Positions 1 to 32,000 of a stretch of 32,000 nt of DNA are shown here, one piece after another. The stretch covers positions 2,460,001-2,492,000 of the forward strand of contig NZ_CP021983.2 of assembly GCF_002075285.3 (NCBI RefSeq), written 5' to 3'. Origin of the DNA: Halomicronema hongdechloris C2206. Its GTDB lineage: Bacteria > Cyanobacteriota > Cyanobacteriia > Phormidesmidales > Phormidesmidaceae. The first letter of the stretch is position 1; every line of letters starts with the position of its first letter. Made by a program: the position numbers and the translations under genes. The notes beneath the pieces are model-generated. The model did not search any database, was not told the DNA's origin, and was given only the letters and a program-made list of their open reading frames with translations.

Positions 1-1590
1 AATGTAGTTATTCCAGGTTTTGAGGGAAATTTGTGGTGTCAGGGCCGGTTGCACCCGAGATTTACTGGGCAGGGTCTCTGGCGACTTATCTTTCGGGAAA
101 ACAGCCAGAACCCGAGGCGGCTGAAATTCTTCCAGGGCTTTCTGGGCAATGACCGCATTCACCTCACCGTTATTGGTCATGGCCAACAGCGTTCCCGCCG
201 ACGCTAGGCCAGCTTCCTCTAACACATTGACATCGAGGGCACTGCTGAGGAAAACCTTGAGATTTTCCTGCTCAGCTTGTTGACAGGCTTCCTCATCGGT
301 ATCGATTAACACCACCGATTCTCCATGTTCTTTATAGAGCCGGGCAATCAACAGGCTGAGAGGATTACAGCCCACAACGACAGCGCCACTAGACTGGCTA
401 GAGGTGAGTCTTAGCAGTTGAGCTACCCACCGAGCCGATAGCCCCTGCACCAGCACCGTCAGAATAATCGTTAAAAATACTAGGGCTTTAATGGCATCGC
501 CCCCGCTGATGCCATTGTCTGTCAGCAAAATCCCAAACAATGAGGCCACCGAGGCCGAGACAATGCCGCGGGGAGCAATCCAACTCAAAAATGTTTTTTG
601 ACGCCAGTCCAGATCACTATCACGGGTGCAGAGCCAAATATTCAGAGGCCGTACAATCAGCATCAACACCAGCACCGTCAGCAGCGCCCCTCGCCCCAGG
701 GCAAACACACTGGCGATGGAGAGATCGGCGGCCAACAACACAAACAACACCGATACTGCCAGAATCGTGAGCTGTCCCTTAAAGCGCCGCAGCAACCGTT
801 CATCTGGAACCGAGAGGGCGCGCACCACAATGCCGGCCACCACCGCCGCCATCAGACCAGACTCGCTGCGAATGTTCTGGGCCAGACCAAATAGTCCCCA
901 TAACCCCGCTAAGACCACCAAGTTGCGGAGTTCTTCTGAGAGAAAGTCAGCCCGCTTCAAAAATAGACCAATGATGGCCCCACCCAGAGCACCGATGGCA
1001 GCTCCAATCCCTAAGCGGATTAACAGACCACTGACCACAGAGATAGGAGCTGCATCTCCATTCAGAATAATATCTAGGACCACCACTGCCAGGATGGCCC
1101 CCACCGGGTCGATGAGGACCCCTTCTCCTTCCAACAGGGCGGCCACCTTGCGATCGACCTTGACTTGGCGGAGTAGGGGGTTGATGACGGTGGGACCGGT
1201 AACAACGACCAGAGAGGCATAGAGAAAGGCCAGGGGCCAGGGGAACTCTCCCAACCAGTGAGCAGCCATGCCGCCGCCGATTAAGGTTACGAAAATGCCT
1301 GTGGTGACTAGGTTTCGCAGACTAGTGGAGACCTGCCCCAGGTCTTTCAGTTCTAAGCTCAGCCCCCCTTCAAACAGGATCAAGGCCACACTGAGGGCGA
1401 CCATCACCTCTAAGCCAATGCCCAACGATTGGGGGTGCAGCCAGTCTAAGACATCAGGTCCCAGGCCAATGCCAAATAGCAGTAGAAAAATAATGCTGGG
1501 CACTTTGAAGTACTCAGCAATGACCTGGGCGGAAATTCCTGCCAGGACTGTCAGAACGATCTGTAACGTGACCTCAAAGGGAGCGTCCAT
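1..1590 (-). CDS. Cation:proton (Na+/H+) antiporter, CPA1-type membrane core with C-terminal TrkA-N/RCK-like domain; 3' end runs off the window
   Basis: Absent from the ORF track because there is no stop in the window. Manual minus-strand translation from ATG 1590-1588 gives MDAPFEVTLQIVLTVLAGISAQVIAEYFKVPSIIFLLLFGIGLGPDVLDWL..., a multi-TM region with LEGEGVLIDPVGAILAVVV. It is followed by GAVVVGCNPLSLLIARLYKEHGESVVLIDTDEE (Rossmann/RCK-like). The frame is open down to nt 1. The listed + strand ORFs at 540-1606 are Arg/Thr/Pro-rich antisense artefacts. Confidence 0.8.
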   Translation of the reverse strand, partial: MDAPFEVTLQIVLTVLAGISAQVIAEYFKVPSIIFLLLFGIGLGPDVLDWLHPQSLGIGLEVMVALSVALILFEGGLSLELKDLGQVSTSLRNLVTTGIFVTLIGGGMAAHWLGEFPWPLAFLYASLVVVTGPTVINPLLRQVKVDRKVAALLEGEGVLIDPVGAILAVVVLDIILNGDAAPISVVSGLLIRLGIGAAIGALGGAIIGLFLKRADFLSEELRNLVVLAGLWGLFGLAQNIRSESGLMAAVVAGIVVRALSVPDERLLRRFKGQLTILAVSVLFVLLAADLSIASVFALGRGALLTVLVLMLIVRPLNIWLCTRDSDLDWRQKTFLSWIAPRGIVSASVASLFGILLTDNGISGGDAIKALVFLTIILTVLVQGLSARWVAQLLRLTSSQSSGAVVVGCNPLSLLIARLYKEHGESVVLIDTDEEACQQAEQENLKVFLSSALDVNVLEEAGLASAGTLLAMTNNGEVNAVIAQKALEEFQPPRVLAVFPKDKSPETLPSKSRVQPALTPQISLKTWNNYI

Positions 1591-1911
1591 AAGGCAGCAC
1601 AGCTAGTTGGCCGTCCCCACACTATCTAGAGAACTACGACAGCGTGGCACCCAGGGTTATGATGGCGTGGAACTGTGCACTTGAGAGCAACTGGGTCTAC
1701 CGGTAAAGTCGCTCAATGTCATCGGTTACCCTTTAGGGTAACGCGCTAAGCTCAAGGCAGCAGACTAGCCAAGAGCAACCGGCGATTCTGTCTAGAATAC
1801 CACTCTGCTTGAAGCAGACTGATGAACCCCGATGGCATACGAGGGAAGGGGGGGCGTGGCAGGATGGGGAGATGGAGAGTTATCGGTAAATAGATAGAAT
1901 AACTGCTCTAC

Positions 1912-1939
1912 TGTGAGACATGGGGTGTGAGACATGGGG
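1912..1939. repeat. Perfect 14-nt tandem duplication (TGTGAGACATGGGG x2) in the gpsA-antiporter spacer
   Basis: Read directly: unit 1 is 1912-1925 and unit 2 is 1926-1939. Confidence 0.9.
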
Positions 1940-1973
1940 ATAGGGAGATGACAGGCCCCACACGCCAGAGAGT

Positions 1974-2957
1974 TTAGCTCAATACTTCATCATAGGATTC
2001 TTGCTTGAGTTTCCGTTCCATCAAGGACTCCACGGCTTCTTCCGGGGAAATCTCGTGATTTAACAGCCGATGGACTTCGTAGCTAATGGGGATATATATT
2101 TTCTCGCGACGGGCAATTTCATTGAGTACATGGGCAGTATTGACACCTTCAGCGGTACTCCCTAGTTCTTCTAGGATCTGCTCCAGCTCTTTGCCTTGGG
2201 AGAGGCCATAACCGACTCGGTAGTTGCGGCTGAGGGGGCTGGTACAGGTGGTCAACATATCCCCTAAGCCTGAGAGACCAAAGAAGGTTTCGGCTTGGCC
2301 CCCTAAGTGAGTGCCAATGCGAATCACCTCTGGGATAGCCCGGGTGATCAAGGCGGCTCGGGCATTGTAGCCTAATTTGAGTCCGTCACAGACACCGACG
2401 GCAATGGCGATGATATTTTTCAGGGTGCCGCCTAATTCGGCTCCCAGGGGATCCGTGCTGCTATAGGCCCGAAAGTTCTCGCAGGCAAAGAGGTGTTGCA
2501 CGGCTTCCGCGGCTAGCACATCTTCACTGGCAACAACCGTGGCCGCGGGTAATCCCTGTTCAATTTCCTTCGATAGGTTAGGCCCTGATAGCACCACGAT
2601 GGCGTGGTTGGGAAAGGTATTGTGGTAAATCTGCGAGGGAGTGAGGGTGCTTTCGGGGTCAAGCCCTTTGGTGGCGGTGACCAAGATGGTGTTCTCGGGA
2701 ATGGAGAGGGCTTTTAGGCGTTTGGCCACCTCTGAGACCCCTTTCATGGAAATAGCTGAGAGGATAATTTGGGCCCCATCGACGGCCTCTGCCAGGCTGA
2801 GATCTCCTCGCCGGGACCAGATGCGCACCTGATGCCCATTATTGGTGGCCAGGGCAGCCAAGGCAGTTCCCCATGCCCCGGCTCCCAAGATAGTGAGATT
2901 GACCTGGGGAGCGTGCTTTAGCTGGGTAAATAGGGCGTCGCGAGTCTCAGCAGTCAT
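1974..2957 (-). CDS. gpsA: NAD(P)H-dependent glycerol-3-phosphate dehydrogenase
   Basis: ORF 1974..3056. It has the N-terminal dinucleotide fold NLTILGAGAWGTALAALATNNGHQVRIWSRR and GpsA-like motifs (LSGPNLSKEI, GTLKNIIAIAVGV, NYRVGYGL). The preferred start is the internal ATG at 2957 (MTAETRD...), which avoids overlap with the upstream glpD stop at 3010. Confidence 0.9.
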   Translation of the reverse strand: MTAETRDALFTQLKHAPQVNLTILGAGAWGTALAALATNNGHQVRIWSRRGDLSLAEAVDGAQIILSAISMKGVSEVAKRLKALSIPENTILVTATKGLDPESTLTPSQIYHNTFPNHAIVVLSGPNLSKEIEQGLPAATVVASEDVLAAEAVQHLFACENFRAYSSTDPLGAELGGTLKNIIAIAVGVCDGLKLGYNARAALITRAIPEVIRIGTHLGGQAETFFGLSGLGDMLTTCTSPLSRNYRVGYGLSQGKELEQILEELGSTAEGVNTAHVLNEIARREKIYIPISYEVHRLLNHEISPEEAVESLMERKLKQESYDEVLS

Positions 2958-3009
2958 GAAAAGTATGGTTAAACGAGTGGCTATTGTCCATGGCCCATTG
3001 TAAGCCGCT

Positions 3010-4704
3010 TCAGTCAGAACTAGCGGTAGCCGTCTGTAGGGGAGTGGGCAGGGCACCGGCTTGCAGCTGATAGTCTGGAATGCAGTTAGCTGTCATGTAG
3101 CTGTGATAGAGCTGAATGTTGCGATCGCACCGCTCCTCACTCCAGCCACAGTAGGTTCGCAGCACATCGGCCACCACGGGCAGCGCCCCAAATCCATACT
3201 TTTGGTGCATGGCAATGGTGGTGCGCCGACGCAGGATATCGGTAAACCGCTGAGCCATCTCAGCCTGTGCCGCAAACACGATCTGAGCCTTGATGTCTAA
3301 TAGTCCAGCCACAATCGGTTCTCCCAACTCAGGCTGCTCATCCACTAGCGCCAACAGTTTTTCAGTGCGAGCACCATACATGCCCAACAAATGATCCAAC
3401 ACTGGGGCCGGGATGCGTCCCTGATAACGGGCATGGAGCTCCTCTACCCGGGGGTCATCCAGTAGGATTGCTCCCGGCAATGGCCGCTTGTGGGTAGGAC
3501 AGGCCGGAATCGCCTGTTTACGCTTGCGAAAGACAGCGTTGACAAATTCTTCGCCCACCTGGCGATGGGTGGTCAGTTTTCCGCCAATCAATGAAATTAA
3601 ATTACTCGCCCCTTCCTCCGTGTGGTCATGGAGAATGTGGGCTCGGGTAATACTGCCAGCCTTTTTACCTTCGGCAAACGGTAGTGGGCGTACCCCGGAA
3701 TATGTGAACTTAACGTCTTCACGGGTCAGATGAGCGGCCGGCAGCACTCGATTTGTCTCAGTGATGAGATAGTCAATCTCCTGATCACTAGCCTTGATGT
3801 GGTCCAGAGGGCCATCGTAGCGCTCGTCGGTGGTGCCGATCAGATACTGACCTAACCAGGGCACAATGAAATAAGGACGACCATCAGATTTGGCCTCCAC
3901 ATACAACGCGCCTTCAGGGGCCCCAGGGAACGGGTCAACAATAATATGGCTGCCTTTCGTTCCCCCGATCTTGCGGCCCTTGCTGAGCTGCGAGGGATTC
4001 AAGCCACACACCTTATCTACCCAAGGCCCCGAGGTATTCACCACAACGGTTTGCTCGTGGGTCTGTAGTTGGAAGGTTTCTCCACCCAGAGTATCCCGGC
4101 AGGTGAGCCTGACGACGCGATTTTGCTCCGTTTCGATGGCGACCACTTCGGTGTAGTTCATCACAGTAGCTCCCGCCTGTTGGGCATCCAGTAGGTTTTC
4201 CAAACACAGGCGCTCTGCATGTTCAGCCTGACCGTCATAATATTGGGCGGCTCCAGTCAGCTCCTCCGAGTCAATGGCGCGAAACAGCTGCCGTACACTG
4301 GCCTTAGACAGCATGCGATGGTTTGGCAGGGATTTGTCATAGCTAAGCAGGTCATAGAGAATCATTCCTGCCTGAATAATGCGGTAGCTGCGGGAACCAC
4401 TGCGATAGATAGGAATTGTCATCTGAATCGGCTTAGCAATATGGGGAGCAGTATGCAGCAATACTTCCCGCTCATGCAAAGACTCTCGCACCAGGTGAAA
4501 TTCAAAATACTCTAAGTATCTAAGGCCGCCGTGAATTAAGCGCGTCGACCAACTGGTCGTGCCCCCAGCAAAATCATCCTTTTCCACCAGAATCGTTTTC
4601 AGGCCACGGAGGGCAGCGTCCCGGGCCGTCGCCGCCCCATTAATGCCGCCACCAATGATAATGACGTCAAACGCAGTATTCTCGATCGCTTTAAAGTTAC
4701 GCAT
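3010..4704 (-). CDS. glpD: FAD-dependent glycerol-3-phosphate dehydrogenase
   Basis: 564 aa ORF. The N-terminal FAD fold is FDVIIIGGGINGAATARDAALRGLKTILVEKDDFAGGTTSWSTRLIHGGLRYLE, which is typical of GlpD/GlpA. Confidence 0.9.
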   Translation of the reverse strand: MRNFKAIENTAFDVIIIGGGINGAATARDAALRGLKTILVEKDDFAGGTTSWSTRLIHGGLRYLEYFEFHLVRESLHEREVLLHTAPHIAKPIQMTIPIYRSGSRSYRIIQAGMILYDLLSYDKSLPNHRMLSKASVRQLFRAIDSEELTGAAQYYDGQAEHAERLCLENLLDAQQAGATVMNYTEVVAIETEQNRVVRLTCRDTLGGETFQLQTHEQTVVVNTSGPWVDKVCGLNPSQLSKGRKIGGTKGSHIIVDPFPGAPEGALYVEAKSDGRPYFIVPWLGQYLIGTTDERYDGPLDHIKASDQEIDYLITETNRVLPAAHLTREDVKFTYSGVRPLPFAEGKKAGSITRAHILHDHTEEGASNLISLIGGKLTTHRQVGEEFVNAVFRKRKQAIPACPTHKRPLPGAILLDDPRVEELHARYQGRIPAPVLDHLLGMYGARTEKLLALVDEQPELGEPIVAGLLDIKAQIVFAAQAEMAQRFTDILRRRTTIAMHQKYGFGALPVVADVLRTYCGWSEERCDRNIQLYHSYMTANCIPDYQLQAGALPTPLQTATASSD

Positions 4705-4762
4705 GGGTCAAGAAGTCTAATCAATGGGATGGAGTTAATGAACAACTGCCCTCCGGCCAGCC

Positions 4763-6265
4763 TTAGACTAACGCAGGTTCTTCGGCCTCAGCGACAATCG
4801 CCTTAGCTTCCCGGAACATATGGTTAGCCCACTGTTGCACGTCATAACGACGTACCGCTTCATACAGCTTTGTCATCCGCTGCTTTTGCTCGTCAGGGGA
4901 CATATCTAACGCCAAATCAATACAGTCATCCATATGCTTATCGGCATAGGGATTGGTTAACACCGCATCCGGCAACTCCACCGCAGAGCCTGTAAATTCG
5001 GAGAGAATCAGCACCCCATCTTCTCCGGCATGGGCCGAAATATATTCCTTAGCGACTAGGTTGAGGCCATCTCGTAGGGGAGGGATCCAAGCAATATCAG
5101 CGGTCTTGTAAAAGGCCATCAAATCATCAAACGGCACTGGCTCAGTAAATAACACAATGGGCGTCCAGTTTAATTTCGAGAAGCGGCCATTGATTTTGCC
5201 CACAAGCTGCTCGATCTGGCTCTGAGCCGTCTTGTAAACCCGCATGCCCGCAGCGGCTTTCACTGCTGTCATGATCAAATTTACCTTCCCTTGCCACTCT
5301 GGGCGCCGCTCCAGGAGGCGCTCGTAACACAACAGCATTTCGCGGGCACCCTTGACATAGTCCACCCGACCAGCTGAAACAATCAGCTTGTTATCACCGA
5401 TATCGTCACGAATTTGCTTCACCCGCTCTTGCACAGAGGGCTTGTTCACCATCTCCTGAATGTAGCCAGGATTGGTGCCCACCGGGAAGGCATCCACATT
5501 GACAATGCGCCCCTGGTACTTCAACTTGGTGGTCATCTCAGGTTCAGCTAGGGCTGTACCAAAGGGAGTAAAGGCCTCTGGCACCGGTTTTTTTTCCACC
5601 AGCTCCACATCCCGCAGGCTACGAGCTGCAGAGACGAAGTTCTCCACATAGCGGGGAATATGGAACCCACAGAGATCGCAACAGAGTAGGCTATCTACAA
5701 TGGCCTCTCGCCAATGCAGAATATTAAACACATCCGCGGCTGGGAACGGCGTGTGATGGAAGAAGGCAATCTTCACATTGGGCATCTTCTGCCGAATGTA
5801 ATAGGGAGTCAGCCACAGGTTGTAATCATGGATCCAGATCAGGGCATCCTCTGCCGCTTCTTCACAGGCTGCTTCGGCAAAGAGTTGATTGATATAGGTA
5901 AAGTTTTCCCAGTCGGAGCTTTCGTAGGTGAAGTGCTCTGGGAATGAATGCAAAATTGGCCAAAAAGCTTCCTTGGCCGTGATGTAGTAGAAATTTCTAA
6001 CTCGGTCAGCAGTCAGGGGAATGCGACGGATCACCGCCTCGTCGCTCCACCCTTCCATGGTGACTCGATCCTGAAACTCTTCCTGCTGTTTGGCGGTTAC
6101 CTGTTTCCAGGCAATCCAGGTACTACTCTCGGCATTGGCAAAGAAACTTTTTAAGGTTGGCACAATGCCGTTGGGACTTTTCTTCTCACGGTAGATGGTT
6201 TTCCCATTTTCCTGGACTTCGTCGTAGGGTTCTCGGTGATAGAGAATGACGAGGGACGATTTCAT
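4763..6265 (-). CDS. ggpS: Glucosylglycerol-phosphate synthase (GT20 family)
   Basis: 500 aa ORF starting MKSSLVILYHREPYDEVQENGKTIYREKKSPNGIVPTLKSFF..., with IAFFHHTPFP and CDLCGFHIPRYVENF. Its length and N-terminus match my recollection of cyanobacterial GgpS. An AGGAGG lies 6 nt upstream of the ATG. It is linked to glpD and gpsA. Confidence 0.85.
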   Translation of the reverse strand: MKSSLVILYHREPYDEVQENGKTIYREKKSPNGIVPTLKSFFANAESSTWIAWKQVTAKQQEEFQDRVTMEGWSDEAVIRRIPLTADRVRNFYYITAKEAFWPILHSFPEHFTYESSDWENFTYINQLFAEAACEEAAEDALIWIHDYNLWLTPYYIRQKMPNVKIAFFHHTPFPAADVFNILHWREAIVDSLLCCDLCGFHIPRYVENFVSAARSLRDVELVEKKPVPEAFTPFGTALAEPEMTTKLKYQGRIVNVDAFPVGTNPGYIQEMVNKPSVQERVKQIRDDIGDNKLIVSAGRVDYVKGAREMLLCYERLLERRPEWQGKVNLIMTAVKAAAGMRVYKTAQSQIEQLVGKINGRFSKLNWTPIVLFTEPVPFDDLMAFYKTADIAWIPPLRDGLNLVAKEYISAHAGEDGVLILSEFTGSAVELPDAVLTNPYADKHMDDCIDLALDMSPDEQKQRMTKLYEAVRRYDVQQWANHMFREAKAIVAEAEEPALV

Positions 6266-7453
6266 TAGGGTGCCTCCTAACGGCTACAAGAATGGAACGG
6301 AGCCAGCGGCCTCCAACCTGAGTTGGCTCCTAGACTCGGATTAACAAGGGCTGGCTATCTGACGAGGTCATGGCCAAGACAGTGCTGCAGCCAAGCCACG
6401 ATCATGATTAACCCCAAGCGTCTCGGTCGCAGTGGGGCACAGAACCATTACCCTTGTCAGGTAACCCTGTGCTGACAAACTGGTAGGGTAAACCTCACCA
6501 GTTCCCTGAGGCTTGACTCTGAAATAGCCAATTCGATTCCCCCTGGGGCATTGATGCAGAGTGGTATTGGTCATGACTGCCGGCAACGGGCGATATCCTC
6601 GATAAGCTGCGCTAACGGATGTCAACAATGACACGTGACTACTCCTCGACACTACCCCTCATAGCTATGAGTAAGCTGGTAAATGTCTTGGCAGTACATT
6701 AATGGTCTGGCTCTAACCCTATACGGTAAGCCCCTACGAGAGGGCTGAGGTCGCCTACAGTATACCCACCTCACTCAACCGTTGTGAACGCCCTAGGCGC
6801 TACTGTGGTTGCCTGACTGTAGGGATAGTCGTCATAATGGGAAGCTAGCTTCTTTCAGATCGGCTCTGAGGTTGGCAGTACTCAGGGAATTGCTACTCCT
6901 CACTCTGAAGTACTGACTGAGGGCTGATCCCGATTAAGGGCAAGGGCGCACTAGAAGCCCTGTAAAGGACCTGCCCACAGCACAATCAAATTCCTGAGAA
7001 TCGCTTGACCCGGCCAGCTATTGCAGGCAACTATTAGGGAAAGGATCAAAATAAAATTTAATTATCAATATATTTATGGAAACCTTACCCGAACAGATAA
7101 ATTTCACGCCAGCAGATCAAGGGGATGCCCCTGATCGGGTTTAAATTTTTCATTAGGCATCATCATAGACCCGTGGTGTCGCTTAAACTCCCTTACCCTC
7201 GCCGGGAATCTCATAAGCTCAGGGATATCACTGTTAGACTGATGGCCAAGACAGCTATATCTCACCTCGGTTGACCCCCGGGGAAGGAGTTTTATAGTTA
7301 GGGGTTTCCCCAGCAGGAGCATCACTCCGCCCCCATGGACTATCTGGCCCAATGGAGGTCTAGGCATCTCAGGTTACCCCTTATCTGCCGCCAAGGAATA
7401 AAGGGGTAGGTCTTTGACGGGGATGAGCTGCCAGGTATCGCCCAGCAAAGAGG

Positions 7454-10216
7454 ATGTCTAGAACGTCTGATCGAGGTCTCAAGCATGTCTACGTCCAAAA
7501 GCTCAAGACCTTCAAAACTCTGGGCTTTGGCCCCAGGCAAGTAGCGCGGTCTACCGATAGGCTAACCTTTTCAAACAGCCCTCAGATACAGTTGCTCCAG
7601 GCAACCCAATCGGCACTGAATCAGGTATTGCGAGGCATCGTGGTTGTAAAAACAGGAAAAGCGGCAAAGCAGAAAAAGACAGCTCCCCGGCTCTACCTAG
7701 TGGAGGATGAGACCCATACGCTCTTGGACTGGGCTATCTCGATCATGAAGTCAGATGATACCTTCTTCGGCAAGGGCCAGAAGCTGGCTCGTCGGTTGGG
7801 GGCCCATTATCGCCGGGATGGCTTGACAGAATTTGGCTTCTGGACGCCGGAGCTGACGGCGGATGTAATCCAGTCGGAACGAACCCTGGAATTAGAAATT
7901 TTTACTCCTCTGCAGCCCATTGATTTTCGGGCCCCCCAACAATCCTTGAAATTTCAGCGCGATCGCATCCCTGTGGCTAAGCAGGGCGAGTTCACCTGGG
8001 CAGTGGTCGCCGGCATTAGGGCCGGGGAACGGGACCAGGCCGGCTGTTTTTACTGGTTACGCTACGTCGATGCCGACGGCCATATTCACATCATCCGGGA
8101 TCCCCTGGCTTATTCCTTGCCCTATGGCGTCTTTGCCCCGGCTGAGGTTTATGACATGCGGCGGCTGCAGCGACATCGGGGAGATCTGAACTATTTCCGC
8201 CGCACCGCTGCCCCTAAAGGCATCCCGGATGCGCCAGTGCCGCGGGTGCCAGCTCCGACGAATATCTTACAGATCCATGTCAAAACCGCTTCTCCAGACG
8301 GAACCTTAGAAGGCCTCACCCAGGTTTATCGCCGTATTTCTGACCGATTGGCTGCCGGTGACCTGCTGACGCCAGCCGAAGAAGTCTACACCGGCTATGA
8401 TGCCGTGCAACTGCTGCCGGTAGAGCCCACCATCGAATATCGTCGAGAAGACACCAACATCGATCACGAGTTTTTTGCCATCACCCCCGATGACGAAGCC
8501 AACCTCAAGAGCCAAGCCACCCTAGAGATCACCCTACGCAAAGCCAATACCCAAAACTGGGGCTATGACGTTCCTATCCTGGGGTCATCGGCCACCAATC
8601 CCGCTGTCCTCGGCAGCCTGCGGCCAGACGAGGTAGTCGACTTTGTCACCACCTTACATAACTTTTCGGCGGGGTCCATTCAGTTGATCTATGACGTTGT
8701 CTATGGCCATGCCGATAACCAGGGGCTAGAACTGCTGACGCAGCAATTCTTTAAGGGGCCCAACATGTATGGTCAGGACTTGAACCATCAGTTGCCCCAA
8801 GTGCGAGCTCTGCTGCTGGAGATGCAGCGACGCAAGATCAATACCGGGGCTGACGGTATTCGAGTAGATGGTGGGCAAGATTTTCGATTCTTCAATCCCC
8901 TCTCAGGGCGCGTGGAACAGGATGACGCCTATCTACTGGCCATGAGTGATGTGGAGCAAAATATTCAGGGCTATCGCCGCTACCTGTTCACTATCTTCGA
9001 AGACGGCCGTCCCTGGCCAGAGGAAGGCTGGGAGGAAAAGTCGACCTACCGAGAATTGATCGACATTAAGCCCGAGTCTTTCCAGTGGGGACCACTCATC
9101 TTTGCCCATAACACTCCGACCCTACAGGGATTCTGGGATCGCAAATGGCGGCGGGTGTGTGAAGTGATTTTCCAGGGAGATCATTGGATTACCGGCTGCG
9201 GTAACCACGATACCGTGCGGCGAGGGAATCAGATTAGCCCCGATAGCAATATCAACTGGAATCTGGGCAAGACGCTACCAGAGGTACTAAACCGGGCCTA
9301 TAACAATTCAGCCACGTTGCTATGGGTCCATGGCTTCAGCCCGGGGCTACCTATGGACTTTCTCAATGCTAGTGTTGGTACCCCCTGGGGCTTTTTCCGC
9401 AACACCGACGATCGCTACGGCGTCAAGGTGGTTTCGGAGGAGGTGGGCTTTCTAGATTGGCAGATTGAGCCGGCCATGTACGATCGCATCGATGCCTTTC
9501 CCCGACTCAAGGCCCTAGGCTTCCAGGATTTCAATCAATTACGAGATTTTTCCTATGCCCTGTGCGAGGCCATGATCGAAACCGACTATGACTTGGGCAA
9601 AGTGGCCGATATCTGCCGCCATTGTCTGGGAGAGCACGATGGCGTCTGCGAGGTTCCGGCCCTGGGGGAACTTAACGAGCCTAACTTACCCCACTTCTTA
9701 GCCACCTTGGATGTGCCTAAACTCAAGGCCTTTGCCATGGCCTTCATGGAAGACGGCCACGACATGTGTAATGTCTCTCGCTATGGCGAGGAACTGGATC
9801 CTTCCGTCAGTCATTTTGGCCTGAAACTGCGGGAATTTCGACGGCATCATCCTTGGCTGCAGCAGAACTTCACCGGCCGCGATCGCTTCAATCGCATCAG
9901 CGACGATCAGCGCACCATTTTCTATGGGTATCGCAGCCATCTAGACCCAGACCATGGCCACGGTTTAGACGAAGTCGTGATGATCGCTCATATGGGAGGC
10001 GAACCCATGGTGGTGAATCCAGGGGATTGGCTGCAGCTGGACATGACCGAGTGGCAAGTAGTGGTGGCCAGCCCAGGCCTGAATCTAGAAGATCTCGCGG
10101 ATCTACGGGGCTTTGAACTGCGGGATGGACAAGGGGTGCTCTTAAAATCTGTGCCCCGGTCAGCTCCTTCCACTGCAAACTTGAGTTTGGAAGAACGCCT
10201 GGGAGCCCGCCATTAA
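7454..10216 (+). CDS. gghA: Large GH13-like glycoside hydrolase, probable glucosylglycerol hydrolase (GghA/Slr1670-like); start codon uncertain
   Basis: 920 aa ORF. All four GH13-type conserved regions are visible: IYDVVYGHADN (region I), GADGIRVDGGQDF (II), FTIFEDGRPW (III) and GCGNHDTVRRG (IV). It is divergently placed to ggpS. The specific GghA call is an inference from context plus published linkage of gghA with glucosylglycerol genes. Confidence 0.6.
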   Translation: MSRTSDRGLKHVYVQKLKTFKTLGFGPRQVARSTDRLTFSNSPQIQLLQATQSALNQVLRGIVVVKTGKAAKQKKTAPRLYLVEDETHTLLDWAISIMKSDDTFFGKGQKLARRLGAHYRRDGLTEFGFWTPELTADVIQSERTLELEIFTPLQPIDFRAPQQSLKFQRDRIPVAKQGEFTWAVVAGIRAGERDQAGCFYWLRYVDADGHIHIIRDPLAYSLPYGVFAPAEVYDMRRLQRHRGDLNYFRRTAAPKGIPDAPVPRVPAPTNILQIHVKTASPDGTLEGLTQVYRRISDRLAAGDLLTPAEEVYTGYDAVQLLPVEPTIEYRREDTNIDHEFFAITPDDEANLKSQATLEITLRKANTQNWGYDVPILGSSATNPAVLGSLRPDEVVDFVTTLHNFSAGSIQLIYDVVYGHADNQGLELLTQQFFKGPNMYGQDLNHQLPQVRALLLEMQRRKINTGADGIRVDGGQDFRFFNPLSGRVEQDDAYLLAMSDVEQNIQGYRRYLFTIFEDGRPWPEEGWEEKSTYRELIDIKPESFQWGPLIFAHNTPTLQGFWDRKWRRVCEVIFQGDHWITGCGNHDTVRRGNQISPDSNINWNLGKTLPEVLNRAYNNSATLLWVHGFSPGLPMDFLNASVGTPWGFFRNTDDRYGVKVVSEEVGFLDWQIEPAMYDRIDAFPRLKALGFQDFNQLRDFSYALCEAMIETDYDLGKVADICRHCLGEHDGVCEVPALGELNEPNLPHFLATLDVPKLKAFAMAFMEDGHDMCNVSRYGEELDPSVSHFGLKLREFRRHHPWLQQNFTGRDRFNRISDDQRTIFYGYRSHLDPDHGHGLDEVVMIAHMGGEPMVVNPGDWLQLDMTEWQVVVASPGLNLEDLADLRGFELRDGQGVLLKSVPRSAPSTANLSLEERLGARH

Positions 10217-10352
10217 GAGGGAGAGATGGAAAACGGAGGACGGAGGACGGAAAGCAGGTAGCGTGGGTCGTTTTACTTAAGCGAGAGACGTTATGAATAG
10301 CCAGGGAAGGACCCACGGGGGAAAGAGAGGACTGAGGGCGGAGGAAAGTGAT

Positions 10353-10380
10353 GAGTTTTGAGTTTTGAGTTTTGAGTTCT
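10353..10380. repeat. Heptanucleotide tandem repeat (GAGTTTT x3 plus GAGTTCT)
   Basis: Read directly. A second heptamer run, ACGGAGG x2.5, lies at 10233-10250. Both are in the convergent spacer between the GH13-like gene and the ABC ATPase. Confidence 0.85.
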
Positions 10381-10553
10381 CCTGGTAATGATTGAATTCA
10401 ACCCTCAACAAGTCAATGGCCAAAGCTCCCTTTCCTGCCCATATCTGTCGTTTGCTTGTCAGGTAGCAAGAGCTCCTCTCGAGGTCCATGGCCACTGACC
10501 AGATGCCATATCAGGCCTTTAAGCACCCAATCCTATACCCTGTTCCCGAGGCG

Positions 10554-11324
10554 CTAACTTCCCCAACTGGGAGATTCACTGATATGACCATCTTCCAGGT
10601 AGGTGATGCGGTCGGCGATATCGGTGATGCGAGGGTCGTGGGTGATGATTAAGACCGTACAGCCTTGCTCCCGGGCCAAGGCATTCATCAGCTCTACGAC
10701 GGCGCGGCCAGTTTTGGAATCTAAGGCAGCGGTGGGTTCATCGGCCATGAGGATCTGGGGCTCGCCAGCCAAAGCCCGGGCAATGGCGACCCGTTGTTTT
10801 TGACCACCAGAGAGATCCTGGGGCAATCGCTGGCTGACGTCGGCAAGGTCTACCTGGGAGAGCAAGGTGCGGGCTCTAGCCGCAATGGCAGATTTAGGAT
10901 AATCCTTAATCTTCAGGGCCAGTTCGATATTCTCGGCGGCGGTGAGGGCGGGAAATAGATTGAAATCCTGAAAAACGAAGCCCAGGTGATGGCGGCGAAA
11001 CCGAGTTCGGTCTTGCCGTGACATTTGCGTGATCTTGTGCCCCAGCAACGCCACCTGGCCAGCTGTCGGGGTGAGAATGCCGGCCAGAATCGAGAGCAGG
11101 GTGGTTTTGCCAGACCCAGATGGCCCCATGAGCAGGCGAATTTCGCCCTGATTAACCGTCAGATCAACCCCTTTCAGGACCTTCACCTGACTCAGGCCAG
11201 AGCGAAACACCATCTGGATGTCGGTGGCTGCGATCGCAACTGGCCCCCATTCCGCCGAAGGCAGCCATGGCAATGGCCGTGATGATTCTGACACTGAACA
11301 GAACTCAACCATGGTTTTCCGCAC
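10554..11324 (-). CDS. ABC transporter ATP-binding protein (MacB/LolD/DevA type)
   Basis: It has Walker A GPSGSGKTT, the signature LSGGQKQRVAIARAL and Walker B ILMADEPTAALD. The listed start is GTG at 11324; an ATG at 11312 (MVEF...) is an alternative. Confidence 0.9.
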   Translation of the reverse strand: MRKTMVEFCSVSESSRPLPWLPSAEWGPVAIAATDIQMVFRSGLSQVKVLKGVDLTVNQGEIRLLMGPSGSGKTTLLSILAGILTPTAGQVALLGHKITQMSRQDRTRFRRHHLGFVFQDFNLFPALTAAENIELALKIKDYPKSAIAARARTLLSQVDLADVSQRLPQDLSGGQKQRVAIARALAGEPQILMADEPTAALDSKTGRAVVELMNALAREQGCTVLIITHDPRITDIADRITYLEDGHISESPSWGS

Positions 11325-11326
11325 CC

Positions 11327-12568
11327 CTAGGCTTTAAACACGCGACCCGGGTCCACCCGCATCACCTTCTGAATGGCAAAAGTAGCCGAGCCCAGACACA
11401 TCAATACCGTAATTCCCAGGACCCCTGTGGCTGAGACTGGGGTAATCCAGATCAAAATGCCCTGACTGGCTTGGGTCCAAACCCCTAGCCCCCAACAGAG
11501 GGCGACACCAGGTATATAGCCCAAGATCGCCATCCAGAGCGCCTGTTCTACGATGACCCCATAGATATCCCAGTCGGATGCCCCAATCGCCTTTAGGGTG
11601 GCAAACTCCTTCAGGTGCTCCGACACCGAGGTGTAGAGAATCTGAGCCACGATCACCATCCCCACCATGACCCCGACTACAGCGCCTAAGCTCAAGACGA
11701 AGCCGACTCCGGTGCGATCGCGCCAATAGGCTTGGGTGTCCTCTATGAGTTCTGCCCGGGTAAACGCTCGGGTCCCAGGTATAGCCTGTTCCAACCGCTG
11801 TTTTAAGGCTGACAGATCCTGGCCCGGGGCCGCCTCCACCAGGAGATAGGCAACGGGAGTATCGGCAGCTAGCTCCTGCGGTGGCGGCGGTGCCGCAGCG
11901 GTGGTCTGATCTCGCTGATAGGTATTGACACAATTGAGCCCCCCTGCTTCAAATTGGCAAGTCAGCTCAGAGGAATATCCCTCAGTGGTGTAAGCGCTGG
12001 CATTGGCCAAGGAGGCAAAGACAAATTTGCTTGACACCATCGATTGGGTATCCTCGGTAAATCCCACCACTCGTACCGGTAGGGAGCGAATTCGAGCACT
12101 ATCGCCCACAGATTCGATGCCAAAGCTACGCCGATTCACCCGATCGATGATAGCCGTGTAAGGCTGTTTCAGCGCCTGCAGGCCCTCTGACGTTACCATC
12201 CCTGGCCGAAATAAGCTGCCGTCGGGATCGAAGCCAAAAATACGCAAGGTGGTGAGTTCATTGCCGGGGGAAAACCAGCGGCCAGAGCCAATCAGCAGGG
12301 GTTCCACCTGCGCTGTTCCATCCACCTGACGAGCCTGACGGATCAGCAAATAGGGAAATGGTTCGGTCAGCTCAAAGTTGACCCAATTATCGGAGGCAAC
12401 CCAGACATCGGCCTGGGACTGCTGAATTAGCAGGGTGGTGGAGCGAGTAAACCCCTTCAAGACCCCAGTTTGAATCGTCACCAAACTGACCGCAAACAAA
12501 ATCCCTGCCTGGGCCACCAAAAACCGCGGCAGATCCTTCAATAAATTTTTACGGGCCAAGGAAATCAT
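11327..12568 (-). CDS. ABC transporter permease, FtsX/MacB-like (DevC-like) with periplasmic domain
   Basis: 413 aa. The layout is an N-terminal TM helix, a large extracytoplasmic domain and three C-terminal TM helices (FATLKAIGASDWDIYGVIVEQALWMAILGYIPGV). Its stop is 2 nt before the ATPase ORF, and its start overlaps the upstream GH3 stop (ATGA). Confidence 0.85.
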   Translation of the reverse strand: MISLARKNLLKDLPRFLVAQAGILFAVSLVTIQTGVLKGFTRSTTLLIQQSQADVWVASDNWVNFELTEPFPYLLIRQARQVDGTAQVEPLLIGSGRWFSPGNELTTLRIFGFDPDGSLFRPGMVTSEGLQALKQPYTAIIDRVNRRSFGIESVGDSARIRSLPVRVVGFTEDTQSMVSSKFVFASLANASAYTTEGYSSELTCQFEAGGLNCVNTYQRDQTTAAAPPPPQELAADTPVAYLLVEAAPGQDLSALKQRLEQAIPGTRAFTRAELIEDTQAYWRDRTGVGFVLSLGAVVGVMVGMVIVAQILYTSVSEHLKEFATLKAIGASDWDIYGVIVEQALWMAILGYIPGVALCWGLGVWTQASQGILIWITPVSATGVLGITVLMCLGSATFAIQKVMRVDPGRVFKA

Positions 12569-14274
12569 GCCGCTGAACTAGAGGAAAGGGGACAGTGAAT
12601 CTGCTGCAGGACAGACAGGCCTTCCAGTAGGGTCCGTTGCTCACTAATGTGAGGTAATTTCACCTGGGCATCGTCGGCCTGCCCAGGGGCCAAGCGTTGT
12701 CGTCGCAACTGGCGAAAACTTCCCGGTGACAGCAGGTTGAGCTGTGGCGGACGGATGTCGTGGGCCTGTCGCTTCAAGCCATAAGAAGGGTTAGCCCGTT
12801 GTAATTGCCGGTCAAACTCAACCAGCCAGGTCTCTAGGTTGATCTGACTCATTCCAGTCGGTCCAGGTGCCGACAGCTCCATATTCAATACATAGTAGGG
12901 AGCCAAAATATCGGATGACAGAGTGAGGCAAAAGTCTTCCACAGCTAAGGCATGCTGACGTTGCAAAGCAGCCATCACCTGAATCACATGCTCTTCAGTG
13001 GTTTTCTCAGAGATGGCCGATAGGGTACCACCGCGACGATAGCGGAAGGTGATCAGGGGCACGCCCTGTTGCCAGCCTACCACCTCGACAATATCGCCAA
13101 TGTCATAGCGATAGAAGCCTGAATAATTGGTGACTAGAAGCCGATATTGCTCTCCTAGAGTGAGTTCATGGGGGAGTAGGACCGTCTTGCTAGCGGTGTC
13201 ATCGACGGGAATGAATTCGAAAAAGTTACTCTCAATGGCCAGTAAGGCCCCGTCTGTATCGAAATCGCAACAGCCACCGAAGACCGCCTCCGACGCGGAG
13301 TAGGTGCCGCCAAAGACCGGGCAATCGCCGAAGTACTCAGGAAAGCGCTCCAGGTAAAAATCCGAGGGGCCACCCCGGGCTGTGGCCACAAAGGCCAGGT
13401 GGGGCCAGGCATGGCGAGGTAATAGGCGGCCTTCTGCCTGCAGACTCTCCCGGAGCTGGGCGGCTCGGTCTGGGGCCGGTGACAATTGCCGCCCTAGATG
13501 ACGGCGATAGCCGGGGTCGATGGGGAGACGAGGGCTGAGTTGTCCCCGAGCTAGATCGTCGAGTAGGGACTCGGCCTCCGTCTCGAGATAATGGCAGAGC
13601 CGCAGGGCCACGGCCGGAAAGATGGCGGCAATGATGCTCAGTCGAGGCTCAGCCAAGGCAAATAAGAGGCTGATGTAGGTGCGGCTAAAGCTATCGGCTA
13701 GCTGCAGGGTCTGGAAGGGTTGGGCGAATATCTGTCGGTGGAGTAACGGCGAGCTGGTGCGCAGTTGGTGGCTACTGATGTGGCCGTAGGGAATGCCGCC
13801 AGCGGTATGGCCCAGAGGGGTCGCCGCTGCCGTGAATAGCAGCTTATGTAGCTGTAGCTGCCGCCGCTGCGCCGCCGCGAAGCCGAATCCCATGGTGACC
13901 TGATTGGCATAGACTCGATGTCGATGCGATCGCACCGTCACAGGCACCAGCTTCTGCCGGCCAGTGGAGCCACTGCTGACGTTGATATACACTACTGGGT
14001 CCGGCGAGACCACATTGGTTTCGCCAGCGGCTGTACGCTCGAAATACTCAGCATAATCAGCGTAGGTGCCAATGGGCAGCCGTTGACGAAACTGCTCTAG
14101 GGTAGTCACGCTGGATAATCCCAGGGCCTGGCCCAGGGCTGTATCCTGATGAGTTGTCAGCAATCGCTGCAGAAACCGCTCTTGAATCGAGGCGGCTCGA
14201 GGGAGCTTGGCCAGAAAACGGCGTTGTCGCCAACGAGCTGCCATCGCAATTCCAGAGAGGAGGGGAGAGACCAT
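12565..14274 (-). CDS. GH3-family acyl-acid amido synthetase-like adenylating enzyme
   Basis: 569 aa. All three GH3/ANL motifs are visible: SSGSTGRQKLVPVT, GTYSASEAVFG and FYRYDIGDIVEVVGWQQGVPLITFRYRRG. Confidence 0.85.
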   Translation of the reverse strand: MVSPLLSGIAMAARWRQRRFLAKLPRAASIQERFLQRLLTTHQDTALGQALGLSSVTTLEQFRQRLPIGTYADYAEYFERTAAGETNVVSPDPVVYINVSSGSTGRQKLVPVTVRSHRHRVYANQVTMGFGFAAAQRRQLQLHKLLFTAAATPLGHTAGGIPYGHISSHQLRTSSPLLHRQIFAQPFQTLQLADSFSRTYISLLFALAEPRLSIIAAIFPAVALRLCHYLETEAESLLDDLARGQLSPRLPIDPGYRRHLGRQLSPAPDRAAQLRESLQAEGRLLPRHAWPHLAFVATARGGPSDFYLERFPEYFGDCPVFGGTYSASEAVFGGCCDFDTDGALLAIESNFFEFIPVDDTASKTVLLPHELTLGEQYRLLVTNYSGFYRYDIGDIVEVVGWQQGVPLITFRYRRGGTLSAISEKTTEEHVIQVMAALQRQHALAVEDFCLTLSSDILAPYYVLNMELSAPGPTGMSQINLETWLVEFDRQLQRANPSYGLKRQAHDIRPPQLNLLSPGSFRQLRRQRLAPGQADDAQVKLPHISEQRTLLEGLSVLQQIHCPLSSSSAA

Positions 14275-14536
14275 AAGGAACTACCGCTATCGAGGGCCCA
14301 GAGTTTGCGACTGAGGCCTGGAGCACAAGGCTGATCTAGAGCAACCCAGCACTCCACACCTGAAGTTGGTGTGATCCAGATACTTCTACAGATTTCTTTA
14401 CATCCGTAGATTCTCCAGAATAATAGATATTGTGCCGCTCAGGTAATCGAGGTCATGGTCGATCGGCCAAGGCTTTCCTCCTCTGTCGAGGCACCATCCA
14501 TAGCCCTGGGCCGCTACCATAAGAGCTCTCACAGTC

Positions 14537-15034
14537 ATGGGAAGATCCGTTATGCTCGCTGTTATTTGCTTTGTTGCCGCCTTTGCCCTGGCCAGTCTAG
14601 TAGAGTACTGGCTGCATCGGCTCATGCATGTATCGGCCCGCATCGGTGAGCGCCACCGCGATCACCATCGCCGTAACGAGGGCCAAGGAGTGCTATGGGA
14701 GTTTCGCGATTACGTTCAGGGTAGTCTGGTGGTAATGGTGATTCCCTTTTTCTTTTCCCTCGAGGCTGGACTGGGCTGGGCTAGTGGCGCCGTGGCCTAC
14801 GCAGCCTTTTCCGCCTATGCCCATCAGCTCCAACACGAAAACCCCCGCAAGTGTTTCTGGATGAAGATGCCGGTCCACTATGTACACCACAAATATGGCA
14901 TGTGGCACCACAACTTTGGCCTAGCCGTGGATTGGTGGGACCATATTTTCCGGACCTATAAACCGGTGGAATGGCCTGCCGCCGATGACTTGAACCAACC
15001 GGAGCGCTCCCGCTGGGCCCTGCGCTGGTGGTAA
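14537..15034 (+). CDS. Small membrane His-box protein, fatty acid hydroxylase/sterol desaturase superfamily-like
   Basis: 165 aa. It has hydrophobic N-terminal and central segments plus His clusters HRLMH, HRDHHRR, HQLQHE and HYVHHKYGMWHHNFG. Confidence 0.6.
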   Translation: MGRSVMLAVICFVAAFALASLVEYWLHRLMHVSARIGERHRDHHRRNEGQGVLWEFRDYVQGSLVVMVIPFFFSLEAGLGWASGAVAYAAFSAYAHQLQHENPRKCFWMKMPVHYVHHKYGMWHHNFGLAVDWWDHIFRTYKPVEWPAADDLNQPERSRWALRWW

Positions 15035-15089
15035 TGGCCCTTGGTAGCGACTCAGGGGTCTGTCGCACCCACCCGGTTCATGCCAAATA

Positions 15090-15113
15090 GGGACGCAACT
15101 GTCGTCGCGTCCC
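15090..15113. terminator. Possible bidirectional hairpin between convergent genes
   Basis: GGGACGC (15090-15096) pairs with GCGTCCC (15107-15113). There is no strong U-tract on either side. Confidence 0.3.
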
Positions 15114-15138
15114 CACCTTGGAATCAGAGGATTAGGAT

Positions 15139-15164
15139 TAATCTTGACTCGTAATCTTGACTCG
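15139..15164. repeat. Perfect 13-nt tandem duplication (TAATCTTGACTCG x2)
   Basis: Read directly. It lies just 3' of the DUF4278 gene stop. Confidence 0.9.
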
Positions 15165-15169
15165 TCTGG

Positions 15170-15631
15170 CTAGCTAGCAGCAGAGCGACTGCGGTCATAG
15201 GTGGCCCAGAAGCTGGGGTGCACCTTACCCTGGATATGGTTCCAGTATTGGCTGACATCAGCGGTCAGACCGATTTCATGAGCCAACCGACCCAGCATGG
15301 ATTGCTGCCGCCGCTTCACGGCGCGGTGATGATTTAGCATCGCCAGGCGGGCCCGGTCTTCTGCTTTGCTCAAGAAGGGTACAGGAGTCGCTTGCACGGC
15401 CGTGCTCACGGGAACCTGAGCCGGAGCCGGAGCCGCTGGTTCAGCGGATTGACCGACCCGATAGGCGGCACCGCGGTAAACCAGGTCTAGGGTAGGTTGT
15501 TGAACCGCTGCCTTCTTGACAGAGCGGAAACGAATGTCGACGCCCCGATACTTACCAATTTCATTGGTGTCTTTCACATCCACAGCGGGTGGATTGTAAT
15601 CGTAAGAAACGCCGCGATAGGTGAGTTTCAT
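15170..15631 (-). CDS. DUF4278-domain protein (cyanobacterial)
   Basis: The internal start MKLTYRGVSYDYNPP is the hallmark DUF4278 N-terminus. A GGAGG lies 7 nt upstream of the ATG at 15631. The ORF-track start at 15664 is probably an over-extension. Confidence 0.8.
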   Translation of the reverse strand: MKLTYRGVSYDYNPPAVDVKDTNEIGKYRGVDIRFRSVKKAAVQQPTLDLVYRGAAYRVGQSAEPAAPAPAQVPVSTAVQATPVPFLSKAEDRARLAMLNHHRAVKRRQQSMLGRLAHEIGLTADVSQYWNHIQGKVHPSFWATYDRSRSAAS

Positions 15632-15743
15632 GTTATCGCCTCCAGAAAGATCAATTAACGGCATTGATCCTATAGATATGAGGCGCGTTCCTTCGGGGGG
15701 ATCAACCCCTACTTCCGTCCCTCTAGGCTCAACCAGGATCCAA

Positions 15744-15769
15744 TCTTTCGAGCTAGTCTTTCGAGCTAG
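15744..15769. repeat. Perfect 13-nt tandem duplication (TCTTTCGAGCTAG x2)
   Basis: Read directly. It lies in the divergent spacer upstream of the DUF4278 gene. Confidence 0.9.
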
Positions 15770-16087
15770 AGAGATGAACGATTTACTTTCCTTCTGTATA
15801 ATACACTACGGTTTTTCGGTCTGACAAGGGCTATGTCAGGGATTCATGAAAATAAATCGGCTATTTTAGGGCCGCCGTGGTGCCTCGGGATGCCCAATTG
15901 CCTCCATTGAGGGGCATGGTCAGGGTAAGGCAATATCGCTATGATTTGGCTAGATATGTCGGCCAGCGCCCCGGTCCCGATCAGATTCTGAGTAGTGGTT
16001 GGGGGATGGACAATAGGCGCTAGCGAGAGAAACGACCTGTTGTGGTTGGGGGCTGGTCTGCTATGTCCATTCCATCAGGACAGTGCC

Positions 16088-16954
16088 ATGGTGGCCTTTG
16101 ATGTTCGCCGGTATCGCTATCACGTCTTGGGGATAGGGGGTGCGATCGCATCCTTACTAATCAGTCAAACCCCCACCTCAGCCATACCAGTGCGAGTCAA
16201 TCGCTGGCTGCAGGTGCGACAAGTTACTGGCAACGTCACTTATCTAGAGCGACGTCAAAGCCAACCGGCACGAGTAGGCCAGCGACTCACGGCCATTGGT
16301 GACGGCCTTCGCACCACCTCTAACTCCACGGCCCAACTGGAAGTTGACACCGGCATTGGCTTTATTGATGTGTTTGAGCGCACCGAACTGCGCATTCGGG
16401 CCCTGAGTGTGGCCCCTGACAATGGCCGCATCACTCACCTCACCCTAGAGCAGGGGCAAATTCGAGTGCGCACCCGCTCCTTCACCCATGAGGGCTCAGA
16501 ACTTGAAATCGAAACCCCAGCTGGGGTCAGTGGTGTGCGGGGGACTGAGTTTGGCCTCGGGGTACAACCCACCGGCCAAACCGGCACGGCCACCCAGGCA
16601 GGGGCCGTGGCAACCACTGCCCAGGACCAAACCGTGATGGTGCCAGGGGGCTTTCAAAACCTAATGGTGCCAGGGTCGCCACCGACAGCACCAGTGCCCT
16701 TGCGCAACGATACCAGCTTGGTGGTGCGGCGCAACTTCTTGATCGAGGGCAATGTCCGCTATGTGCAGCTGGTGGGGCAAGTCGATCCCGTCAACATTGT
16801 GTTGGTTGATGGGGAACAACAGACCGTCAGCGCGGTCGGAGAATTTCGTCTCACCCGCCCCGCCGCCACTCGTACAGCCTTGCAGATTCAAGTGATTACG
16901 CCCCTGGGACGGCAGCAGATCCATGAGGTCAGATTACTGGCGCCTGATACCTAA
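16088..16954 (+). CDS. FecR-domain protein with N-terminal signal/anchor
   Basis: ORF 15995..16954. The preferred start is the ATG at 16088 (MVAFDVRRYRYHVLGIGGAIASLLISQTPTSA). FecR-like beta-rich segments are ARVGQRLTAIGDGLRTTSNSTAQLEVD and GVRGTEFG. Confidence 0.7.
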   Translation: MVAFDVRRYRYHVLGIGGAIASLLISQTPTSAIPVRVNRWLQVRQVTGNVTYLERRQSQPARVGQRLTAIGDGLRTTSNSTAQLEVDTGIGFIDVFERTELRIRALSVAPDNGRITHLTLEQGQIRVRTRSFTHEGSELEIETPAGVSGVRGTEFGLGVQPTGQTGTATQAGAVATTAQDQTVMVPGGFQNLMVPGSPPTAPVPLRNDTSLVVRRNFLIEGNVRYVQLVGQVDPVNIVLVDGEQQTVSAVGEFRLTRPAATRTALQIQVITPLGRQQIHEVRLLAPDT

Positions 16955-17363
16955 AGCACTGCTGCAACAGCAAGATATGTGGAGAACTCAGCTACGAAAA
17001 CCAGGGAGTTTCTGAGGCAATACCAGAGGTTTTCGGTAAGGCCAAAATCCCTGGCCGCCGCCTATGACCCGCCCAATGCCAAAGGGTTAGGATATACCCA
17101 TCTGATTGACGATGCCAAGCGGGATGCCAACATTGCGGCGCGGTTGGAGCGACGGGTAGCTCAGGCATATGTCCCACTCAGTGTGAGCGCTGCCTGTAGT
17201 GCACTCACCCGGCTGAGAGCCTGAGTTTGGGATGAGCCTGTCTTGGTCATCTCTGCCTAGAACGGTATGACTGCTGCCTCAGTGGCAAGCGCCCCCGGAT
17301 GGATTTGATTCATTTAGAGTTAGGGTAAACCGCAAGTCCTAATCTAAATTCTCTCCCTAAAGA

Positions 17364-19328
17364 GTGCTGTCGCTGCCGATCAAGACTGCCCAGTTAACCA
17401 GGCTACTATCCGGACTAGTGGCAGCATCAGGGGTATTGATATTAGTGACTACAGGGGGACTGCAGCCCTTTACTCACCTCGAGTACCGGCTGCGGTTTCA
17501 GCTGCGGGGAGCCACGGCTTGGGACGATCGCATCAGCCTGATTGCCATCGATGAGGCCAGCCTAGCTGAGCTTGGGGCGTTTCCCTGGCCCCGCAGCCAC
17601 TATGCCGAGCTATTAGGGCGGCTACAGGCTGCGCCCCCGAGTGTGATTACCTTTAATCTGCTGTTTACCGACAGCGCCCCAGGGGATGGGCAGTTAGCTG
17701 CAGCCATGGCTCAGCATCAAGCCATCATCCTAGCGACAGCTTGGGACCAGGACGGTCAGCCTCTGGATCCTGTGTTTCCCTTAGCCGGGGCAGCTATGGG
17801 CAGTGGTCATATTTATCAGCCGCAAGCGCCCGATAGCCTGGTGCGCACCATTCTCCCCCAAATTCAGGGGCAGCCAGCCCTGGGTATTGCCACGGCCGAA
17901 GCCCTCTCGCTCACCGAGAGCATCGTAGCTCTCCCCCCTTTGGATCGTCCCCTACCGGTCAATTGGCCGGGGCCAGTGGATACTCTCTCGACGGTGTCTT
18001 TCGTTGATGTGCTGAAGGGTCGGGTCGAGGCGAGTCGCTTTCATGGCCAGATTGTACTCATCGGCGCTACGGCCACGGGCCTGGATCAACTATCAACGCC
18101 TTTTGATATCAATCCTCCAGCCAGCGGCGTGCACCTCCATGGGGCGGTTCTGGACAATATTCTGCAACAACGATGGTTGCAGCACCTGCAGGCCCCCTGG
18201 TGGCTGCTGCTTTGTCTCGGCCCCCTGCTGGGGCTAGGGCTAGGGCGGCCATGGCGACAGCAGCGGGTACTGCTGGGGGCGGGTACCTTGGCCTGGATCC
18301 TACTGGCCCGGGTACTCATGACCCATGGATGGTGGATTACGGTAGTCGAGCCGGTGCTACTGCTGGGCCTGACTGCCGTGACCTGTGGCATTAGCCAGGA
18401 GCTACGAGACGATCGCCGCATTCGACAGTATGTGGCATCGCTTTGGCACACCCATGCTCCGGCCCTATTGCTGTCCCCCCAGGAGTCTCGAGCCCCATCG
18501 ATAGCAGATTCGGCTAGTATTGAGCAGTTGGTGACCTTGGCAGACCAGCTGGGGCGATCCCAGGCCACCCAAGCGGCCATTGCTCGTAGCTTGCCCATGG
18601 GATTGCTGGCGGCGAATATCGACGGCACTGTATGGTTCTGCAATCCCTTGGCTAGCGCTTGGTTAGGGGTGACGACTGGGGAGACCGTCGCTTCTCGCCT
18701 AAAAACTTGGTTGACGGCGGCCCAGTGGCAGGCAGTTCGGCAGGGAGAGGACATTTCCCCCCAGGAGATCCAGGACGGTGACCGTTGGTTTGCCCTGTAC
18801 CTAGAGCCGTTGAGAATGGATGATAGCGCTTCGGCGGCGGGCCCCATGGGATTTGTGTTGCTGTTGGATGATATCTCCTATCGCAAGCAGATGGAACTGG
18901 ACCTGCGCACCCTCAACTATACCCTCGAGGAGCAGGTGCAGCAGCGAACCCGGCAGCTGGAGTCTTTAAATCGAGACTTGCGGCGGGAGGTCAATGAGCG
19001 CCAGCGCATTCAAGATCGCCTGGTCTATGAGGCTCACCACGATAGCCTGACCCAATTACCGAATCGCCGCTTGTTTCTCTGGCACCTGCAGCAACGAATC
19101 GTCGCTGGTGGTCAGGAGTTTGCCGTACTCTTCCTGGATTGCGATCGCTTTAAACTGGTCAATGATACCTTTGGCCACTGGATGGGGGATGAACTGCTCA
19201 AGGCAGTGGCTGCCGTGCTCTTAGGCTCTGTGCGGCCAACGGATAACGATGGCTCAGTTGCAGCTACTACAACAACTAGGCTGCCAATTTGGTCAAGGTT
19301 ATTTATTTACTCGTCCTCTGGCGGCTGA
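17364..19328 (+). CDS. CHASE2-TM-PAS-coiled coil sensor with a truncated GGDEF domain (disrupted GGDEF-EAL protein)
   Basis: It has a CHASE2-like N-terminus (ISLIAIDEASLAELGAFPWPRSHYAELL), TM helices and a PAS-like region. The GGDEF start is HDSLTQLPNRRLF...FLDCDRFKLVNDTFGHWMGDELL. The ORF then leaves homology at ...VRPTD, before any GGDEF/GGEEF signature, and ends in unrelated residues. Confidence 0.75.
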   Translation: MLSLPIKTAQLTRLLSGLVAASGVLILVTTGGLQPFTHLEYRLRFQLRGATAWDDRISLIAIDEASLAELGAFPWPRSHYAELLGRLQAAPPSVITFNLLFTDSAPGDGQLAAAMAQHQAIILATAWDQDGQPLDPVFPLAGAAMGSGHIYQPQAPDSLVRTILPQIQGQPALGIATAEALSLTESIVALPPLDRPLPVNWPGPVDTLSTVSFVDVLKGRVEASRFHGQIVLIGATATGLDQLSTPFDINPPASGVHLHGAVLDNILQQRWLQHLQAPWWLLLCLGPLLGLGLGRPWRQQRVLLGAGTLAWILLARVLMTHGWWITVVEPVLLLGLTAVTCGISQELRDDRRIRQYVASLWHTHAPALLLSPQESRAPSIADSASIEQLVTLADQLGRSQATQAAIARSLPMGLLAANIDGTVWFCNPLASAWLGVTTGETVASRLKTWLTAAQWQAVRQGEDISPQEIQDGDRWFALYLEPLRMDDSASAAGPMGFVLLLDDISYRKQMELDLRTLNYTLEEQVQQRTRQLESLNRDLRREVNERQRIQDRLVYEAHHDSLTQLPNRRLFLWHLQQRIVAGGQEFAVLFLDCDRFKLVNDTFGHWMGDELLKAVAAVLLGSVRPTDNDGSVAATTTTRLPIWSRLFIYSSSGG

Positions 19329-19368
19329 AGAGCTATCACAACTTTTACAACGCCAGCAGAATTGCTAG
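19249..19368 (+). pseudogene. Orphan C-terminal remnant of an EAL domain, in a different frame from the upstream sensor
   Basis: Manual translation in the +1 frame gives MAQLQLLQQLGCQFGQGYLFTRPLAAEELSQLLQRQQNC*. This is the typical end of an EAL domain (LGC..GQGYLF..P). Confidence 0.65.
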
Positions 19369-19564
19369 CCAGATAGCACCCTCGGGCTAGAGTGTGGTTT
19401 TACAACAGTCTTAACCTGTTTTTGCCAATTTTAGACAAGCGCAAGTAAGGGCGATAATATAGAGTGCAGCAAGGCCAAATAAAAAGGCTTTAGCTGAAGC
19501 TTCAAGCCCACGGATTTAGGGGCCGAATACAACCTATCGTATTCAGCGCAAGGTAGAGATAACA

Positions 19565-20335
19565 ATGGCAGACCAAACATTTTGGTTTTATGGTATCACT
19601 TTCTTTGGAATAATTCTGATACGGTATTTCCTGATAGCAGGGGGAACCTATTTATTCCTATACTCATCATTTGGTCAGCATTGCACCAATCGCAAGTGGC
19701 AGTATTGTGTTCCATCTTGGCAATCAATTCGGCAAGATATCTTACTCTCGGTATTCTCGGCGGGAGTATTCGCTATGGCAGCGGCATTTATCCTATTTGA
19801 ATATCGTTTGGGGATGACCCGCTTATACAGTCATCCTCAGGCTCATGGACTGTGGTATTTAGGAGTGAGTTACGGTCTCACACTGCTGCTCCAGGATGCT
19901 TATTTCTATTTCACTCACCGATTATTTCATCATCCCATCCTCTTTCCTTGGTTTCACCAAGGACATCACCGAGCCCGTTACCATAACCCCTGGACATCAT
20001 TTGCTTTTGATCCCCTTGAGGCGATCGTCCAAGCTCTTTTTCTAGTCGGAATCATCTTTACGATTCCAATTCATTTTATTACCTTGATTGCAGTACTCGC
20101 CACCATGACAATATGGGCAGTAGTCAATCATCTTGGGCTCAATTATTTGCCCACGTCATTCCCTCACCATTGGCTAGGTAAATGGGTTATTGGTCCTGTC
20201 CATCATTCTATTCATCATCGTAACTATAAAGTGCATTATGGCCTATATTTCACGTTCTGGGATAAACTCCTGAAAACTCAGGATCCCGACTACGAGAAGC
20301 AACTCGAGACCCATCTAGTACATGAAGTCAAGTGA
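19565..20335 (+). CDS. Fatty acid hydroxylase / sterol desaturase family membrane protein
   Basis: 256 aa. It has several TM segments and His boxes HRLFHH, HQGHHRARYHNP and HHSIHHRNYKVHYG. The gene is visibly more AT-rich than its flanks. Confidence 0.8.
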   Translation: MADQTFWFYGITFFGIILIRYFLIAGGTYLFLYSSFGQHCTNRKWQYCVPSWQSIRQDILLSVFSAGVFAMAAAFILFEYRLGMTRLYSHPQAHGLWYLGVSYGLTLLLQDAYFYFTHRLFHHPILFPWFHQGHHRARYHNPWTSFAFDPLEAIVQALFLVGIIFTIPIHFITLIAVLATMTIWAVVNHLGLNYLPTSFPHHWLGKWVIGPVHHSIHHRNYKVHYGLYFTFWDKLLKTQDPDYEKQLETHLVHEVK

Positions 20336-20420
20336 ATTAGGCGGAGTTGGCAGGCTAGAGGGCACATGCAGGATCCTCGGCTGGATTGGGGGATTGGTAT
20401 ACACAGGAACTTCCCTGGCA

Positions 20421-20876
20421 TCAGCGATAGCGTTCGCGGGCATAGTCATATTCCACATAGCGTTTCAGTTGCTGGGCCATGCGCCGCAACCCTTTCCGCT
20501 CGTCCTGCCGAATGAAGGGGAGAAACAGACGGGACAGGGGGCCTGAGAGGCGCTCTTGGTGACTATACTTGGTGCGTTGAGGGCCAATATCCTGCAGTTG
20601 AAAGACATGCTCGCTGCGAAGCCCTGGAATTTTAGCGACCCAGCGTAGGCAACGTTGGGGCTGTAGGTGGGTGACTAAGGGGTTGAGGACTGTTTTTTCG
20701 TCTCTCTCTAGCCGCCTGAGGGCCAAGTTAACGGTGTGTCCCTGCCGAAATGGGCGATCGGGAGCCTGATCGAATAGGAAGGTATTCCAGCGATACCAGT
20801 CTTCCTTGTGAACTAGAGCCTGCCAAACGGCAGCGCGGGGAGCGTCGATTTCGATGTCGGTATGAAGGCCAGGCAT
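20421..20876 (-). CDS. SRPBCC (START/polyketide cyclase-like) family protein
   Basis: 151 aa. The N-terminus IEIDAPRAAVWQALVHKEDWYRWNTF is typical of SRPBCC small-ligand-binding proteins. Confidence 0.6.
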   Translation of the reverse strand: MPGLHTDIEIDAPRAAVWQALVHKEDWYRWNTFLFDQAPDRPFRQGHTVNLALRRLERDEKTVLNPLVTHLQPQRCLRWVAKIPGLRSEHVFQLQDIGPQRTKYSHQERLSGPLSRLFLPFIRQDERKGLRRMAQQLKRYVEYDYARERYR

Positions 20877-21055
20877 TTAGGTGCAGTCCGAACAAAATGA
20901 CTCACTATCTTCGCCCAAACTTTAAGCAGCTCTGCCAGTGTGAGAGGATAATGGCTTTAATCTTTCCTGGTCATCTGGCTAATCCGCTGGCATCAGAGTA
21001 GGCAATGGCCCTCCTGTTCTAGTGTGCCAGTTTTTTCTACTGACAAGCGAATCCT

Positions 21056-22447
21056 ATGGTACGAATCACCCCGAGTTCTAGTTTTAGCCTGTCGTTACAG
21101 CTGAGTATCCCTAATCAGACGGGCATGCTAGCTAAGGTTGTCCATGCCATTGCCGAGGCGGGTGGCAACTTGGGCAATGTGGAGTTAATCAGCCGGACTC
21201 GTCAGGTGTTGGTGCGGACTCTGACGGTGAATGCGGCCAGCACCGAACATGCCGAAGAGATCGTGCAGGCAGTGCGGGCTTTGCCGGAGATCGAGGTGCT
21301 TGCGGTGTCGGATCGCACCTTCTCCCTGCATGAGGGTGGCAAGATTCATATCAAAAGTCGGCTACCGCTCCATAGCCAGGAAGATTTGGCTATGGCCTAC
21401 ACTCCTGGGGTGGGACGCATCTGCATGGAAATTTCCCAGCGGCCAGAGCGGGTGTATGACCTGACGATTAAGGGGAATACGGTGGCCATTGTCACCGATG
21501 GTAGTGCCGTCTTGGGGTTAGGGAACTTGGGACCGGCGGGGGCGTTGCCGGTGATGGAGGGCAAGGCCATGTTGTTTAAGGAATTTGCCGACATTGATGC
21601 CTTTCCCATCTGCCTGGATACTCAGGACCCGGATGAGATCGTGGAGACGGTGAAGCACATGGCACCAGTCTTTGGTGGTATCAACCTAGAAGATATCAGT
21701 GCGCCCCGCTGTTTTGAGATCGAGGCGCGGCTGCGACAGGAGCTGGATATCCCAGTGTTCCATGATGATCAACATGGCACTGCCATCGTTACCTTGGCGG
21801 CCTTGATTAATGCCCTGACACTAGTGGGTAAGTCCCTAGAGACCATCAAGATTGTGATTAATGGGGCTGGGGCAGCGGGGGTGGCCATTGCCCAGCTCCT
21901 GCAAAAGGCCGGGACTACCCAGGTGATCCTGTGTGATTCGCGGGGCATTATTTCATGCGATCGCATCGATCTCACCCCTCAAAAACGGGCCCTAGCCGTT
22001 GAAACCCCTGGCCCCCTGGCGGAGGCCATGGTCGGAGCCGATGTCTTCCTCGGGGTGAGCGTGCCGGGGGTGGTCGGTGTGGAGATGGTGCAATCCATGG
22101 CCCCAGCGCCCATTGTCTTTGCCATGGCCAATCCCATTCCCGAAATTCAACCGGAGCTAGTCAGCGAGTATGTGGCAGTCATGGCCACTGGTCGCAGTGA
22201 CTACGCCAATCAGATCAATAATGTGTTGGCCTTTCCCGGCGTTCTACGGGGAGCCCTCGACTGTCGCGCCCAAGCTCTCACCGCCACCATGTACCTAGAG
22301 GCCGCCCAAGCGATTGCCTCCCTGGTCCATCCTCAGGAGCTCTCTCCCGAGCACATCATCCCATCGGTATTTGATCAGCGGGTGGCTGCTACCGTAGCCT
22401 CTGCCGTGAAACATGCCGCTCGTGTCGATGGGGTGGCCAAGCGATAG
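21056..22447 (+). CDS. NAD(P)-dependent malic enzyme with N-terminal ACT-like domain
   Basis: 463 aa. Motifs: LAMAYTPGVGRICMEI, IVTDGSAVLGLGNLGPAGALPVMEGKAMLFKEFADIDAFPICLD, FGGINLEDISAPRCFEIE and INGAGAAGVAIA. Confidence 0.9.
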   Translation: MVRITPSSSFSLSLQLSIPNQTGMLAKVVHAIAEAGGNLGNVELISRTRQVLVRTLTVNAASTEHAEEIVQAVRALPEIEVLAVSDRTFSLHEGGKIHIKSRLPLHSQEDLAMAYTPGVGRICMEISQRPERVYDLTIKGNTVAIVTDGSAVLGLGNLGPAGALPVMEGKAMLFKEFADIDAFPICLDTQDPDEIVETVKHMAPVFGGINLEDISAPRCFEIEARLRQELDIPVFHDDQHGTAIVTLAALINALTLVGKSLETIKIVINGAGAAGVAIAQLLQKAGTTQVILCDSRGIISCDRIDLTPQKRALAVETPGPLAEAMVGADVFLGVSVPGVVGVEMVQSMAPAPIVFAMANPIPEIQPELVSEYVAVMATGRSDYANQINNVLAFPGVLRGALDCRAQALTATMYLEAAQAIASLVHPQELSPEHIIPSVFDQRVAATVASAVKHAARVDGVAKR

Positions 22448-22734
22448 GCGAGCAAACGCTACTGTCGCTACTGCAGGAGATCAATCACGGGAAGACAGAT
22501 GCAGTCTACCTCTAGATGCTGCTCCCCCCTTAGAGGACATTTGAAAACTCGGCTGAAAGCCCTGCCGGGTAAGCGTTTTAGAGCGTATGGCTCTGTTGGC
22601 CAGAATCCAGTCTGGAGTAAGGTTGCAGGGTACTTTCCAAATATCCTCTTAGGTAGAACCTCCCGGCTTTCCCTGCAGAGACGCTTCGGGAGTGTGGCAC
22701 ACTGACAATGTAGTGTGCAGAGGCAGGTGTCTTC

Positions 22735-23217
22735 GTGTTAGACGAACAGGCCAAAAAAAACCTATTGCGGAAGATTCCCCACGGGCTCTACATCTGCGGT
22801 GTCCGCAACGGCGATGAGATGAATGGCTTCACCGCCAGCTGGGTGATGCAGGGCTCCTTCCAGCCGCCATTGGTGGTGAACTGTGTCAAAAATGACTCCA
22901 TTTCTCATGCTCTGCTCAAGGCCAGTGGTGGCTTTGCGTTGAGTTTTCTGGAAGCGGGTCAGAAAGACTTAGCCAAAAACTTCTTCAAACCCCTGCGGCG
23001 AGTGGGCAACAAGTTTGAGCACATCGAGTTCTACGAGGCTCCCGAGACTGGTTGCCCCGTGATCAAAGACACCTTGGGCTATGTGGAATGCCGAGTCGTT
23101 GGCGCTGTCGAGCATGGTGACCATACTGTCTTTGTCGGTGAAGTGGTTGGGGCTGCCATCCACCGCGAGGGCGACCCCTTGCTCCTAGAAAACACTGGCT
23201 GGAATTACGGCGGATAG
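22735..23217 (+). CDS. Flavin reductase-like domain protein (GTG start)
   Basis: 160 aa. The segment HGLYICGVRNGDEMNGFTASWVMQGSFQPPLVVNCV, with ...HGDHTVFVGEVV, is typical of the Flavin_Reduct fold. Confidence 0.8.
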   Translation: MLDEQAKKNLLRKIPHGLYICGVRNGDEMNGFTASWVMQGSFQPPLVVNCVKNDSISHALLKASGGFALSFLEAGQKDLAKNFFKPLRRVGNKFEHIEFYEAPETGCPVIKDTLGYVECRVVGAVEHGDHTVFVGEVVGAAIHREGDPLLLENTGWNYGG

Positions 23218-23235
23218 CATTCAAAGACAATAACT

Positions 23236-23586
23236 ATGCCATTAATCAAAGTTCAAACCTCTATCGAGGCCCCAGACAAATCCCAGGTGGAATCCTTACT
23301 AAAAGACCTATCCTCCAGTCTTTCCCAGCACCTGGGTAAACCCGAGTCTTATATCATGACTGCCTTCGAGGCCGAGGTGCCTATGACCTTTGCCGGCACC
23401 ACCGACCCTGTCTGCTACATCGAGATCAAGAGCGTCGGCACCATGGGGGCTAAGACAGAAGCCATGAGTCAAGCCTTCTGCAGCCAGATCGAAGATTCCT
23501 TAGGGGTACCTAAAAACCGCACCTACATTGAATTTGCCGATGCGGCTGGCGCCATGTGGGGCTGGAACGGCACCACCTTCGGCTAA
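23236..23586 (+). CDS. MIF / tautomerase-superfamily protein
   Basis: 116 aa. It starts with the MP... N-terminus (catalytic Pro1 after Met removal) and has the MIF-like C-terminus AMWGWNGTTFG. Confidence 0.75.
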   Translation: MPLIKVQTSIEAPDKSQVESLLKDLSSSLSQHLGKPESYIMTAFEAEVPMTFAGTTDPVCYIEIKSVGTMGAKTEAMSQAFCSQIEDSLGVPKNRTYIEFADAAGAMWGWNGTTFG

Positions 23587-23616
23587 GTGCGATCGCAATC
23601 TCCCTTCCATTGATGC

Positions 23617-26445
23617 CTAAAAGGGCACATCGTCATCGGGGTCTGTCGGAAACGAGTCCTCATGCTGGGGCAGCTCAGGGCCAGTAGAACCGTTGCCGGC
23701 TGCTAGGTCAGTCAGATCATCATCGAGGTTTACGATCTGGCCATTGAAGAACTGGGCGAAGCTCTTGACGGCTCGGTCGAGATCCGAATCTAACGGCCAG
23801 GGGTCAGCCCCTGCGGGAGAAGAATCGGCCTGGCCCGGGGCATCTTCAGGAACGGCGTTGGTTGGTGACTGTGGCGGCTCTGCCTGGGCTGGTGGCGGTG
23901 CTGAGGAAGGCGGCGGTGCTGGCGAGGAGGGTGGTGCCGGTGCCGGGGAAGCCGCTTCCGCATCCGGTAGCACCTCTAGAGATACCTCAACCGGCCGTTG
24001 TAGCACCTGCTTAAAGGCGGCTTCTACATTGGATAGACGGCCCTGGGCCATCTTAAACAATGGTTTAGAACTAATGCCGATGCGGGCGGTGTGACCATCA
24101 CAGGCTAGAAGCTTACCCTGCTGTCGCATCAGAGTCCGAGTGCCAAAGGGCTGCAACACCGCGATGATCTGTTGCCACAGGGAGTCCAAATCATGGACAG
24201 GCGCTTCAGAGGCTGAAGCATCCGAGGGTGGGCCGGGCTGAGATGGCGTAGCCTCTGGGGAAGGTGTCGCCCTTGGTGGCGCCGGAGGCGGTCCAGCGGG
24301 CCGGGGTGGTGATGGCGCTGGTGGCTTAGGGCTGGTGGGTTGTATCGCAGAGGCTGCCGCTGGGGTGGGACTGGCAGCGCTTGCCGATGACGGTAACAAC
24401 CCCATAAGCGTCACTTCTAGCCAAAGCCGCGGTTGGCTGCTGTGCTTCACCTGGGCTTCGGCGGTGCGCAGGTGGTGCTGACTGGCCAGCACCGTCGATA
24501 ACTCTAGGCCTTGCACCAGGGTCTGCATCTCGCCCCAGGTAGCCGCCGTTACTGCCACTAAATCCTGGCGCTGGGCCGCCGTCTTGGCGATGAGCAAATC
24601 CCGATAAAACCCGGCCAGACTCTGGAGCACGATCAGGGGTTCTCGCCCCCGATCCATGAGTTTGCGGGCCTGGTCTAGCACGGTGCTGGCCTGGTTTTGG
24701 CTGATGGCTTCAACCAGGGTAAGCAGGTCGCGCTCTGGGACTGCCCCCACTAGATCCCACACCTGCTCCACAGTAATGGGAGGCTCTAACAAACTGAGTT
24801 GATCCAAGAGACTCTCGGCATCCCGCAAGCCTCCCTGGGCAATTTGGGCCACTAAGCGCACCGCCTCTGGCCCAATCTCAATGGTCTCCTGGGTGGCGAT
24901 GGTGCTGAGGTGGGTCACCATGTCTTCCAGGGGAATGCGCCGGAAGTCGAAGCGCTGACAGCGGGAAATGATGGTAGGCAGCACCCGTTGCGGGTCGGTA
25001 GTCGCCAGCACAAATACCACCTGCGGTGGCGGTTCCTCCAATGTCTTCAGCAGGGCATTGAAGGCCGCGGTGCTAAGCATGTGACAATTGTGAACCAACA
25101 AGCCGTTGGCCACAAAGTTGTGATTCGCGTCTACCTCAATATCGTAAACTCGTTCAACCCCAGCGGGGCGTACAGATACGACCGTCTCCGAATTTGTACA
25201 CCATTGAGGGGATTGCGTATTGACGTAAGTCCGACAGCCATTGTCTAGCGGCGTTTGCTCCGATAGAGACGTAGAAATATTGTCTGCCGCTACTCGCTCT
25301 GATGTAGGAGCAGCATTTGGCCACGTATCCCATGCGGGTAAGCCAATCTGCGATGAGTTGGTTCTCTTCGGCAGAGTAGCCTTCTGTATGGAACTGTATT
25401 TGAGGACTTCCTTGCGGGCTGAGGCTAAGGGAACCGTCATCCATATACCACCACGCAAGTCCCTCTTGGGAAATTTTTGATAGCCATTGTTCAGAGACCA
25501 GCTTTTGGCCGCCGTTAGGCTTGACCTGACTGAATACGGAACTGAGTTCAGGATGACAAGCTGTTGAGCAGCACACTGAGACGGAACCGTATCCGTCATT
25601 TTTGGTAGTTCTGAGCTTGGGCTGTAGGGATGCGAGTCGAGAAGCTTTATATTCTGACCATTCTTTCTGCAATTGCCCGTGGGTCCAAGCCAGTCGAGGA
25701 AAGCGTTGGTGTCCTCTAGCGTAGGGACGAAGTCGCCCATCGGTGCCGAATTTGTAGATGACAGTTCCGCATCCACAGGCACAGGCGATAGTATCTTGGC
25801 ACCTTTTTTTATGTCTTTGGCTGCTACCCATCCAATGTCTGTTCTAATCAGGTGATTTCCAGTACATCTGATCTTACGATGGGATGTTTGGATTTCCAAG
25901 ATTTCTCGTTCCCCCTGATCAAGCCAGCGCAGGATCGGCCTAAACTCCCACTGGCCAGACGCTTCGTTGTAGCTGAGCGCTTGTTTCCCTTTCAGGGTAG
26001 GATCATCAATTCTGATGAACCCATCTTTGGTATAGACCTGGGTATCCCCGGTTAGGCACTCATCAATGACGTAAACCTTGTAGCGACACTGGACTGGGGC
26101 GAATTGGGCCCGTTCGATCAGCTCACGGATGTTGTCGACGCCGGTGTTGCTGGCAGCGTCAATTTCAACGATGTCCAGGGCGGACCCGGTGGCGATGGCC
26201 TGACAGACGTCGCAGCTGCCACAGGGGGTTGGATGGGGTTGCTGCTGGGTTAGACAATTGAGAGACTTAGCCAAGATCCGGGCACTGGAGGTTTTCCCTG
26301 TGCCTCGGGGGCCGCAAAATAGATAGGCTGGAGCAATGCGCTGCTGTTGCAGGGCATTGGCTAGGGTAGTTGCGATCGCAGCTTGACCCACCAACTGGCC
26401 GAAGGTCTGCGGTCGGTATTTATGGTGCAGCGGTTCGTAGGCCAT
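23617..26445 (-). CDS. dnaX: DNA polymerase III subunit gamma/tau, interrupted by an intein
   Basis: 942 aa. It has [14 protein letters not shown], Walker [10 protein letters not shown] and the zinc module CGSCDVCQ. The Walker B/sensor region is split as VYVIDE | intein | [20 protein letters not shown]. The C-terminus has Pro/Ala-rich tau linkers. Confidence 0.95.
25154..25831 (-). CDS. LAGLIDADG (I-SceI-like, LAGLIDADG_2-type) homing endonuclease ORF nested in the intein, in the -1 frame relative to dnaX
   Basis: 225 aa ORF from the track. [12 protein letters not shown] (nt 25459-25430), [27 protein letters not shown] and AIPSMVYKF parallel I-SceI LAYWFMDDGGK / LNTQSFTFEEVEYLVKGLRNKFQLNCY / LIPQMMYKL as I recall them. 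The N-terminus has a CxCGCG...GH cysteine cluster. There is no obvious SD before the ATG. An in-frame TAG lies 5 codons upstream of the ATG. Confidence 0.75.
   Translation of the reverse strand: MGSSQRHKKRCQDTIACACGCGTVIYKFGTDGRLRPYARGHQRFPRLAWTHGQLQKEWSEYKASRLASLQPKLRTTKNDGYGSVSVCCSTACHPELSSVFSQVKPNGGQKLVSEQWLSKISQEGLAWWYMDDGSLSLSPQGSPQIQFHTEGYSAEENQLIADWLTRMGYVAKCCSYIRASSGRQYFYVSIGANAARQWLSDLRQYAIPSMVYKFGDGRICTPRWG
25804..25810 (-). other. A7 run forming an A_AAA_AAA heptamer in the dnaX zero frame (candidate -1 slippery site)
   Basis: The minus strand reads C ATA AAA AAA GGT (dnaX frame: I K K G) and CAT AAA AAA AGG (nested ORF frame: H K K R). A -1 slip here moves ribosomes from the dnaX frame into the LAGLIDADG frame. 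The functional call is hypothetical. Confidence 0.3.
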
Positions 26446-26514
26446 AGGTACTACGATAACGTCTCTCCTGAGGGATCACGCCGGCTCCCTAGTCCATCTT
26501 CCGTCTTTACCGCA

Positions 26515-27432
26515 ATGACTATGACTATTGCTGCAATCGATCGAATCTACACCGATGGTGCCTGCTCCGGAAACCCTGGTCCCGGGGGATGGGGCGTCGT
26601 AATTTACTATGGCGATGGTCAGGTCGATGAACTCGGCGAAGGGGAGCCCCAGACCACCAACAATCGTATGGAACTGCAAGCCGCCATCGCCGCCCTAGAG
26701 AGGCTCATCGCCAGCGGCCAAACCACCCCTGTCTCCCTCTACACCGACAGCGAATATGTCAAAAAGGGAATCACCCAATGGGTAACGGGTTGGAAGCGCC
26801 GTGACTGGAAAACCTCTGCCGGCAAACCCGTGCTCAATCAAGATCTTTGGCAGCAGCTAGACCACTTACATCAGCAGGTGACCCGACGGTTAACCCTGGA
26901 ATGGATCTATGTCCGTGGCCATAGTGGTGATGCAGGCAACGACCGCTGCGATGCCATCGCCCGCGGGTTTGCCCAGGGTCAACCCCCACCGCTGAGCCAA
27001 CGGCAGCCATCGCTAAACCCAACCTCACCTCAGCCAGAGACAACTGCGACGAAGCCAATTGAATCCACTTTTACTGTAAATACTCAAAATTTCGTTGCAT
27101 CTCCATCAAATTCCCATTACGATATGGAAAATGTCCATCCTGAAACCAATATGGCTGATTCAGGTGCCCCTCCTGCAACGGACACATTAGACAATCTTCC
27201 TCGGGAAGTGCGGGTCAACCAGCTCCGCAACATGCTAGAGACCCTGCACGCTGCCGACGAAATTGCTAAGCAAGGATACCTCATCACTAGCTCTGAGCTA
27301 GCCGACTTGATGGATGTGAATGCTAGCGCAGTTACGAGTCGCGGTGAGTATTGGGCTTGGCGCAATTGGACAGTATCACGGGTGCGGCGAGAAGGTAATC
27401 AGATTCTCTGGCAGTTAGAGCGTATTGATTAA
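26515..27432 (+). CDS. rnhA: Ribonuclease HI with a C-terminal extension of about 150 aa
   Basis: ORF 26383..27432. The preferred start is the ATG at 26515 ([29 protein letters not shown]...[14 protein letters not shown]...LYTDSEYV...[21 protein letters not shown]). The upstream part of the ORF overlaps the dnaX start on the other strand. The tail after about residue 150 is a low-complexity linker plus an HTH-like segment, [22 protein letters not shown]. Confidence 0.85.
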
Positions 27433-27888
27433 GGCATTGACCAAGGCAGCTCTCCTACCATCCCGAAGGCGTGTATCATTTTATTAACTAGCGACCGATG
27501 GCCTGCCTCTGACTATGGTAGGTCATGAGCTGTTGCCAGGAGATCTACCGCGTTTCCAGCGCTCGAGTCTACAGGTGAGATAGTCAGGTGTCGGTTCTAG
27601 TTGGGCGAGTGCTGGTCTAGCCCAGAGTGTAGTGCGGCTGGCTGAGGCCGGTAGGCGGTGATGTCGAAATGATTTCCCCCGAATCATTCCCCGGGTTGGG
27701 ACGTGGATCGAGGCTATACGAGACCGCCGTGCAACATCTGCACAGGCTCATTTTATCCAGACTCGCTTTGCATAGCGATAAGCCTCAGCCGATAAAGTCA
27801 GGGCTAAACCTAATAGAATTTCCCTGAAGCGAGTGATTTAGCAATGCAAAGTGGGAAAGCTCTGAAGTATACTCTGCACAATTAAGTC

Positions 27889-28671
27889 ATGCGCTCCCTG
27901 TTCACTTATCCCACATTTTCGGCAATGCCGACCGATGGCTTAGCGACATCCCTTTTGCATTTACAGGATGAAGCCAGCTTGCCAGCTGTGCTACAGAGCA
28001 TAGGACTGAGCGAACCTCGTCCGGTGCTCGTGCTTGTGGGAGGAGCGAGTAAACTATCGCCAGCAGATTTTCGTCGGGTTGAGGGGCTATTTACTCAAGT
28101 CCTGGCCCCTCTAGCAGAAGCCTTACAGTTGGTGGTGGTCGACGGCGGCACCGATGCCGGTATCATGCATTTAATTGGCAAAGCCCGCAGCCAGCACCAT
28201 TTTCATTTTCCCTTGGTGGGAGTGGCCCCTGAAGGCTTGGTACATTTACCCCACCATCGCGTGCTGGCAGCCGATGGGGCTGCCCTAGAGCCCAATCATA
28301 CCCATTGCTTTTTAGTGCCGGGGGATCAGTGGGGAGATGAGTCGTCATGGATTGCCCGGGTAGCAACTGCCATCGCTGCTGATCTGCCCTCGGTCACCGT
28401 CTTAATCAACGGGGGTGAGGTGACTTGGCAGGATGCTGCCAATAGTGTGGTGCAGCAGCGCCCTGTCATCGTGATCCGGGGCAGCGGTCGCACGGCCGAT
28501 GCCATCGCCCAGGTACTAAAAGGGGGACCGGCATCTGATGATCGGGTGCACTCGCTAGTGGAATCAGGCTTACTCAGAGCCATTGACCTCGATACAGACC
28601 CGGCTCAGCTCGAACAGATTCTGCGTCGCCTACTGACCACTGTTCCTAGCCCCAGCACGCCACAGCGTTAG
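27889..28671 (+). CDS. SLOG-superfamily protein resembling the LSDAT (TRPM N-terminal-like) family
   Basis: 260 aa. It has three Gly-rich Rossmannoid motifs with the spacing seen in the TRPM/LSDAT SLOG domain: PVLVLVGGASKLSPADF, LVVVDGGTDAGIMHLIGKA and VLINGGEVTWQD...PVIVIRGSGRTADAIAQVL. The assignment is from motif recollection, not a search. Confidence 0.6.
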   Translation: MRSLFTYPTFSAMPTDGLATSLLHLQDEASLPAVLQSIGLSEPRPVLVLVGGASKLSPADFRRVEGLFTQVLAPLAEALQLVVVDGGTDAGIMHLIGKARSQHHFHFPLVGVAPEGLVHLPHHRVLAADGAALEPNHTHCFLVPGDQWGDESSWIARVATAIAADLPSVTVLINGGEVTWQDAANSVVQQRPVIVIRGSGRTADAIAQVLKGGPASDDRVHSLVESGLLRAIDLDTDPAQLEQILRRLLTTVPSPSTPQR

Positions 28672-28722
28672 CCCTAGGCTAATCGGGCGAATACGCGTCT
28701 TTAACCAAATAAAAAAATAAAG

Positions 28723-28754
28723 GGCCATAGCCAGGCGATTCCATAGCTATGGCC
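28723..28754 (-). terminator. Rho-independent terminator for the minus-strand lipoprotein gene (possibly bidirectional)
   Basis: GGCCATAGC (28723-28731) pairs with GCTATGGCC (28746-28754). On the minus strand the hairpin is followed by CTTTATTTTTTTATTTGG. A second 7-bp hairpin, GGCACGG/CCGTGCC, lies at 28770-28791. Confidence 0.6.
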
Positions 28755-28810
28755 GACTTTTAAGGCAACGGCACGGACTCAGGGCCGTGCCATGAGCGTG
28801 GCGCTAAAGT

Positions 28811-29037
28811 TTATTCGCCTTCGCCACCTTCGCCGCCTTCACCGCCTTCGGCCGGGGCTGCATCTTCAGCCGGGGCCGCGTCTTCAGCCGGGGCTGCATC
28901 TTCAGCCGGGGCTGCATCTTCAGTGGTTGGGGCAGTGTCTTCCTCAACAGCGTCATCCGTTGGGGCCCCCCCACAAGCTGCCAAGGTCGCGTACTCAAGC
29001 CTAGGGCCAGCAGAATCGCAGTAGGTTTCCAGCTCAT
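28811..29037 (-). pseudogene. Small acidic repeat lipoprotein gene with a -1 frame break between the signal peptide and the lipobox
   Basis: GGAGG lies 8 nt upstream of the ATG at 29037. Frame A gives the signal-peptide start MSWKPTAILLALGLST. From about nt 28990 a second frame gives ATLAACGGAPTDDAVEEDTAPTTEDAAPAEDAAPAEDAAPAEDAAPAEGGEGGEGGEGE* (lipobox LAAC, stop 28813-28811). Frame A itself continues as a basic, repeat-derived 77 aa ORF ending at 28804. Confidence 0.6.
28851..28922. repeat. 18-nt tandem repeat x4 (GCCGGGGCTGCATCTTCA; copy 2 has 3 substitutions), coding EDAAPA repeats on the minus strand
   Basis: Read directly. It is preceded by imperfect 9-nt GCCTTCGCC-like repeats at 28816-28850, which encode the EGG repeats. 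Confidence 0.9.
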
Positions 29038-29443
29038 ACTACACACCTCCATGTCAGAATGAAATCACGGCTACCGAATCAAACATTCACCGCTACAGAT
29101 GCACTATAGAGGCGAATCCTTTGGATCGAACATCACATCGATAGAATTTTCCAAAAGTGATTGGCAGCGAATGGCGTAAATCCATCAGTCACGCTTATTA
29201 ACCGAACTTTAACCTGAGTGGGCTGGGCAGGGTCTGAGCAACTAGAAATAGCCATTTCAGCCATTTTGGCCTGGATTTTGCCGATGGGGCGAGGCATTTA
29301 GAATTTTTTCCCAGCCATGGGTGATGGAATTGTCATCGTAGGCGATTGCTGAGGTCATTTTCGACCTGGGGCTGGCTCGGATGGCCCCCATCCAGATCGT
29401 CATCCTTCATAATGGGAAGCATCAGGCTGTTTTTCTGATTGTC

Positions 29444-29971
29444 ATGGGCTATCCCATTGCTGTTTTCCCCGATCGCATCACGGCTGAAGCCGCCTACTCG
29501 TCTCTGGAAAAAGCTGACGTGCCGATGGCGGCGGTCTCCATGTTGGGTCGGGGATATCAAAGTGCCGATGAGTATGGTCTGATTGATCCGGCCGAGGCCG
29601 CTTGGAAGCAGATTCGCTTGATGATGTTGTGGCTGGTTCCCTTTGGCTTCGTGGCTGGGTTTTCCTTCAACGCCATTACTGGCCTGGATACGTTTCCCTG
29701 GGCTGGCAACCTGGGCAATCAACTCCTGGGTGGACTCCTGGGGGCGGGCTCTGGAGCCCTGGGAGCATTCTTCGTGGGGGGCGGGGTTGGTCTCAGCGTT
29801 GGCAGTGGTGATGCTATTTCCTACCGTAATCGCCTCAATGCCGGTAAGTATCTGCTGATTGTTGAGGGCCAAGAGGGGCTTATCGGTCAAGCCAGTCGTT
29901 TGCTGCGTCAACACCGGCCGGAAAATATACAGGGCTATACCGAGCAGCGGGTGAGGCCATCCTCCTCATGA
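29444..29971 (+). CDS. Membrane protein with glycine-zipper segment (YflT/DUF1269-like stress-protein architecture)
   Basis: ORF 29381..29971. An alternative start is the ATG at 29444 (MGYPIAVFPDRITAEAAYSSLEKADVPMAAVSMLGRGYQS). It has a hydrophobic/Gly-rich core, LLGGLLGAGSGALGAFFVGGGVGLSVGSG. The family call is tentative. Confidence 0.5.
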   Translation: MGYPIAVFPDRITAEAAYSSLEKADVPMAAVSMLGRGYQSADEYGLIDPAEAAWKQIRLMMLWLVPFGFVAGFSFNAITGLDTFPWAGNLGNQLLGGLLGAGSGALGAFFVGGGVGLSVGSGDAISYRNRLNAGKYLLIVEGQEGLIGQASRLLRQHRPENIQGYTEQRVRPSSS

Positions 29972-30224
29972 GTCCTCTTGTGGGCCTTGGGTATGTCACG
30001 GATAAGCGATTGATCATTGAGATGGCCATGGGGGGCGATAACATCGCCAAAAACTCCGAGTCTAGAAACGGAGCATGGTAGTGCAGGGGCACGCCAGTCG
30101 GCGGACGGTGTCCGCTTGTTAGCCCTTTGATCAGCACTTTATTTTCACGCGAATCCCTGATTAAGTTTGGCGTCTCGGCTCTAGGCTGACAATAATGGCA
30201 GTAGACGTCAGCAATTCTGGAGGG

Positions 30225-30984
30225 ATGGCTCAACTACAGGCCTTGATATTTGACGTAGACGGCACCTTGGCGGAAACGGAGCGGGATGGCCATCGGGTGG
30301 CCTTTAACCAGGCCTTTGCCGAGGCGGGGCTGAATTGGCAGTGGTCGGTGGGCCTCTACGGCAGCCTATTGCAGGTAGCGGGGGGCAAGGAGCGGATTCG
30401 CTATTTTATCCGGCGCTATTTGCCTCAGTTTCAGCCCCAGGAGGAGTTAGAGGCCCTGGTCGCTCGCTTGCATCGGGCCAAGAATAAGCATTTCAAGGCG
30501 ATTTTGCAGAGCGGTGCGATTCCGCTGCGGCCAGGGGTGCAGCGGTTGATTGCTGAAGCTCGTGCCCAGGGGTGCGCCTTGCGATCGCAACCACCAGTGC
30601 CCTAGAGAACGCCATGGCCTTGCTAGAGGCTACCCTAGGCCCCGAGTCCCCCGCCTGGTTTGAGGTGATCGCCGCCGGGGACATGGTATCGGCCAAGAAA
30701 CCGGCCCCCGATATTTACCAACTAGTGCTAGATAAGCTGGCCCTGCCCCCCCCAGCCTGCCTGGCCATTGAAGACAGTCAGCAAGGGCTAATGGCAGCCA
30801 CCGCCGCCGGGCTCACCACCCTGGTCACACCGTCAACGACTACACCCGCAACCAGCCCTTGCCGGCGGCTCGGCTGGTGGTGAATCACCTGGGGGATCCG
30901 ACTCATCCCTTCCAGGTCCTGTCTGGCCAGGGGTATCACACCTACTATGTCAGCCTAGAATTGGCCCAGTCCCTATTGCTTTAG
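30225..30984 (+). pseudogene. cbbY: CbbY-like HAD-superfamily hydrolase broken by two single-base frame shifts
   Basis: Frame 0 gives MAQLQALIFDVDGTLAETERDGHRVAFNQAF...LIAEARAQG. Frame -1, entered at the G-run 30569-30572, gives (V)RLAIATTSALENAMALLEATLGPESPAWFEVIAAGDMVSAKKPAPDIY...AIEDSQQGLMAATAAGLTTLVT. A further -1 at about 30828-30831 gives VNDYTRNQPLPAARLVVNHLGDPTHPF...* (stop 30982-30984). Together these reconstitute a full-length CbbY-type protein. Confidence 0.75.
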
Positions 30985-30994
30985 TCAGAATCCC

Positions 30995-31645
30995 ATGCCT
31001 CTCTCCGCTAGTCTCTGGCAGGCCAACCAAGACCTAAGCCAAGCCTGCTTGCACCATCCCTTCGTCCAGGGTATTGGTGATGGCAGCCTGCCCCTGCCCC
31101 AGTTTGCCTATTATGTGGGCCAGGATGCCTTTTTCTTAGAGGCCTTTGCCCGGGCCTACAGCATTGCCGCCGCCAAGGCCCCAGATTGGCCGGGCTTTCA
31201 GACCTGCCACCATCTGGCGGCAGGGGTATTGCAGGAATTGAATCTGCACCAAGGCTATGCCGCCGAGTGGGGCATCGATACCCACCGGGTCAGCCCCGGG
31301 ACCGCCACCCGCCAATATACTGACTTTCTCCTGGCCACGGCCTGGGGGCAGCCGGTGGGGGTAACGGCGGTGGCCATGGCCCCCTGTATGCGGCTCTATG
31401 CCTTTCTGGGCCAGACCCTGGCCGCCGAGGGCATGCCGGAGCACCGCTACAGCGACTGGATTCGCACTTACAGCAGCGATGAGTTTGAGCCCCTGGCCCA
31501 ACAGCTGGAGCACCTGATCGACGCCTACAGCCAGGACACGCCGCTGGTCCGCTCTAGCTACCGCTATGCCATGGTCTGTGAACAGGCTTTCTTCCAGGCG
31601 GCCTGGGAGACGCCGCCAGAGGCTACTGGGTCAACGCCCGAATAA
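30995..31645 (+). CDS. tenA: TenA/thiaminase II family protein (aminopyrimidine aminohydrolase)
   Basis: 216 aa. The motifs HPFVQGIGDGSLPLPQFAYYVGQDAFFLEAFARAY and TRQYTDFLL are typical TenA helices. Confidence 0.85.
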   Translation: MPLSASLWQANQDLSQACLHHPFVQGIGDGSLPLPQFAYYVGQDAFFLEAFARAYSIAAAKAPDWPGFQTCHHLAAGVLQELNLHQGYAAEWGIDTHRVSPGTATRQYTDFLLATAWGQPVGVTAVAMAPCMRLYAFLGQTLAAEGMPEHRYSDWIRTYSSDEFEPLAQQLEHLIDAYSQDTPLVRSSYRYAMVCEQAFFQAAWETPPEATGSTPE

Positions 31646-32000
31646 AGCTAGAGAGTTCCGACAGCAGGCGGCGGCGGGGGCGGGCCCGAGTGGTTTCTGA
31701 GCCCTCGCCTGCAGCGGCGTCATCGGCCCCACTGAGTAGGCGATCTAGGGCTTCGCCGCTGGGTTTCTGGGGCCGCTCCGCCAGCAACTCGTACTGGTTT
31801 GCGGCCGTCTCCTGCCATACTTGCCAGGGTTCCGGATAGCAGCGCAGCAGCACCACGTCCTGTTGCGATCGCAAATAGTAGCTAGACTCCAGGGTATTCA
31901 AGAAGCGCTGCCGCAGCTGCCGCCCAGCATAGCCGATGCCGATGGTAGCCACATCTTCTAGCTTCGGGTTCAGCAGCACCACAAAGCTACCCGCGGCCTC
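31623..32000 (-). CDS. DUF1995-like protein, 5' end outside the window
   Basis: The frame stays open upstream of the listed GTG (EAAGSFVVLLNPKLEDVATIGIGYAGRQLRQRFLNTLESSYYLR...). It resembles the cyanobacterial/plastid DUF1995 C-terminal region. It converges on tenA with a 23-nt overlap. Confidence 0.55.
   Translation of the reverse strand, partial: EAAGSFVVLLNPKLEDVATIGIGYAGRQLRQRFLNTLESSYYLRSQQDVVLLRCYPEPWQVWQETAANQYELLAERPQKPSGEALDRLLSGADDAAAGEGSETTRARPRRRLLSELSSFIRALTQ

Follow-up and report, generated by a model that had tools for sequence, protein, structure and literature searches.

The dnaX gene in the window (the whole 32,000-nt stretch of DNA that was analysed) is interrupted by a cyanobacterial DnaX intein of a known kind, in which two genes occupy the same DNA. 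The dnaX frame encodes the splicing domains, and an out-of-frame ORF encodes a homing endonuclease (HE) of the I-SceI-like LAGLIDADG family. The homing endonuclease gene (HEG) of the window copy lacks an internal segment that its full-length homologues have, and it is very probably a dead remnant.

In frame 0 the two splicing halves, Hint-N and Hint-C, are linked by a meaningless stop-free stretch. The 324-aa insert would be translated within the 942-aa DnaX precursor and would excise itself at VYVIDE/C...HN/CHMLS, yielding functional DnaX. The +2 (-1) frame encodes a separate, single-chain LAGLIDADG homing endonuclease of the I-SceI type, with its ATG in the Gly-Trp codons of Hint-N and its stop just inside Hint-C. 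The full-length enzyme (331 aa, in an intein of 430 aa) presumably cleaves intein-less dnaX at the Walker-B site, leading to homing. In the window allele, a 318-nt deletion has removed the first LAGLIDADG helix together with its catalytic Asp. Features of the locus are listed in Table 1.

Table 1. Features of the dnaX locus; coordinates are positions in the 32,000-nt window.
Feature	Position	Strand	Remarks
dnaX (DNA polymerase III gamma/tau) precursor ORF	23617..26445	(-)	942 aa, intein included; ORF list
N-extein	26059..26445	(-)	129 aa, Walker-B ...VYVIDE at its end; translation
DnaX intein, 324 aa	25087..26058	(-)	C1 ... HN, then the +1 Cys of CHMLS
Hint-N splicing half	25759..26058	(-)	About intein residues 1-100; block B CTGNHLIRT; TIGR01445 over residues 1-73; alignment of relatives
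LAGLIDADG_2 endonuclease ORF, I-SceI-like, 225 aa	25154..25831	(-)	Out of frame (+2/-1); internally deleted remnant of a 331-aa gene
Endonuclease ATG	25829..25831	(-)	Spans a codon boundary: A from the last position of a Gly codon, TG from the conserved Hint Trp codon
Dual-constrained overlap 1, Hint-N end over HEG N-terminus	25769..25831	(-)	All codon positions of low entropy in 54 intact relatives
A7 run, A AAA AAA in the dnaX frame	25804..25810	(-)	Incidental, not conserved; Lys/Arg-rich HEG N-terminus
dnaX-frame linker	25189..25758	(-)	Ser/Pro/Thr-rich, motif-less; mere +1 reading of the HEG remnant
Deletion junction ...RGHQ/RFPRLAW...	25705..25706	(-)	318 nt (106 codons), in frame; DNA and protein alignments with full-length inteins
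Second LAGLIDADG motif, the sole one left	25430..25459	(-)	Invariant alignment block; aligned to LAYWFMDDGG of I-SceI/I-WcaI
Dual-constrained overlap 2, HEG C-terminus over Hint-C start	25154..25188	(-)	HEG stop TGA at 25154-25156
Hint-C splicing half	25087..25188	(-)	TIGR01443
C-extein	23617..25086	(-)	Runs to the stop; translation

The intein and its out-of-frame endonuclease

The dnaX gene of the window is the ortholog of Leptolyngbya PCC 6406 dnaX, and an RNase H neighbour is common to both loci. The intein is inserted in frame directly after the Walker-B DE, with boundaries ...VYVIDE/CLTGDT...LLVHN/CHMLS, at the same site as 78 cyanobacterial dnaX inteins. It matched the profiles Pfam Intein_splicing (9.1e-15), TIGR01445 (5.5e-9) and TIGR01443 (2.9e-9), the latter two with scores that exceed the cut-off. 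Splicing blocks A (Cys1), B (TxxH), F and G (terminal HN) are all present, and the intact C1, TGNH and HN/C+1 residues suggest that the window intein is splicing-competent.

The Hint models matched in the dnaX frame only, and a Pfam search of the middle of the intein in that frame returned zero matches. The 225-codon ORF in the shifted frame matched LAGLIDADG_2 (PF03161) with E=1.3e-16. These searches bear out an earlier note, made from the sequence alone, which had placed a LAGLIDADG ORF in the -1 frame inside the dnaX intein. They also support its view that the HEG is separate rather than an in-frame domain and that the dnaX middle is a stop-free linker. We found 46 homologues of the window ORF, most of them called as stand-alone 331-aa proteins; identity with the 331-aa homologues ranged from 59 to 71%.

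When the HE was searched as a single sequence against PDB sequences, no meaningful match was obtained, and a profile search was thus required. This identified I-WcaI (6X1J, 9.8e-9) and I-SceI (3e-6) over residues 111-323. An AF2 model of the full-length HE (pLDDT 86) retrieved I-WcaI in Foldseek (8e-12, TM 0.74). The model of the window ORF (pLDDT 85) also retrieved I-WcaI (1.3e-7), with 177 aligned columns instead of 218 and a TM of 0.58. By its PF03161 match and its modelled fold, the window ORF is a member of the I-SceI-type family.

The internal deletion of the window copy

We surveyed the dnaX inteins of 78 cyanobacterial species genomes. The standard sizes are 430 aa for the intein and 331 aa for the endonuclease: the intein is exactly 430 aa long in 66/78 loci, and among these the HEG is intact in 54 and bears stops in 12. 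The window ORF had been described as a complete endonuclease gene, a description that does not hold against the 331-aa homologues. DNA and protein alignments showed that residues 43-148, one third of the enzyme, are gone from the window copy. Lost with this segment are the first LAGLIDADG motif, LGLIYGTLLGDGS (with D138 of the 331-aa form), the second of the two CxCGCG motifs, the first beta-strand and one half of the CxCGCG extension at the N-terminus. The junction shows just an imperfect microhomology, CAC(C)AG.

The Pfam alignments reflect this loss. On the full-length HE the match begins with the first LAGLIDADG motif (profile position 3), and on two other partial-deletion alleles (P0011/L005 and L004) it begins only at positions 23-24. 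The nominal start of the window match at profile position 11 corresponds to N-terminal residues upstream of the deletion junction. For their domain interface and their two-metal active site, single-chain I-SceI-type enzymes require the pair of LAGLIDADG helices. The window ORF does not have two helices, each with a catalytic acidic residue; the second helix alone is present. On these motif data the window ORF has probably lost nuclease activity: most likely it is what remains of a recently disabled gene, and catalytically dead.

The remnant contains no stops, and 3/94 highly conserved HE columns are changed, which is inside the range for intact genes. Because dnaX is essential, the deletion was necessarily a multiple of three and both frames were preserved. 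Yet a remnant free of visible decay could also be under ongoing selection as a truncated protein. Nostoc sp. NMS2 and Fischerella PCC 9431 carry independent deletions of nearly the same HE segment, with equally clean remnants; the deleted residues in the three lineages are 43-148 (window), 45-138 and 27-142. Three parallel losses of LAGLIDADG-1 might mean that a nuclease-dead, DNA-binding derivative is maintained, perhaps to protect the site or to dampen an endonuclease that is toxic; we consider this rather unlikely. That the truncated 225-aa ORF itself is still functional and selected, as a site-specific DNA-binding protein, a nickase or the partner of another subunit, is in our judgement decidedly improbable. 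Its 225 codons are open, 91/94 highly conserved columns are kept, the remnants of all three lineages are open and conserved, and AF2 modelled the remaining part confidently. However, the confidence of AF2 mirrors the alignment and not stability, and the first LAGLIDADG helix is missing along with its Asp. Moreover, stops occur in 12/66 full-length alleles and other deletion alleles have decayed, such as L087, with 8/65 mismatches and its ATG changed to GTG. A recent deletion accounts equally well for the conservation.

No sister allele sharing the window deletion was found by exact-protein look-up, by an in-frame intein protein search or in scans of species genomes and metagenomes; the best matches had amino-acid identities of 74% in species genomes and 67% in metagenomes.

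Our preferred reading remains that of a recently disabled gene. With its endonuclease most likely dead, the element would be splicing-competent yet immobile, part-way to a mini-intein. The dnaX mini-inteins still have both HEG ends, 5' and 3', in frame +2 (in a tiny sample of four, the start site is GGATGG in 3/4 and GTG in 1/4), so that a series from full through partial to mini is visible. The stops in 12/66 full-length alleles and the decayed deletion alleles indicate that HE loss is the common fate. The window allele is thus caught between the two ends of the series, decaying by multiple-of-three deletions: the essential host frame enforces this length, and the endonuclease frame incidentally stays open. 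The earlier note had taken the allele for an intermediate in the composite origin of inteins. Instead, it derives by deletion from a 430-aa intein with a 331-aa HEG, and is most likely a stage between full intein and mini-intein.

Start codon, reading frames and selection across the family

The ATG of the endonuclease is found at the same Gly-Trp codon pair in 77/78 loci, and homologous helicase inteins have ATG, GTG or TTG at the equivalent position. An AGGA Shine-Dalgarno-like motif precedes the ATG in 51/78 relatives and is absent from the window. The conserved start codon points to independent initiation of the HE from its own ATG. Alternatively, the endonuclease might be made as a DnaX-N/Hint-N/HE fusion, if ribosomes shift by -1, or transcription slips, on A AAA AAA. 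The heptamer is in the correct phase in the dnaX frame, and a -1 slip there enters the HEG frame exactly; the frameshift site of E. coli dnaX is A AAA AAG. This route is nevertheless very unlikely given that just 8/78 loci have at least six A at the site, the ATG 21 nt upstream is kept in 77/78 loci and gives way to nothing but GTG or TTG in the helicase inteins, and AGGA lies upstream in 51/78. Since the A7 run is not conserved, we rejected programmed frameshifting at this site as a general mechanism.

The homopolymer lies close to the ORF start, which also raised the question of whether an indel in A7 and a compensating indel near 25195 had displaced a LAGLIDADG domain that is really in frame. 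The orthologues rule out such a sequencing error, leaving it a negligible probability. In 78/78 independent species genomes dnaX reads through the intein with 0 stops and the HEG is offset by +2, with the A run missing in 70, and an in-frame version of the HE was found in 0/78 dnaX inteins. The HEG frame has a conserved stop inside Hint-C, which makes its in-frame joining to Hint-C impossible, and the codon-phase variability described below indicates selection in the shifted frame. A small number of proteins in the databases (P0045, P0067) do pass from the dnaX frame into the HEG frame. We considered these as candidate in-frame inteins and rejected them: both end at the HEG stop on short contigs, and are thus frameshifted reads or pseudogenes.

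The HEG is on the sense strand in all genomes examined. In Leptolyngbya PCC 6406 a 1134-aa dnaX ORF is open across the 430-aa intein, with a 331-aa LAGLIDADG ORF nested in another frame. The PCC 6406 record illustrates a lesson for annotation: gene callers either overlook the inner ORF or break dnaX up.

We computed codon-phase entropy over 54 intact relatives. Mean entropy was highest at dnaX position 3 in Hint-N (1.12) and in Hint-C (1.03). In mid-intein it was highest at HEG position 3 (0.92 vs 0.33 and 0.49), so that the variability switches from the dnaX to the HEG frame, and in both Hint/HEG overlaps it was low at every codon position. Over the same nucleotides (25189..25758), the window and its relatives were 34% identical when read in the dnaX frame and 63% identical in the HEG frame. 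Mean amino-acid identity in the two frames was 75% versus 55%. For the family as a whole, mid-intein selection is purifying in the +2 frame and relaxed in that of dnaX. Between the overlaps, protein-level selection acts on one frame and the dnaX frame is merely held stop-free. Of the roughly 680 nt of dual coding claimed for the window, what stands is that both frames are open and that two short overlaps are dual-constrained; elsewhere protein-level selection is confined to one frame. The ends of the ORF do overlap Hint-N and Hint-C as proposed, and all three codon positions are constrained there in relatives.

Neither frame has a stop over the 225 codons, and this openness far exceeds chance, as had been suspected. 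Synonymous shuffling of the dnaX codons gave a mean of 11.3 stops in the ORF frame, and shuffling of the ORF codons a mean of 4.9 stops in the dnaX frame; 0/1000 shuffles were stop-free in either case. A chance by-product of linker composition, for which nothing more than the moderate GC content of the intein (50%) could be cited, can be dismissed in view of these shuffles, the Pfam match and the 46 homologues with up to 71% identity.

Relation to known systems

The out-of-frame HE architecture of cyanobacterial dnaX inteins is already described. Phillips, DeSimone & Gogarten (bioRxiv 10.64898/2026.09.14.751524) reported exactly this layout and found omega<1 for the +2 ORF. They credit Gorbalenya (1998) with the first proposal, and the literature that they cite reports splicing of full and mini versions of the Ssp DnaX intein (for this intein, Liu & Hu 1997). 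Two later preprints summarise Gorbalenya (1998) divergently, one as an "alternate reading frame" and the other as "antisense". The intein of Phillips et al. shares with the window the gene, the site VIDE/CHML (Walker B) and the Hint halves. It likewise has a +2 ORF running from Gly-Trp codons to a stop inside Hint-C, an I-SceI/I-WcaI-like fold and a frame-dependent selection pattern. However, the window allele (324 aa) fits neither their 'full' (430 aa) nor their 'mini' (~140 aa) class, and its HE ORF, unlike that of the full class, is open without residues 43-148 and LAGLIDADG-1.

An overlapping endonuclease gene in an intein is among the clearest signs that inteins have a composite make-up, with a splicing element and a separately acquired HEG, and an ancestral free-standing HEG invading a mini-intein is plausible. 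Earlier work on cyanobacterial dnaX made the composite argument already, and the additions from the window are modest. The dnaX intein is also a natural case of long same-strand overlapping genes within an essential bacterial gene.

Homologous out-of-frame endonuclease genes also occur in inteins of ResIII-type helicases and of phage terminases, the latter with the other frame offset; the same out-of-frame module in these inteins is a lead. A Hint domain with an out-of-frame I-SceI-like HEG bearing the CxCGCG N-terminus seems to form an ancient mobile unit that has spread, without disturbance of its frames, among the Walker-B sites of different ATPases (DnaX and ResIII/DExH helicases). This reading is better supported than that of a maintained truncated protein.

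I-SceI and I-WcaI align over the whole enzyme to the full-length homologue in its catalytic core (profile E 1e-8 to 3e-6; Foldseek TM 0.74), and the second motif of the HE, LAWWYMDDG, corresponds to their LAYWFMDDG. They are encoded by group I introns, whereas the HE described here is nested in an intein in an overlapping frame. The HE further differs from them in having ~110 additional residues at its N-terminus, where two CxCGCG motifs lie, and the window copy in its missing first LAGLIDADG helix. In canonical large inteins such as PI-SceI, Hint is likewise interrupted at the usual position by endonuclease-coding DNA, and mini-inteins in general likewise arise through its loss. Unlike in canonical inteins, the endonuclease here is not part of the intein polypeptide, and the in-frame insert is a non-functional linker. 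Unlike ordinary mini-inteins, the DnaX mini-inteins retain, in frame +2, both the start and the stop of the HEG.

Fractured genes, reportedly described by Dassa et al. in 2009 according to later work, combine split inteins with a free-standing HEG. Actinophage inteins carry an out-of-frame EndoVII-like or an antisense LAGLIDADG/VSR HEN (bioRxiv 10.1101/2025.01.02.630785), and the ShiLan domain an out-of-frame HNH (PMC11855218). All three resemble the dnaX case in that the endonuclease gene stands free inside a splicing or insertion element which is in frame with its host, and the host frame stays open; they differ from it in nuclease family, host, and frame or strand.

Two open frames in the dnaX intein

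We searched the dnaX intein frame by frame with profile models. The dnaX frame matched splicing models only (Pfam Intein_splicing, 9.1e-15; TIGR01445, N-terminal, 5.5e-9; TIGR01443, C-terminal, 2.9e-9), and intein residues ~100–290 matched no model in the same Pfam and TIGR searches. LAGLIDADG_2 was found in the shifted frame. Stops were absent from both frames over the 225 codons of the shifted ORF. Synonymous-codon shuffling of dnaX produced a mean of 11.3 stops in the other frame, and shuffling of the endonuclease ORF a mean of 4.9 stops in the dnaX frame; each was stop-free in 0/1000 shuffles. Because the profile matches split by frame and the shuffles were never stop-free, the shifted ORF, correctly spotted in the earlier note, is a real feature and not a product of chance.

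Features of the window and their coordinates
Feature	Position	Strand	Remarks
dnaX ORF, 942 aa	23617-26445	minus	encodes DnaX; ORF listing
DnaX intein, 324 aa	25087-26058	minus	CLTGDT...LLVHN then CHMLS; inserted after Walker-B ...VYVIDE
Endonuclease ORF, 225 codons	25154-25831	minus, +2 (= -1) frame	ATG start; Pfam LAGLIDADG_2, 1.3e-16
Deletion junction in endonuclease ORF	25706/25705	minus	...RGHQ/RFPRLAW...
A7 run	25804-25810	minus	A AAA AAA in dnaX frame; a -1 slip would lead into the endonuclease frame
Glutamine riboswitch	15682-15782	minus	Rfam RF01739, 49.2 bits, E=4.7e-8
RNase H gene	26383-27432	plus	divergent from dnaX; ORF up to 349 aa

Two neighboring features were also noted. The riboswitch match spans 101 nt against a model of 53 positions, pointing to an insertion or an extended form. 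The RNase H counterpart at the same position in PCC 6406 has 174 aa; the window version carries a C-terminal extension of ~150 aa, and its listed start, a TTG, lies over the dnaX start of the opposite strand.

A family-wide arrangement

The endonuclease ORF has 46 database homologues, mostly of 331 aa and called as separate genes in cyanobacteria (among them Leptolyngbya PCC 6406, Nostoc cf. commune, and Leptolyngbya NIES-3755). In PCC 6406, the 331-aa ORF lies entirely within a 430-aa intein, in the other frame, and the dnaX ORF of 1134 aa is unbroken. Public gene calls nevertheless split this single open dnaX (L001:4001-6725, GCA_000332095.2): they list the nested LAGLIDADG ORF and a C-terminal fragment of 588 aa but no gene for the N-terminal part. 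Automatic annotation is misled by such nested out-of-frame endonuclease ORFs.

A genome scan with one genome per species found a relative in 156 genomes; 80 loci were fetched and the intein was delimited in 78. The dnaX frame held a stop in 0/78, and the endonuclease frame was +2 in all 78. Intein length was exactly 430 aa in 66/78, of which 54 carried an intact ORF of 331–347 aa and 12 had stops in it. The ATG was at the same place in 77/78, made of the third base of a Gly codon and the TG of a conserved Hint Trp codon. The earlier note had suspected an artefact at the A7 run, a missing A compensated by a second indel. Since the arrangement is family-wide, with the +2 offset and an open dnaX frame in 78/78 and the ATG in 77/78, and only 8/78 loci have the run, a compensating indel pair is excluded as the source of the frame shift. 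The run recalls the E. coli dnaX frameshift site, but it is not conserved and so is probably a by-product of the Lys/Arg-rich N-terminus. Two proteins from short metagenome contigs (P0045 and P0067) start in the DnaX/Hint-N frame and end at the endonuclease stop in the endonuclease frame; we rejected them as genuine in-frame inteins and regard them as sequencing errors or as alleles with a frameshift, either of which would cut DnaX short.

A profile of the 331-aa proteins matched I-WcaI (6X1J, 9.8e-9) and I-SceI (~3e-6) over residues 111–323. The AlphaFold2 model of the full-length endonuclease (mean pLDDT 86) superposed on both in Foldseek (E 8e-12 and 3e-11, respectively; TM ~0.74). The first 110 residues form an extension with two CxCGCG motifs.

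To see which frame is selected, column entropy was computed per codon phase in the 54 intact 430-aa inteins. dnaX position 3 was the most variable in Hint-N (mean entropy 1.12) and Hint-C (1.03); in the middle of the intein it was endonuclease position 3, equivalent to dnaX position 2 (0.92 versus 0.33 and 0.49). No position stood out in the two short overlaps (ORF start with the end of Hint-N, ORF end with the start of Hint-C), where all three were constrained, with low entropy. Translated from the same nucleotides, the proteins shared on average 75% pairwise identity in the endonuclease frame versus 55% in the dnaX frame. Thus, the long dual coding put forward in the earlier note holds for openness of both frames, but dual coding in the selective sense covers only ~60 + 35 nt; elsewhere the dnaX frame is merely stop-free.

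We propose that the DnaX precursor would be translated through the linker between the Hint halves, which would then splice the intein out, as their intact catalytic residues suggest. In full-length alleles, the endonuclease would be translated separately from its internal ATG: the start is conserved and, in 51/78 loci, an AGGA from an AGG Arg codon lies 11–14 nt upstream (AGA in the window). Homing would presumably be driven by the full-length enzyme cutting dnaX copies that lack the intein.

Deletion and decay

The window ORF is not the complete endonuclease it had been taken for. Protein and DNA alignments showed that 318 nt are missing (intein nt 354–671), corresponding to endonuclease residues 43–148. 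With this segment went the second of the two CxCGCG motifs, the first beta-strand, and the first LAGLIDADG helix (LGLIYGTLLGDGS), which bears the catalytic Asp and on which the Pfam match in full-length proteins begins (profile position 3). The model of the window ORF aligned with I-WcaI over 177 columns rather than 218 (TM 0.58). Single-chain I-SceI-type enzymes require both helices, so the 225-aa product is most likely inactive, and the window element is probably immobile. The remaining ORF has 3 mismatches in 94 highly conserved columns, inside the range of intact genes; either the deletion may be recent or the remnant may still be selected. No sister allele with the same deletion was found by in-frame intein protein search, exact-protein look-up, or species-genome and metagenome scans.

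Independent in-frame deletions occur in Nostoc sp. NMS2 (residues 45–138) and Fischerella PCC 9431 (residues 27–142), with open, conserved remnants. Counting the window copy, nearly the same segment was lost three times, always with the LAGLIDADG-1 catalytic Asp; the recurrence may be due to chance, a deletion hotspot, or selection. Further alleles have inteins of 380–394 aa with stops, and one 255-aa intein has GTG for the endonuclease ATG. Mini-inteins of 140–162 aa (Scytonema, Spirulina) keep the first ~20–28 and last ~12–23 endonuclease codons in the +2 frame (for example MDSSNRHKRRNEDTVPCECGCSTLIDKFYFRNGRICSPRWG, then the stop); the loci are Scytonema sp. UIC 10036 (L084), Scytonema sp. 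NUACC21 (L085), Spirulina sp. CS-785/01 (L086), and the decayed deletion allele L087. In two cases, the joined ends form an open mini-ORF of 41–48 codons. The persistence of these ends in the +2 frame shows that the mini-inteins arose by in-frame deletion of endonuclease-bearing inteins. Every deletion is a multiple of three, since dnaX has to keep its reading frame. As judged from these alleles, the visible direction is from full to partial to mini, and the window copy is most likely an intermediate of degeneration, not of intein origin as first suggested.

Other host genes and known elements

A metagenome scan revealed distant endonuclease relatives (27–43% identity) inside inteins of further genes, again out of frame. 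Four contigs (L118 Ga0335069_10044582, L120 Ga0334722_10001809, L121 Ga0114918_10003361, and L122 Ga0210057_1000066) encode ResIII/DExH-type helicases of 857–1039 aa, open throughout, with an intein of ~350–400 aa directly after the Walker-B DE. The nested LAGLIDADG_2 ORFs (348–383 aa; Pfam 1e-14 to 3e-21) share the +2 offset, and their start codon (ATG, GTG, or TTG) falls on the same Gly-Trp pair. Identity to the counterparts in the window is 41% for Hint-N and 34% for the endonuclease, both CxCGCG motifs included. With homologous intein and nested ORF in helicases, the out-of-frame composite is not confined to dnaX.

Phage terminase large subunits of the gpA type (GpA_ATPase; L126, L128, L132, L135, and probably L124, all metagenome contigs; ORFs ~940–1030 aa) also carry inteins with nested LAGLIDADG_2 ORFs (Pfam 1e-13 to 4e-25), in the other offset (+1 relative to host). 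The CxCGCG N-terminus is missing from these ORFs, and in some there is a long extension at the C-terminus. The out-of-frame association here seems to have arisen independently. The sequences suggest an old composite module able to move between ATPase genes, for which we found no published description in a partial coverage of the literature. What is of interest is chiefly the general phenomenon, together with this side observation on other host genes.

The window copy is a truncated, probably inactive derivative of a known kind of element. The out-of-frame endonuclease in the DnaX intein is already known, since Phillips, DeSimone and Gogarten (bioRxiv 10.64898/2026.09.14.751524) describe exactly this architecture, a +2 ORF in the cyanobacterial DnaX intein, with an AlphaFold model similar to I-WcaI 6X1J; for the +2 ORF they give omega<1, and they record alleles that are full, mini or without the intein. 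Their text apparently does not take up alleles with a partial deletion and a shortened but open ORF, nor ORF-end remnants in mini-inteins (text search: 'truncated' 0, 'deletion' 1). According to the same paper, an alternate-frame endonuclease in the Synechocystis DnaX intein was first put forward by Gorbalenya 1998. Hidden endonucleases of a related kind have been reported from inteins of actinophages and from an insertion in a phage methylase.
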